From NCBI GenBank assembly GCA_963678065.2, contig CAXXVZ010000005.1:32001-96000 (forward strand): a stretch of 64,000 nucleotides of DNA, written 5' to 3'. Source of the DNA: Treponemataceae bacterium. GTDB lineage: Bacteria; Spirochaetota; Spirochaetia; Treponematales; Rectinemataceae. Made by a program: the position numbers and the translations under genes. Every line of letters begins with the position of its first letter. Positions within the stretch are counted from its first letter, which is position 1. Below, piece by piece: positions 1 through 64,000 of this stretch. The notes under the pieces are model-generated. The model searched no databases and was not told the DNA's origin. It saw only the letters and a program-made list of their open reading frames with translations.

Positions 1-896
1 GTCTCCGGATCGCCGAATCGACAGTTGAACTCAAGGACCTTGGGACCCTCCGCCGTGATCATGAGGCCCGCGTAGAGGACTCCGATGAAGGGAGAGCCCT
101 CGGCGGCGAGCCCGTCCACGACTGGCTGCACGGTCAGCCGCGCATACTCGGCCGCGAGGGCCGAAGGACAGAGAGGGGCCGGAGCGTAGGCGCCCATGCC
201 GCCCGTGTTGGGCCCGAGATCCCCATCGAAGAGGCGCTTGTGGTCCTGCGCGCTCGGCATCGGGGAGATGCTCTTGCCGTCGCAGAAGACCATGAGAGAG
301 ACTTCCTCTCCCTCGAGCCTCTCCTCGACGACGACTTCCTTCCCCGCATCCTTGAGCGAAAGATCGAGCATGAGGGAGCGCAGGATGCCGGAAGCCTCTT
401 CCACAGTGTCGGGCAGGAAGACCCCCTTCCCCGACGCGAGTCCCGAGGCCTTGATGACGAAGGGTTTGCCATAGCCCTCGATGTAGGCGAGGGCTTTGCC
501 GTATTCCGTGAAGGTCGCGTATCCGGCGGTCGGTATCCCGTGCCTCGCCATGAAATCCTTGGAGAAGGACTTCGAGGTCTCGATGCGGGCCGCGGCCTGG
601 CCCGGCCCGAAGCAGAGTATCTTCCTGCCTGTGCTCACAGAGCGTTCGGCGAGGGCGTCGGCCAGTCCGAGACTCAAGGGGAGCTCCGGTCCGACAACGA
701 CGAGGTCGATGAGCATGTCGTCGGCAAAATCGACGAGGCCGTAGATGTCGTCGATCTGCACCGGAACATTGCGCCCGTAGGCCGCCGTGCCGGCATTGCC
801 CGGGGCGATGAAAAGCCCATTGATGAGGGGGGAATCCGCGAGTTTCCAGGCGAGGGCGTGTTCCCTTCCGCCCGACCCTACTATCAGTACTTTCAT
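1..896 (-). CDS. purD: Phosphoribosylamine--glycine ligase (5' part; runs off window start)
   Basis: Reverse strand from ATG at 896 reads MKVLIVGSGGREHALAWKLA...PGNAG, later KASGLAAGKGV and DGDLGPNTGGMGAY, which are PurD signatures. Confidence 0.95.
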   Translation of the reverse strand, partial: MKVLIVGSGGREHALAWKLADSPLINGLFIAPGNAGTAAYGRNVPVQIDDIYGLVDFADDMLIDLVVVGPELPLSLGLADALAERSVSTGRKILCFGPGQAAARIETSKSFSKDFMARHGIPTAGYATFTEYGKALAYIEGYGKPFVIKASGLASGKGVFLPDTVEEASGILRSLMLDLSLKDAGKEVVVEERLEGEEVSLMVFCDGKSISPMPSAQDHKRLFDGDLGPNTGGMGAYAPAPLCPSALAAEYARLTVQPVVDGLAAEGSPFIGVLYAGLMITAEGPKVLEFNCRFGDPE

Positions 897-941
897 GGTT
901 TCATCCTCGATTGTGGTTCCACGTCAAAGCGTCCCTTGCTG

Positions 942-2477
942 TCAGCATGGTTCGAATCCGTCTTTGCAGGCGGCCTCGCCTGTGTCGAAAGGATATACTC
1001 CCGAGAAACAGGCAGTACAGAAGCCCTCTGTCCTGCCGAGCGCTTTCATCATGCCACCCATGGAGAGGTACTCGAGCGAATCCGCCCCGACGGCTTCCCG
1101 TATCTGCTGCACGGACAGACGGTGCGCGATGAGCTGATCCCGCGTCCCCATGTCGACGCCCATGTGACAGGGATGGCGGATTGGCGGGCTCGTCAGCCGC
1201 ACATGCACTTCCCGGGCACCGGCCTCGCGGAGGAGTCTGATGATGGGGCCGGTCGTGTTGCCCCGGACGATGGAGTCGTCGACGACGACGAGTCTCTTGC
1301 CCCGGACGGCTTCCGGCATGACCATGAACTTGAGCGCGACGCCCTGCTTGCGCAGCGATTCCGTGGGCTGGATGAAGGTTCTCCCGATGTAGCGGTTCTT
1401 GACGAAGCCCTCGTCGTAGGGGATGCCCGAGGCCTGCGAATAGCCGATCGCGGCCGATATCGACGAATCGGGAACCGGGATCACAAGGTCGGCCGCGACG
1501 GGTGCCTCCCGCGCGATTTCCGCTCCGAATTTGCGCCTCACCTCGTGGACGGCGAGACCGTTCCAGACTGAGTCGGGGCGGGCAAAATAGATGTACTCGA
1601 ACACGCAGGAGGCCTGGACCGCGGCAGGCTCGATGCCGCCGCGCGAGACGGGGCCTTCGGCGGTCAGTTCGACGATTTCGCCCGAGCCGATATCGCGGAT
1701 ACCCGTGCAGCCGATGGTGCGAAGGGCGCAGGATTCAGAGGCCGCGGCAGATCCGGCCCTCGACGAATCTGCCGGCGCAGATCCGGCTGCTCGATCTGTC
1801 GGCGCAGATCCGGCCGTCGACGAATCTGCCGGCGACGATCCGCATTCCGGAAGGAGGCCGCAGGAGAGAGGGCGCAGGCCCCAGGGGTCGCGCGCCGCGT
1901 AGACGGCGTCCTGCGTGAGGACCACGAAGGAAAAGGCTCCGACCCACTCCCGCATGGAGGCAGCGATCCGCTCGGGCCAGGTCGCCCCCTCGGCCGCGGC
2001 GAGCATCATGACCATGACTTCGGTGTCGGAGGCCGAGGTCAGTCCGACTCCGCGCTCGAGAAGCTTGCGGCGCAGCGAGGCCGCGTTCACGAGGTTGCCG
2101 TTGTGCGCGAGCGCGAGGGGCCCGTACATCGTTTCGATCTGAAAAGGCTGGGCGTTGCGCGCCGTGCTCGATCCGGTCGTGGAATAGCGCGTGTGCCCGA
2201 TCGCGAGCGGGCCGGTGAGACTTGCCATGTCCCTCTCGGTGAAGACATGGGCCACGAGCCCGAGGTCCTTGTGGATCGCCATTCTCCTTGCATCGGAGCT
2301 CGCTATTCCCGCCGACTCCTGGCCGCGGTGCTGCAGCGCGAAAAGTCCGTAGAAAGCTGCCCTGGACGCGTCCTCGCGCGCGTTGGACACAGCGATGACG
2401 CCGCATTCCTCGTGAACCGCGTCGCTCTCCTTTGCGAATGCATCACAGAGACCCGGGTCGGAGCTCGCGTCTTTCAT
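942..2477 (-). CDS. purF: Amidophosphoribosyltransferase
   Basis: EECGV N-terminal Cys, LQHRGQESAG, GHTRYST, HNGNL, VVVDDSIVRGNTT PRPP motif; start MKDASS chosen just downstream of purE. Confidence 0.95.
   Translation of the reverse strand: MKDASSDPGLCDAFAKESDAVHEECGVIAVSNAREDASRAAFYGLFALQHRGQESAGIASSDARRMAIHKDLGLVAHVFTERDMASLTGPLAIGHTRYSTTGSSTARNAQPFQIETMYGPLALAHNGNLVNAASLRRKLLERGVGLTSASDTEVMVMMLAAAEGATWPERIAASMREWVGAFSFVVLTQDAVYAARDPWGLRPLSCGLLPECGSSPADSSTAGSAPTDRAAGSAPADSSRAGSAAASESCALRTIGCTGIRDIGSGEIVELTAEGPVSRGGIEPAAVQASCVFEYIYFARPDSVWNGLAVHEVRRKFGAEIAREAPVAADLVIPVPDSSISAAIGYSQASGIPYDEGFVKNRYIGRTFIQPTESLRKQGVALKFMVMPEAVRGKRLVVVDDSIVRGNTTGPIIRLLREAGAREVHVRLTSPPIRHPCHMGVDMGTRDQLIAHRLSVQQIREAVGADSLEYLSMGGMMKALGRTEGFCTACFSGVYPFDTGEAACKDGFEPC
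1742..1845. repeat. Imperfect in-frame tandem repeat (27-30 bp units, GCAGATCCGGC core) inside purF
   Basis: gcagatccggc occurs three times and cgacgaatctgccggcg twice; encodes SSPADSSTAGSAPTDRAAGSAPADSSRAGSA. Confidence 0.8.
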
Positions 2478-2482
2478 GGCGG

Positions 2483-2998
2483 TCACGCCCTCACGCTCGC
2501 AGGGATACCGGGAGTCCCTGCCACCATGGCCTCGTCGTCCTCGACGATTTTCCTGGCGTTGGCTTCCATATATGAGGAAACCGCGCGCGCGACGGCGGGA
2601 TCGCAGAGGCCCAGAATCTTGGCCGCGAGGAGGGCCGCGTTGGCCGGTTCCATGACGAGGGCCGGAGCTATTCCGGAAGGCATGCGCAGGGAGGAGTAGA
2701 TGTCGGCCCCGCCGAAGGCCTGCGATTCCGGCGGACAGGCTATGACGGGCGCGCGCACGGAGCCGTCGGTGAATCCGGAGAGCGCGTTCGATCTCCCGGC
2801 GACCGTGATGTAGACTTTGGGCCGCCCGTCCGCCTCGTAGTCCGCGAGCATGGAAGAAACGTGGGCGGGCGTCTTGTGCGCGGAGCCGATCCGCGTCGCC
2901 GTCTCGATGCCGAATAACGTGAGGGCCGCGGCGATTTTCGCGCAATGCGCTTCGTCGGCCCTCGAGCCCATGAGAATGACGACGAGAGGAGCGCTCAT
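2483..2998 (-). CDS. purE: AIR carboxylase PurE, class II-like
   Basis: VILMGS, SAHKTP, TVAGRSNALSG, SSLRMPSG motifs; start overlaps purC stop (ATGA). Confidence 0.92.
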   Translation of the reverse strand: MSAPLVVILMGSRADEAHCAKIAAALTLFGIETATRIGSAHKTPAHVSSMLADYEADGRPKVYITVAGRSNALSGFTDGSVRAPVIACPPESQAFGGADIYSSLRMPSGIAPALVMEPANAALLAAKILGLCDPAVARAVSSYMEANARKIVEDDEAMVAGTPGIPASVRA

Positions 2999-3990
2999 GA
3001 GAGTATCCCCCGTGCCCTGAGGTTGTTCTCGAGCCTCGGTCCGACGGGGTAGTCGCCGGGGACGAAGGCGAGGCCGGTGAGCTTCTCGTAGATCGTCCGG
3101 TAGAGGGAACTCGTCGTCTCCCACACCGATTCAGGCACTTCGGGAACATCGCCCTCCCCCCGGTAGCCGAGCTCCGCGTAGACCATGCGGACATACTCTT
3201 TGTCGAAGAGTTCCGGCTCGAGTCCCGCCGCGAGCCGTGTCGCATAACTTTCAAGTTTCCAGAACCGGGAAGAGTCGGGGGTGTGGACTTCGTCGATGAG
3301 GACGATTTTTCCGTCGCGATCGCGGCCGAACTCGTATTTCGTATCGACGAGGATGAGGCCCGACGCAGCGGCCTTTTCCTGGCCGCGCGCAAAGAGCGCG
3401 AGGGCTGCGCGACGCACTGTTTCCCAGGTTCCCGGATCGAGGTAACCCTTCCCGGTCACTTCGGCGCAGGTGAGACGCTCATCGTGTCCGGTGACCCCGC
3501 CCTTTGTCGTCGGCGTGATGATGGGCTCGGGCAGTTTCTGGTTTTTTGTCAGTCCATCGGGAAAATCGTAGCCGTAGATGTTCCGCTCGCCGAGGGAATA
3601 GCGGTACCAGAGCGCTGTCGTCGTGACGCCGGTGATGTAGCCGCGCACGATCACCTCGACGGGAAGCGGCTCGACTTCGCGGGCGATAAGGGCGTTCGGG
3701 TCGGGAACGGAAATCAGGTGATTGTCGATGATGTCGCGCGTGGCATCGAACCACCAGGCGGATAGCTGGTTCAGGACCTGTCCCTTGTAGGGGACGGCGG
3801 CGAGGACGCGGTCGAACGCGGACAGCCTGTCGGTCGTCACCATGAGACGCGTTCCATCCGCGAGAAGGTACCAGTCGCGCACCTTCCCGGATTCTTTGCC
3901 GGGAAGGCGCAGTTCACAGTCGCAAAACGCGTCGCGCGCGGTCACTGTCGCCGGCCGCGATTCGCTTCCCTGGGCGGGATTATTCGGCAT
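2995..3990 (-). CDS. purC: SAICAR synthetase
   Basis: GKVRD, TDRLSAFD, KGQVLNQ, TPTTK, VDTKYEFG, DEVHTPDSSRFW, DKEY motifs. Confidence 0.95.
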   Translation of the reverse strand: MPNNPAQGSESRPATVTARDAFCDCELRLPGKESGKVRDWYLLADGTRLMVTTDRLSAFDRVLAAVPYKGQVLNQLSAWWFDATRDIIDNHLISVPDPNALIAREVEPLPVEVIVRGYITGVTTTALWYRYSLGERNIYGYDFPDGLTKNQKLPEPIITPTTKGGVTGHDERLTCAEVTGKGYLDPGTWETVRRAALALFARGQEKAAASGLILVDTKYEFGRDRDGKIVLIDEVHTPDSSRFWKLESYATRLAAGLEPELFDKEYVRMVYAELGYRGEGDVPEVPESVWETTSSLYRTIYEKLTGLAFVPGDYPVGPRLENNLRARGILS

Positions 3991-4010
3991 TGTCGTCTCC
4001 TTGTCTCCGC

Positions 4011-4892
4011 TCACATTCCGGCGGCGTACACGACGCCTCCGCGGAACAGTTCGAGGCCGCCCGAAACGGAGATACCGGGGAAGGTCCGCGCCTGCCTGCG
4101 AGCGATAACGTTGTTTTCGGGATGGGGCATGAGTCCGAGGACATTGCCCGCAACATTGCAGATGCCGGCGATGTCCCCGACGGAGCCGTTCGGGTTGTCG
4201 GGATAGCCCCCCTCCGCGGGGCTGCCGTCGGCGTGGGTGTAAATGAAGGCTATCTGGTCCTTGTCGCGCAGTTCGGCGAGAGTCTCGTCCGAATCGACGA
4301 AAAAGCGTCCTTCGCCGTGTGCGACGGGACAGAACACCCTGTTGACGAGCATCTTCGTCCACACGCAGCTCTTCGATACCGGCGCGAGATATACCCAGCG
4401 GCATTCGAAGCGGCCTTTCTCGTTGTGCGTGAGAGTCACCCGGTGCGCGATCTTTCGCGCCTCGCCGTATCCCGGCGCGCCGGATTCCCGCACAACCGAC
4501 TCAGAAAGGCCAAGGTCCTCGCCGGGGTCTTCGGCCCGGTACCGGGGGCCCGCGGGCCGCCCATCCGGCAGGATGCCCGACTTCACGAGGGCCTGGAATC
4601 CGTTGCAGATGCCGATGACAGGCTTGCCCGCTCCGACGAAACTGCCCACCTCGTCCGCGAAATAAGAAGTGAGATCCAGCGCCATGAGTTTGCCCGCCCC
4701 GAGAGCGTCCGCATACGAAAAGCCTCCGGGAAGAACGAGCATGGAGTAGTCCTCCCAGCGTCGATCTCCCGCCCGGAGCAGGTTGAGGTGGACGATTTCC
4801 GGTTCGGCTCCGGCGAGAGAGAGAGCCGTGCAGACATCGGGATCGCGGTTGGTGCCTGCGGCATGGAGAACGAGAGCCTTTGGTCTCTTCAC
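4011..4892 (-). CDS. purQ: FGAM synthase glutaminase subunit
   Basis: GTNRD, PGGFSYAD, GICNGFQ, AHGEG, NPNGS, MPHPE motifs. Confidence 0.95.
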   Translation of the reverse strand: MKRPKALVLHAAGTNRDPDVCTALSLAGAEPEIVHLNLLRAGDRRWEDYSMLVLPGGFSYADALGAGKLMALDLTSYFADEVGSFVGAGKPVIGICNGFQALVKSGILPDGRPAGPRYRAEDPGEDLGLSESVVRESGAPGYGEARKIAHRVTLTHNEKGRFECRWVYLAPVSKSCVWTKMLVNRVFCPVAHGEGRFFVDSDETLAELRDKDQIAFIYTHADGSPAEGGYPDNPNGSVGDIAGICNVAGNVLGLMPHPENNVIARRQARTFPGISVSGGLELFRGGVVYAAGM

Positions 4893-4902
4893 TGGATACT
4901 CC

Positions 4903-7872
4903 TCATTGCGCAGCGCCGGCGCTGGCGCCGCGGAAAGCCGCGACGATATCTTCGACCGGGACGGAGGCGGCCGCGTCGCCCGAAGACAGTTCCAGTCTGC
5001 CCGAGTCCGCAGTCCCGCCGATCAGCCTGAGCGGCAGCCCCTCCATCGCTTTCAGGAAATCCGCGTCCCTGCCGGACTTGACTTCGAGGACGAGGCAGCC
5101 GTTCGTCTCGCCGAAAAGGAGGGTGGAGGTCCGCGCTCTGTCACCCTCGATCCGGAGCCTGGCCCCGAGCCTGCCGCCGAGGCACATCTCCGCGACCGCG
5201 ACTGCGAGCCCGCCTTCGGAGAGATCGTGGCAAGAGGCGATCCAGCCCGCGAGGATGGCTCTGTGGATGGCCAGATAGACCGCGTGGGCCCCGGCGGCCG
5301 CGTCCGGCACCTCGTCGGGGGCGCCTGCGGGCGCGCCCCCGGGCAGGCCATACAGCTCGGCGTAGACAGAGCCGCCAAACACAGGTCGGAAATCGCCCGC
5401 GAGATAGAGATGATTCCCCGCCTCCTTGAGATCGGTTCCCGGCGACGCGTCGACGTCGGGAACGATGCCGATGGCCGAGATGAGAAGGGAGGGAGGGATC
5501 GAAACGCGCCGGCCATCGCGGGCCCGGTACTCGTTGTTGAAGGAGTCCTTGCCCGAGACGAAGGGAGTCCGGTGCGCGAGGGCGGCGTCGTGGCAGCCGC
5601 GGGCGGCCTCGAGGAGAGTCCACATGGTTTCGGGACGCTTTGGATCGCCCCAGCAGAAGTTGTCGAGAACGGCGATGCGCTCGGGATCGGCGCCGGCGCT
5701 CACGGCGTTGCGCACGGCCTCGTCGACGGCGCTCACGGCCATGCGGTAGGCGTCGGCCATTCCATATTTCGGGTTGAATCCGTTGGAGAGGACGAGGCCC
5801 CTCGATCCGCCCGTCTCGCGCGGTTTGAGGACGCTCGCGTCCGAGGGGCCGTCGTGCAGGATGCCCGTGAAGGGGCGGACGACGGTCGCGCCCTGGACTT
5901 CGTGATCGTAGAGGCGGACGACAGTTTCCTTGGAAGCGATCGCAGGATGGGCGAGAAGGCCGAGAAGAGCCCGCGCCGCGTCGGGCGCAGGTGCCGGCGC
6001 AGGTGCCGGCAGAGGTGTCGGCGCAAGTGTCGCCTGTGGCGGCGAAGCGACCAGCCGCCTCTGTGGAATGCCGTCGTGGAGGAAGCGGCAATCGAGATCG
6101 ACGGCCACCACACCGTCGTATCTGACGACGAGGCGCCCCGTTCCCGTGAAGAGACCGAGGTCGGTGACGCCGACATCGTTCAGCTCGCAGATCCTCGCGA
6201 AGGCTTCCATATTTTCAGGCGGAACCGCGAGGACCATGCGCTCCTGGGCTTCGGAGAGCCAGATCTCCCAGGGCGCGAGGCCCGGGTATTTGAGGGGCGC
6301 TCTCGCTATGTCGACATCGCAGCCGAGCTCCGAGGCCATCTCGCCCACGGCCGAGGAGAGTCCGCCCGCGCCGCAGTCAGTGATGGCGGTGTAGAGGCCC
6401 CTGTCGCGCGCCTCGACGATCACTTCCGCCGCCTTCTTCTCGACGATGGGAGCTCCGATCTGCACGGAGGCGCCGGCAACCTCGCCTGTCGTCGAATCCA
6501 TGACCATGGAGGAGAAGGTCGCTCCGCGGATTCCGTCGCGTCCGGTTTTTCCGCCGATGACGACGACGCGGTCGCCGGCACGGGCCTGCCTTCTGTGCTT
6601 TCCGCGCGGCGCGAGGCCGGCGCAGCCGCAGAACACGAGGGGATTGGCCGTGTAGCCGGGATCGAAGTGAATCCCGCCGTTGACGGTCGGGATGCCCATC
6701 TTGTTGCCGTAATCCTGGACGCCGGCCACGACACCGGAGAACACGACCCTCGGGTGGAGGACTCCCGCGGGAAGATCTTCCGGAGCCACGTCGAGGGGAC
6801 CAAAGCAGAGGACGTCGGTAGCCGCGATCGGGCGCGCCGAGACGCCCATGACATCGCGGATGACGCCGCCCACGCCGGTGTTCGCGCCGCCGAAAGGCTC
6901 GACGGCCGAGGGGTGGTTGTGGGTCTCGACCTTGAAAGACATCTCGTACTCGTCGTCGAACTCGAGGATGCCGGCGTTGTCGACAAAGGCCGAGAGGACC
7001 CAGGGGGCCGCGATCTCGTCCGTCGCCTTCTTTATGTAGGTTTTGAGGATGTTGTCGACGCGCGGAGGATAGGGATTCAGGCTCCCTTCAGGCACATCGA
7101 CGTCGATGAGGGCCTTGAAGGTCTTGTGGACGCAATGCTCGCTCCAGGTCTGGGCTATCGTCTCGAACTCGACGTCCGTGCAGTCCCGGCCTTCCATGCG
7201 GAAATAGTCCCTGACCGAGGTCATCTCCCTGAGGTCGAGGGCCGCGCGCCTTCCGGCCGAGAGGGCTTCGAGTTCCGCGTCCGACATGGTCGAAACGGGC
7301 AGGCGCTCCATCTCGCCGGAGCCGGCGGCGAGGAAGGGGAATGAGGGTTCGATCCTGCCGATGGCGTAGCGCTGGATGACGGGATTGGCGAGAAGCCTGT
7401 CGGCGAGAAGCTCGAGGTCGCGCCGCTCGAGGCCTTCGCCCTCGACCTCGAAGATCTCGCCCGTGGAGACCGCCTCGATACCCTTGACGCCGATTTCGAC
7501 CGCCGCCCGCATGATCTCCTCGGCAACCGAGTCGGTGACGCCTGGCCGGAGTGCGACCTCGATCCTGTTACCGTCTCCGAGGGCAGCGGACCCTTCGTGC
7601 CCCGCGTCGCCGCAGTCTTCCCACTCGAAGGTTTCGACGACAGGGTCGCAAAAAAGAAAACGCCCAAGGAGGTCGAGCTCCTTGGGCGCAATACTGCCGC
7701 GTACAAAGTACAGGTCCGCACGCTGCACGGCTCGGACCTTCATAAGCCCGAGAGCGCGCGCATCCTCCGCACGGGAGAAAGCTTGCGGCCCTCCCCGCCT
7801 TTTGGGCCGAACCGTGAACCGGAAAATTCTTGAAGTGATTCCCATGCGGATTGGTACAACCTGTTGGGGCAT
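4903..7872 (-). CDS. purL: FGAM synthase large subunit with N-terminal PurS-like region
   Basis: QTWSEHCVHK, KVETHNHPSA, GGVIRD, DCGAGG, SEAQERM, SGKDSFNN, HDLSEGG; N-terminal LRPGVTD...LLANPVI PurS-like repeat; start uncertain (7872 or 7845). Confidence 0.93.
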   Translation of the reverse strand: MPQQVVPIRMGITSRIFRFTVRPKRRGGPQAFSRAEDARALGLMKVRAVQRADLYFVRGSIAPKELDLLGRFLFCDPVVETFEWEDCGDAGHEGSAALGDGNRIEVALRPGVTDSVAEEIMRAAVEIGVKGIEAVSTGEIFEVEGEGLERRDLELLADRLLANPVIQRYAIGRIEPSFPFLAAGSGEMERLPVSTMSDAELEALSAGRRAALDLREMTSVRDYFRMEGRDCTDVEFETIAQTWSEHCVHKTFKALIDVDVPEGSLNPYPPRVDNILKTYIKKATDEIAAPWVLSAFVDNAGILEFDDEYEMSFKVETHNHPSAVEPFGGANTGVGGVIRDVMGVSARPIAATDVLCFGPLDVAPEDLPAGVLHPRVVFSGVVAGVQDYGNKMGIPTVNGGIHFDPGYTANPLVFCGCAGLAPRGKHRRQARAGDRVVVIGGKTGRDGIRGATFSSMVMDSTTGEVAGASVQIGAPIVEKKAAEVIVEARDRGLYTAITDCGAGGLSSAVGEMASELGCDVDIARAPLKYPGLAPWEIWLSEAQERMVLAVPPENMEAFARICELNDVGVTDLGLFTGTGRLVVRYDGVVAVDLDCRFLHDGIPQRRLVASPPQATLAPTPLPAPAPAPAPDAARALLGLLAHPAIASKETVVRLYDHEVQGATVVRPFTGILHDGPSDASVLKPRETGGSRGLVLSNGFNPKYGMADAYRMAVSAVDEAVRNAVSAGADPERIAVLDNFCWGDPKRPETMWTLLEAARGCHDAALAHRTPFVSGKDSFNNEYRARDGRRVSIPPSLLISAIGIVPDVDASPGTDLKEAGNHLYLAGDFRPVFGGSVYAELYGLPGGAPAGAPDEVPDAAAGAHAVYLAIHRAILAGWIASCHDLSEGGLAVAVAEMCLGGRLGARLRIEGDRARTSTLLFGETNGCLVLEVKSGRDADFLKAMEGLPLRLIGGTADSGRLELSSGDAAASVPVEDIVAAFRGASAGAAQ

Positions 7873-7876
7873 TTGG

Positions 7877-9271
7877 TCAAGCCCCCTCCACCTGTCGTCG
7901 TATTTCCGCCGCGAGCGAGCGCGCGCGCGAAGGGGCCGATCCTGAGTAGCCGGAGAGGTCCATGAGACCGGCCAGGGCAGCGGCGTCCAGCACCGAGTTG
8001 AAGAAGGGATCGGCCGCGATGCGCTCTGCCAGGGTGTTGGTTCCCGAATTCCTGAGTTCGGCCCAGGAGGTGAGGGCGTGGACCCGCAGGCGCTCGTGGG
8101 TTTCCTGGCGGTCGGCTCCGGCCGCTCCCATGACCATGAGGACGCGCTCGGTGCAGGCGAAGGGGCCGTAGGCCGCCATGGTCCTGCCGATCGCCGTCGT
8201 GTCGACGACGAGTCCGCCGACAATCTTCGAGGCAGTCGCGAGGATCTCGTCGCAGATAAGGAAGGCCTCGGGCAGGAGGCTCCGGCGGTTGGCCGAGTCG
8301 TCCAGGGTCCTCTCGAGAAGGGATTGGGCGGCGTTCTGCCAGGCCACCTGAGGCATGACCGAGAGGGCGCGGGAGAGCGAGTCGATCTTCTCCGCGTTGA
8401 TGGGGTTGCGCTTGAAGGGCATGGCCGAGGAGCCGACCTGCTTTTTCCCGAAGGGCTCGGAGAGCTCTCCGACGGGCGGCGATTGAAGGATACGCATGTC
8501 GAAGGCGAATTTGTGGAGGGAGGCTCCGAGGCCGGCCAGGGCCGCGAGCACGGTGTAGTCCTGCTTGCGGGTGTAGGTCTGGGTGGCTATGGGGTAGAAA
8601 CCGATGCCGAGCTCCTCCGAAAGCCGGGACTCGAAGCGGTCGACGTTCTCGTCCCCGACGAGTTCGGCGTAGGAGGCGGCCGTCCCCACGGCGCCCTTGA
8701 ATCCCTTGCCACGGATCGACGCCTCGACCCGCTCGAGCTCGCGGCAGTCCTCCAGGAGGTCCTGGGCCCAGACGGCGAGGCGGTAGCCGAGTGTCGTCGG
8801 CTCGGCGGGCTGGATGTGCGTGAAAGCCATCACCGGCAGGTCGGCGTATTCGTCGATTTTTTCCGCGAAGCGCGCGAGAAGCCCGCGCAGGGAGGCGAGG
8901 ACGAGGCCGACCGAACGCCGGATGCGGATAGCGTCCGCGTTGTCCTCGATGTCCATGGAGGTGGCGCCCAGGTGGATGACACCGCCGGCGGTCGGGCATT
9001 GCGCGGCGAAGGTCTTCACTTCGGCCATGAGGTCGTGCCTGATCTCGGCCTCGATCTCCAGAGCCCGGGGGATGTCGATCTCATGCGCGTGGGCGCGGAG
9101 CTCGTCGACCTGGGCTTCCGCGACGAGGCCGAACTCCGATTCGACCTCCGCGAGACTGACCCAGATGGAGCGCCAGAGTTCGCGCTTGCCTGTTTCGCTC
9201 CAGAGTCCGCGCATTGCCGCGCTGCCATACCGCCAGCTGAAAGGGGAGAGGTAGACCGAGTAGTCGCTCAT
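7877..9271 (-). CDS. purB: Adenylosuccinate lyase
   Basis: RHDLMA, HLGATS, FTHIQPAEPTT, GSSAMPFKRNP fumarate-lyase signature. Confidence 0.95.
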   Translation of the reverse strand: MSDYSVYLSPFSWRYGSAAMRGLWSETGKRELWRSIWVSLAEVESEFGLVAEAQVDELRAHAHEIDIPRALEIEAEIRHDLMAEVKTFAAQCPTAGGVIHLGATSMDIEDNADAIRIRRSVGLVLASLRGLLARFAEKIDEYADLPVMAFTHIQPAEPTTLGYRLAVWAQDLLEDCRELERVEASIRGKGFKGAVGTAASYAELVGDENVDRFESRLSEELGIGFYPIATQTYTRKQDYTVLAALAGLGASLHKFAFDMRILQSPPVGELSEPFGKKQVGSSAMPFKRNPINAEKIDSLSRALSVMPQVAWQNAAQSLLERTLDDSANRRSLLPEAFLICDEILATASKIVGGLVVDTTAIGRTMAAYGPFACTERVLMVMGAAGADRQETHERLRVHALTSWAELRNSGTNTLAERIAADPFFNSVLDAAALAGLMDLSGYSGSAPSRARSLAAEIRRQVEGA

Positions 9272-9302
9272 GGTCGGATACTATCAGAGCCGCAGCGCTT
9301 GG

Positions 9303-9734
9303 TTAAGACCGCGGCGAGACGAGGACGAACAGTTTCGAACCGATCCAGAACAGGACGAGGGCCCAGATGGCGATGAAAATGACGCCGGTCACCCAGTTCT
9401 TCCTGAGGGAGGGAGGATTCGCCTCCGCCTTGGTCGCGCACTCCGCACGCACTTCTTCCGGAATCAATTTCAGCGCCAGGGCGATGAGGGCGGGCACGAT
9501 GATGAGGTCGTCGAGGTAGCCGAGCACGGGGATGAAGTCGGGTATGAGATCGACGGGGCTCAGGGCATAAGCCAGGGCGAGGCCCATCACGAGGCGGGCA
9601 GGCAGTCCGGTCTGTGCGTGTCCGAAGGCGTAGTAGACGACGGCGAGATCCTTCTTGAGGGCGCGCGCCCGGGACTTGAGGGCATCCCTGAAGGAGGCGA
9701 GGGCCTTGAACAGCCTTTGCGGGTTTTTCTCCAT
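9303..9734 (-). CDS. DUF1232 / YkvA family membrane protein
   Basis: YALSPVDLIPDFIPVLGYLDD motif; start MEKNPQ overlaps upstream stop. Confidence 0.85.
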   Translation of the reverse strand: MEKNPQRLFKALASFRDALKSRARALKKDLAVVYYAFGHAQTGLPARLVMGLALAYALSPVDLIPDFIPVLGYLDDLIIVPALIALALKLIPEEVRAECATKAEANPPSLRKNWVTGVIFIAIWALVLFWIGSKLFVLVSPRS

Positions 9735-10420
9735 CAGTCGGCCTCCATGACCTGGTTGAATCGCACAATGGTGAAAAGGCGGGCGGGATTCTCCGGCTCG
9801 CCGGGAAAGGAAGTCAGCGCGGCGGCGACCGGTTCTGGTGACGCTGGTGGCGACAGGGGTCGCGACTCCTGCCGAAGTTCCAGTTCGAGGATGCCGCAGG
9901 TGTCCTGCGCGAAGCGGAAACGGTCCCAGGGCGGCAGGCCGAGAAGGTGGCACATGAGGATGCGGATGAAGCCGTCGTGGGTGAAGCAGGCCGCATCGAG
10001 TCCTTCTTCCGCCCGCTCAGCCAGGAAGGGCGCGATGCGCCCGACGACATCCGAGCCGCTCTCTCCGCCGGGATAGCGGAAGTCGGTCTTCTTCGCAAGG
10101 TACTCCGCCATGAAGTCGGGGTACGCGGCCGCGAAGGCCGCGTCGTCGAGCTTGTCCCGCACGCCGACATCGATCTCGTCGAGGCGTGGATCGACGATGG
10201 GCGCGAGAGAGCGCTCCGAGGCCAGGGGCGAGGCGGTCTCGGAAGTGCGGCCGTAGCGGCTCGCGAAAATGCGCTCCACGGGGCGCCTTGCGAAATACCG
10301 CAGGAGGGCCCGGGCCTCGGCCCTGCCCCGCTCGCTCAGGATGTTGTCCTGATGTCCGATCCTCTCGCTGTAGAAGTCGCCCGGTTCTTTGTCGCCATGG
10401 CGGATGAAGTAGAGTCTCAC
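9734..10420 (-). CDS. Histidine phosphatase (phosphoglycerate mutase-like) family protein
   Basis: LYFIRHG, LSERG, LDEIDVG, GGES, THDG motifs. Confidence 0.88.
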   Translation of the reverse strand: MRLYFIRHGDKEPGDFYSERIGHQDNILSERGRAEARALLRYFARRPVERIFASRYGRTSETASPLASERSLAPIVDPRLDEIDVGVRDKLDDAAFAAAYPDFMAEYLAKKTDFRYPGGESGSDVVGRIAPFLAERAEEGLDAACFTHDGFIRILMCHLLGLPPWDRFRFAQDTCGILELELRQESRPLSPPASPEPVAAALTSFPGEPENPARLFTIVRFNQVMEAD

Positions 10421-11394
10421 CGCCTCACCTGACTTTCCGGCGAAGAACAGTCACGCAGCACCGATCCGTCGAGCGCCCCGCGGAGGACTATGCGCGCTTG
10501 GCCGGACAGAAGGATTCGGTCGCCCGCGCACTCGAGACCGATCTGTCCGCCTCGCGGCGACAGCTGGCGCGCCTTCAGCACAGTCTTGCCGAGCCTCGCG
10601 CCCCACCAGGGACCGAGGAGGGTGTGCACGGAGCCGGTGACGCTGTCTTCGTCGACGCCGAACCAGGGATTGAAGTAGCGCGATTCGAAATCGAAGCCAT
10701 CCCTGCCCGGCGCGGAGACGCCTACGCCGTAGCGGATGCGCTGATCGCTCAGGGCGAGGAGCGCGCGAAAATCGGGGGCGAGGGATTCGACCCGCACGGG
10801 ATCGTCGACGATGAAGACAGTCTTCTTCGTCGATCTGCCGTAGAGGACGGAATCGCAGGCGCCAAGGCCGAGCGCCTTCGCGCAGGCCGGATCCAGATCG
10901 ATCTCGTCCCAGGTGTCGGCGGGGAAATCCATGCGGAATCCCGCCCCGGTCCCCTCGATCCCGGCTCGCGAGACGGCGAGCGTCCCCGATGCCGAATCGA
11001 AAAATATCGTCTCTCCGGCGCCGGCCGCGCCAGATCCGCCTCCAGCTCCCTTTGCCAGCTCGAAGAGCACCGCCGCGGACGCGAGAGTCGCGTGCCCGCA
11101 CAGAGCCACTTCGCGAAGGGGCGTAAACCAGCGCAGTGAGGGTGAGGGTGAGGGCGAGGGCGAGGGCGAGGGCGATGGAACATGAGTCGGCCGACCGCCC
11201 CCTTCGTCTCCTCGCGACGGACCGCCCGGGGACGGGGGCAGGAGGACGAAGGCGCTCTCCGCACAGTTGGTTTCGGCGGCCAATCTCTGCATGACGGAGA
11301 CGGGGAAATCCGCATCGACGATGAAGACTGCAGCCTGGTTGCCCCGGAAGGCCCGGTCGGTGAAAGCGTCCACGAGAAAGTAGCGGCATTCCAT
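10417..11394 (-). CDS. PhzF family isomerase/epimerase
   Basis: VDAFTDRAFRGNQAAV, RWFTPLREVALCGHATL, EDSVTGS. Confidence 0.9.
   Translation of the reverse strand: MECRYFLVDAFTDRAFRGNQAAVFIVDADFPVSVMQRLAAETNCAESAFVLLPPSPGGPSRGDEGGGRPTHVPSPSPSPSPSPSPSLRWFTPLREVALCGHATLASAAVLFELAKGAGGGSGAAGAGETIFFDSASGTLAVSRAGIEGTGAGFRMDFPADTWDEIDLDPACAKALGLGACDSVLYGRSTKKTVFIVDDPVRVESLAPDFRALLALSDQRIRYGVGVSAPGRDGFDFESRYFNPWFGVDEDSVTGSVHTLLGPWWGARLGKTVLKARQLSPRGGQIGLECAGDRILLSGQARIVLRGALDGSVLRDCSSPESQVRR
11137..11175. repeat. Hexamer microsatellite (GAGGGT/GAGGGC)n encoding a Pro-Ser run in the PhzF gene
   Basis: gtgagggtgagggtgagggcgagggcgagggcgagggcg. Confidence 0.85.
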
Positions 11395-11538
11395 GGGAGC
11401 ATTGTAGCGCAAGGCGGGCCTGGGACTCAAGGAAACAAAGACATGCGCAATCCAAACTCCCCTCAAGGACGCTTGCGGGCTATGAAACCCAAGCTCCGAT
11501 CATGGCAAAAAACGGGAATCGGGTTTAGACTGAGATAT

Positions 11539-12972
11539 ATGGATGCCGTCACGGATTCCAGCATAGCCCGGGACTTCGACACGCTTTTCTCCACGCCCCT
11601 CGTCATGAAGACACTCGCCCGCAACGGAGTCTTCGCGATCGACTACCGGAACAACAGGGCCTTCGCAAACGAACTCTGGCTCTCGTGGGGCTACACAGTC
11701 GAAGACATGCTCACCGGCACTATCCTCGACATAGTCCATCCCGAGGACAGAGAAACCATCGCTTCGCACTATCACAGACTGCTTTCGGGCGAAGAGGACT
11801 TCTACTCGGGAGAATACCGCATCAGGACAAAACCGGGCAGGACGGTCTGGGTCTCCGTGAGCTACGAGGTGCTCGAGCGCGAGGAGGATGGCAAGCCTGT
11901 CTTCTTTCTCGGACACGACGAGGACGTGACGGCTCTGCACGAGGCGCAGGACGAGATCAGGACGCGCCTTTTGGAAATAGAGACCCTCAAGGATCTCATC
12001 GAGGGCATCCACCAGAGTCTCGACCTCGCGAAGACCATCGACCTCGTCATGAACCACCTCCAGAAAGTCATCCGCTTCGACAGAGCCTCGGTTCAGCTCG
12101 TCGAAGGCGACTGTCTCCACGTGATCGGGACCTACGGGTTCAGGGACAGGATGCTGCCGGATCTGCGATTCCCGATCAAGGGAATGTCCAATCCCCCGGC
12201 CAGGGCTCTCGAAACGAAAAAAACCGTCATCTGCAACAATCTCGGGCGCGATTTTCCGGATTTCGTCCAGGTCGACCCCGAGGCCACGATCCGGTCATGG
12301 CTCGGCATACCGCTCGTCGTGAACGAGGTGGCGGAAGGACTGCTCGCCATAGACAGTTTCCAGCCGGGATACTACACGGAGCAGCACGTCATCCTCGCGA
12401 ACACGGTGGCGAGACAGATCGCGATGGCGCTGGAGCACGCACGCGCGCATCGCCACGTTTCGATCAAGGCCGAGACCGACAAGCTCACCGGAATCGCCAA
12501 CCGCTACGGGCTCGACGGACAGGGCCAGGCCCTGTTCAGGGTCGCGCTGCAGGAAAGGACGCCGCTCGGCCTGCTCCTCGTCGACATCGACAGGTTCAAG
12601 GTGACGAACGACAGGCACGGCCACGAACATGGGGACAAGGTTCTCGGGGCGGTAAGCGCCGTCGTCGCCGGGAATCTCCGCGGAGACGATTTCCCTGTCC
12701 GCTACGGCGGAGACGAGTTCGTCATCCTTTTGCCGGGAGCGAATATCCAGGAAGCCTTCTCGATAGCGGAGCGGATCAGGCTCAGGATCGCCTACTCGGC
12801 GCCGGACGAAAAGGGAGTGGCCCCGACAGTGAGCATCGGCGTTCACAGCGGCATCCCCTCGGAGAAAGACGAACTCCACGAGTACATCGCCTGCGCCGAC
12901 AGGGCCATGTACGAGGCAAAGAAGATGGGCCGCAACCGCTCCTGTATCTCGGCCGAATCATTGAAGGCATGA
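11539..12972 (+). CDS. PAS-GAF-GGDEF diguanylate cyclase
   Basis: VHPEDRE/EYRIR PAS-PAC, SWLGIPL GAF, DIDRFK..ND..GH..GD and RYGGDEF with RxxD I-site (RGDD); start approximate. Confidence 0.9.
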   Translation: MDAVTDSSIARDFDTLFSTPLVMKTLARNGVFAIDYRNNRAFANELWLSWGYTVEDMLTGTILDIVHPEDRETIASHYHRLLSGEEDFYSGEYRIRTKPGRTVWVSVSYEVLEREEDGKPVFFLGHDEDVTALHEAQDEIRTRLLEIETLKDLIEGIHQSLDLAKTIDLVMNHLQKVIRFDRASVQLVEGDCLHVIGTYGFRDRMLPDLRFPIKGMSNPPARALETKKTVICNNLGRDFPDFVQVDPEATIRSWLGIPLVVNEVAEGLLAIDSFQPGYYTEQHVILANTVARQIAMALEHARAHRHVSIKAETDKLTGIANRYGLDGQGQALFRVALQERTPLGLLLVDIDRFKVTNDRHGHEHGDKVLGAVSAVVAGNLRGDDFPVRYGGDEFVILLPGANIQEAFSIAERIRLRIAYSAPDEKGVAPTVSIGVHSGIPSEKDELHEYIACADRAMYEAKKMGRNRSCISAESLKA

Positions 12973-13011
12973 TCCCGACCGGAGGACACAAGAAGGTCGA
13001 CACTTCCTATC

Positions 13012-13644
13012 TCAGCCCTCCTGAGTCTGCCCCGGCCTTCTTCCTGTTCCTGTCCCCCTGCCCGATCCGGAAATGACAGTCTGGATGAAGATGAAGAGGA
13101 AAATCAGCACGCCGATGAAAATCTTCGTCCACCAGGAGCTGAGAGTGCCCTGGAAATTGATGATGGTCTGGATCACTCCGAGAATCAGCGTTCCGAAGAC
13201 ACTTCCGAAAATGTACCCGACTCCGTCCGTGAGCAGAGTGCCGCCTATGACGGCCGCGGCAATGGCGTCGAGGTGGGTGTCCTTGCAGTGGAGCGCGTAA
13301 CCGGACTGCATGTAGAACGTAAAGACGACGCCTGCGATCGCGGAGCAGAGCCCCGAAATCGTATAGACAAGGATTTTCGCCTTCGCGACAGGAAGTCCCA
13401 TGAGAAGGGCCGACTGTTCGCTGCCGCCGATGGCGTAGATTGTCCGGCCGAAACGGGTATAGTGCGCGAGATAAATTCCCGCCGCGATGCCGAGGAAGGC
13501 GTTGTCGATGAAGAGATTAAAAAACACCTGGGAGGAAAAAAACGCCGGATAGAGGATCGATCCGATCGCGTACATGAAGAGAAACAGGCCGATCGTGATG
13601 CTCAGGGGAAGGTATTTTCCGTCAAAGGCCTTTTTCTCTTTCAT
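13012..13644 (-). pseudogene. Sugar ABC permease YjfF-like, internally deleted
   Basis: IDNAFLGI joins directly to AAGIYLAHYTRFGRTIYAIGG; only 210 aa, with several TM segments missing relative to a typical ~320-330 aa permease. Confidence 0.8.
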
Positions 13645-14494
13645 GATGCCATCCTCCTCGACGCGAACAGCCGCGCCACGCTTGCCCTGAACCTTTCGGA
13701 CTGCAGGAGGCTCACGATGAAAACGACAATCGATTTGATGAGCAGGTTGACCTGGGGCGGAACGCCGATGGCGTATATCGTGGTCGTGCGTGTCTGGATT
13801 ATCAGGGCTCCGATAATAGATCCGGAAAGGAAAAACTTTCCGCCGTTCAGCGAAGTTCCGCCGAGAACGACGGCGAGAATCGCGTCGAATTGATCCCCGC
13901 GTACCTGCTCGCCGTCGGATTCGCGCCGACTGATTCGATGTAGAGACCGAGGGCTGTCTTCCTGGTCACGAAAGCGGTGAGCGCCACGAGAATCGCCGCG
14001 ATATACAGCGAAAACGGAAGGCCGAAAATGTAGCCGGAGTTTCCCATGAAAAAATACGGCTTGTAATAGATCGTGATTATCTGCCCGTTCGTCACGAGCT
14101 GCGCGATGCCGCGGCCGGCCACCATCAGTATGATGGTCGCGACGATGGGCTGGATGTTGAGCCTCGCCACGAGAAATCCGTTCCACAGACCGAGAATTGC
14201 CGCGGCGGCCAAGGCGCCGGCGATAGCTCCCGATATTGCGACAACCGAACCGACTAAAATGTCGATGCCCTTGGTCGCGATGACGAGGGTCAGCCCGAGG
14301 GCTATTATCATGATGTAGGTCGAGCGGTTGCGTATGTCGACGATGATTCCGGAGAGGCGCCCGTTCTTCACTTCGAAATGAAGGAAATTGTTGGTGAACG
14401 CGACATTGAGGAGAAACAGGAGCAAGAGCGTGACGACGGGCCAGAACAGGCGGGTTTTCGCGACCCCGCCGGCGAAACCGTTTTTCTCAGCCAT
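13641..14494 (-). pseudogene. Sugar ABC permease YtfT-like, deleted/frameshifted
   Basis: TLVIATKGIDI.VG, QPIVAT..LMVAGRGIAQL in one frame; DAILAVVLGGTSLNGG in another frame after a junction near 13890. Confidence 0.8.
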
Positions 14495-15923
14495 GTGCCT
14501 TTGCCCCTTTGCCCGTGTCGCCGTGGGCTATCGCGTAGAGTATTTTCTTCTCGTCGATGTCGTCGCCTTCAAGTTCGCCGATCTTTTTTTGTCGCGGAGG
14601 ATGGCGACCCTGGACGAGGAGGCGATGATCTCATCGAGTTCCGAAGAGATGAAAAGAATGGACATGCCGCCGGAGCTGAGTTTCCGGATGAGAGATTTTA
14701 TTTCGCCCTTCGCGCCGACATCGATGCCGCGGGTTGGCTCATCAAGAATCAGAAATTTCGGCCCGGTGGCGAGCCGGCGGGCGAGAATGGCTTTCTGCTG
14801 GTTGCCCCCTGATAGTGTCCTGATGGGCCGCGAAGTGTCGTCCACTTTTATGTCGAGAAGCCGCACATACCGGTCGGCAATCTCTTCCTGTTTTTTCCGG
14901 CTCAAACTACGGAAGATGCCGTTGCGGGCCTGGAGCGCGAGGATGATGTTTTCCCTCACCGAGAGGTCCTCGATTATTCCTTCGGCCTTACAGTCCTCGG
15001 GACAAGCCCATGCCCGCCGCGACGGCGTCGATCGAAGGGGCTCATGTAGCCCTTACGCCCGAGCCCGCGGACGGAGAGCACTTCGGGATTTTCCCGCGCC
15101 GCGCCGGAGCGCTCCTGCCGGTCGGAGGGCGGTTTATCGCTCACATATTCCCTGCCTATCATCCGCGAAATGAACGAACCCCGGAGCAGAGCTCCGAGGT
15201 ATCGTTCGTTCTGTAAGGAATGGATTGTATGCGGGTCCATACCCGATAGGCGCCTCACAAGAAAAGCGAAGCAGAGCTTCGGGGTATGGACCCGCCTGCG
15301 AATCAACTCCAGTTTCGGCAGATCGCGCGCGTCCCAGTCTCCGACGCGCTCGCCGTTTTTGAGCACGGTGATCCGGTCGGAAATCGCGTACACCTGGTCG
15401 ATGAAGTGCGTGATGAAAAGTATGCCGAGGCCCTGCGCCTTCAGCTTCCTGATGACGCCGAATAACTGTTCCGATTCCTTTTCGTCAAGACTCGATGTCG
15501 GCTCGTCGAGAATGAGAATCTCCGATTCGATATCGAGAGCGCGTCCGATGGCGACCATCTGCTGGACCGCGATGGGGTAGGACGACAGAAGGCGGGTCAC
15601 ATCGATCTTTAATCCGAGCTTCTCGCCGAGGACCCGCTTTGCCTCCTCATTGACGCGCTTCCAGTCGATCCCGAGGCCCCGCCTCGGCTCCCTCCCGATC
15701 AGCACGTTTTCCGCGACAGTGAGGTTGGGGCAGAGATTCACTTCCTGGTATTCTGGCCCATCAATGCGTGGACCTCTCCCCGGAACATGCGGAAATCCAC
15801 CCCCGACAGGGCTTTCACTCCGGGGAAACTGATGGTTATGTTCGCCATCTCGAGCACAGGAGGTACGGTGCCGGAAAAATCCGCGTCGGGAAGCTTCGCG
15901 TCGGGCATGGGCTTTCTCCTCAT
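14487..15923 (-). pseudogene. Sugar ABC ATP-binding protein YtfR/RbsA-like, fragmented
   Basis: [19 protein letters not shown] (Walker A lost), YQEVNL, ILDEPTSSL, LSGGNQQK, DEPTRGIDVGAK spread over three frames; contains a 132-bp insertion. Confidence 0.85.
15172..15303. mobile_element. Small non-autonomous hairpin element (MITE-like, possibly IS200/IS605-derived) inserted in the ABC ATPase pseudogene
   Basis: 44 foreign codons between ...KLELI and SRMIGRE; two related hairpins CGGAGCAGAGCTCCG and CGAAGCAGAGCTTCG plus a 14-bp perfect inverted repeat GCGGGTCCATACCC/GGGTATGGACCCGC. Confidence 0.65.
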
Positions 15924-15983
15924 GAATCGACGGACGGCGCGGAAACCGCGCCGTCCGTCCTCGTCCGTGAAAGAGCTGCGCGA

Positions 15984-16560
15984 TCAGTATTTTCTGGTCG
16001 GATAGATCAGGGAAGCGAGTTCGGCGGGATAGAGGAACTCGTTGGTGACGATGCGCTTGACGAGGGGCTTCTTGGCCACGAGGTCTTTCACCGCCGCCAT
16101 GAGCTGCGGTCCGAGGAGCGGGGAGCACTCCACGCTGCAGTTGAGCTTGCCGGCCATCATGGCCTCGAAGGCGCCCTTCACCGCGTCGATGGACACGATG
16201 ACGATGTCCTTTCCCGGTTTGAGCCCGAATCCCTCGATAGCCTGGATGGCGCCGATGGCCATGTCGTCGTTGTGCGCAAAGAGTACGTCGATGTTCTTGC
16301 CGTCGGCCTTAAGGAAGGCCTCCATGACTTCCTTGCCCTTCACGCGGGTGAAGTCTCCGGTCTGGGAGCGGATGATTTTGTAACTCGGGAACTGTGTCAG
16401 CATCGAGGCGAAGCCGGTCTGGCGATCGATGGCCGGAGCCGAGCCGACTGTGCCCTGGAGCTCGACAATGTTCACCGGCTGGTTGGTGTGCATGTAGCCG
16501 ATCAGCCAGGTGGCGGCGCGCTCGCCTTCTTTCACGAAGTCGGAACCCATGAATGCGACT
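15984..16560 (-). pseudogene. Sugar ABC substrate-binding protein YtfQ-like, C-terminal half only
   Basis: FMGSDFVKEG, ELQGTVGS.PAIDR, HNDDMAIGAIQA, VECSPLLGP; no N-terminal half or signal peptide. Confidence 0.8.
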
Positions 16561-16784
16561 CCATTTCGAGGACGTGGAATTCGATATTGAGACTCACCTG
16601 ACCTATCATCCGGATAGTGTGGTCGGTGGTCTCGCGCTCGATCGAACGCGCATACATCGCGGGACCGATGACGCCGAGCGTGATCAGCGGCAAAAAAAAC
16701 CAGGAGCAGAGAATAGAACATCAGCTTGAGCCTGATGCTGAGGGATGATCTCGGACGACCGGACGACCTTGTTTTTTCGGCCAT
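16561..16784 (-). pseudogene. N-terminal remnant of a YesM-like sensor histidine kinase
   Basis: SIRLKLMFYSLLLVF, then after a frameshift in a poly-T run LPLITLGVIG..YARSIERETTDHT..MIGQVSLNIE; truncated and abutting the SBP remnant. Confidence 0.6.
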
Positions 16785-16871
16785 CAGTCGCCGCCTTCGC
16801 GCCTCGTGCCGAAGCGGGTGAACATCCCGAGCCGCGTTTCCGGGCAGAACAGAGGCTTCACCGGGTCGCCT

Positions 16872-18515
16872 TCAGAGCCTCAGCCCCGAGGCCTTTTCAA
16901 AGGCCTCGCGCAACCGGACCAGATAAGCTCCGGGCGAGCGAAGAGCGCGCACGGCAGCCTCCTCGGGATACGCCGTGATTCCGGGCCGGGCTGCCGCGGT
17001 GCGCGCAGACCGCGCGACCTCTTCGCGCAGTGATTCGGGAACAAGGGCGCAGGCGGCGGCTACGGCGGCTCCGGCGGCGGCTCCAGCCTCTCCGATCGGG
17101 GTCGCGGGGACGCCCCAGAAATTTGCGATGCGCCCGACAAGACCCCTGCTTGCCGCAGCGCCGCCGGTGACTGCTATCGACGAAACATCGCCTGCGAAGG
17201 CGCGCGAGGCGAGGACCATGAGCCCGAGACTCGAGTCGACGGCTCCCGCATAATCGGCGTTGAAATCGCCGCTGGCCCCGATATCGATGACTCCCGATGC
17301 CGGAAAGCTCTCGGTCTCCGGCTGGAAAATGCGGATTTTGGAGCCAGGCCCGCCGCCCGCCGGCTCGCAGGCCAGCGCTCTCTCCGCCGCCGCAAAATCG
17401 TCGGCGGCGAAGCCGCCTGCCACCCGCAACGCCTCCCAGGCGAGAGATCCATTGGTTCTGCAGCCGAACATGAACGGGCGTCCGAGTCCGTCGTACATGG
17501 CGTTGGCCGCAGGCTGGGGACTGTGCCCCTCCGTCATGAGGACGAAGCTCGTGCCGAGCGAGATGAGGGCTCCTTCCGCGAGGACCTTGCTCTGGGGATT
17601 GTCGCCCGAGCCCGCGACGATGGCGCATCCCTCCGGAAAGCCGTAGCGCTCGCGGAAATACGCCGCTGCCCGGCCGACGATCGCGAGGGGATGGGCGAGC
17701 GGAGGCAGCTTCGCGAGGAGGCCGGCGCGCCCGCCTTCCAGGCCTTCACTGACCGCGTCGACGAGGGCGGCATCCCAGACCCGCTTCTTCCAGTTCATGA
17801 GGCTCATGCCCGAGCCGTTGCCCCAGTCTATGGGCGCGTCGGGATCGGCGGCCATGACGCCCGCGAGGAAAGATGAGATGAGGTGGGCTCTGGCCGTCAG
17901 CCTGTATGTACCGGGGTAGCGCTTCGCGATGTGGCGGAGGACTGTGCCCGAAAAACGCAAGGGCGAATCGGAGCCCGAGACGGCCGTGACAGCTTCGACG
18001 CCGCCGAGGGCCGCGCGGATCTCCTCCGCCTCCACGGCTGTCTGCGAACTCATCCAGATGGGGGCTCTGCCGGAGGCGAGTCCGGGTCCGACGAGGCCGC
18101 AGAGATCGCGCCCGGAAGAACCGCCGGTTCTGGTTCCGGCTCCGGCCATTGTTCCCGCGCCGGATTCGCCGAGAGCCCTGATCGCCCTCACTCCCTCAGC
18201 GGAGACGAGAATCTGTCCGTGCTGCTGGGCCGAGAAGTTGACTGCGGCGACGCGGGAGAGGATGCCGGGCCCGAGATCCGCGAAGAGAAGGTCGAGGGCC
18301 GCGAGAAAGACGCAGGCTGGCTGGTCGGCCTCTCCCGGCTCGCGGGGAGAGAGGATGGGGCTCGGGCCGCCGAGGCCGAAGCGCCCGAGGCGCGGATCGT
18401 CCCTGTACCGGATGCGGGCGCTCCCCGCGTTCGAGTAATCCTCCGTCGAGAGCGCGACTGCGGTCATGCTCTGGGTGCTCGCGTCGATGCCCAGCACCAG
18501 ATCCGGTTTCTCCAT
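16872..18515 (-). CDS. xylB: Xylulokinase (FGGY family)
   Basis: LGIDASTQS, SAQQHG, GSGDNP, SLGTS, VTGGAA; immediately downstream of xylA. Confidence 0.8.
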   Translation of the reverse strand: MEKPDLVLGIDASTQSMTAVALSTEDYSNAGSARIRYRDDPRLGRFGLGGPSPILSPREPGEADQPACVFLAALDLLFADLGPGILSRVAAVNFSAQQHGQILVSAEGVRAIRALGESGAGTMAGAGTRTGGSSGRDLCGLVGPGLASGRAPIWMSSQTAVEAEEIRAALGGVEAVTAVSGSDSPLRFSGTVLRHIAKRYPGTYRLTARAHLISSFLAGVMAADPDAPIDWGNGSGMSLMNWKKRVWDAALVDAVSEGLEGGRAGLLAKLPPLAHPLAIVGRAAAYFRERYGFPEGCAIVAGSGDNPQSKVLAEGALISLGTSFVLMTEGHSPQPAANAMYDGLGRPFMFGCRTNGSLAWEALRVAGGFAADDFAAAERALACEPAGGGPGSKIRIFQPETESFPASGVIDIGASGDFNADYAGAVDSSLGLMVLASRAFAGDVSSIAVTGGAAASRGLVGRIANFWGVPATPIGEAGAAAGAAVAAACALVPESLREEVARSARTAAARPGITAYPEEAAVRALRSPGAYLVRLREAFEKASGLRL

Positions 18516-18656
18516 CCTGTCCTCCACGGTCAATTCATGAAATGTGCCGCCGCGACAGTCCATGTCCCGGAGAACCGGGAAGGTTCGCGGCGGCGGCATG
18601 CGTACCGGGCATTCGCCTTCCGGGGTCCGACATTGCCGGGCCCCAGGATCTTTCGA

Positions 18657-19967
18657 TCAGATATACTCGTTGATGAGGGCTTCGAGCCACTCCTGGCGTC
18701 CCGAAGCGAGGGTGATTTCGCCTGAGTCGAGCGCCAGCGCCTCGAGACTGCGGAAGCTTTCCTTCCCGGCGATGATAGAGGCGCCGAGCCCCGTCTTCCA
18801 GGATGCGTAGCGGCCGGAGAGGAAGGCGGCGAGTTTGCCGTCCTCGATGATTCTCGAGGCAGTCTCGAGCCCGCGGGCGAAGCTGTCCATGCCCGCGACG
18901 TGCACAACCGCGAGGTCTTCGGGAGTGTGGCTGCCGCGGCGCGCCTTCGCGTCGAAGTTGAGTCCGCCCGATCCGAGTCCGCCGTTCATGAGAATCTCGT
19001 ACATGATGAGAGTCGTCGTGTAGAGGTTCGTGGGGAACTGATCGGTGTCCCAGCCGAGGAGCTCGTCGCCCTGGTTCGCGTCGACGGAGCCGAGGATGCC
19101 CTGCTCGCGGGCGAAGCGCAGCTCGTGCTGCATGGTGTGACCGGCGAGGGTGGCGTGGTTCGTCTCTATGTTGAGCTTGAATTTGTCGAGTAAGCCCTGC
19201 GAGGCGAGGAAGGCGTAGCATGCGCCGGCATCCGAGTCGTACTGGTGCTTTGTGGGCTCCTTGGGCTTGGGCTCGATGAGGAACTGGCCGGTGAAACCGA
19301 TCTCTTTCGCGTAGTCGACGGCCATGTGCATGAAGCGGCCCATGTTGTCCAGCTCGAACTTCATCTCGGTGTTGAGCAGGGTCTCGTAGCCCTCGCGTCC
19401 GCCCCAGAAGACGTAGTTCTTTCCGCCGAGTTCCATCGTGATCTCGAGGGCCTTCTTGACCTGGGCCGCGGCGTACGCGAAGACTTTCGCCTCGGGGCTG
19501 GTGGAGGCGCCGTGCATGAATCGGGGGTTGGCGAAGAGGTTGGCCGTGCCCCAGAGGACGCGGGTCGGGCTCGTCGCCATGAGGTCTTTCGCCAGGGCGA
19601 CGATCTCGTCGAGCTTTTTATTGGTCTCGCGGAGGGTGTCGCCCTCGGGGGCGATGTCGCGGTCGTGGAAGCACATGAAAGGAATGCCGAGCTTCTCGGT
19701 CAGCTCGAAGGCGCCGCGCATGCGCATGCGGGCGACTTCCATCGGATCGGCGACGCCGTTCCAGGGACGCAACATCGTGGCGTTCCCGAAGGGATCGGAG
19801 CCGGAGCCTGTCATGGAGTGCCAGAACGCGAGGGAGAAACGCAGGTGTTCGGCCATGGTCTTGCCGCCGATCTTCCTCTTCGCATCGTAGCGTTTGAAGG
19901 CGAGCGGATTATCGGAACCCGGTCCCTCGTAGGGAATCACCGGAACGGTCGGAAAAAGCTGTGACAT
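18657..19967 (-). CDS. xylA: Xylose isomerase (class II)
   Basis: [51 protein letters not shown]. Confidence 0.97.
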
Positions 19968-20116
19968 AAAGACCTCCTGTCAGTCTGAAGGCGAGGTCGG
20001 GAAAACCCATGAAACGAATCCTGTCCGCCTTGCCGAGTTTAATTATAACCGCATGGTCGGAACTTGGAATGGCGCGCTTTGACTTTCTATATCTTTTATT
20101 GATATCATCCTTCGTC

Positions 20117-20926
20117 ATGCGCCTCGATGACATCGTTTTCGTCTACCACCTCGAAGACGAGGGCCTCATCAGCTGGCACGGACGCCTCCACAGCCACCCG
20201 CCGGGCAAATACGAGTTCCACTATTTCATTTCGGGAGAAGGCGCCTTCCGCAACGGAAACGCCCGTTTCGGACTGAATCCCGGCGACCTTTTCCTCACGC
20301 GTCCCGAGCTTGCGCACCAGATAATCCCCGCCGGAAAACGCCGACCGATCACCTATTACGCCCTTCTTTTCGACACCGAGGGAGACAGCGAGACGGAAGC
20401 CCTTCTGGAAGGCGGCACCGAAAGCCCGCGCCACATCGGCATGTCCCACCGCTTCTTCTTCGCCGACCTCCTCGAGAAACACTTTTCCGGTGTGGACAGG
20501 CTCGCCACCGCCGCGCGGCACCAGTTCACTGCCTTCCTGTACTCCCTGGAAGGCGGGCTGCCCTCGGGTTCCTCGAGCGCCGACAACGTGCACGTGGAGA
20601 AGGCCCTGGCCATCATGCACGGATCGATCGAAAAGGCATGCGATCTCGCCGCGATCTGTTCGCGCCTCGGCATCGGCCGCGAGCATTTCGTGCGGCTCTT
20701 CGGCGAGAGGATGGGACTTCCGCCCATGAAATACTACGGCCGCCTCAAAATCGAGGCCGCGCGCGCCATGCTCGCAAGCACGAACCTCAGGATCGGGGAA
20801 ATCTCGGACAAGCTCGGTTTCGACAATCAGTTCAACTTCAGCCGCGCCTTCAAGCGCGAGTCGGGCCTCTCTCCTTCCGGGTACCGCGCCCGCTGCCTCC
20901 AGAAAGAGGATTTCCGCATCCACTGA
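20117..20926 (+). CDS. AraC family transcriptional regulator, divergent from xylA
   Basis: N-terminal cupin (HSH..YEFHYF), C-terminal HTH ..LGFDNQFNFSRAFKRESGLSPSGYR. Confidence 0.88.
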   Translation: MRLDDIVFVYHLEDEGLISWHGRLHSHPPGKYEFHYFISGEGAFRNGNARFGLNPGDLFLTRPELAHQIIPAGKRRPITYYALLFDTEGDSETEALLEGGTESPRHIGMSHRFFFADLLEKHFSGVDRLATAARHQFTAFLYSLEGGLPSGSSSADNVHVEKALAIMHGSIEKACDLAAICSRLGIGREHFVRLFGERMGLPPMKYYGRLKIEAARAMLASTNLRIGEISDKLGFDNQFNFSRAFKRESGLSPSGYRARCLQKEDFRIH

Positions 20927-21058
20927 AAAAGCGACAGCCTCCCGTCTTTTTTTCACGTTTCCTTCAATCGCCGCCGCCCTCTGTGTGCGTATCCATAGGG
21001 CACGGGTCAGGGGAGACCGCGGCTCCTCCCCGGAAACCCGCGTTCATGGAGGAAAACG

Positions 21059-21478
21059 ATGAACTCTCTCAACAGCATTTTACTCGAAGGCAATCTCGTA
21101 AAGGACCCCGCGAACAAGACACTCCCCTCGGGCATACAGGTCTGCAACTTCGAACTCGCGACGAACAGATCCTACAAGCAGAACGACGTCTTCGAGAAAG
21201 AAGTATCCTACTTCGACGTCGAGGCCTGGTCACGCCTCGGCGCGAGCTGCGCGCAGAACCTCACGAAGGGCCGAGGGGTGCGGGTTGTGGGTCGGCTGAA
21301 ACAGGACAGGTGGCTGGACCCCGAAGGGAAAAATCGGTCAAGGATAAAAATCGTGGCCGAACATGTCGAGTTCAAGCCGCAGAAAATGCAGGCTCCCGCC
21401 GTCTCGGATTTCGGGACGGAGGAAGCCGGATTCAACGTGGGACCGGGCGCCGGAGAGGAATCCGAGATTGTGTTCTGA
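21059..21478 (+). CDS. ssb: Single-stranded DNA-binding protein
   Basis: NSILLEGNLVKDP, KGRGVRVVGRLKQDRW, acidic C-terminus ending in F; GGAGG RBS. Confidence 0.93.
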   Translation: MNSLNSILLEGNLVKDPANKTLPSGIQVCNFELATNRSYKQNDVFEKEVSYFDVEAWSRLGASCAQNLTKGRGVRVVGRLKQDRWLDPEGKNRSRIKIVAEHVEFKPQKMQAPAVSDFGTEEAGFNVGPGAGEESEIVF

Positions 21479-21553
21479 GGGAATGTACCTGCGCGGCCGG
21501 AGCAGCGGGCGGAAAAGGCCCTTCTCCGGAAGGAGAAAGATCCGGCCGCCGCT

Positions 21554-22330
21554 TTAGCGCGCGGGAATCACCTTGGTGACGAGGGCCGCGCTCGACAGGG
21601 CCTCGGTGGCCTCGGCCGCGGCGTTGGAGAGTATGCGTATGAAGCGGTCCCGGGCGACGGGATCCTTCATGCGCGCGGTGGGGCCCGAGACGCTGATCGC
21701 TCCCGCGAAATCGGAGCCGGGGAGTCTGAGAGGCATGGCGATGCAGGTCAGGCCGATCTCGTACTCCTCGCGGTCTATGCCGTAGCCCATCTCTTTGGCG
21801 CGGAGACTTTCACGGTAGACCTCGTCCGGATCGGTGATCGTCATCTCGTTTATGCGGGGGAGAGGTCCGGGACCGAGGATGGACTTGACCCTGTCCTCTG
21901 GCAGGAGGGAGAGGATGGCCTTGCCGACGCCGGTGCAGTACAGGGGGAGCCTGTCTCCGGGGGCCACGCGCATGCGCAGGCTCCTGTCGGCCTCGACTCT
22001 GTCCAGATAAATGGCGCTCGAGCCGGCGAGACAGGCGAGATTGGCGGATTCGCCGGATTCACGCGAGAGTCGCTCGAGGATGGGACGGATGCGGTCCACG
22101 ACGATGTTGCGGATGGGAACTTGATTTCCGAGCTCGAAGAGGGCGAGCCCGAGGGACCATCCGCCATTTCGCCGTTCCGCTACACCCCTGGACTCAAGGG
22201 CCCCAAGGTAGCGCAAAGCCGTGGCCTTGTTCATGCCGGTTTCGCGCGAGAGCCGCGCGAGAGTGACATCCCCGCCTGATCGTGCCAGATAAAAGAGGAT
22301 ATCCAGGGCTTTGGCTGCAGATTCACTCAT
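21554..22330 (-). CDS. IclR family transcriptional regulator
   Basis: KALDIL..HTH, GESANL, PLYCTGVGKAIL, DREEYEIGLTCIA, AISVSGP. Confidence 0.92.
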   Translation of the reverse strand: MSESAAKALDILFYLARSGGDVTLARLSRETGMNKATALRYLGALESRGVAERRNGGWSLGLALFELGNQVPIRNIVVDRIRPILERLSRESGESANLACLAGSSAIYLDRVEADRSLRMRVAPGDRLPLYCTGVGKAILSLLPEDRVKSILGPGPLPRINEMTITDPDEVYRESLRAKEMGYGIDREEYEIGLTCIAMPLRLPGSDFAGAISVSGPTARMKDPVARDRFIRILSNAAAEATEALSSAALVTKVIPAR

Positions 22331-22395
22331 GGCTCACCACCTTTGATCGGATGCCGAAAAAAAGGCTCCGGACGGTTTGATAAACAAAAGATCAT

Positions 22396-22408
22396 TTCGT
22401 TTAACGAA
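22396..22408. promoter_or_regulatory. Palindrome TTCGTT-T-AACGAA upstream of the IclR gene (candidate autoregulatory operator)
   Basis: Perfect 6-bp inverted repeat in the AT-rich intergenic region. Confidence 0.35.
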
Positions 22409-22443
22409 CCATTTCGGGAGCCTAACACCCTGAGAGGGTGACG

Positions 22444-24510
22444 TCAAGTCGGTTTTTCTTCGGGAGACCAAAAACCTTCTTTCCAGTTGAATCTTTCCGT
22501 GTCGGGGAGGACGGCACCTTCGGCGGCGGCCTTCATGACATGGCGGTAGAGCCCCTTTCCGAGGTCGACGTGGGAGAAATCGAGGATGACCTTGCCCATG
22601 CCCTCTTTTTTCAGGAAGGGTATCCGGTCGACAAGGGAAAATGGCTTCATCGGCACGACGACGGAGTAGTCGCGGTTGCCGACGAGTTCATACGTGCCCC
22701 CGCCCCGATCGGTGAAGAACTTCGACGTGTAGACTTTGCTGAGGTCCTTGCGGATCCGGAAGAGGGGGGGATAGCTGAACACGACGGGCATGAACGCGGC
22801 GGCCGGCACGGTCTCCGCGATGCGCTGGAGATTCTGCTTGGATATCTCCAGGGGAGGAACAATGTAATTCGCCCCTTCCGAGATGAGGAAGGCCGCGGAC
22901 CAGCGGTTGAAGGCGTAGAGCCAGGGGCCGGCGATCACCGTGAGGCCCTTGCCGCGCACGAGGCTGAAGTGGCCGGGATTGTTGACGACGACGGTCTTGA
23001 TCCCGCGCCCGATCCAGTATGCGAGCTCGGGCTCGAGCCAGGCGGCATCGTCTTCGGGAAAATAAGGATCGAGCCAGAGCACGAGGGACTCCCGCTTGAA
23101 CGGAATGGTCTGCTCCTCGGCCCTGAGCTTCTCCGCATTTTTCCGGTCGAAGAGGATCATGGCCTTCTCGGGCCGCGCGGAGAGAATGGCGTGGAGGTCG
23201 CCGACTTTGCTCACGAGAACATACAGACCATCGGGGAGGGCCGTGAGGGACTGTCGCGTCATGGCGGGATAGTCGGGGCGCGGCGAAAGATCCCGGGAGG
23301 GGAATTTGTGGTACTTGGCGATTTCTTTGGGCAGGAGGGGCTTGTAGCGCCTCGACATGCCGGCAGTCTGGACGAGATAGATCGTATCGCTCTGGCGGAA
23401 CTCGCCATCGACGAGGAGGAGCATGCCGCTGGCGATGGGCTTCACCCCGCGAACCTTGGCCGTAATCCTTCCGGAATCGTCGCTGCGGTGGATGCGCACG
23501 GAATCGCCCTCGCCGATGCCGTCGAAGGAGTGCATGACAGCCCAGCGCGCTCCGGAGTCGTCGACATGGATGTCGCGCACCTGCCCTAAGGGGATGCCTG
23601 TCCCGCCGGGCTGGTCAGGATGGATGTACTCGGCCTTCTCCACTCCGGAAACCATGAAGCTGGTTTTGCGGCGGGCGAAATCCTTGCTGAGGATGGCGCG
23701 CGCCCTGAGGAGGGCGCGTTCCCTGTCGATGCGCCAGTTGTCCATCATGTACCGGTAGGCCGCCACGACGGTTCCGACATAGTCGGCGCTCTTCATGCGC
23801 CCTTCGATCTTGAAGGAATCGACTCCGGCCTCCATGAGGTCGGGAACCTGCTGGATGAGTTCGAGGTCGTCGGGCGAGAAGAAGTACCCGGACTTCTGGT
23901 CGGACTCGTAGAGGCGGCGGCAGGCCTGGGTGCACTGTCCGCGGTTCGCGCTCTTGCCGCCGAGATAGCCGGAGAAGAGACAGAGTCCCGAGGCGCTGAC
24001 ACAGAGAGCCCCGTGAACGAAGGTTTCCAGCTCGAGATTCGTGCTCTGCCTGATCGCCCTTATCTCGTCGAGGCTGAGTTCGCGCGCGAGGACGGCCCGC
24101 TTGAATCCGTGCCGGGAGAGATAGTTGACGCCGCGCGCCGAGGCGACGTTCATCTGGGTCGAGGCGTGCAGGGCGAGTTTGGGAAAGTTGTCGACAGCCA
24201 TTTTGACGACGCCGAGGTCCTGGACGATGATGCCGTCCGGACCGACGCGATCCAGGTACTGGAGAAGCTGCCACATCCTGTCGGCTTCTCTCTGTTCGAA
24301 AACGGTGTTGACGGTAACGTAGACTTTTTTGGACTGCCTCCTGCAGACGTCGACAGTGGCTTCGAACTGATTGAAAGCGAAATTGGAGGACCGCATGCGG
24401 GCGTTGAAGCTGCGCAGTCCGAGATAGACAGCGTCCGCTCCTTCGCCGATCGCGGCGTCGAGTGCTTCCGGGTTTCCCGCGGGAGCGAGTAGTTCAGTGG
24501 GTTTCACCAT
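22444..24510 (-). CDS. U32 family peptidase-like protein (RNA hydroxylase RlhA/TrhP family)
   Basis: ELLAPAG, HASTQ, RELSL, FVHGALCVSASGLC, ANRGQCTQACR, KIEGRMK. Confidence 0.9.
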   Translation of the reverse strand: MVKPTELLAPAGNPEALDAAIGEGADAVYLGLRSFNARMRSSNFAFNQFEATVDVCRRQSKKVYVTVNTVFEQREADRMWQLLQYLDRVGPDGIIVQDLGVVKMAVDNFPKLALHASTQMNVASARGVNYLSRHGFKRAVLARELSLDEIRAIRQSTNLELETFVHGALCVSASGLCLFSGYLGGKSANRGQCTQACRRLYESDQKSGYFFSPDDLELIQQVPDLMEAGVDSFKIEGRMKSADYVGTVVAAYRYMMDNWRIDRERALLRARAILSKDFARRKTSFMVSGVEKAEYIHPDQPGGTGIPLGQVRDIHVDDSGARWAVMHSFDGIGEGDSVRIHRSDDSGRITAKVRGVKPIASGMLLLVDGEFRQSDTIYLVQTAGMSRRYKPLLPKEIAKYHKFPSRDLSPRPDYPAMTRQSLTALPDGLYVLVSKVGDLHAILSARPEKAMILFDRKNAEKLRAEEQTIPFKRESLVLWLDPYFPEDDAAWLEPELAYWIGRGIKTVVVNNPGHFSLVRGKGLTVIAGPWLYAFNRWSAAFLISEGANYIVPPLEISKQNLQRIAETVPAAAFMPVVFSYPPLFRIRKDLSKVYTSKFFTDRGGGTYELVGNRDYSVVVPMKPFSLVDRIPFLKKEGMGKVILDFSHVDLGKGLYRHVMKAAAEGAVLPDTERFNWKEGFWSPEEKPT

Positions 24511-24690
24511 CTTTTTATAGAAGGAAATACATCAATATTCAAGACCTCGGATATTGTCGCTGCCCCGCGCCTTTGTCCGGGAACTCTCGCCAAGAGGCGC
24601 GCCCCTAGCCTCGCCCGCGGGCCTCGCCTACGGGCGCCTCCGAAGGACGGCGGTTGATGATAGGGTCCGTTTTCGTATACATTAAAGCAA

Positions 24691-26715
<2,025 letters not shown>

Positions 26716-26914
26716 GTGCAAAGCCGGACGACTTCTCCGGCCCGTCTTCGTCCTCCTTTGCCCGCACCGATCCGCACAGAGCGCGTTCCCGCCACCCGGC
26801 CGGAGGGCGCTTTTTTTTGCGAAAACACCGTATCAGGCTCAATCGCCGCGGGCTCTTTTCTGCGTATTCCTTCCGTGCGGGCGGCGAGGCCGCGGGCACA
26901 AGGGAGGACGCGCG

Positions 26915-27544
26915 ATGTCGCATGTGGTTCTTGCCCTCCTCATGCTGTTTTCCGACATGGACAACAGGGAGGACATGAAATTCGCCTTCTCGGCTGAACA
27001 GGGTGCCGATCTTTCCTGCGGGTTTTCGACACTTGTCACCTTCCTCGCGGGATACTGGGCCGAGCCGTCTTCGGAAGAGTACCTTATCGGAAAATACGGC
27101 GGAGGCGGGACTGTCTCCGTGAGGGATCTCCTCGCCGTTCTCGCTGGCGAAGGCTTCGCCGCGCGTGCGTATCGGATGGATTTCGGACAACTCGCGAGGG
27201 CAGCCTCGTCGAACGCGCCCCTCCTCGTGCATTACGACAGGCCGGAGGGGCATTTCGCTCTCCTCCTCGATGTGGCGGGGGATCTCGTCGTGACTTCGGA
27301 CCCCGCTCTCGGGACAGTCATCTCGGAAAAATGGGATTTCCTCGGGTATTGGAGCGGCGCGGCGATAGTGGCCAAGCCTCTGTCGGCCCTTTCCCGGTCC
27401 GCGCCGAAGGCTGATCAGGCCGGCACCGCAGGGCTGAGGGCCGATCCCGTCCTTCTCTCCTTCGCAGTGGCTTCCGCCCGCGACAGACTGCACGGGCTCG
27501 ACGATGCGTCGGCCATGGACAGGCTGGCCTGGAGGTCGAGATGA
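26915..27544 (+). CDS. Stand-alone C39 family cysteine peptidase
   Basis: EQGADLSCG (Gln/Cys), GHF (His), DPALG (Asp). Confidence 0.78.
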   Translation: MSHVVLALLMLFSDMDNREDMKFAFSAEQGADLSCGFSTLVTFLAGYWAEPSSEEYLIGKYGGGGTVSVRDLLAVLAGEGFAARAYRMDFGQLARAASSNAPLLVHYDRPEGHFALLLDVAGDLVVTSDPALGTVISEKWDFLGYWSGAAIVAKPLSALSRSAPKADQAGTAGLRADPVLLSFAVASARDRLHGLDDASAMDRLAWRSR

Positions 27545-28425
27545 GCCGCCGGCACGCAAAACCGCCCGCGGGCACGGACAAGCCGTTTTCACGCTCAATC
27601 CTTCTGACCATGGCACTCTTCATCGCCGGAGGAACTGCCCTCTGTGCCCAGACATCGGGGCATGAACGCGTGGGTGTGAGGGTTTTCCGGAACTGCGAGC
27701 TCACGGTCTCGGCCGGACTCGACGCAACCGCGGTCGCGACAGCGCGCGGAAGGGGGATCAGTCTCTCGACCTCCCTCGCTGCCGAATTCCTGTTTTCCGG
27801 AACCTGGAATCTCTGCGCGACCCTCCCCTATTCGGTCCTCGTCGTTCCCGGACGCGAGAGCAGGTTTCCCCTCACAAGTGCGCCGGGAGACCCCGAAATC
27901 AGCCTGGGCTTCACGTCGAGGCTGGATCGATGGCGCCTGGGAACCGATCTCTCATGGTCGCGCCCCCTGGGAATATCCGACCCGGTCAGGGGCGATATCC
28001 TCGGTTTTTCTTCCGGTTCGGGCTCGGACAGCTTCACTGTCCTGTTTCGGGCAAACCGCTTCCTCGATCCTCTCTCCTTCGGCTCCACGCTCACCCTCTC
28101 ATACAGGATGCCCCGGAGGGATGGGCCCACAGCGGCCGAAGGTTCCCTCCTCGTCAAGGCCGGAGTGAGCGTAACCGAGGCTCTCAACCGGAATGCGCTC
28201 CTCGGATTGTCCCTGACACAGTCTTTCTCGGCCGGAACCGACGCCAAAGGAATTCCGGACGGAAAAGGCTTCCGGTATGGCGCGACCGGAGGCGCAAGCC
28301 TGACCTTGAGCGATGGGCGCTACTCCCTCCGGATCGGTGGATCAATGAATATCGCCAATCCGTCCTCATCGGGATCTGTCTACGTGATTGTATCCCGCAC
28401 GATCGCTCTCGGGAGGAAAGCATGA
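27541..28425 (+). CDS. Secreted protein, putative outer-membrane beta-barrel ('transporter'/FapF-like)
   Basis: Signal-peptide-like segment, alternating amphipathic strands, LPY..GD and DP motifs; coupled to the C39 gene by ATGA overlap. Confidence 0.5.
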   Translation: MSRRHAKPPAGTDKPFSRSILLTMALFIAGGTALCAQTSGHERVGVRVFRNCELTVSAGLDATAVATARGRGISLSTSLAAEFLFSGTWNLCATLPYSVLVVPGRESRFPLTSAPGDPEISLGFTSRLDRWRLGTDLSWSRPLGISDPVRGDILGFSSGSGSDSFTVLFRANRFLDPLSFGSTLTLSYRMPRRDGPTAAEGSLLVKAGVSVTEALNRNALLGLSLTQSFSAGTDAKGIPDGKGFRYGATGGASLTLSDGRYSLRIGGSMNIANPSSSGSVYVIVSRTIALGRKA

Positions 28426-28805
28426 TGAAAATCAGGTCGATACCAGTGTTTCTGTTGCTGGCCGCGCAGGCTGCGGTGCTCTTGGCTTCCTGCGTCCCGG
28501 ATTCAGGGCAATGGTTCCCGTCCGGGAAAGCAGAGATCGTCAATTTCTGCGAAAAGGAAGACGGGGAGACGAAATCCGCGACGGCGACAATCAGGATTGC
28601 CAATACAGGGCAGGCCGTAATCCGCTCGAGCACTGTTTCGGCCTCTCTCGGGACCGAAAGCAGGCGGTATTACCGGACAGTCACCGACGCGAGAGCCATA
28701 CTCCCGGGCGGTTTGATTTTCATCGATGTAGAGTTCATCTACGACTCCGCCTCGGAAAAGGCAGAAGAAGGAGGAACGAGGCTGGAAAGTTCGTTCTACG
28801 AATGA
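28422..28805 (+). CDS. Putative lipoprotein
   Basis: MMKIRSIPVFLLLAAQAAVLLASC lipobox; beta-rich; GGAGG RBS. Confidence 0.7.
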   Translation: MMKIRSIPVFLLLAAQAAVLLASCVPDSGQWFPSGKAEIVNFCEKEDGETKSATATIRIANTGQAVIRSSTVSASLGTESRRYYRTVTDARAILPGGLIFIDVEFIYDSASEKAEEGGTRLESSFYE

Positions 28806-28822
28806 AGCCGGAAACGAAGGCC

Positions 28823-29407
28823 TCAGAAGCAGGACAAGGTGAAGACGCCGATGAGGGACTCCATCCTCATGAGAGCTTCGGCGGCGGGTCCATCCATCGG
28901 GGTCCTCGTCTGATTCTCGAGCTCCCCGACATACCAGAAGAAGAGTCCGAATTTCGGGTCTATCCTGAACGCGTACAGAATGAAGTCCGAAGCTCTTCCG
29001 GCCGAACCGAAGAGAAGAGTGGCCACCGAGCGGGCGATCGCCACGAAGCGGAGAAAGGCGAGCGAAACCGAGCCCTTCATGAAATCGCGCTCAAAAGCTT
29101 CCAGGTCCGCGAGCAGACGTTCCTTGGGCTTCTCTTCGGTTTTTTCCACCCAGGTCTTGTGGACGAGGAGTTCCACGTTTTCCCGGAAAACCCTGAGGAG
29201 CCGGGCTTCGTTCCGGGCTTGATCCTCGGAAGGTCCGCTTATGTATTGCAAGAATTCGCCCGGATTGCCCATGAGATCGGCAAGCTGGACAGCGATGGTT
29301 GATCGGGTGGATGCCATGGCGTCCACGAGGGCCGGGAGCAGTTTGAAGGCTTGCCTCTCGGTGTCGGTGACGACCTGATCAAGAAGCTCGGATTCAGGCA
29401 TATACAT
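28823..29407 (-). CDS. Hypothetical protein
   Basis: 194-aa ORF with coding-like composition; no recognised motif. Confidence 0.65.
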   Translation of the reverse strand: MYMPESELLDQVVTDTERQAFKLLPALVDAMASTRSTIAVQLADLMGNPGEFLQYISGPSEDQARNEARLLRVFRENVELLVHKTWVEKTEEKPKERLLADLEAFERDFMKGSVSLAFLRFVAIARSVATLLFGSAGRASDFILYAFRIDPKFGLFFWYVGELENQTRTPMDGPAAEALMRMESLIGVFTLSCF

Positions 29408-29499
29408 AACTCACGATGTCAAGAAACGCCTTTCTTGGTCAAGGGGGCCGGAATGATGATCCTTGCGTAATCGACCCTGTTAAAATACAATGATATTCC

Positions 29500-31809
29500 A
29501 TGAATGATATAAACCTTGTGCCCGAAGAGCATGCGTCATATGATTTCATTCCCGCGCGGCATCTCCATCACGATGAAACGGAGTATCATTTTCGCAACAA
29601 GCAATTGCGCGGCACCGGCAAGGATCCGTCCCTGTACCGCAGACTGAAGACTTTCGAACTCGAGACCCTCGTCAAGAACGAGAACACCTGCGCCGACTGG
29701 TCGATGCTTCTCGTCTCCGACCCCTTCACTCCCGAGCTGATAAAGAACAATACCTTTTCCGGCCTTATCCGCATCGCCATGCTCGAACGCGTCACCCTCG
29801 AGCACCACGACCTCCACATGATGGCCGGCATCACCAATTCACGCGTCATCGCCTGCGACATCGGCGAAAATTGTGCCATCCACGACTGCGCCTACCTCGC
29901 CCACTACATCGTCGGGGACAACTGTCTTCTCCTTCGGAACGATGAGATACATGTCTCCAACCACTCCAAATTCGGGAATGGAATCGTCATGGAGGGCGAG
30001 GACGAAGCTGTCCGCATCCAGATGGATCTCATGAACGAAGCGGGCGGACGGAGCGTCCTTCCCTTCGACGGGATGCTCTCTGCCGACGCCTACCTCTGGG
30101 CCCGATACAGGGACAGACCGGAGCTCATGAATGCCTTCCGGGAGATGACCGAGAACATGTTCGAGCACCGCTTCGGCTCCTACGGCATGATCGGCCGCGC
30201 CTGTGTCCTCAAATCCAACAGGATCATCAAGGATGTCCTCATCGGCGACTCGGCCTACATCAAGGGCACGAACAAACTCAAGAACCTGACAGTCAACTCG
30301 AGCGAAAGAGCCAGGACCCAGATCGGCGAGGGCGTCGAACTCGTCAATGGAATAATCGGGTATGGCTGCCGGATATTCTACGGCTGCAAGGCCGTCCGCT
30401 TCGTGATGGGCGACAATTCGGCCCTCAAATACGGTGCCCGTCTCATCCACTCGGTCCTGGGCGAGAATTCCACCGTTTCCTGCTGCGAACTCCTCAACAA
30501 TCTCATCTTCCCGGCCCACGAGCAGCACCACAACACGAGCTTCCTCATCGCGAGCCTCGTCCGCGGACAGTCGAACATGGCCGCAGGCGCGACGGTCGGA
30601 TCGAATCACAACTCGAGAGCTCCGGACGGGGAAATCGAAGCTGGACGGGGTTTCTGGCCCGGCCTGACGGTATCTCTCAAGCACTCCTCGCGATTCGCCT
30701 CCTTCTGCCTCATAGCCAAGGGGGACTATCGCTTCGAGCTGGACATTCCTCTGCCCTTCTGCCTCGTCGACGATGACCGTGCCCAGGACAGGCTCATCCT
30801 TGTTCCCGCGTACTGGTGGACCCACAACCAGTATGCCCTCATGCGCAATGAATCGAAGTTCCGGACCAGAGACCAGAGATCGGTCAAGCTGCAGGCCTTC
30901 GAGTATTCGCCCTTCGCCCCGGACACTGCGCGGGAGATGGTCGGGGCCATCAGACTGCTCGAGAAGTGGACGGGTATGTCATCGCACCGGGCCGCCGGGA
31001 AGGACTGCGCGGACATGGACGAGGAGGAGCTGATCCTCGCCGGACGGAAAATCCTCGACAGTGAAGGCGACGGGCCCGGATTCGAGGTTCTCGCAGAGGG
31101 CGTCGAAAACTCGCCCCGCCCCGTCGTCGTCGTGAAACCGCGCAGGGCCCGCAATTCCTACTACGAGATGCTCCTCTGGTATGCCGGAAGGGCCATCCTC
31201 GACTACGCGTCCTCGCGCGGGAACGCCGATCCGACATTCACCTCGCTGCAGCGGGACCTCGCCGGCCCCGTCCCTGTCGGGGAAGGCTGCGCGCCTGCCG
31301 TGGGCTCCGATTGCGCAGCCGGCCAGATCTGGGAGAACTTGGGCGGCCAGCTCGTCCCTGTCTCCCGGCTGAACGTTCTCCTCGACATGGCGGAACGCAG
31401 AGAGATACCGACCTGGAAGGAAATGCACGCCGAATACGCGATTCTCTCGTCCCACTACCTGCAGGACAAGGCGCGGCACGCGTGGGAAACACTGAGAGTT
31501 CTTCCGCAGCTCCGGCCTGAGAGCGGGGAAGAAGGGATCGGGGACATGACTGGAGCCCCGGCCCTCGCGCAGGAAGATCTTGTCAGAATCATGCAGACAC
31601 TCTCCTCGCTCACCCGTCGGGTCGAAGTGGAGGTGAAAGCATCGCGGCGCAAGGACTTCCAGAATCGATTCAGGAGAGCGACATTCCGCTCCGAGGCTGA
31701 GATGGCCGCCGTCGTCGGAACCGTGGACGACAACTCCTTCGTCAAGTCGACGAGGACATCGATGGCCGCGATGCGGGAAGAGATAGCCAGGTTTCTGAAA
31801 GCGCTCTGA
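29500..31809 (+). CDS. DUF4954 family protein (left-handed beta-helix-like)
   Basis: YRRLK..E..TLVKNEN, NEAGGRSV, GSNHNSR..DGEI.AGRGFWPG. Confidence 0.8.
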   Translation: MNDINLVPEEHASYDFIPARHLHHDETEYHFRNKQLRGTGKDPSLYRRLKTFELETLVKNENTCADWSMLLVSDPFTPELIKNNTFSGLIRIAMLERVTLEHHDLHMMAGITNSRVIACDIGENCAIHDCAYLAHYIVGDNCLLLRNDEIHVSNHSKFGNGIVMEGEDEAVRIQMDLMNEAGGRSVLPFDGMLSADAYLWARYRDRPELMNAFREMTENMFEHRFGSYGMIGRACVLKSNRIIKDVLIGDSAYIKGTNKLKNLTVNSSERARTQIGEGVELVNGIIGYGCRIFYGCKAVRFVMGDNSALKYGARLIHSVLGENSTVSCCELLNNLIFPAHEQHHNTSFLIASLVRGQSNMAAGATVGSNHNSRAPDGEIEAGRGFWPGLTVSLKHSSRFASFCLIAKGDYRFELDIPLPFCLVDDDRAQDRLILVPAYWWTHNQYALMRNESKFRTRDQRSVKLQAFEYSPFAPDTAREMVGAIRLLEKWTGMSSHRAAGKDCADMDEEELILAGRKILDSEGDGPGFEVLAEGVENSPRPVVVVKPRRARNSYYEMLLWYAGRAILDYASSRGNADPTFTSLQRDLAGPVPVGEGCAPAVGSDCAAGQIWENLGGQLVPVSRLNVLLDMAERREIPTWKEMHAEYAILSSHYLQDKARHAWETLRVLPQLRPESGEEGIGDMTGAPALAQEDLVRIMQTLSSLTRRVEVEVKASRRKDFQNRFRRATFRSEAEMAAVVGTVDDNSFVKSTRTSMAAMREEIARFLKAL

Positions 31810-31857
31810 TCCGGCGGCATTTGCACCTGAACCAGCGGACAGTGTATAAACCACGAC

Positions 31858-32961
31858 ATGGAAGCCGAGAACCCGGACTACCTCGAATCCCAGCTCATCA
31901 CCTGCCTCGGAAACAAACGCGGGCTTCTCGAGTTCATAGGCGAGGGGCTCGAGCGCGTGCACGAGGCGACAGGAAAGGACAGGCTCGTCTGCCACGACGT
32001 CTTCTCCGGCTCCGGCATCGTCGCGCGATACTTCAAGCGACACGCCTCGTTCATATACGCGGGCGATCTCGAGGATTACGCGGAGATCATCAATCGCTGT
32101 TATCTGACGGACGCCTCACAGTTTCCTGCGGCGGCTTATAAAGCCGAGGCCGCGAGGATAGCCCGACGGATCGAAGAGGAAGGGCTGCATGGCGGCTTCA
32201 TCTCCGAGCTCTACGCGCCGGATGACGATTCCCGGATCAGGAAGGGAGAGAGAGCCTTCTTCACGACGAGGAACGCCCGCTACATCGACACGTACCGCGC
32301 GCTTCTCGAAGATACGCCGGATGGGCTCCGGCCGTTCTTCCTCGCCCCCCTCCTCTCGGAAGTCTCGATCCACGCGAACACGGCCGGGGTGTTCAAGGGC
32401 TTCTACAAGGACAGGACGACAGGCATCGGGCGCTTCGGAGGAAGGAAGGGCGACGCTCTCTCCCGCATCCGGGGCGACATCGAGGTGCGCGAGCCCGTGC
32501 TCAGCAGATTCGCGTGCGGCGCGCGGATCCTGAAAGGGGACGCGGCCGAGACATGCCCCTCGATACCGCGGGTCGATGTGGCCTACCTCGATCCGCCCTA
32601 CAACCAGCACCCCTACGGCTCGAACTACTTCATGCTCAACCTGATCGTGAACAACAGACGACCGGAGCAGATCTCCGAAGTGTCGGGCATACCGCGGGAC
32701 TGGAAACGCTCCGACTACAACAGAAAACGCTGCGCGAAGGACAGGCTCGACAGTCTCATCGGCGCGCTCGACGCGCGTTTCGTTCTCGTCTCCTTCAATT
32801 CGGAAGGCCACATCGCTCAGGACGAGATGGAGGCGATGCTCGCGCGCTACGGGAGTGTCGGAGTGCTCGAGAGGACATACAACACCTTCAGAGGCAGCCG
32901 GAATCTCTCGGGACGCTCAAAACACGTGAAAGAGTATCTGTTCGTCCTGGAGAAAGCCTGA
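31858..32961 (+). CDS. DNA adenine methyltransferase (D12 class N6-adenine)
   Basis: GNKRGLL, DVFSGSGIV SAM motif, YLDPPYN catalytic motif. Confidence 0.88.
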   Translation: MEAENPDYLESQLITCLGNKRGLLEFIGEGLERVHEATGKDRLVCHDVFSGSGIVARYFKRHASFIYAGDLEDYAEIINRCYLTDASQFPAAAYKAEAARIARRIEEEGLHGGFISELYAPDDDSRIRKGERAFFTTRNARYIDTYRALLEDTPDGLRPFFLAPLLSEVSIHANTAGVFKGFYKDRTTGIGRFGGRKGDALSRIRGDIEVREPVLSRFACGARILKGDAAETCPSIPRVDVAYLDPPYNQHPYGSNYFMLNLIVNNRRPEQISEVSGIPRDWKRSDYNRKRCAKDRLDSLIGALDARFVLVSFNSEGHIAQDEMEAMLARYGSVGVLERTYNTFRGSRNLSGRSKHVKEYLFVLEKA

Positions 32962-32997
32962 GCTGAAGGCCGGAACGGGATGAGCCGGCCCCGCCAG

Positions 32998-34986
<1,989 letters not shown>

Positions 34987-34998
34987 CGCGAATGCCCT

Positions 34999-36093
34999 TT
35001 AGCCGTTCTTCTTCATAAAATCTTTCATGAAGTCGACGGAGACCGCTACGCTCTCGACCATGTTGGCGTTGTAGGTCGAGAAGCGGATGCCGCCCGTGGA
35101 GCGGTGGCCCTTCACGCCGACGATGCCGGCGGCCTTGGCATCCTTCACGAACTTGTCCTCGAGCTCTGGTGTCGCGAGGCGGAACACCACGTTCATCTGC
35201 GAGCGCGAATCTTTCGCGACCGGGGCGCGGTAGAATCCGCCGGATTCGTCGATCGCGCCGTAGATCAGCGCAGACTTCTCGTCGTTGATCTTCTTCATGG
35301 CCTCAAGCCCGCCCACCTTCTCGAGCCACTTGAGGGTCAGGCTGAGAACGTAGATCGAGAAACAGGGCGGCGTGTTGTACAGGGAGTTGTTCTCCGCGTG
35401 GGTGCGGTAGGACAGCATCGTCGGCAGTTTCGCCTGCTCCTGGGCCAGGTTGTAGAAGGAATCCTTCATCGCGACGACGGTGACGCCCGAGGGACCGAGG
35501 TTCTTCTGCGCTCCCGCGTAGATCATGGAGAACTTTTCCGCCGGGAAGGGGCGCGAGAAGATGTCGCTCGACATATCACAGACGAGCGGTACGTTTCCGA
35601 CTTCGGGCCAGTAGTGCCACTGGCTTCCGAAGAGGGTGTTGTTGCTCGTGAAGTGGGCGTACGTCGACGCGGGGTCGACGGCGATCTCGTCCTGGCGCAG
35701 GATGCGGGTAAAGGTTCCGTCAGGATTCTCCGTGCTCACCGAGTCGCAAGTCCCGAAGCGCTTGCCTTCCTTCAGGGCGTTCTTGGCCCAGGTCCCTGTG
35801 ACCAGGTAGCTGGCCTTGCGCCCGTCGAAGAGGTAGTTCATCGGAAGCATGAAGAACTGGGTCGAGGCGCCGCCCGTGAGGAAGAGAACCTTCCACTCCG
35901 GGCCCATTCCGGCGAGCTTGCGGAACAGCGTCTGGGCCTCGTTGTGCATCTCCTCGTACTCCTTGGAGCGGTGGGAGACCTCCATGACCGACATGCCGGT
36001 GCCCTTCCAGTCGAGCATTTCTTCCTGGGCAGCCTTGAGGACATCGAGGGGGATCGCCGCGGGGCCGGCGTTGAAGTTGATCACGCGTTTCAT
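34999..36093 (-). CDS. serC: Phosphoserine aminotransferase
   Basis: NFNAGPA, EVSHRS, GGASTQF, DMSSD, GAQKNLGPSG, NTPP, KGHRSTGGIR. Confidence 0.96.
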   Translation of the reverse strand: MKRVINFNAGPAAIPLDVLKAAQEEMLDWKGTGMSVMEVSHRSKEYEEMHNEAQTLFRKLAGMGPEWKVLFLTGGASTQFFMLPMNYLFDGRKASYLVTGTWAKNALKEGKRFGTCDSVSTENPDGTFTRILRQDEIAVDPASTYAHFTSNNTLFGSQWHYWPEVGNVPLVCDMSSDIFSRPFPAEKFSMIYAGAQKNLGPSGVTVVAMKDSFYNLAQEQAKLPTMLSYRTHAENNSLYNTPPCFSIYVLSLTLKWLEKVGGLEAMKKINDEKSALIYGAIDESGGFYRAPVAKDSRSQMNVVFRLATPELEDKFVKDAKAAGIVGVKGHRSTGGIRFSTYNANMVESVAVSVDFMKDFMKKNG

Positions 36094-36161
36094 GGGTATG
36101 CTCCTATAAAATGTCAACCGGGTGGTCGACACGAATCCGAAATTGCCCGGCTACGCCGGCA

Positions 36162-37250
36162 TCATGCGGTTATCCTCAGGGCGGCCCGCATGGAATCCGC
36201 CTTTTTGCTCAGTCGTTTATCGATCATGAGACTAGGATCGAAAGGCTCGTCAGCAGTCAACATGCACCAGATGATCCTGGAAATCCTTCGGGCGGTCGCG
36301 ATGATCGTTCTTCCCGTCCCTTTCTCGTGTCTCATTCTCGCGTAGCGTTCCATCAGTCGCCAGGATAACGTCTGCTTGCTTCTTCGCATCCCGAGCACCA
36401 GCTGGACCAATGCCGTCCGGAGTTCCTCGGGGCCACGCTTCGTGATCCGGCCGTAGTGCTCGGTGGTGTTCGAGCATTGGACCCATGGAACGAGGCCCGC
36501 GAAGGCGGAATAGTTCCTAAATGATTCGAAACGCCCGATGTCGTCCGTGAAGGCGCGGATCGTCCATGCCGTCACTTTGCCGCAGCCGGGAATCGTCTGG
36601 AGAAGTTCGACCGCTCGATCTTTTCCCGTCAGAGCCTCGAGCTCGCGTTCCACAATCTTGACGTTCTCTTCGAGCCGATCTATCGTTTCGAACAGCGGTT
36701 GGACCACGAGTCCGTTGTCCGCTCCTGCGAGGGTGTCCAGAATCTTCTGGCGCCCTCGCTTGCTTTGCAGACTGGCTTTGGAATCCTGCATCCCCAGCCC
36801 GATTAATAGCCCGTGAATCTGGTTCTTCACCGTCACGATAGTCCGAACCAATGTCGTACGAACCTTCAAGAGTCGTCGTAGCTGCTCACTCGCCTCGGAG
36901 CAGAGATGAGACTCAGGAAGCATGTCTTTCTCGAGAAACTCCGCGATGGTCGCGGCGTCGTGACGATCGGTCTTCTTCACCGATTCGTTGACGACTTTGA
37001 ACTTGAGCGTGTTGATCACTCTCACTTCGATGCCCTCTCGCTCCATCCTGTTTTTGAAGTACCTCGTATTGCCGGTCGACTCGACGCCCACCCGCACCGA
37101 CTGCCCTTCCTTTCGCCACACCCTGATTCGCGCCAAGAACGCTTCATATCCGTCCTCTGTCGTCAGGTACTTCCCGAAAAAACCTTCGCCCACGCGGGCG
37201 AACATCGTGAACTGCGTCTTGTGAAGATCAACGCCAACACTGATGCTCAT
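36162..37250 (-). CDS. IS110 family transposase/recombinase
   Basis: VGVDLHK, VESTG, KKTDRHDA (DEDD RuvC-like); TIPGCG, GLVPWVQCS, GRITKRGP..LR (Tnp20 domain). Confidence 0.95.
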   Translation of the reverse strand: MSISVGVDLHKTQFTMFARVGEGFFGKYLTTEDGYEAFLARIRVWRKEGQSVRVGVESTGNTRYFKNRMEREGIEVRVINTLKFKVVNESVKKTDRHDAATIAEFLEKDMLPESHLCSEASEQLRRLLKVRTTLVRTIVTVKNQIHGLLIGLGMQDSKASLQSKRGRQKILDTLAGADNGLVVQPLFETIDRLEENVKIVERELEALTGKDRAVELLQTIPGCGKVTAWTIRAFTDDIGRFESFRNYSAFAGLVPWVQCSNTTEHYGRITKRGPEELRTALVQLVLGMRRSKQTLSWRLMERYARMRHEKGTGRTIIATARRISRIIWCMLTADEPFDPSLMIDKRLSKKADSMRAALRITA

Positions 37251-37254
37251 ATCC

Positions 37255-37440
37255 TCTCCCCATCCGATATAGGTTCGATGCGGTGGATCGGGCCCATTCT
37301 CCTATTCGACCTCGCGGGTCATTGAATGATGCGGCTAGGCTCCTCATTCTCCTTACCGGCCTCGTAAGCCATAAACCATGACGAGCAATAGCCTTCCCGT
37401 ATCGGATCCCTCCGCTACAGGATACCCTCTTCACCTAGAA
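37255..37440 (-). ncRNA. Putative bridge/seek RNA of the IS110 element
   Basis: ~190-nt 5' non-coding end containing segments matching target (TAAGGAG, revcomp GAGCA) and donor junction (ATAGGAG, revcomp GAATGAT), each pair flanking a hairpin. Confidence 0.7.
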
Positions 37441-37466
37441 CCCGGTTGACGTTTTATCATTCCTCC

Positions 37467-38339
37467 TTAAATTCCTGAGTATTTCTTCATGCGGGCGACG
37501 ATGCTGTCGCCGAGGCGCAGGAGGTTCTCCTCCGTCGAGGCGCCGAGATGAGGGGTGAGGAGGACATGCGGGGCCGTCACGAGGGGCGATCCCTCAGGTG
37601 GCTCCTTGTAGAAGACGTCGGTCGCGTAGCCCGCGAGTTTCCCGGAGGCGAGGGCCGCCGCGATATCCTGCTCGACGACGACCTGACCGCGGCAGGTGTT
37701 CACGATGCGCACGCCGGCCTTCATCTTCGCGATGGCAGCCGCGCTGATCATGCCCTTCGTCTCGTCCGTCAGGGGCGTGTGCAGGCTGATGTAGTCGGAC
37801 CTGGCGAAGACTTCGTCCAGCGTCACCATCTCGGCGGCGTCGGAGCTCGCCACATACTTGTCGTAGGCTATGACCGTCATGCCGAATGCCCTGGCCCGCA
37901 CGGCGAGCTCGCGCGCGATCCTTCCGATGCCCACAAGACCGAGGGTCTTTCCGCCCAGCTCGGTCCGCTCGAGCTCCTTCTTGAGCCACTTGCCCTCTTT
38001 CATCGACGAGTCAGCCTCGGCGATGTGGTTCGGCATCGCGATCATGAGGGCGAAGGCCAGCTCCGCGACTGCCAGGCTCGAGGCCTCGGGAGTGTTGTCC
38101 ACCGCGATGTTCTTCGACTTCGCGTAGTCCACATCGATGGTGTCGACCCCGACGCCTCCGCGGATGATGTACTTGAGCGCAAAGGCCCTGTCCATCATCG
38201 CCTTGTCCACCTTGGTCTTGGACCGCACGATGATGACTTCCGCTTCCGGAACCCGTCCCATATCCTGAGTCACCTCGCCGAAGGGCGCGAGTCGTCCGGG
38301 AAGATCCGGCGCAAACGCGTCGGCCAACAGAATTACCAT
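37467..38339 (-). CDS. serA: D-3-phosphoglycerate dehydrogenase (short form, no ACT domain)
   Basis: VRSKTKV, RGGVGVDTID, GIGRIA, LHTPLT, NTCRG, TPHLGASTEE; adjacent to serC. Confidence 0.85.
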   Translation of the reverse strand: MVILLADAFAPDLPGRLAPFGEVTQDMGRVPEAEVIIVRSKTKVDKAMMDRAFALKYIIRGGVGVDTIDVDYAKSKNIAVDNTPEASSLAVAELAFALMIAMPNHIAEADSSMKEGKWLKKELERTELGGKTLGLVGIGRIARELAVRARAFGMTVIAYDKYVASSDAAEMVTLDEVFARSDYISLHTPLTDETKGMISAAAIAKMKAGVRIVNTCRGQVVVEQDIAAALASGKLAGYATDVFYKEPPEGSPLVTAPHVLLTPHLGASTEENLLRLGDSIVARMKKYSGI

Positions 38340-38474
38340 GTGTTCCTCCTTGAGCAGTCTATGCACCATCCGGACCGGGGTGCGCGCGAAGAGGTGTCCG
38401 TGATCCCGCCGGATCGCCCTCCGTTTTTCCCCGAACCGGGCTCTTCTGTCTCCGCTGTCCCTATCTCCGCTCGC

Positions 38475-39881
38475 TCAGGCCGGCGCGATCACGCGCGACT
38501 CGACGTAGAAGCGCTTCTCCGGCGCCTCGCCCATCGAGAAGGTCTTGCGCGGCATCACCCCGTCCCGGATCACGGTCCGGAAGAATCCGGCCTTGTCCAC
38601 CGGCGGGAGATAGAGCCCGAGGTTCCCCGGTCTCTCGGCCAGGGCCACGAGGCTCTCCGTCCCGTGGATGTAGTCGATGCTCGCAAAGGGATGGGCCTTG
38701 ATCCAGGGATCGAGTATTCCCTGGATCGTTCCCGCCGCGAGATTCGCTTCGGGATTCCCGAAGACGATCGTCCCGGCTCCCGACGCCGAGAGATAGCAGA
38801 TCGTGTGCACCTTCCCCTGCAGAGTGCCGTCGGGAGCGCCGGCAGGCGAGTCCACGGCGGCGAAGACAGCCGCAGCCTGCTTCCCGGCTTCGGTCCCGCC
38901 AGACGCCGCGCCGTCGCCGGCAGGGCGAACGGCGCCGCCCGCCGCGCGGACAGCTGCGAAAAAGGCGGCTTCGTCGACATTGAAGAGAACGCGGTGTATC
39001 GGGTGGAAGGGAAGCCCCTTGTCGTAGATGTTGACGAGTTCAACCAGGGCGTAGCGCCCCGGATGCCCGGCAAGGAACTCCGGCCTGTCCGCGTTCGCCG
39101 CCTTGATCTCTTCCCAGACAGCCTTGGCCGTCGCGAGCGAGTGGTTGCCGTCCCCGACCGCGAACAGAAGGACATCCCTGTTCCCGTAGCGGGCGGCATA
39201 CGCCTCCGGATCGGCCAGCTTATCCAGGGCAACCGCGACGCGGCCGAGAAGCGTGCGATCCGAAACATGCCAGCCCCTGACATGGCCCGAACCCTTCATG
39301 AGCTCGAAATCGTAGAGAACGGGAAGTTCTGCGCGGTCCGAGTATAGAGGCTCGATGAGACTCATCCGGGCATCGTCGACGAGCAGCATGATGTGGGGAA
39401 GCTCGAGGGGCGCCCCGCGGCGGATCTGCATGCGCGGAGGCAGACGCTCCACGATCGTTCCCTCCGTCGGCCGGATCAGCGACTTCGAGTCAACCCCGTA
39501 CCGGTACTTCTCGAGATCGACGGCGATCATGAGACCGACGCGCGGCTCCTTCTCGAAGGGAGTGCTCCTCTCCACGAGGACGAAACCCGGCTCCATCTTC
39601 TTCAGATAGCCGCGCGCGAGGTAGTCCTTCATCGCGCGCTGTATGGCCGCGATGCGTTCGGCCTTGTCCCTGTCCTCCAGGTAGCACTCGGGAAAAATCA
39701 GGTTCAAAGTCGACGGCGCGGTTCCGACTGCTTCCCTCACGCCATCCCAGTATGCACGCTCCGAGGAATACTGGTCGCAAGCCACAACCGCCCACAGGCT
39801 GTGGTCGACGCCCTCCGCGGGAAGACAGACCTCCGGCACCTGAACTCCGAGCCTGTCGAAGTCGGCGGTGTAATCGGTCAT
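38475..39881 (-). CDS. DUF1015 family protein
   Basis: WAVVACDQYSS, IRPTEGTIVERLPPR, ELPHIM, FAVGDGNHSLATAK, PRKTFSMGEA..KRFY. Confidence 0.85.
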   Translation of the reverse strand: MTDYTADFDRLGVQVPEVCLPAEGVDHSLWAVVACDQYSSERAYWDGVREAVGTAPSTLNLIFPECYLEDRDKAERIAAIQRAMKDYLARGYLKKMEPGFVLVERSTPFEKEPRVGLMIAVDLEKYRYGVDSKSLIRPTEGTIVERLPPRMQIRRGAPLELPHIMLLVDDARMSLIEPLYSDRAELPVLYDFELMKGSGHVRGWHVSDRTLLGRVAVALDKLADPEAYAARYGNRDVLLFAVGDGNHSLATAKAVWEEIKAANADRPEFLAGHPGRYALVELVNIYDKGLPFHPIHRVLFNVDEAAFFAAVRAAGGAVRPAGDGAASGGTEAGKQAAAVFAAVDSPAGAPDGTLQGKVHTICYLSASGAGTIVFGNPEANLAAGTIQGILDPWIKAHPFASIDYIHGTESLVALAERPGNLGLYLPPVDKAGFFRTVIRDGVMPRKTFSMGEAPEKRFYVESRVIAPA

Positions 39882-40063
39882 CTGGAGACTCCTTTTTCCG
39901 CGCGGACGATCCTGCCGATGATCCCTCTCCGGGCATGCCCGGTTCCGGATCAGGAAGATCGTGCCAGTCGCAAGTCCGATAATTCCGATAATAATGACAC
40001 CAAAGCGTCCATCAGTAAACCGGGATTCCACCTGAGAGCCTTGCCCAGGCCTCTCGCGCTGAC

Positions 40064-40360
40064 TCAGTCCAGCCTCTTGTCCCCGGGCTTTCCGGGCTTT
40101 CCAGTCCTTCCGCCGAGCAGTTTTTCGAGGTCGTATCGTTTCTGTCCGTACTTGAGCAGGGCCTTGTAAGCGAACCCGGCGCCCACCAGGGCCAGAATGA
40201 AGCAGACGAAAACAGCCACCGCGACCGCCCCTGAGGGGAGTATCTTCGCGAGAGTCAGCCCGTAGAGAACGAAAAGAGCGAGGAAGATGGCTGCCGTCAT
40301 CAGAAGGTTGACGAGCGTGGCGACGACGATGAAGAGCGTCGTTCTGGCCATTTTGTTCAT
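40064..40360 (-). CDS. Small two-TM membrane protein
   Basis: Two hydrophobic helices; overlaps lspA stop. Confidence 0.7.
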   Translation of the reverse strand: MNKMARTTLFIVVATLVNLLMTAAIFLALFVLYGLTLAKILPSGAVAVAVFVCFILALVGAGFAYKALLKYGQKRYDLEKLLGGRTGKPGKPGDKRLD

Positions 40361-40992
40361 GGTTTCCCCTTTGTCTTGTCCGGAATGATACCGGAGATCG
40401 CCAGCAGAATGGCGCATACGAGGACGGAGGCGTCCGCCAGGTTGAAAGTCGGCCAACGCTCCAGTCCGAATAGTCCATAGAATTTGAAAGAAAGGAAATC
40501 GACGACGCCGTCAGGCCTGAATATCCTGTCGGCGAGGTTGCCGAGTCCCCCTCCGACGACGCCGCACAGAGCCCAGCGCTGCAAGCCGGTGAGCTCGCGG
40601 GACCTGAAATGAAAAACCATGATCCCGCCCAGCATGAGGACGGGAAAGAGGATGAAGAGGATTTTCCTGATGGACTCCGGGAATCCGTATCCGAGCGAGA
40701 AGGCGATACCGAGATTCCTCGCGTGCACGAGCCAGAAAAAATCTCCTCCCATGCTCCAGCCTATGTTCCCTTCGGCAATGGACGCGACGACGAAAGCCTT
40801 GAGAATCTGGTCAGCCGCCAGGATGGCGGCCGTGAGTGTGAGAGGCATGAAAAGTCCCCGGCGGTCCGGCCCCGCTAATTTTCCCGGAGGCTTTCCGTCG
40901 GGTTCCCCTCGGGGTTTCCCTGCAGGCCTCTCGGGAGAAATCCCAGAGGGAAACCCGGAGGGCTTCAGGTTCGTCTTCGCTTCGGTGGACAT
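40357..40992 (-). CDS. lspA: Lipoprotein signal peptidase (SPase II)
   Basis: ADQILK, NLGIAFS, GGLGNLADR, VVDF, WPTFNLADA. Confidence 0.93.
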   Translation of the reverse strand: MSTEAKTNLKPSGFPSGISPERPAGKPRGEPDGKPPGKLAGPDRRGLFMPLTLTAAILAADQILKAFVVASIAEGNIGWSMGGDFFWLVHARNLGIAFSLGYGFPESIRKILFILFPVLMLGGIMVFHFRSRELTGLQRWALCGVVGGGLGNLADRIFRPDGVVDFLSFKFYGLFGLERWPTFNLADASVLVCAILLAISGIIPDKTKGKP

Positions 40993-40998
40993 ACTTCC

Positions 40999-41760
40999 TC
41001 AGAGTCCCGTCGGAAGATCGATGAAGGTGGTCTTGAGGCCCGTTTCGGCGGCGAGTCTTTCAGCGACGGCCCTGACGCCCCATATCTCCGTCGCATAGTG
41101 TCCGGCGGCCATGAAATTGAGACAGCCCTCGACCATGTGGTGATAGATGGAATGGGAGGGTTCTCCCGTGACATAGAGGTCGATGCCGGTTCCGAGTGCC
41201 TGGAGGGCCTCGAAGGGCGCGCCGCCGGAGACCACCGCCACCTTCCGGATGAGGCTGGGCCCGGCGGCGATGAGGGTCCGGGGCCTCGAGCCGTCGGGAA
41301 GAATCCTGCGAATCGCCTCCTCCATGCCTATCGGTTCCGGGAGGGTCCCGGCACAGCCGATATCGATTCCGTGATACCGCCCGAAAGGTTCCAGGTTCAT
41401 GAGGCCGAGGAGGCGCGCGAGAACAGCGTTGTTGCCAAGCTCGGGGTGACTGTCGAGAGGAAGATGGCAGGCGTAGAGGGCCAGGTCCGATTGCACGAGG
41501 GCCCTGATACGGCCGAGCATGAGACCATCGATGCGTTCCGGCTTGCCCCAGAAAAGGCCGTGGTGGACGAAGAGAGCCTGCGCGCCCGAAGCCGCCGCGC
41601 GGGAAATGCTTTCGGCGCAGGCGTCGACGGCGAAGGCAACCTTGGTCAGAGGACCCGCGCTGCGCCCTACCTGGATTCCGTTGAGGGAATCATCCTTCTC
41701 GGCGAAAGCGTCGATGTCGAGGAGTTTCCTGAACCAGACATCAAGTTCCTTGATCGTCAT
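40999..41760 (-). CDS. Nif3-like dinuclear metal center protein
   Basis: NGIQVG, VHHGLFW, CHLPLDSHPELGNN, VTGE, GHYATE. Confidence 0.92.
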   Translation of the reverse strand: MTIKELDVWFRKLLDIDAFAEKDDSLNGIQVGRSAGPLTKVAFAVDACAESISRAAASGAQALFVHHGLFWGKPERIDGLMLGRIRALVQSDLALYACHLPLDSHPELGNNAVLARLLGLMNLEPFGRYHGIDIGCAGTLPEPIGMEEAIRRILPDGSRPRTLIAAGPSLIRKVAVVSGGAPFEALQALGTGIDLYVTGEPSHSIYHHMVEGCLNFMAAGHYATEIWGVRAVAERLAAETGLKTTFIDLPTGL

Positions 41761-42104
41761 CGCATGAGTATAAATAAAAAGGGCTCCGCGTGGAAGGAGG
41801 CAGACCACGCGGAGCCCAGGCGGTTATTGGCCGCCAATATGGAAAGAACGGAACGTTGCTGGAACCTTCCGGATGTCCATATCAATGCCAAGAACATAGC
41901 CAATTACTTTCGACGTGTCAAGACAAACAATCCCGTTTGGTGCTGTTTAATCACATATATTGCATTTATTTGTCAAAAAATGGATCATTCTGCCCGATCA
42001 GACGTTTATCCACATGAATAGACGAAATTTCACTGTCTTTCGCATTCACGTGGTGTAGCAACGGTCCCTCTGCATCGTTATTTTACACCATGAGAGGAGC
42101 GAGT

Positions 42105-42680
42105 ATGAAAAACCTGGCCCTATTTGTGACGGGCAAACGAGGATCCGGGAAAAGCACTGCATGCCGCGTCGCCCTCCGTATCCTCGAGGCCCGGGGAATC
42201 CCGTGTTCGGGGATTCTCTGCTCCAGCGACAGGACCCCTGAGGGAAGACCTTACAGAATAGTGGCAGAGGACGTAGCGACCGGGGAATCCCGCCTTCTCG
42301 CCGAGCGCCCGATAGAAGGCGCTTCGGACTTCGCCTTCTGCCCGGAAAGCTTTTCCTGGGCCGGATCGGTCCTCCGCTCGGGAGTCGAAGCATCGCGCTT
42401 TCCGCTCTTTCTCGACGAGGTCGGCCCTCTCGAGCTCGTATCGAAGGGCGGTTACTTCCCCTTTCTTGCGTGGCTGGCTCAACGAGGAGCAGGGCCGATC
42501 GTCATCGCAGTGCGATCCGGCCTGGAAGCGGCGCTCCGGGATGTTCTCGACTCAGCCGGACCGGGACTCTGGAGGGTCGAAAGTATCGTGGTCAGGGAAG
42601 ATAATCGCGACCCGATACCGCAGATGATTGTGGATTCACTTTTTCGGGTTGCCGACTCGACGCAATGTATTTATAGTTGA
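42105..42680 (+). CDS. P-loop NTPase (THEP1/DUF2478-like)
   Basis: VTGKRGSGKST Walker A, LDEVGPLEL Walker B; GAGGAG RBS. Confidence 0.8.
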   Translation: MKNLALFVTGKRGSGKSTACRVALRILEARGIPCSGILCSSDRTPEGRPYRIVAEDVATGESRLLAERPIEGASDFAFCPESFSWAGSVLRSGVEASRFPLFLDEVGPLELVSKGGYFPFLAWLAQRGAGPIVIAVRSGLEAALRDVLDSAGPGLWRVESIVVREDNRDPIPQMIVDSLFRVADSTQCIYS

Positions 42681-42696
42681 GCAGAGGAGAGGAAAC

Positions 42697-43128
42697 ATGA
42701 TCCAATGGAACGCCGATCTGTCGCGCAGACTGAGTTGCTCCGGGGAAGAAAAAACCGGGCTCGTTTCCCTCATCAAGCGCTTCCTCGATCTTTCGGCGAC
42801 ATATCGGACCGAGGGCCTGACGGCCATGGAAGCCGCGTCCCGGAACTTCACTGAAGCTCTGTTTACCGCGGGCATACAGCTCATGGCCGAAGGGATTTCC
42901 GGCGAGACACTCGAGGACATCCTCGCCACCTATCTCGCGGTCTCCCCGGATACCGGCTATGCGTTCCTCCAATCCTGCGTCATCGCGGAGGGGATCGTCG
43001 GACTGTCGAACGGCGATGATCCTGCAGTCCTCGTGCGCAAACTCGCGGCCTATTTCGGAGCCGGGGACGCGCTCCCCCTCCTCGAAGAGCTGGAGACCGC
43101 CCATGGGACAGGAAGGGAGCAGCGATGA
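42697..43128 (+). CDS. Soluble protein resembling the MotA cytoplasmic domain
   Basis: YRTEGLTAME, GIQLMAEG..GETLEDIL, IAEGIVGLSNGDDP.VL..KL resemble MotA cytoplasmic segments; no TM helices. Confidence 0.6.
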   Translation: MIQWNADLSRRLSCSGEEKTGLVSLIKRFLDLSATYRTEGLTAMEAASRNFTEALFTAGIQLMAEGISGETLEDILATYLAVSPDTGYAFLQSCVIAEGIVGLSNGDDPAVLVRKLAAYFGAGDALPLLEELETAHGTGREQR

Positions 43129-44228
43129 TAGCTTCCCTTCCGAGATTCATGGCGGCCACGAAGGGATGCTCATCGGTGTCCCGGCGGAAAAAGAACGCGA
43201 TCTTCGATGTCGCGGCCCGTCTGACCCTCATCGCGGAGAAGGCGCGGTCCGACGGAGGGACCGGCCTCGCCTCCTCCGCGGCGACAGAACGCCGGAAGGC
43301 TCTCAAGCTCGGCCTGGAACTCCTCGTCCGCGGAGTCGGCCACGATGGACTCGACCGCTCGTTCAGAAAGGCCCACCTGACGAAGACCTTCGACCCCGGC
43401 GAAGCCCTGGAAAACCTGGTCATACTCGAAGGCCTCCACGCTTTCGTGGCGGGAGAGCACCCCTTCATCATGCTCCGGAGGATGACAGCCTTCCTCGGAA
43501 CGGAATTCCTCGAAAAAACCGATGCCTGGCTCACCGCCCGCATCGCGCGCAGGCGCAGGACAAAGGGCGAGGATCTTCTCGTGCCAGGCGAGCTGCCCGA
43601 CATTCTCAGGTCTCTCTCCCGCCAGGATGGCAGACTGGAGCGCGTCGCGCGCGCCGCCGGAAGAGACATCATGTCAGCTTCCCTCGCGGGCTGCCCCCGC
43701 GAGAGCCTTCTCCTCGTGAAACCCGCCTTCGGCAGGATCGGCGGTGCCATCCTCGAGGACAACATGGTTTTCCTCCGCTCCCGGCTGTCCACCGAAGAGA
43801 TAGCGGGCGCGCAGAGCGCCTTTCTGGAAATCCTCCACGAGCACGAAGCGCAGGAAGGGCTCGATGCAGCCGAAGGTCAGGGCGAGACCGAGACGGATCC
43901 GGACTTCGTCAGGGAGCTCACCGGGGCCATCCTCGCCCTGGACGAAAAAGCGATCAAGGCGGGAGTTTCCGGGATGGAGGGCAAACACCTCGCCGCCGCG
44001 ATGCAGGGGATGGAACCCGTCGCGCACGAGCGAATCCTGGCTTCCCTCGGCAAGCGCGAAGAAAAACGCATCCTCGATTCCATAGACGACTTCGATCCTC
44101 TCACGAGGACGGAGGTTGCGGCCGCAGCAGTCATACTGATCGCGCGGCTCGCGGCCGCCGCGGAAAAACTCGGAAAACTGCCCGAAACCCTCAAGCAGCG
44201 GTTGGAAGCCCTGCGGAACTGGAAGTAG
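43125..44228 (+). CDS. MotA-cytoplasmic-like domain fused to two FliG C-terminal-like repeats
   Basis: AEKARSDG, LGLELLVRG, ILEGL..FVAGEHP; then ILEDNMVFL..EEIAGAQ and LDEKAI..LAAAMQG..ILASLGKR..EV. Confidence 0.6.
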   Translation: MIASLPRFMAATKGCSSVSRRKKNAIFDVAARLTLIAEKARSDGGTGLASSAATERRKALKLGLELLVRGVGHDGLDRSFRKAHLTKTFDPGEALENLVILEGLHAFVAGEHPFIMLRRMTAFLGTEFLEKTDAWLTARIARRRRTKGEDLLVPGELPDILRSLSRQDGRLERVARAAGRDIMSASLAGCPRESLLLVKPAFGRIGGAILEDNMVFLRSRLSTEEIAGAQSAFLEILHEHEAQEGLDAAEGQGETETDPDFVRELTGAILALDEKAIKAGVSGMEGKHLAAAMQGMEPVAHERILASLGKREEKRILDSIDDFDPLTRTEVAAAAVILIARLAAAAEKLGKLPETLKQRLEALRNWK

Positions 44229-44417
44229 GGTCCCCGCCCCGGCAGGCAGCGGCGAGCTGTCCGCCAGGGAGAAATCGTCCGGAAAAACCGGAATCGCTCC
44301 GCCTCATACCTCAACCGGACTTCAATATATGCATTTCGCGATAAAAACATTTGCACGGAGTATCGGGCCATGATACTGTCTCTCTGTCGCGGAAGCATCC
44401 CCGACAGGAGGAAGTAC

Positions 44418-45413
44418 ATGAAACGAACAGTTCTCATCCTTTTGGCCTTTGCGGTATGCGCGGGAAGCCTCATCGCCGCCCCCAAGACCAAAGTCAAGAT
44501 CGGACTCATCGTCGAATCCACTGTCGACGACAAGGGCTGGGCCCAGGCCATGCACGACGCGATCATCGCCGTCCAGAAAAAGTATGGCTCCGCACTCGTC
44601 GAGTACAGCTACACCGAGAAGATGAAGCCGGTCGACGCCGGTTCGGCGGCCCGCCAGTACGCGGCCAAAGGCTTCGACATCATCATCGGCCACGGAGCCC
44701 AGTACAAGAACCTCATCCTCGAGATGGCGGAAGAGTACCCGAAGGTCACCTTCGCCTTCGGAACCTCAGGCGAGATCGGACCGAAAAACGTGTTCACCTA
44801 CATGCCCGAGAGCGAGGAAACCGGATACATCAACGGAGTCATCGCCGGTATGGTGACCAAAGTCAACATCATCGGCCTCGTCGGCCCCGTGGACGGCGGA
44901 GACGCCGCCCGCTACAACCGCGGCTTCGTGCTCGGCGTCAAGGCCGTGAATCCCAAGGCCACGGTCCAGGTCGCCCACACGGGCAGCTTCGGCGACTTCG
45001 TCAAAGCGGGCGAGCTCGCCCAGACCCAGATCAAGGCCGGCGCCGACGTCCTCACCGGCTCCGCGCAGCAGGCCCTCGGCGCTCTCCGCGCCGTCGCCGA
45101 ATTCAAGGACAAGCCCATCTGGTGGCTCGGTCAGGACACCGCCCAGCTCGACATCCCCGAAAGCTACAAGGTCATCGCGGCGGCGAGCTACGACTACTCA
45201 GCGGTCGTCGAGGCTCTCATCGACAAGCGCCAGGCCGGCGTTCTCGGTGGCCAGAGCATCCCGATGAACTTCGCCAACCACGGCTTCACCTACGAGTTCA
45301 ACTCCAAGGTCGGCGCCGTCCTCTCCCCCTCGGTCAAGGCCGCGGCGGAAAAGGCCAAGGCGGACATCACCGCCGGGAAGCTCACGATCAACTGGAAAGA
45401 CGTCAAGTACTGA
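44418..45413 (+). CDS. BMP family ABC substrate-binding protein (nucleoside/purine)
   Basis: Signal peptide, DDKGWAQ, IIGHG, GYINGVIAG, GF..GVKAVNP, TGSFGD. Confidence 0.9.
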   Translation: MKRTVLILLAFAVCAGSLIAAPKTKVKIGLIVESTVDDKGWAQAMHDAIIAVQKKYGSALVEYSYTEKMKPVDAGSAARQYAAKGFDIIIGHGAQYKNLILEMAEEYPKVTFAFGTSGEIGPKNVFTYMPESEETGYINGVIAGMVTKVNIIGLVGPVDGGDAARYNRGFVLGVKAVNPKATVQVAHTGSFGDFVKAGELAQTQIKAGADVLTGSAQQALGALRAVAEFKDKPIWWLGQDTAQLDIPESYKVIAAASYDYSAVVEALIDKRQAGVLGGQSIPMNFANHGFTYEFNSKVGAVLSPSVKAAAEKAKADITAGKLTINWKDVKY

Positions 45414-45426
45414 GGTCCTGACAGTC

Positions 45427-45498
45427 TCGGCTTCCGGATTCCGTGTGGAATCCGGAAGCCGACCATAGAGGCGATCCTCGCGGTCGCCTGTTTTTTTT
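45427..45498 (+). terminator. Intercistronic double hairpin with U-tract after the BMP gene
   Basis: 16-bp perfect stem TCGGCTTCCGGATTCC/GGAATCCGGAAGCCGA, then AGGCGAT..GTCGCCT followed by G and T8. Confidence 0.75.
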
Positions 45499-45565
45499 GG
45501 CGGGATGGCGGATGGTGTTGCGCGTCGCAGGACTGTTCCCGCGACGACATCCCGAAGGATGTCGC

Positions 45566-47107
45566 ATGATGCACTCAGAACGTATCGACAGCCTCGCGGT
45601 GGAGGGTGTCACCAAACGCTTTCCGGGCATAGTCGCCTGCAAAGACATATCCCTCGACGTGGGGAGAAGTCAGGTGCTCGCCCTCGTGGGCGAAAACGGG
45701 GCCGGCAAGACTACCCTGATGAACATCCTCATGGGGCTGTATCAGCCGGATGAGGGGCGGATACTCGTCAACGGGAAGCCCGTCAGGTTCAGGACGCCGA
45801 ACGACGCCTACGCATGCGGGATCGGCATGGTCCACCAGCACTTCATGCTCGTGCCGAACATGACGGTGGCGGAAAACATCGCCCTCGGGGCCAAGGATCT
45901 GCACAGAGGATTCCGCATCGACCTCAAAGAGGCGCGGAAACGGATTTCAGCCATCTCCGAACAGTACAGCCTGCCTGTCCAGCCGGACGCCTACATCTGG
46001 CAGCTCTCCGTCGGCGAACAGCAGCGCGTCGAACTCGTCAAGACACTCTGCTTCGGCGCCCGCTTCCTCATCCTCGACGAACCCACCTCGGCCCTGACCC
46101 CTCAGGAGACGGACGATCTCATCGAGCTTCTCAGGCGCATGACGAGCGACATGTCGATCATCTTCATAAGCCACAAGCTGGGCGAGGTGAAGGCGCTCTC
46201 CGACACGGTCACGATACTGCGACACGGCGAGGTCGTCTTCAGGGGCAATACTGCCGACCACAGCTCGTCGAACCTCGCAGCCCTCATGACCGGCCACGAA
46301 GTCGTCCTGCCACGTAACGAGTGCGGCGACGAGTGCGGCCAGCCCCTCGCGTCGATGCGCGGCCTCAGGGTCAGAAGCGACCGCGGCTTTCTCGCCCTGG
46401 ATGGATTCGATCTCGAAATCGGAGCCGGGGAGATCGTGGGACTGGCCGGCGTGTCGGGGAACGGACAGAAAGAGCTCGCGGACGCGCTCGCTGGCCTCCG
46501 GCCGATCGAGTCGGGCAGTTTCACCCTCCTCGGGAAGGAACTCGCGAACGCCTCTCCCAGGGCCATAATCGATTCGGGCATCGGCTATATCCCGGAGGAC
46601 AGGCATACAGAGGGTATCGTGCCCTCCTTCTCGATCCGCGAAAATCTCATCCTCAAGGATTTCGCGTCGAGGCAGTTCAGCGCGGGCCCCTTCCTCAAAC
46701 TGAAGGAATCGGAGAAGAACGCGGCGGGACTCCGCACGCGCTTCGACATCCGCTGTCCCTCCACGGCCACGGCCGCGGGCTCCCTCTCCGGCGGCAATAT
46801 CCAGAAAGTCATCCTCGCGCGCGAGATTGCGCGCTCGCCCAAACTCCTCGTCGCCGTCTACCCCACACGGGGCCTCGACATGGGCGCGGAAGAGTTCATC
46901 CACAAGAGCCTCCTCGACTTACGTCGCGCGGGCGTGGGAATCCTCCTCATCTCCGAGGAACTCGACGAGATCATGAACCTTTCCGACCGTATCGCCGTGG
47001 TCTATAAAGGAAGGATACTGAAGGTTCTGAAGGGGCCTGAGGCGACGAAGAAACGGCTGGGCATTCTCATGGCCGGACTTTCCGAAAGAGAGAACCCCGA
47101 TGAGTAA
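45566..47107 (+). CDS. ABC transporter ATP-binding protein (CUT2, nucleoside)
   Basis: GENGAGKTT, VHQHFML, LSVGEQQR, LSGGNIQK, PTRGLD. Confidence 0.93.
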   Translation: MMHSERIDSLAVEGVTKRFPGIVACKDISLDVGRSQVLALVGENGAGKTTLMNILMGLYQPDEGRILVNGKPVRFRTPNDAYACGIGMVHQHFMLVPNMTVAENIALGAKDLHRGFRIDLKEARKRISAISEQYSLPVQPDAYIWQLSVGEQQRVELVKTLCFGARFLILDEPTSALTPQETDDLIELLRRMTSDMSIIFISHKLGEVKALSDTVTILRHGEVVFRGNTADHSSSNLAALMTGHEVVLPRNECGDECGQPLASMRGLRVRSDRGFLALDGFDLEIGAGEIVGLAGVSGNGQKELADALAGLRPIESGSFTLLGKELANASPRAIIDSGIGYIPEDRHTEGIVPSFSIRENLILKDFASRQFSAGPFLKLKESEKNAAGLRTRFDIRCPSTATAAGSLSGGNIQKVILAREIARSPKLLVAVYPTRGLDMGAEEFIHKSLLDLRRAGVGILLISEELDEIMNLSDRIAVVYKGRILKVLKGPEATKKRLGILMAGLSERENPDE

Positions 47108-48263
47108 ATACTTCAAGGTCCTGTATACCGTCGCGGTCATAGTCCTCGCGGCGGCCGCGGCGGTCGGAATCGGAGCTGTCGTCCTCACGGTGATTGGCGT
47201 CAATGTCATCCAAACCTACAAGGTCATCCTGACGGAACCGCTCAAGGATATCTTCGGCATCACCGAGATACTCGTCCGCGCCATCCCCTTGAGCCTCATA
47301 GCGATGGGGATCGCGATAGCCTTCCGGAGCGGTATCCTCAACATCGGAGCGGAAGGCCAGATGCAGATCGGGACGATCGCCGCGACAGCCTTCGCCCTCG
47401 CTTTTCCGGCCGTGCCCAAATTGTTCCTTCTCCCGGCCGTCATGCTGGTCGGGGCCGCAGCGGGCGGGCTGTGGGGCGGCATCGCGGGCATCCTCAAGGC
47501 ACGCCTCGGCGTCAACGAGATCCTCTCGACGGTCATGCTCAACTACATCGCGGCGCAGTTCTACGGCTTCCTCCTGCGAGGCCCGATGATCGATCCCGCG
47601 GAACTCCAGACCGGCTCAGGCACGCCCCAGTCGATGCGCCTTCCCAAGACTGCCTGGCTCGACAGGCTCATCCCCGGCTCGCGGCTCCACGCGGGCATTT
47701 TCGTCGTCATCGCCGCCGCCGTCATCGTCTACATTCTGCTCTGGCGGACGAAATACGGTTTCAAGATGCGCGCCGCGGGGGCGGAGGCCAAGGCGGCCCG
47801 CTACGCCGGCATCAAGGTTGAGTCCTGCCTCGTCGCCGCCATGCTTCTTTCGGGAGCCTTCGCGGGCTTGGCCGGCGCGATCGAGGTGACGGGTGTCCAC
47901 AGGCGCGCCATCGAGGGCATTTCGTCGGGCTACGGATTCTCAGGGATAGTCGTGGCTCTCTTCGGAGGCCTCCACCCCGCCGGCATCCTGCCCTCGGCCG
48001 TCTTCTTCGGCCTCCTCCTCATCGGGGCCGACATGACGCAGCGCGCGATGTCCGTGCCGGCCAACATGGTCCTTGTCCTTCAGGGAGCGGTCATCCTCAG
48101 CATCGTTTCGGCGAGAAACTACATCAACGATCCCTACGCGCGGGAGAAATTCGCGAGAAAACTCGCGAGCCTGACGGGGAAGACGGGGCGGAGAAGGAAG
48201 ACAGGAGTCCCTGACGGAAGAACGGGCATCGGGACCGGCGCGACGAAGGAGGTCCGACGATGA
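47100..48263 (+). CDS. ABC transporter permease (nucleoside)
   Basis: NIGAEGQ, VNEILSTVMLNY, GYGFSGIVVAL. Confidence 0.92.
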   Translation: MSKYFKVLYTVAVIVLAAAAAVGIGAVVLTVIGVNVIQTYKVILTEPLKDIFGITEILVRAIPLSLIAMGIAIAFRSGILNIGAEGQMQIGTIAATAFALAFPAVPKLFLLPAVMLVGAAAGGLWGGIAGILKARLGVNEILSTVMLNYIAAQFYGFLLRGPMIDPAELQTGSGTPQSMRLPKTAWLDRLIPGSRLHAGIFVVIAAAVIVYILLWRTKYGFKMRAAGAEAKAARYAGIKVESCLVAAMLLSGAFAGLAGAIEVTGVHRRAIEGISSGYGFSGIVVALFGGLHPAGILPSAVFFGLLLIGADMTQRAMSVPANMVLVLQGAVILSIVSARNYINDPYAREKFARKLASLTGKTGRRRKTGVPDGRTGIGTGATKEVRR

Positions 48264-49210
48264 GCATACTGACGGTCGTTTCCAACATACTTGTCCTCGG
48301 CGTGCCTTTTTCGATCGCCCTCCTTCTGGCGGCCTTGGGCGAAATGTTCAACCAGAGAGCGGGAGTCTTCAATCTCGGCTGTGAGGGCATCATGGCTATG
48401 GGAGCCTTCCTCGCCTTCCTTCCGGCCTATTTTTTCAAAACCGGGCCCCTCATGCCTTACGCAAACCTGATTGGCGTGGCGGGGGCCGTCGCCGTCGGCG
48501 CCCTGCTCGGCGCCGTATTCGCCCTCGTGACCGTCACGTTCCGGGCCCCGCAGGGCATCGCCGGGATAGGCCTCCAGATGCTCGGATGGGGCACTGCGGG
48601 CACACTTTTTCGGCATTTCATAGGCGGAGTCACGGGAGTCCCCGGCATTCCGGCTCTTCCGGTTCCCTTGCTGTCCAGGATTCCCGTGCTCGGCCCCATT
48701 CTCTTCAACCACAATCCATTGGTCTATTTTGCTCTTCTGATGGTTCCGGCGAGCTGGCTCATCCTCTTCAAGACTCCGTGGGGGCTCAAGGTGCGCGCAG
48801 TCGGGACTCATCCGCGGGCTGCGGACACCATGGGCACGAACGTTTCCCGGGTGCGCTACCAGGCGCTCGCCCTCGGCGGCGCGATGGCCGGCCTCGCGGG
48901 GGCTTATCTGTCGCTCTGTCAGGCGAAAATGTTCGCAGACGACATCGTCGCCGGCCGAGGCTTCATAGCGGTGGCCCTTGTGTATTTCGGCCGCTGGCAT
49001 CCCGGATGGATTCTGGCCGGAAGCCTTCTCTTCAGCCTCGCCCAGTCCTTCCAGCTCACCATCCAGGTGTTGGGCATCAAGTTCCCGTACGAGTTCGCCG
49101 TCATGCTGCCCTACATCATGGTGATCCTGGTCCTCTCGCTGGCCAGCTCTTCGAAGCTGCATGGTCCGGACGCTCTCGGCAAACCGTTCAATCGGGAAAA
49201 GCGGGTCTGA
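48260..49210 (+). CDS. ABC transporter permease (nucleoside)
   Basis: GEMFNQRAGVFNLGCEG, AVGTHPRAA, AGRGFIAVALV.FGRW. Confidence 0.92.
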   Translation: MSILTVVSNILVLGVPFSIALLLAALGEMFNQRAGVFNLGCEGIMAMGAFLAFLPAYFFKTGPLMPYANLIGVAGAVAVGALLGAVFALVTVTFRAPQGIAGIGLQMLGWGTAGTLFRHFIGGVTGVPGIPALPVPLLSRIPVLGPILFNHNPLVYFALLMVPASWLILFKTPWGLKVRAVGTHPRAADTMGTNVSRVRYQALALGGAMAGLAGAYLSLCQAKMFADDIVAGRGFIAVALVYFGRWHPGWILAGSLLFSLAQSFQLTIQVLGIKFPYEFAVMLPYIMVILVLSLASSSKLHGPDALGKPFNREKRV

Positions 49211-49408
49211 ATCGGGCAAACAGGGCAAACAGAAACAGGGCAAAGGCGACTGGCAGCGTCACAATGCCCTGTCTATGCTGCGTCAGGAAAAACAAAAAAG
49301 GCCGCCCGGCACTCCATTCCCTCCCCAAGGGAACCGGATGCCAGACAGCCTTTTTCCGACAAATCCCCGCGAGCTGAAGGGAAACCCTTCAGCGATGATC
49401 GTCGGAGC

Positions 49409-50071
49409 TCAGGGGGCCTTTGCCTTCTTGCGGGTGGAAGGTTTTTTCTCCTTGCCAGGGAGAAGGAAAAGTTTTTCCATCTCATCCATTCTGGCACGGG
49501 ACGCTACCTTGAGGTCGAAGGAAAAACCGCTGGTAATCCACTGCGCGACCGTCACGTACGTCATGCCGAAGATAGTGGATGAAATGGTCTCCGGAGATAT
49601 GTCACTCCGCACTTCCTTACGCTCGACCGCTTCCTTGACGCAGGCAAGAAAGTGCTCCTGATCCTCGGCTTCGAGCTCGTTAAGCCTTTCGCGGAGATCA
49701 GGATAACCTCCGAAAACCTGGCGTGCGTATATGATCACGTAGGCGAGATCCTTGCCATCGGCGAGGATCTCTACCATGGAGAGCGTCGCCGTTCTGAGGC
49801 GCTCCCAACCCTTGAGCTCCTCTTCGAAGCCCTGGCCTATCCGTGCATATACCCGCTCAACCGTGTGGAAGAGTCCGGCAAAAAGACCATCCACACCCTC
49901 GAAATGCCTGAAGATTGCAGGCTCCGTGATTCCGACCCTGTTGGCGATGTTCTTGAGCGTGGCTGAGCGTGGGCCACGTTCCCTGATAACTCCCGCGGCG
50001 GCCGCGAGAACAGCCGTCTTGGCCTTGGAATATGGCCATTCAGGATCTGCAGCAAGTAGTTCTGGTGTCAT
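49409..50071 (-). CDS. TetR/AcrR family transcriptional regulator
   Basis: ATLKNIANRVGITEPAIFRHF HTH. Confidence 0.88.
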   Translation of the reverse strand: MTPELLAADPEWPYSKAKTAVLAAAAGVIRERGPRSATLKNIANRVGITEPAIFRHFEGVDGLFAGLFHTVERVYARIGQGFEEELKGWERLRTATLSMVEILADGKDLAYVIIYARQVFGGYPDLRERLNELEAEDQEHFLACVKEAVERKEVRSDISPETISSTIFGMTYVTVAQWITSGFSFDLKVASRARMDEMEKLFLLPGKEKKPSTRKKAKAP

Positions 50072-50174
50072 ATTAATATGATACAACAAGTTATTTTAAT
50101 TGTGAAGACATGATTGAAAAAAATGTTTTATTTTTTGCAGAAAAAAAACTTTTAATACTGTATAACTATAATAA

Positions 50175-50220
50175 ATAATATATTTACACTTTTATTTTAA
50201 ACATCATGTAAATATATTAT
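50175..50220. promoter_or_regulatory. 14-bp perfect inverted repeat within an extremely AT-rich intergenic tract
   Basis: ATAATATATTTACA (50175-50188) / TGTAAATATATTAT (50207-50220). Confidence 0.5.
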
Positions 50221-50231
50221 GTGTAAATTAA

Positions 50232-50882
50232 CTAAATGTTATACTCACCCAGTTTCACCACGACCTGTGCCGGTTTTGTCCCGAACCGGGACAGGAAAAA
50301 CTTTTCCGCGAGCGAGGCCACAGAAGAGCGGATCTTTTCCCTCAGCTCCGGGTTCTCGAGACTCGCGGTCGCTTCGCGCAGCAACTCGGCCGACAAGCCT
50401 GATTCCATGCTCCGCGCCGCCTCCCTCAGCCGGAAGAGAGTCTCTGAAAGGATGTTGGCGCCCTTCGTCCGCACTTCGAGGGTTTCGGTCATGATAGCGG
50501 GCGGAAGGACACGGGGCGTCGGCAGGCAGACCGACAGTATCCTTGCCCTGCGGTCCCACGCGGCTCTGCAGTCCGCGGGATCGGAGACTTCGATATAGTA
50601 GGCGACATCGGCGTAGACCGATATCTCCACCGAGGACTTGAGCTGTATGAACGCGAGAAGCCGGGCTGAAAAATCACGGGACAGGGTGTACCTCTGCCGC
50701 GAAGTGAGGACGACGAGTTTCCCCGCCGGCCTGATCTCTTCGAGGTACATGACAAAGCGGTTCGAAACATTTGTCACGGGGGAGAGCAGTTTTGGAAGCA
50801 GGACCAGGGCGAGGACAGCGATCGCGAGCAGCGCAAGGAGAGCGGGCAGCATGCGGCTAACGGGGCCACGAATCCCTTTCAT
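50232..50882 (-). CDS. DUF4230-like membrane-anchored protein
   Basis: N-terminal TM anchor, EIRPAGKLVV, A.V.Y.I, LP.PRV pattern. Confidence 0.6.
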   Translation of the reverse strand: MKGIRGPVSRMLPALLALLAIAVLALVLLPKLLSPVTNVSNRFVMYLEEIRPAGKLVVLTSRQRYTLSRDFSARLLAFIQLKSSVEISVYADVAYYIEVSDPADCRAAWDRRARILSVCLPTPRVLPPAIMTETLEVRTKGANILSETLFRLREAARSMESGLSAELLREATASLENPELREKIRSSVASLAEKFFLSRFGTKPAQVVVKLGEYNI

Positions 50883-50894
50883 GAAATATTTTTA

Positions 50895-52445
50895 TCATGA
50901 CTTTGGAGAGGAGGCAAGCCGCGAAGGGGATTTCGTGAAAAAAGCTTTCCGGTTTGCCGTCGTATAGAGCCACACGAGACGGGAGATGTTGCGCAGTATC
51001 CCGAACACACAGGCCGCGACAATGACCGCCGCGAGATCCGGTTCGAGGGTGAAGAGGCTCTGTATCGTTACGAGGCGCCCGAAGGCCAGGCCGACAAGGA
51101 CGGGAGCGTATACGATCACGAGCACCCGGGCGACGCATCCAAGGATGGTGCGCAAAGCTGAAACAACGACCGGTCTCAGTGTGCCGCTCGCCTCGGAACT
51201 GTCCTTGACCGAACGCGCCCAGCCGAATGCTCCGGATATCTGGATAGTCAGAACGAGAAGATAGACGAAGGAAGATACCGCAAACAGAATGAGTACCCGG
51301 CCCATCGGCAGGGGTTTCATGGAACTCCCGTTGAACATGATGCGGGACGCGGTGCCGGCGAGAGCCGGAAGCACGATGGAGGACTGTATGAAGCCGCCCT
51401 GTGCGGAAAGAAGGATAATGCCCGAACGCCTTTCGGGCCAGATCACGATGTTGGATGAAAAACCCTGTATAGACCCTCCCTGAAAGATGATCCGGTCGCC
51501 GTTTTTTTCGTTGATCCTCCATCCGTAGCCGTAGTTGCCGCCGGGCAATACGGGCTGGTAGAGAGCCGGAACATGCTTGGAGGGAAGGGCTGCAATGCCG
51601 CGCACCCGCGGCGATGCGATGTAGGAGACGAACTTGGCCATGTCGCGCACTGTAGAGACGATACCGTCGGCCGGTATGGCCGACTCGGAAACCGCCTGAG
51701 CGGGATACGGCAGGGCAACGCCGAAAAAAAGCCCGCTGCCGCGCGGAATATCGGCGGAGGCCGGAGGCCTCGCGGAAGTGGAAGTCATGTCGAGGGGAGC
51801 TGCCAGGCGCCGGGTCAGAAGCTCGGCGAAGGATTTTCCGGAGGCTTTCTCCATGACGAGGGCGAGAGTCCTGTATCCGAGACCGGAGCGGTGGATACGA
51901 AGCTGCCCGGATTGTGCGGTCAGTCCCTCGGGATCTATCTCCATGGTTTCAAATCCAAAACCCTCGACGCTGCGGGCTTCAGACGCCAGAAGGCCCTGGG
52001 GATAGGAGTGAGTGACAAGGTCGGCTATGGTCACGGTCCGGCCCACTCCCGCGTCGTCCGAGGGGGGAAAGGAGCTTTTCGGATTCTCGGGTAAGGATGT
52101 CCCGGGAAGCGTCCAGGCTTTCTCGTCAAGGGAGAGGGTCTTGTCCAGGATCATGGAGCAGGCGAGGGCCCCGGTGAGTATTTCACTGGAGGGGCCGAGG
52201 TAGAGAGGACTGTCGACCGTGAGTTTTTTCCTCGCGCCATCGAAGCCGAAGGCCTCCTCGTAGACCAACTTGCCTTCCTGTATCACGGCGACCGCGAAAC
52301 CCGAACAGGCCTGCCTCTGCTTCTCGATGCGGAACATGGCTCCAAGATCCTTGTACCGCTCGGGCCCGATATCGGGAAGAAAGAGAAGGAGGGCCGAGGC
52401 TGCCACGATGATGAAAGTCGGGGCAAGACGTCTTAGGAAGCGCAT
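50895..52445 (-). CDS. Serine hydrolase / beta-lactamase-fold membrane protein with degenerate active site
   Basis: GFAVAVI..G, TIADLVTHS, PLDMTST, GIVSTVRDMAKF, YGYGW; C-terminal TM helices; SxxK position reads GPSSE. Confidence 0.75.
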   Translation of the reverse strand: MRFLRRLAPTFIIVAASALLLFLPDIGPERYKDLGAMFRIEKQRQACSGFAVAVIQEGKLVYEEAFGFDGARKKLTVDSPLYLGPSSEILTGALACSMILDKTLSLDEKAWTLPGTSLPENPKSSFPPSDDAGVGRTVTIADLVTHSYPQGLLASEARSVEGFGFETMEIDPEGLTAQSGQLRIHRSGLGYRTLALVMEKASGKSFAELLTRRLAAPLDMTSTSARPPASADIPRGSGLFFGVALPYPAQAVSESAIPADGIVSTVRDMAKFVSYIASPRVRGIAALPSKHVPALYQPVLPGGNYGYGWRINEKNGDRIIFQGGSIQGFSSNIVIWPERRSGIILLSAQGGFIQSSIVLPALAGTASRIMFNGSSMKPLPMGRVLILFAVSSFVYLLVLTIQISGAFGWARSVKDSSEASGTLRPVVVSALRTILGCVARVLVIVYAPVLVGLAFGRLVTIQSLFTLEPDLAAVIVAACVFGILRNISRLVWLYTTANRKAFFTKSPSRLASSPKS

Positions 52446-52673
52446 CGTCTCGAGTATAGCACCGCCACGGAGGGTCTTGCCACGGCCCTCCGGCTATGAT
52501 AAACATTCGCACGACATGAGAGTTCCAAGACAAGTCGGACCTGATGCGCGTGGCGCCTGTCCGCTCTCATTGTCCTTGTTGTCCGGCCTCGGCTGGCACC
52601 CTTCGCCGTCGCTGGCGGCACCGTTTCCGGCGGCACCGCTTCACGCGGATAAAATTCCGTTTTTGGTCACCAT

Positions 52674-52703
52674 GGACCGTCCATTCCGGACGGTCCTTTT
52701 TTT
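52674..52703 (+). terminator. Intrinsic terminator in the 5' leader of the uracil permease gene (attenuator)
   Basis: GGACCGTCC-ATTCC-GGACGGTCC-T7, 35 nt upstream of the ATG. Confidence 0.8.
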
Positions 52704-52738
52704 ATCCCCACACATTCCACACATCACAAGGAGGCATC

Positions 52739-54064
52739 ATGAAAGCCGCAGCCAGTGTCTGGAGGACGCTCGGATTCCGAAAAGGAGATGACAGGGAAGG
52801 ACTACTCCCCGACGAGGCGCCTTCCTTCGGCAAGCTCGTACTCTTCTCCCTGCAGCAGTTCATCGTCATGTTCCCGGCGACCGTCCTCGTCGCCCTGCTC
52901 ACCGGATTCCACGTGAGCACGACCATCTTCGCCTCGGGATTCGCCACACTCTGCTTCGTCTTCGTGACCGGGGGAAAGATCCCCCTCTATTACGGATCAT
53001 CCTTCTCCTACATCGCGGCCATCGTCTCCATCACGGGAGCGAGGGACTTCGGACAGATCGCGCCCGACGCCCTCATAGGTCAGGCCCAGTTCGGCGTCAT
53101 CCTCTCGGGTTTCGTTTCGATCGCGGCCGGAATCATCATCGACCGTTTCGGGAAGAAGGCAATCGAGACCGTCCTGCCCGCCGAGGTCACCGGCTCGGTG
53201 GCCATCGTCATCGGAATCTCCCTCGCGGGGACGGCCATGCAGGGCGCCGCCCAGAACTGGAGCATCGCCCTCATCACCATCCTCGTCACCATCCTCGCGT
53301 CGGTCTTCCTGAAGGGTTTTCTCGGACAGCTTCCCGTCCTCTTCGGCATAGCGGCGGGGTACCTGGCCTCCCTCGCCACGGGAGGGATCGACTTCACTGC
53401 AGTCGCGACAGCCTCCACACTCCAGATTCCCCACTTCACCCTGCCCGTCCTCTCCTGGGCTGCGGTCGGAGCCATCATGCCGATCGCCATCGCGACCATC
53501 CCTGAATCCACCGCACACCTTTTCCAGATCGACCTCTACGTCAACAAGCTGGCCGAGAAGCGGAAGGAGAAGCGCTACGATATCGCGAGCAAGCTCGGCC
53601 GCAATCTCATCGGAGACGGCGTGGGCGACATCGTGAGTTCGCTCTTCGGCGGGCCGGCCGGAACCAACTACGGCGAAAACATCTCCACAATGGCCGTCAC
53701 CCGGGTCTTCTCGGTTCCCGTCATCATATCGACGGCACTGCTGGCCATACTCTTCAGCTTCCTCGGCAAGTTCTCCGCCGCCGTCAGCACCATCCCCGGA
53801 TCGGTCATCGGCGGTCTCTCCGTCTACCTCTTCGGCGTCATCGCCGTCCAGGGCGTCGGCATCATGGTCGAGAAGAAAGTCGACCTCTTCGACAACAGGA
53901 CCCTCGCCGTCATCGCGACTATCCTCGTGATCGGTATCGGCGGATCCTTCGCCTTCCCGGGCGGCATGATTCCGGTCTTCGGAGCCAGACTGCCGGCCAT
54001 CGCGTCGGCGGCGGTCTGGGGCATCGTCCTCAATCTCGTGCTGCGCGCCACGAAGAAACGCTGA
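52739..54064 (+). CDS. uraA: Uracil/xanthine permease (NCS2 family)
   Basis: IPLYYGSSFSY, GGPAGTNYGENI NCS2 signature, GGLSVYLFGVIA; AGGAGG RBS. Confidence 0.85.
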   Translation: MKAAASVWRTLGFRKGDDREGLLPDEAPSFGKLVLFSLQQFIVMFPATVLVALLTGFHVSTTIFASGFATLCFVFVTGGKIPLYYGSSFSYIAAIVSITGARDFGQIAPDALIGQAQFGVILSGFVSIAAGIIIDRFGKKAIETVLPAEVTGSVAIVIGISLAGTAMQGAAQNWSIALITILVTILASVFLKGFLGQLPVLFGIAAGYLASLATGGIDFTAVATASTLQIPHFTLPVLSWAAVGAIMPIAIATIPESTAHLFQIDLYVNKLAEKRKEKRYDIASKLGRNLIGDGVGDIVSSLFGGPAGTNYGENISTMAVTRVFSVPVIISTALLAILFSFLGKFSAAVSTIPGSVIGGLSVYLFGVIAVQGVGIMVEKKVDLFDNRTLAVIATILVIGIGGSFAFPGGMIPVFGARLPAIASAAVWGIVLNLVLRATKKR

Positions 54065-54096
54065 CAAAGCGCGGTCCACAGCGGCATAAAGCCACA

Positions 54097-54128
54097 AAAA
54101 AGCCGACCATTCGAGGCCGGCTTTTTTG
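54097..54128. terminator. Bidirectional terminator between convergent uraA and glnA
   Basis: AAAAAGCCG...CGGCTTTTTT hairpin with A and T tracts. Confidence 0.75.
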
Positions 54129-54195
54129 TACCCACAGGACGCAGGCTTTCCTTCCCGGAGACCGGATTCCGGTCGCCGGGAAGAGAGACAGCCCT

Positions 54196-56328
54196 TTACA
54201 GCGTGAAGAGCAACTCCTCGTAGCTCGGCAGGGGCCAGAGCGTGGTGGGAACGAGCTTCTCGACATCGTCGGCGACGCTGCGGAGTGCATCCATGCGCGG
54301 TATGACGGACTCGCGGTAGGCCTTGGCCTTGGCGAGAGGATCGTCGATCTTCTGGGCATCGTTCAGGACTTTTTCCAGTCTGTCGGTTTCATCCACGAGG
54401 GCGGCGGCAAACACGGCTATTTTCTGGGCGCGGGCTTCCTGCGGCGTCGAGATCGCGCCGACTCCGGCCAGCTCCGCGGCTGCTCTCGCATACTGTTCGG
54501 CGGCCGCGCTGACGGCCGGGAAAATCGCCCGCCTGGAAATGTCGACCATGAGGCCCGCCTCGATGTTGACTTGTTTGGCGTAGCGCTCGAGGTAGATCAC
54601 GCAGCGGCTTTCACTCTCTTCCTTTGTAAGGATGCCAAGCTTCGAGAGAAGACTCACCGTGGACGCAGAGGCGAACTCGGGAATGACCTCGACGGCGGAC
54701 TTGAAACGCGGCAGACCGCGGCGCTCGGCCTCGAGGGCCCACTCGGCCGAATAGCCGTTGCCATTAAAAACCACTCTCCGGTGCGACTTGTATGACTCGG
54801 CGATGATCTTCCTGATCTCGGCTATCATATCGGCACCGGAAGCGGTGGCGCGTTCAAGCCGGTCGGCGAAGCCGGTAAGGACTTCGGCCACAGCGGCATT
54901 GAGCATCGTTGTCGGGGTCGCGGCCGACTGGGAGGACGCAACCATGCGGAACTCGAACTTGTTGCCCGTAAAGGCGAATGGACTCGTCCGGTTCCTGTCG
55001 GAGAAATCCTTGGGCAGTTTGGGAAGGGATGCCGTTCCGAGCTCCACCACGCTGCCCTCGGAAGAGATGGCCGGCCTGTTCTCGGCCACGGCGTCCAGAA
55101 GCTCGGTCAGCGGATCGCCCAGGAATATGGAGATGACGGAGGGAGGCGCCTCGTGGCCCCCGAGACGGTGGTCGTTGCCGGCGGTGGCGGCGGACGCCCT
55201 GAGCAGGGCCGCATATCTGTCGACGGCCTCGATGATGGCGGTGACGAAGAGGAGGAAACGCGCGTCGGAGGCGGCGTCGGTTCCGGGCTCGAGGAGGTTG
55301 ATGCCGTCGTCGGTGGCGATGGACCAGTTGATGTGCTTGCCCGAGCCGTTCACGCCTGCGAAAGGCTTCTCGTGCAGGAGGCAGGCCATGCCGTGGCGTC
55401 CGGCGACCTTGCGCATGGTCTCCATGATGAGCTGGTTGGCGTCCGCGGCGACGTTGGCCGAGGCGTAGATGCTCGCGAGCTCGAACTGGTTCGGGGCGAC
55501 TTCGTTGTGCTGGGTCTTGGCGGAGACCCCCATCGCCCAGAGTTCGGTGTTGAGCTCATTCATGAAGGAGGTGACCTTCTCCTCTATCGCGCCGTAGTAG
55601 TGGTCCTCCATCTCCTGCCCCTTGGCGGGCATGGAGCCGAAGACTGAACGGCCGGCGAGCATGAGGTCGGGGCGCTTCTTGTAGAGGGCCTCGTTGACGA
55701 GGAAGTACTCCTGCTCCGGGCCGACCGAGGGTACGGCGCGCTGTGAAGCCGTGTTGCCGAGGGCGCGCAGGACGCGCATGCTGGCCTTGTTGATCGCTTC
55801 CATCGACTTGAGGAGGGGAACTTTCTTGTCGAGGGCATGGCCATAGTAGGAGACAAAGGCCGTCGGGATACAGAGGGTGATCCTGTCAGGAGCTGTCTTG
55901 AGGAAGGCCGGACTCGTGACATCCCAGGCAGTGTAGCCGCGGGCTTCGAACGTGGCGCGCAGACCGCCCGAGGCGAAGCTCGACGCGTCCGGTTCGCCCT
56001 TCACGAGTTCCTTCCCTGAGAATTCCATGAGCGCGCGGCCGTCCCCGATAGGGGAGATGAAGGCCTCGTGCTTCTCTGCGCTGAGACCGGAGAGGGGGTG
56101 GAACCAGTGGGTGTAGTGGGTCGCGCCCTTCTCGATGGCCCACTCGCTCATGGCACTGGCGACGACCTCGGCGATGGAGAGAGTGAGTTCGCCCTTTCCT
56201 GCCTGGATGCTCACGAGTTCGTTGTACACACTCTTGGGGAGGCGCTCGCGCATCACCGAGTTGGAAAAGCAGTTGGTGCCGTAGAGTTTCTTGAGGCTGA
56301 TTTCACTTCCGTCGATAGGATTCCGCAT
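54196..56328 (-). CDS. glnA: Glutamine synthetase type III
   Basis: HYTHWFHPL, GEPDASSF, TFEARGYTAWD, GPEQEYF, HNEVAPNQFE, HEKPFAGVNGSGKH, DRNRTSPFAFTGNKFEFR. Confidence 0.95.
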   Translation of the reverse strand: MRNPIDGSEISLKKLYGTNCFSNSVMRERLPKSVYNELVSIQAGKGELTLSIAEVVASAMSEWAIEKGATHYTHWFHPLSGLSAEKHEAFISPIGDGRALMEFSGKELVKGEPDASSFASGGLRATFEARGYTAWDVTSPAFLKTAPDRITLCIPTAFVSYYGHALDKKVPLLKSMEAINKASMRVLRALGNTASQRAVPSVGPEQEYFLVNEALYKKRPDLMLAGRSVFGSMPAKGQEMEDHYYGAIEEKVTSFMNELNTELWAMGVSAKTQHNEVAPNQFELASIYASANVAADANQLIMETMRKVAGRHGMACLLHEKPFAGVNGSGKHINWSIATDDGINLLEPGTDAASDARFLLFVTAIIEAVDRYAALLRASAATAGNDHRLGGHEAPPSVISIFLGDPLTELLDAVAENRPAISSEGSVVELGTASLPKLPKDFSDRNRTSPFAFTGNKFEFRMVASSQSAATPTTMLNAAVAEVLTGFADRLERATASGADMIAEIRKIIAESYKSHRRVVFNGNGYSAEWALEAERRGLPRFKSAVEVIPEFASASTVSLLSKLGILTKEESESRCVIYLERYAKQVNIEAGLMVDISRRAIFPAVSAAAEQYARAAAELAGVGAISTPQEARAQKIAVFAAALVDETDRLEKVLNDAQKIDDPLAKAKAYRESVIPRMDALRSVADDVEKLVPTTLWPLPSYEELLFTL

Positions 56329-56364
56329 CGATTGCTCCTTGAGAAAATCTGACGCAATTCAGAA

Positions 56365-56380
56365 TGCAATGTTCGTGCCA
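56365..56380 (-). promoter_or_regulatory. Sigma54 (-24/-12) promoter of glnA
   Basis: Minus strand TGGCAC-GAACA-TTGCA, an exact consensus match 36 nt upstream of the start. Confidence 0.85.
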
Positions 56381-56529
56381 AGGAGCGAAATAATTCACGC
56401 ATTTATGCAATGTCTTGCTTATTTCGTTATCATGAAATTGTTTAAAAACTTCACACCGAGATTTCAGAATCCTCCGGTGCCGGAATACCGCCTAGAAAAA
56501 GTCACATCGATGTAGGAATAAGGAATTTC

Positions 56530-58065
56530 CTACTGCTTTGTACGAAACCTCCGCCAGTCGATGCCGAAGCGCCTGAGGGAGAGCCCAATCCTGCGCTCCG
56601 TCACGGCGAGCCTGCGGGCGGCCGCAGCTGCGTTTCCCCTCTCCATTTTGAGGGCTTCGAGAACAAGTTCTTTTTCGAGCCGGGCGAGGGCCCCGTCGAG
56701 CGTGGTGGAAGGCCCCGTGCCGGTGGACTCCGCGGACTGCAGGCTCGGGGGCAGGTTGTACGCGTGGATGACGCCGTCGGCGCTCATGATGACGGCCCTC
56801 TCGATGCAGTTTTCCAGCTCCCTGACATTGCCGGGCCAGTGGTAAATCATGAGAAGGTCGAGGGCCGGGCTGGAGATGCGGAGGATAGGTTTGCCGGCCT
56901 TCTTGCCCAGTCTGTCCGCGAAGTGGTCGGCGAGCAGGAGGATGTCGGAACCTCGCTCGCGCAGAGGCGGCATATGGATGGGAAACACGTTGAGCCGGAA
57001 GTAGAGATCCTCGCGGAAACGCCCTTCGGCGACTTCTTTCTCCAGGTTCCGGTTTGTCGCGACGACGATCCTGACCTCGGCGTTGATGGTCTGGCTTCCT
57101 CCGACCCTCTCAAAGCTACGTTCCTGTAGGATTCTGAGCAATTTAGCCTGAACCGAGAGAGAGAGCTCCCCGATCTCGTCTAAGAAAAGCGTGCCACCCG
57201 AGGCCAGCTCGAATCTACCCTTCCTCTGGACATGTGCTCCTGTGAATGAGCCTTTCTCGTGGCCGAACAACTCGCTCTCCACCACGGATTCGGGCAGGGC
57301 GGCGCAGCTGACGGCGACGAAAGGACCGGCCGAGCGCCTGCTCTTCTCGTGGATCGCGCGGGCGATGAGTTCCTTGCCTGTCCCGCTCTCCCCTGTGATG
57401 AGGACGGTGCTCTCGGTCGGCGCGACCCGTTCGACCAATGAGAAGGCTTCCATCATGGGAGCCGAGCGGCCGATGATGCCAGCAAAGCCCGAATCCTCGC
57501 ATGAGAGCACCTTGTGGCTCGCCGTGCGGTCTTCGGAAATGCCCGAGCCGACGGAGGCTCCGAGACGCATTCTGAGGGCTATCGCTTCTTCGATGAGGAT
57601 GGCCGACCACTCGGCGAGGGAGACGAAGGCATCGGAAAAACCATCGACGCCCGCCGCGTCGCCGATCCCGGCGCCGGCCGGGGCCTGCAGACAGATGACA
57701 CCCGCCACGGAGTCCGCGTGCCGCACGGGGATCTCGAGCCAGCGCGAACCGTCCGCGGATCGACTCCGGACTGTCGTGGCGGCCTGAAGGGCCGATCCGC
57801 CCGGCCAGATGCCCATGCGCAGGGGAACATCGAGGAGACCGGAATCGGATGGCTCCGTCACAGCGATGATCCTGGGCCCGGGCACATCGCGCGCGGCAAG
57901 CGCGGCGATTCCCCGCCTCATGCCCGTGGACTGGACGAGAAGGGCAAGAAACGGCTCCATGGCGTCGTCGAGTTCGGGATGGCGACCGAGAAGCCTGGAC
58001 AACTCGAAGAGGATAGAGAGGGTCTCGGCCGGAGGCGCAATGCGCAGTGATCCATGGGCGGTCAT
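56530..58065 (-). CDS. Sigma54-dependent enhancer-binding protein (GAF-AAA+-Fis, NifA-like)
   Basis: [50 protein letters not shown]-terminal HTH. Confidence 0.92.
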
Positions 58066-59423
58066 GGTATCAGCAGCACCTGAATGTCGCAGACATTCGT
58101 GTTTGTCGGGCCGGTCCTGAGAAGACCGCCGATCCTGTCGAAGAAATGCCAGGAATCGTTGCCCGCGAGGTAGTCGGCGGCCTTGATTCCGGCCGCCTTT
58201 GCGCGGGCGGAGAGTTCCATGGAGGCGAAGGCGCCCGCCGCGTCGGTCGGTCCGTCGTTGCCGTCCGTGGACGCGGCGAGGAAGACAAGGTCCTCCGCGT
58301 CCTTGGGGAATCGCTCCATCGCGTCGAGAAAGGCGAGAGCCATCTCCTGGTTGCGCCCCCCCAAACCCGGGCCACGCAGGGTGACCGTCGTCTCGCCGCC
58401 AGCGAGGAAGCAGGCGGGCCTCGTGAGGGGAAAACCCGAAGCCGCCACGTCCTTTCCCACCGCGAGGTACATGAGGGCGACCTCGCGCGCCTCGCCGGAG
58501 AGGCGCGCGGTCAGGGCCAGGGTCGAATACCCCAGGGCCTCGGCGCGGGCCCGGGCGGCCATGAGGGCGAGCCTGTTGGAGCCGAGAAGGACGGTCTTTG
58601 ATCGCGCGAATGCAGGATCGCCGGGCTTGGGCGTGTCGGGAATTTCTCCAGCGGCGCCGCGGAGAAGACGGTCCGCCACAGATGCAGGCAGAGAGTCCAT
58701 GATACCGTAGCGCCTCACGATGCCGAGGGCGTCCTCGAAGGTTGTCGGATCGGGGACAGTGGGGCCCGAGGCGATGGCGTCGAGGTCGTCTCCGGAGACG
58801 TCGGAAAGAATGAGGGAGAGGACGGTGGCGGGCGCGTAGGCGGCGGCGAGCCGCCCTCCTTTGACGGCGGAAAGGTGCTTGCGGACACAGTTCACCTCGT
58901 GGATCGCCGCGCCTGAAGCGAGCAGAAGTTTCGTCGTGGCGGCCTTGTCCGCGAGGGAAAGCCCCTGTGCAGGTGCACAGAGGATGGCCGAGCCTCCTCC
59001 GGAGATAAGAACGATGACGAGGGTGCGCGCGTCCGGCTCTCCGCAGACTCCGAGGACCGCCCGCGCCGCCTCGACTGAAGATGAGTCGGGTACGGGGTGG
59101 GAGGCCTCGATGAGAGAAACGCGGGAGAGAGACTCGACGTGGCCTCTCTTCACAGCCACGAGGCCGCCTGTGATGCGTTCGCCGAGTGCGCGCTCGAGCC
59201 CGAGCGCCATCCGGGCGGATGCCTTGCCCATGCCGGTCACGACAAGCCGGTCAAAGCCGGATAAGTCGATACGCTCTTCCTGGATCTCGGTCCTGACGAT
59301 CAGTGTGGGGGCAGGCTCCGTCACGACAGAGACGGTGGACGCGAGCATGGACGCAGGATCGACCCGCGAAAGGCCGGCCCTGAAAATGGATTCTGCGTCT
59401 GCGTAAGCCTTGTCAACATTCAT
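58062..59423 (-). CDS. Glycerate kinase type 2 (DUF4147/MOFRL)
   Basis: [63 protein letters not shown]. Confidence 0.92.
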
Positions 59424-59544
59424 GCCCATGCAATCCCGCCTGAAAGAAGGTCTTATGGCCAAGACTATGCGCGGCCGCCGATCATGGCAAGTGGCCGCGC
59501 GGTATCCTTGCACAAAAATCAGGGACTGTGCTACAGTCCGGAAA

Positions 59545-59730
59545 CCGATGGAGGAGCGATTCCCATCAGTACCCACGGGGAGGGATTCAGGATCCCGGAG
59601 AAGCGTGGGGAAAGGGGAGAATCGCCGAAGGGCCCGGGCATTCCTGCCCCCGAGCCTTGGACGTCCGGGTCAATACCCGGCGGCTGTCGCGGAACATCCT
59701 TGCGAAGGAGTCCGCGGAGCGCCTGAGGCT
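59545..59730 (+). ncRNA. Lysine riboswitch
   Basis: GAGGAGCG..AGTA..GAAAGG..CGCCGAAG..AATA..CTGTC..GGAGCGC motif order, directly upstream of lysC-dap operon. Confidence 0.85.
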
Positions 59731-59989
59731 AGGTCTCTTCGCCCCCGCCCTTCTCTCCCGGAGGGTGTCGGAAGCTACCTATCCACGGCCTCTTTCGGAT
59801 TGGAGGCATACCGTGTGTAGCTTTCGATCCGTGGGGACCGGTAGAATCTCGCCAGAGTTCTACCCGACTACCACAAGTTATCCCGCAACTGTCCCACCCC
59901 CTTCCCGCCCCGCTTTTCCCGCGTCCGGCATGCCCACCCACAGCCTCGATTCCTCCACATCATCCAGACAGAAAGGAAAGGAGTGAGCC

Positions 59990-61336
59990 ATGTCCCCCCT
60001 CGTCATGAAATTCGGCGGCACCTCGGTAGGCGACGCCTCGCGCATCGAACAGGTCGGAACGATAGTGCGCGCCAACACCAATGGCGGCGTCCTCGTCGTC
60101 GTCTCTGCGATGGGAGGCGTGACCAACATGCTGTTCGACGCGGCCAGAACAGCTCTCGCAGGCGAGATAACTCGCTCCCTCGAGATGCGCGACGCCATCC
60201 GGGAACGTCATTACGCGGCCGCCCGTACGCTCGGCACAGGACTCACTGACAGTCTGGCCGCGACCATCACGGCCATCACCGACGAACTCGGCACCTATCT
60301 CCAGGGTATCGGCCTTCTGCGCGAGCTTTCGGAGCGCAGCATGGACACTGTCGCGTCAATCGGAGAGCGGCTTTCGGGCATCCTCGTCGCGCACGGCCTC
60401 GGCGTCCCCTGCGTCGACGCCCGTCTCGTCATGCGCACGGATTCCCGCTTCGGGCAGGCGAGGCCGCAGCCGGAGACCATCCGCGAACTCGCCACGCGCC
60501 ACTTCGCACCCCTCCTCGGCGCGGGGAAAATCCTCGTAACCCAAGGCTACATCGGATCGGATGGCTCCGGCACAACGACGACCCTCGGACGCGGCGGATC
60601 CGACTACTCCGCCAGCCTCTTCGGGGCGGCGCTGGACGCGGCCGAAATCCAGATTTGGACCGACGTCGAGGGAGTCCTCACCTGCGACCCGCGCGTCGTG
60701 CCGCAGGCCCATCCTGTCGAGATACTCGGCTATGAGGAGGCGGCGGAACTCGCGGCATACGGCGCCAAGGTTCTCCATCCGGCCACCATCAAACCCGCTG
60801 TGGAGGCAGGCATCCCGGTCACTGTGCGCAACACGATGCTTCCCGAAGGCCGCTACACGACGATCAGGGCTGGTGCCTCGAGCGGGCTGCCCGTCACGGC
60901 CCTCGCCGTCCGAAAAGGCATCGCCATCATCAATCTCCGCCAGGAGACCATGATGGACCAGTCAGGCTTCCTGACCCAGCTCTTTGATGTGTTCGGCTCG
61001 CGCGGCACGAGCGTCGACCTCGTTTCCACCTCGGAGGTCTGTGTCTCCGTCACAGTCGACATGGGCGCGCCCCTTGACCTCCTCGAGAAAGATCTGTCGG
61101 CTCTCGGCTCGGTGGAGATCGCGAGGGACAGGGCCGTCGTCGCCCTTGTCGGGGAGCGCCTGCGCCAGACTCCGGCCGTCCTCGCGACCGCTTTCACGGC
61201 CCTGGGCGACATCGGCGTCGAGATGATTTCCATGGGCGCCAACGAGATCAACCTGAGCCTCGTCATGAAGTCGGACAATTCGGGAGAGGCGCTCCGCAGG
61301 CTCCACGCGGCCTTCTTCGAGGGAGGGAAGGAATGA
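59990..61336 (+). CDS. lysC: Aspartate kinase (lysine-sensitive type)
   Basis: VMKFGGTSV, VVSAMGGVT, TTLGRGGSDYSA, WTDVEG, GAKVLHP, ACT domains. Confidence 0.95.
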   Translation: MSPLVMKFGGTSVGDASRIEQVGTIVRANTNGGVLVVVSAMGGVTNMLFDAARTALAGEITRSLEMRDAIRERHYAAARTLGTGLTDSLAATITAITDELGTYLQGIGLLRELSERSMDTVASIGERLSGILVAHGLGVPCVDARLVMRTDSRFGQARPQPETIRELATRHFAPLLGAGKILVTQGYIGSDGSGTTTTLGRGGSDYSASLFGAALDAAEIQIWTDVEGVLTCDPRVVPQAHPVEILGYEEAAELAAYGAKVLHPATIKPAVEAGIPVTVRNTMLPEGRYTTIRAGASSGLPVTALAVRKGIAIINLRQETMMDQSGFLTQLFDVFGSRGTSVDLVSTSEVCVSVTVDMGAPLDLLEKDLSALGSVEIARDRAVVALVGERLRQTPAVLATAFTALGDIGVEMISMGANEINLSLVMKSDNSGEALRRLHAAFFEGGKE

Positions 61337-62184
61337 AAATAGGCATATTCGGACGCGGCAAGCTCGGAAGAGCCGTCGCGTCGCAGATAGAATCTGCGGC
61401 GGAGATCGAGGCCGTGGCGGCAGCCGCGAAGGCCCGCCTTTCTGCGGTATCGGCTGCATCGCATGCCCCGGCCGGAATTACGACCGAAACGGAGACGGCC
61501 GACATCCCCGTCCTCGAGTGGATCATCGACCAGGGCGAGGAACCGGGAGGGCCAGTCGATGTCGCCCTGGACGCGAGCGCGGCGGGGGCCGTCAGGTCGC
61601 ACCTCGAGTGGGCCCTCGCGACGGGCACGAACCTCGTCATCGGGACGACGGGCTGGAAGATCGACGGGCTCGCAGGGCTCGTCGGGGACAGGATCGGCCT
61701 CCTCGTCTCCCCCAACTTCAGCCTGGGCGTCGCCCTGACCAAACGGCTGGCGCGGGCCCTCGGCGAATACGCGGCGATCACCCCCGACGCCGATCTCGCC
61801 GTGATCGAGAAACACCACAGCCGCAAGGCCGACGCGCCGAGCGGCACGGCGAAGGCCCTCATCTCGGCTCTGCAGGAGGGATGCCCCCGCATGGACGGCT
61901 ACCTCCTCGGCCAGGCTGCGCCCGGCAAAATCTCCGTCGGTGTCGTGCGCGCCGGCTATGAGGTCGGCTACCACGAAGTCCTCCTCGACTCGGAGTACGA
62001 GACCATCTCGATAATCCACCAGGCTCGCGGACGCGAAGTATTCGCGCGCGGCGCCCTCAGGGCTCTCCTGTGGATGAAGGGCCGGAAAGGATTCTACGAC
62101 ATCGACGACCTCGCGGCCGATCTCCTCGGTCCCGGACCGGCGGACGGCAACCTGCACTCGCGACGACATGAAAAGGGAGACTGA
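61333..62184 (+). CDS. dapB: 4-hydroxy-tetrahydrodipicolinate reductase
   Basis: GRGKLG, VIGTTGW, PNFSLG, IEKHHSRKADAPSGTA, FARGAL. Confidence 0.9.
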   Translation: MKIGIFGRGKLGRAVASQIESAAEIEAVAAAAKARLSAVSAASHAPAGITTETETADIPVLEWIIDQGEEPGGPVDVALDASAAGAVRSHLEWALATGTNLVIGTTGWKIDGLAGLVGDRIGLLVSPNFSLGVALTKRLARALGEYAAITPDADLAVIEKHHSRKADAPSGTAKALISALQEGCPRMDGYLLGQAAPGKISVGVVRAGYEVGYHEVLLDSEYETISIIHQARGREVFARGALRALLWMKGRKGFYDIDDLAADLLGPGPADGNLHSRRHEKGD

Positions 62185-62185
62185 C

Positions 62186-63106
62186 ATGGCAAGCGCATCG
62201 TTCATCCAGGGATTGGGAATCGCGATCGCGACCCCCTTCACCGCCTCGGGCGAAGTCGACTACCGGGCCTTCCGGAGCCTCGTCGACCACACGACGGGAG
62301 CGGTCGATTTTTCAGGCGAGTCCGGCGGGGTCGATTTCCTCGTCGTCCTCGGATCCACGGGCGAGGCGGCGACCATCCTCGACGCCGAACGCAGGAAGCT
62401 CATCGAGACAGCCCGTGAAGCTGCAGGGACAGTGCCGATCATCGTCGGGACGGGGACAAACGCGACTGCCCGCACTGTCGAACTTACGAAAGAAGCCGTA
62501 GCGGAGGGGGCGGGCGGCGTCCTCGTCGTGACGCCATTCTACAACAAGCCGACAGCAGAGGGGCTCGTGGCGCATTTTTCGGCGGCGGCCGAAGCCGCGG
62601 GAGGCGCCCCCGTCGTCGCCTACAACGTGCCCGGGAGAACCGGGCTCAACATGACGCCCGCCATCATGAATCGCCTCTGGAAGATCCCCGGGGTCGATGC
62701 CCTGAAAGAATCCTCGGGCAACCTGGCCCAGATCGGCGAGATCCTCCGGACCATGCCGGAAGGGAAGGTCCTTCTTTCAGGCGACGACGCTCTCGCCCTC
62801 CCGGCCATCGCCCTCGGCGCGGAAGGCCTCATCAGCGTTGTCGGCAATATCCTGCCGAAGAGGATGAAGGCCATGGTCGACGCGGCTCGCGCCGGCCGCA
62901 GGGCGGAGGCGGCCGCGCTGCACGCGGCACTGCTCCCCTACATGGACGCCCTTTTCCTGGAATCCAACCCCATCCCGCTCAAGACAGCCCTCGAGATAGC
63001 CGGCATCTGCGGCGGGGAACTCAGATTGCCACTCACCCGCCCCTGTGCCGCGACACGCGCGCGGCTCGAGGAACTCTTCGCTCCCCTCTTCCGGAGGCAA
63101 ACATGA
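62186..63106 (+). CDS. dapA: 4-hydroxy-tetrahydrodipicolinate synthase
   Basis: ATPF, GSTGE, PFYNKP, YNVPGRTG, KESSG, SGDD, ESNPIP. Confidence 0.95.
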   Translation: MASASFIQGLGIAIATPFTASGEVDYRAFRSLVDHTTGAVDFSGESGGVDFLVVLGSTGEAATILDAERRKLIETAREAAGTVPIIVGTGTNATARTVELTKEAVAEGAGGVLVVTPFYNKPTAEGLVAHFSAAAEAAGGAPVVAYNVPGRTGLNMTPAIMNRLWKIPGVDALKESSGNLAQIGEILRTMPEGKVLLSGDDALALPAIALGAEGLISVVGNILPKRMKAMVDAARAGRRAEAAALHAALLPYMDALFLESNPIPLKTALEIAGICGGELRLPLTRPCAATRARLEELFAPLFRRQT

Positions 63107-63936
63107 ATTCTTCCGATTTCACAACGACAGTCGCCCGACTGGAAGCTTTTTACGCCCGGGACTTTGAAGCTATCCTCGCAGATCCTGACTGGGTGGAAAC
63201 ACATGAGGCCCTGCTCGAAGCCCTGGAGTCGGGTATACTCGCGACCGTAGCGCAGGCCGGGGACGGAAACTGGAGCGCGGTCTCATGGGTAAAGAAGGCC
63301 ATATTGGCCGGCTTCAGGCGCGGCGGCATAGCCGAGCACGCCTGGCCGGGCGGCGCCTTCGACCGGCCGGCCTTCCCTCCCCGCTGGTTCGACGCGGAGG
63401 ACGCCGTGAGGCTCGTGCCGGGCGGAAGTTCGGCCAGGCGCGGTGCCTACATCGCGCCTGGCGTCGTCGTCATGCCGCCTTCCTATATCAATGTGGGGGC
63501 CTGGATCGGGAGAGGCACCATGGTAGACAGCCACGTCCTCGTCGGCTCCTGCGCCCATGTCGGCGAGAAAGTCCACCTCTCGGCGGGCGTCCAGGTTGGC
63601 GGCGTTCTGGAGCCTCCCCAGGCATGTCCCGTCGTCGTCGAGGACGGCGCCTTCATCGGCGCGCTGTGCGGACTCTTCGAGGGCGTCGTCGTGCGCGAGC
63701 GCGCGGTCCTCGCGCCCGGCGTCATTCTGACCGCGGGAACCCGGATCTTCGACCTCGTCGGCGGACGGGAGCTGAGGGGAGAGGTGCCGGCCGGAGCCGT
63801 CGTCGTGACCGGAAGCCGCCCCGCTTCGGGAGACTTCGCGCGCCAGGCGGGGATATCCCTCAATGTGCCCTGTATCGTAAAATACCGGGATTCGAAGACG
63901 GACGCTGCCGTCGTCCTGGAAGAAGCGCTGCGCTAG
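63103..63936 (+). CDS. dapD: Tetrahydrodipicolinate N-succinyltransferase
   Basis: WVKKAIL, RLVPGG, PSYINVGA, VGSCA, GGVLEP..A.PV hexapeptide repeats. Confidence 0.93.
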   Translation: MNSSDFTTTVARLEAFYARDFEAILADPDWVETHEALLEALESGILATVAQAGDGNWSAVSWVKKAILAGFRRGGIAEHAWPGGAFDRPAFPPRWFDAEDAVRLVPGGSSARRGAYIAPGVVVMPPSYINVGAWIGRGTMVDSHVLVGSCAHVGEKVHLSAGVQVGGVLEPPQACPVVVEDGAFIGALCGLFEGVVVRERAVLAPGVILTAGTRIFDLVGGRELRGEVPAGAVVVTGSRPASGDFARQAGISLNVPCIVKYRDSKTDAAVVLEEALR

Positions 63937-64000
63937 GCGCGCCTCGGCTTCCCGCCAGACCGGGACCTCCCCAGCGACCCCGAACCTCGTCCAAGGAGAC

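Follow-up and report, generated by a model that had tools for sequence, protein, structure and literature searches.

An IS110-family element between serA and serC whose predicted bridge RNA may read translation-initiation sites

An IS110-family element of 1,362 bp lies on the minus strand of the window (the whole stretch of DNA analysed, 64,000 nt) at the junction serA-TAAGGAG/CATACCC-ATG-serC, and it is, at a probability that we put at roughly 80 per cent, a bridge-recombinase element programmed against translation-initiation sites. As read from the sequences compared here, the target would comprise a Shine–Dalgarno (SD) sequence and a start codon with a slipping spacer between them, at gene starts generally rather than in operon interiors alone. 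The first-pass annotation had explained the insertion by a targeting of ribosome-binding site (RBS) motifs; that part of its account stands, and what it missed is a bridge RNA that would read SD and start codon together, which left the explanation incomplete.

The source locus and its empty allele

On the minus strand the 3' end of serA reads GGA ATT TAA, its stop codon (37469-37467) sharing bases with AGGAG (37467-37463), and the right terminus of the element, CCCGGTTGACATTTTATAGGAG, is followed by the CATACCC ATG of serC (ATG at 36093; Table 1). serC scores above two NCBIfam cut-offs. The serA frame encodes a D-2-hydroxyacid dehydrogenase of short length; its best match, to phosphoglycerate dehydrogenase (PGDH), falls below the cut-off (291 against 454 bits), so that the name serA rests on context. 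Within the element 212 bp lie upstream of the transposase gene (tnp), against 61 bp downstream. The genome holds a second intact, identical copy, also placed in an RBS, and one relic end, all of them at RBSs; the spacer is 7 nt at both copies, off the guide register.

Contigs from two of four sequencing runs carry an empty allele, joining 36100 to 37463 with 5 letters that fit either side and a single AGGAG. It matches the earlier reconstruction with one AGGAG and, together with the sequence, bears out the claim that the element sits exactly at the serA stop/SD junction and leaves both reading frames unbroken. The contig from run X14 has a depth of 18 and 186 letters on its shorter side, and the strain shows 7 differences over 601 bases of serC; that from run X5 has a depth of 2.5 and 36 letters. 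The allele is absent from the contigs of runs X1 and X16, and those of X1 contain the element with both junctions. Contigs of the RNA run X16 cover parts of the transposase gene, though contigs cannot show expression, and the contigs of the four runs list no circle joint, though contig sets cannot show its absence. The empty site was also sought in relatives, as the first-pass annotation had proposed: a search of 29 other serC loci gave no transposase match, and serA lies directly upstream of serC at 24 of the 29, with the same overlap of stop codon and SD at 6 of the 24.

Table 1. Features of the element, its flanks and its predicted RNA (window positions)
Feature	Position	Strand	Basis or remark
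serC, phosphoserine aminotransferase, 364 aa	34999..36093	-	intact; profile matches, relatives' loci
Target right half: 7-nt spacer CATACCC and serC ATG	36091..36100	-	sequence
IS110-family element	36101..37462	-	1,362 bp, one AGGAG counted at right end; second copy, in C3, is identical; exactly 1,362 missing from empty allele
Element right end ATAGGAG, putative donor half, new SD for serC	36101..36107	-	sequence, relatives
Right sub-terminal inverted repeat	36106..36122	-	contains -35 TTGACA (36117-36112)
DEDD recombinase, 362 aa	36162..37250	-	D8, E57, D95, D98, S260 invariant in 15 relatives
Predicted bridge RNA core	37289..37392	-	two internal loops, each with YCG/UGR closing motif and inner hairpin
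Predicted donor loop 3' guide ATAGGAG	37299..37305	-	equals right end; nearly invariant
Predicted donor loop 5' guide ATCATTC	37324..37330	-	reverse complement of left end
Predicted target loop 3' guide TAAGGAG, SD copy	37349..37355	-	would pair with template strand; covaries with left flank
Predicted target loop 5' guide CATGGTTTA	37372..37380	-	9 nt; CAT would pair with coding-strand ATG
Left sub-terminal inverted repeat, 17 bp	37441..37457	-	16/17 match to right repeat
Hybrid promoter-like site TTGACG-16-TAAATT	37446..37473	+	predicted; 9/12 consensus match only
Element left end GAATGAT, putative donor half for donor loop	37456..37462	-	sequence, covariation
Target left half TAAGGAG: serA stop and overlapping original SD	37463..37469	-	final AG probable core (CT on other strand)
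serA-like short phosphoglycerate dehydrogenase	37467..38339	-	intact; profile matches, context

Recombinase, element ends and predicted RNA

The transposase exceeds the cut-offs of PF01548, PF02371 and NF033542 (200 bits against 140 for the last), and the DEDD RuvC-like and Transposase_20 domains by which the IS110 family is recognized are both present. The catalytic D/E/D/D and serine residues are intact, with S260 falling on the serine loop of IS621/ISCro4. Where the IS1111 group has the motif GL-P----S(t)G, this protein reads GLVPWVQCSN, with SN invariant across the clade. NF051857, tested for the IS900 type, gives 34 bits against a cut-off of 180, and plasmid matches outside the clade reach 28–33% at best and are mostly unnamed.

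A 5-bp target duplication of AGGAG was considered and rejected. Among relatives the left junction varies (TGGAG, AGAAG, CAGAG, CAAAG), but the right end is ATAGGAG or close to it throughout; the right AGGAG is therefore the element's own end, in agreement with the earlier proposal that this end rebuilds the RBS. AG alone is common to every left junction and right end in relatives, and the element enters at a short core and duplicates no target sequence, as in the IS110 family. In the predicted circle TTGACA (36117-36112) and TAAAAC (37456-37451) would stand 17 nt apart, and by analogy with the family this joint may act as a promoter. The hybrid promoter-like site takes its -35 from the left repeat and its -10 from host DNA, and points antisense into the end of serA. 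A terminator scan (7 against 5.0 ± 2.6 in shuffles) was uninformative on polarity.

RNAalifold alone finds both loops of the predicted bridge RNA and leaves CAT unpaired, and in the alignment fold the inner stems are 100% paired, with compensatory changes. The single-sequence fold of the non-coding region is weak (z -1.6) and pairs CAT with the RNA's own AUG, a pairing available to 37 of 46 sequences; an Rfam search over 36000-37600 returned nothing at E ≤ 1. A two-loop non-coding RNA that covaries with DNA sites is a trait of the IS110 family, and the RNA predicted here shares it. A target register equal to that of the donor, which predicts a 4-nt spacer and a DNA bulge at most sites, was dropped; elements whose 5' guide lacks CAT (non-CAT elements) pair at +3 to +9.

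Guides and insertion sites in relatives

The comparison drew on 200 loci with a transposase match of at least 45%, 28 without a parsable guide being left out, and comprised 108 right and 100 left flanks after duplicates and short flanks were removed. Right-end pattern matches without a transposase were excluded from the statistics because the pattern holds an SD and can match native RBSs; metagenome flanks may be chimeric (L262 and L263 have one left flank in common). Among elements whose 5' guide starts with CAT, an ATG stands 4–9 nt past the junction at 84 of 89 distinct sites, with spacers of 4 nt at 2 sites, 5 at 16, 6 at 49, 7 at 10, 8 at 4 and 9 at 3, the mode of 6 being the value that the guide register predicts. 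At non-CAT elements the same holds for 2 of 19 sites; counting each guide pair once gives 42/47 against 2/19. On the tree the non-CAT elements fall into a single subclade, apart from L046 and L309, so that the contrast reflects two or three independent changes and its Fisher p-values are overstated. The element is co-directional with the downstream gene, and one genome (G041) carries 15 of 15 copies at RBSs, so that the claim of a recurrent RBS target held up. That the serA–serC case is an isolated event that duplicated 5 bp of its target, by chance or through an assembly artefact, is extremely improbable: the genome does offer 16,164 AGGAG, but both intact copies and the relic end lie at RBSs, the right AGGAG is element-encoded, and the empty allele and the guide/site comparison refute it.

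Positions -7 to -1 of the left flank agree with the 3' guide in 84–100% of 100 sites, against 30% at -7 and 47% at -6 after shuffling, and flank and guide covary when one site is taken per guide (n = 35, p = 2e-4), also among CAT-only guides (n = 21, p = 2e-4). The donor guide likewise tracks changes at the left end (n = 36, p = 2e-4). With shifts of -1, 0 and +1 allowed, the 5' guides of non-CAT elements agree with the right flanks of their own sites at 4.89 of 7 positions, against 3.87 after shuffling within that set (n = 18, p = 2e-4), though at 4 of the 18 sites the match is only 3/7. Covariation is absent at guide positions facing the bases after ATG (p = 0.36 and 1.0).

It might be supposed that the RNA reads the SD alone, that insertions into coding AAGGAG are removed by selection while those between genes fall mostly on RBSs, and that CAT is kept for folding. 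CAT can pair with the RNA's own invariant AUG, which fits this supposition, as do the under-representation of sites deep in ORFs beyond the SD-plus-ATG expectation and the persistence of ATG without full CAT in a distant group described below. In a loose test of the former point, an open frame of some kind ran across 14 of 57 empty sites. Even so, we consider the supposition unlikely. In the native background, taken from one genome with crude ORF calls, ATG stands 4–9 nt after 718 of 4,152 AAGGAG (17%) and after 64 of 221 TAAGGAG, and outside coding cores it stands at 5–7 nt after 264 of 1,071 AAGGAG; at that distance, some 25–30% of non-coding or edge AAGGAG/TAAGGAG compare with 75 of 89 insertions. 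ATG outnumbers GTG/TTG by 84:2 at insertions against 251:48 at start-like sites of this genome (p = 4e-5), the modal spacer follows the guide register, and retargeted elements have lost CAT with the AUG side unchanged while their 5' guides match the new flanks. Of the AAGGAG-ATG sites in this genome, 221 of 485 lie deep within ORFs, yet most insertions look like genuine starts (in 75 of 82 a frame of 60 codons opens or the frame reaches the end of the locus); the guide must therefore be assisted by selection or by spacer matching. In Lentisphaeria flanks, where the native-spacer background is thin, ATG follows 6 of 62 AGGAG, and a host difference in native spacing may contribute in that group.

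Alternatively the RNA could read the SD and nearby bases while a host cue (DNA that is open, A/T-rich or associated with ribosomes or RNA polymerase) picks gene starts, with CAT a minor help. The broad range of spacers (4–9 nt) is in keeping with such a cue, and guide bases facing the spacer match at 45–63% at -2 to -4 and at chance at -1, values that may partly reflect genome base composition. Among distant relatives (31–34% identity), in which the guide is shifted by one base, the mean spacer is 7.3 (n = 14) against 6.1 (n = 84; p = 0.001), and ATG follows 18 of 19 ends although most guides read AT rather than ATG; other factors therefore contribute. Against a host cue, elements with closely related proteins enter tandem repeats that are rich in G+C and lack a gene start, once their guides change. 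A gene start is thus no fixed requirement of the protein, and we regard this alternative as very unlikely.

The reading of SD and start codon by the RNA, which we prefer, extends beyond operon interiors, to which the first-pass annotation had confined the sites. Where the left flank reaches 300 nt or more (58 sites), an upstream stop lies within 30 nt in 14, just past the junction in 6 and at 31–200 nt in 22, and there is none in 16. Nor is its notion of a safe harbour supported in that form: the upstream ORF end is altered at the 6 sites, serA–serC coupling is lost, and the hybrid site may add an antisense promoter.

Proposed mechanism

Excision would yield a circle whose joined ends, on the model of the family, form a promoter for bridge RNA and recombinase. 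The 3' guide, a 7-nt SD copy ending in the AG core, would pair with the template strand, and the 9-nt 5' guide, which starts CAT, with the coding-strand ATG, in register when 6 nt separate GGAG from ATG; the guide's two core-proximal bases would stay unpaired, which may give slack for spacers of 5–9 nt. The donor loop would recognize the element ends. Since both the donor guide and the right end resemble an SD (ATAGGAG), crossover at AG would keep the upstream stop intact and supply the downstream gene with an SD at its former spacing. The element would always take the orientation of the downstream gene. RBS targeting is probably ancestral in the clade, some lineages having rewritten both guides toward short tandem repeats.

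There is slightly better than an even chance that this is an old and widespread clade of bridge recombinases (in Spirochaetota, deltaproteobacterial and Lentisphaeria genomes and some viral contigs) that arose independently of IS900, whose guide reads DNA as the ribosome reads mRNA, through an SD guide, an ATG 'anticodon' and a slack unpaired linker that admits spacers of 5–9 nt, and which also moves transposase-free elements of 150–165 bp. If so, it would be a natural case of bipartite, variable-spacer RNA-guided recombination in which one guide addresses most gene starts of a genome, and host genes would receive a new SD and a new upstream context from the transposase-free elements. The proposal offers an RNA-level, testable account of insertion at translation starts. 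Its predicted mode, with two half-sites at variable distance and one guide without core pairing, is unlike the contiguous 11–14-bp mode of IS621, and would bear on off-target prediction for bridge editors and on the design of insertions immediately upstream of a start codon in which the SD is rebuilt. Relatives reprogrammed in nature already provide a training set of guide/target pairs.

Comparison with known systems

IS621 and ISCro4 (Durrant 2024, PMC11208160; Hiraizumi 2024, PMC11208158) resemble the present element in their DEDD and serine recombinase (a distant similarity, E about 1e-10), in a bridge RNA in the long left end with two internal loops for target and donor, in a junction promoter (RNA and promoter both predicted here) and in a CT core, which lies on the opposite strand here; the 7-nt right guide recalls extended-RTG orthologues of the IS621 type. 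In contrast to IS621, the present element reads sites in reverse orientation relative to itself, has 17-bp sub-terminal repeats instead of short STIRs, and reverses the guide order (in IS621 the bottom-strand guide comes first). Whereas all four guides of IS621 pair with the core, the 5' guides here have TA and AA at their ends in place of CT, the 9-nt guide would act without core pairing on half-sites at variable distance, and the target is an RBS rather than a REP.

As described in the available part of Siddiquee 2024 (PMC11187229), the IS1111 group (ISEc11, ISKpn4, ISPa11) shares sub-terminal inverted repeats (7–17 bp), a junction promoter (predicted here) and an RNA in which the top-strand match lies 5' of the bottom-strand match. 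The non-coding region is downstream of tnp in that group and upstream here, ISMtsp17 being noted there as a minority exception with an upstream region; the RNA of the present element is also simple, with two loops, and its transposase has SN where the group has S(t)G, and 362 aa against 330–350. An IS1111-group element with an RBS target was not found in that part of the source.

IS900 of Mycobacterium avium subsp. paratuberculosis, also of the IS110 family, is the closer parallel in target. Its motif, CATGNNNNNNTCTCCTT in the accessible portion of PMC8141618, is the reverse complement of SD-N6-ATG, and gene disruption is rare; its preference for translation starts was reported in 1997, before bridge RNAs were known (Doran 1997). 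As far as these excerpts describe it, IS900 differs in lacking terminal repeats, in a transposase of about 400 aa and probably in lying opposite to the host gene, as its antisense hed ORF that borrows a host RBS suggests, and the present element would have an independent origin. The choice of RBSs was already known for IS900; within the same excerpts no guide-RNA explanation of it was found.

Insertion between serA and serC

On the minus strand, the TAA of serA overlaps an AGGAG and is followed by the 1,362-bp element, which ends TTGACATTTTATAGGAG, and then by CATACCC and the serC ATG. The empty site reconstructed in the first-pass annotation proved correct: contigs from two of four public runs join 36100 exactly to 37463, with five ambiguous letters, at a depth of 18 in X14 (a slightly different strain) and 2.5 in X5, and both filled junctions are present in run X1. 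Its further claims that neither flanking ORF is broken and that the element's own end gives serC its ribosome-binding site (RBS) also hold, as serA and serC are intact and the right AGGAG is element-encoded, right ends among the relatives compared being almost invariably ATAGGAG. The name serA derives from a best profile match (below cut-off) and the conserved gene order DUF1015-serA-serC. The overlap of stop and Shine-Dalgarno (SD) recurs at 6 of 24 relatives' loci with serA directly upstream of serC, and no transposase match lies within 1.5 kb of any of 29 other serC loci in relatives.

Coordinates of the element and associated features (G000, the window's genome; C2 and C3, its contigs)
Feature	Location	Strand	Remarks
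Element	window 36101..37462	-	between serA and serC
serA RBS	window 38339-38351	-	CAAGGAG-GAACAC-ATG; also an in-register candidate target
Outward promoter-like site	window 37446-37473	+	left repeat's TTGACG plus host DNA; antisense to upstream gene; -10 TAAATT here, TATCAT at second copy
Second copy	G000 C3:1736312-1738976		at GATAAGGAG / AAGGATC-ATG
IS3-family insert (L347)	G000 C3:1736442-1737737		window equivalent 37340-37342
Left-end relic (L348)	G000 C2:648137-648255
Second serC paralogue	G000 C3:2306232-2307314		81%; no serA upstream in stretch examined
Distant IS110 transposase matches	G000 C3:1150995, 1908266, 2347732, 114341		25-31%; other ends; two nested in apparent other IS
Mini-elements L065, L066, L072	G041 (a relative), about 1145-1287		108-143 bp

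Recombinase and predicted bridge RNA

The IS110 recombinase carried by the element has 362 aa; its scores exceed the family cut-offs, and its residues D8, E57, D95, D98 and S260 show no variation among 15 relatives. The element's sub-terminal inverted repeats span 17 bp, 16 matching, and joining of its ends is predicted to create a circle joint reading TTGACA-17 nt-TAAAAC; no such joint turned up among the contigs of the four runs. The RNA predicted from the 212-bp region upstream of the recombinase gene has two internal loops of like design, both recovered by RNAalifold from an alignment of 46 sequences, with inner hairpins 100% paired and carrying compensatory changes. The target loop carries CATGGTTTA on its 5' side and TAAGGAG on its 3' side, and the donor loop carries a 5' guide ATCATTC, the reverse complement of the left end, and a 3' guide ATAGGAG, the right end. 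Left junctions vary save for their last AG while right ends are near-invariant, which limits the core to AG at most and marks the right AGGAG as part of the element.

Guide and target covariation

Relatives were gathered by searching collections of genomes, metagenomes and viruses, and by a scan for end motifs across the class, in which 54 of 401 genomes gave a match. Among them were 200 loci with a transposase at ≥45% identity, 172 of these with parsable guides; the guide tests used distinct flanks, 108 on the right and 100 on the left, sites that through kinship are not independent of each other in these statistics. Across seven positions, agreement between the 3' target guide and the left flank is 84-100%, and shuffling lowers it to 30-47% at the variable ones; the match survives when each guide contributes a single site (n=35, p=2e-4) and within CAT-guide elements alone (n=21, p=2e-4); the donor 5' guide tracks changes in the left end (n=36, p=2e-4).

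Where the target-loop 5' guide begins CAT, 84 of 89 sites have an ATG 4-9 nt downstream, 49 of them at a spacing of exactly 6, which puts CAT in register. Of the five exceptions, one is a GAG stutter ahead of a normal spacer, one is an insertion into the element's own target loop, and three have TTG, GTG or ATT at spacing 5-6. Guide positions opposite +1 and +2 are unpaired (match 33% and 11%). Non-CAT elements have an ATG at 2 of 19 sites and lie in short tandem repeats; their guides match more positions of their own flanks (4.89 of 7, n=18) than of one another's (3.87 of 7), with one-base slips either way. The non-CAT subclade (L277-L331) and, separately, L046 have naturally reprogrammed guides, at least 15 different pairs, directed at tandem repeats with units of 8-10 nt, for example (ACACGGAG)n and (GCGCAAAG)n. 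Extra GAG units follow the right end at L037, L046, L277, L293, L295, L313 and L320, and GAG begins 8 of 122 distinct flanks; the sequences suggest three-base register slips in the GGAGGA junction.

A distant group (31-34% identity) shares the ATAGGAG end, and an ATG follows it at 18 of 19 sites; there the guide reads AT, displaced outward by one base, and the spacers average 7.3 nt against 6.1 (p=0.001). A FastTree phylogeny of 96 proteins, rooted on this group, places CAT guides basally and non-CAT guides nested, the position of one CAT subclade inside the non-CAT part being poorly supported.

Background rates and site context

By crude ORF calls in the window's genome, an ATG follows AAGGAG at 4-9 nt in 17% of cases and TAAGGAG in 29%, and outside coding cores about a quarter of such sites have an ATG at 5-7. 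At these rates, SD reading combined with purging of coding insertions would not yield the 84-94% observed. By the same calls in that genome, 221 of 485 AAGGAG-ATG sites lie deep in ORFs, yet most insertions occupy real starts, which points to a contribution from selection or from pairing with the spacer. The first-pass annotation had proposed recurrent RBS targeting inside operons; the CAT-guide sites bear out the targeting but the operon setting is not supported as stated, an upstream stop lying within 30 nt at 14 of 58 sites. The end of the upstream ORF is altered at 6 of 58. As read from sequence, the insertion sites are gene starts generally, not operon junctions in particular, and RBS/start-site insertion is real, precise and general.

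Other copies, relics and mini-elements

One further identical copy in G000 lies ahead of a 630-codon ORF and is interrupted within the non-coding region, between target and donor loops, by an IS3-family element with a GAG duplication (4 near-full or partial matches in G000), which probably splits its predicted bridge RNA. G000 also holds one right-end and one left-end relic of related elements, each followed by a spacer and ATG. The left-end relic breaks off precisely at the AAGGAG of its own target loop, followed by ATAAAAA-ATG, and looks like a mis-excision in which the DNA of the guide served as a junction, an RBS nevertheless being retained. At the relatives' locus L266, an insertion lies inside an element's own target loop.

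Genomes of family f3 contain hairpin-rich, transposase-free elements of 151-165 bp (L189, L194, L197, L201, L207, L208, L210-L212, L216, L223, L224, L226, L228), with a left-end-like AGGAG..ATAAAA and the right end of the full element; an ATG follows 11 of 14 at 5-8, and a genome profile search gave no PF01548 match in G351 or G387. They are possibly non-autonomous derivatives, or an unrelated repeat family sharing similar ends. The G041 mini-elements start AGGAG / GAATGATAAAA, finish TTATAGGAG and have a full element inserted at their right end.

Comparison with known systems

On every feature tested the element is a member of the IS110 family, and the working mode proposed for it is that of IS621, as given in the accessible parts of its descriptions (Durrant 2024 PMC11208160; Hiraizumi 2024 PMC11208158; Hiraizumi 2026); its AG core is CT on the opposite strand, as in IS621. 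Unlike IS621, it has IS1111-type repeats and guide order, which together with an upstream non-coding region form a minority combination in the accessible text of Siddiquee 2024 (PMC11187229). It differs from the IS1111 group in the position of the non-coding region and the SG motif, and is therefore not assigned to it. A clade member stands in the tree table of Durrant 2024 (PMC11208160), in the part available, without an ISfinder name.

A full-text search of the openly readable literature found no account of a bridge RNA encoding an SD and an anti-start codon, nor does one appear in the accessible portions of 10.64898/2026.10.21.760802, 10.1101/2025.10.25.684509, 10.64898/2026.03.19.712850, PMC4607514, PMC7823733 or PMC3196728. 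The choice of a translation-start site is already known from IS900, whose target motif is given as CATGNNNNNNTCTCCTT in the text available from PMC8141618 and for which the title of Doran 1997 reads 'IS900 targets translation initiation signals'. What is new is the logic of the predicted RNA, the slipping of its register, the placement of the element co-directional with the gene and its relatives' natural retargeting, all of which are open to direct test.
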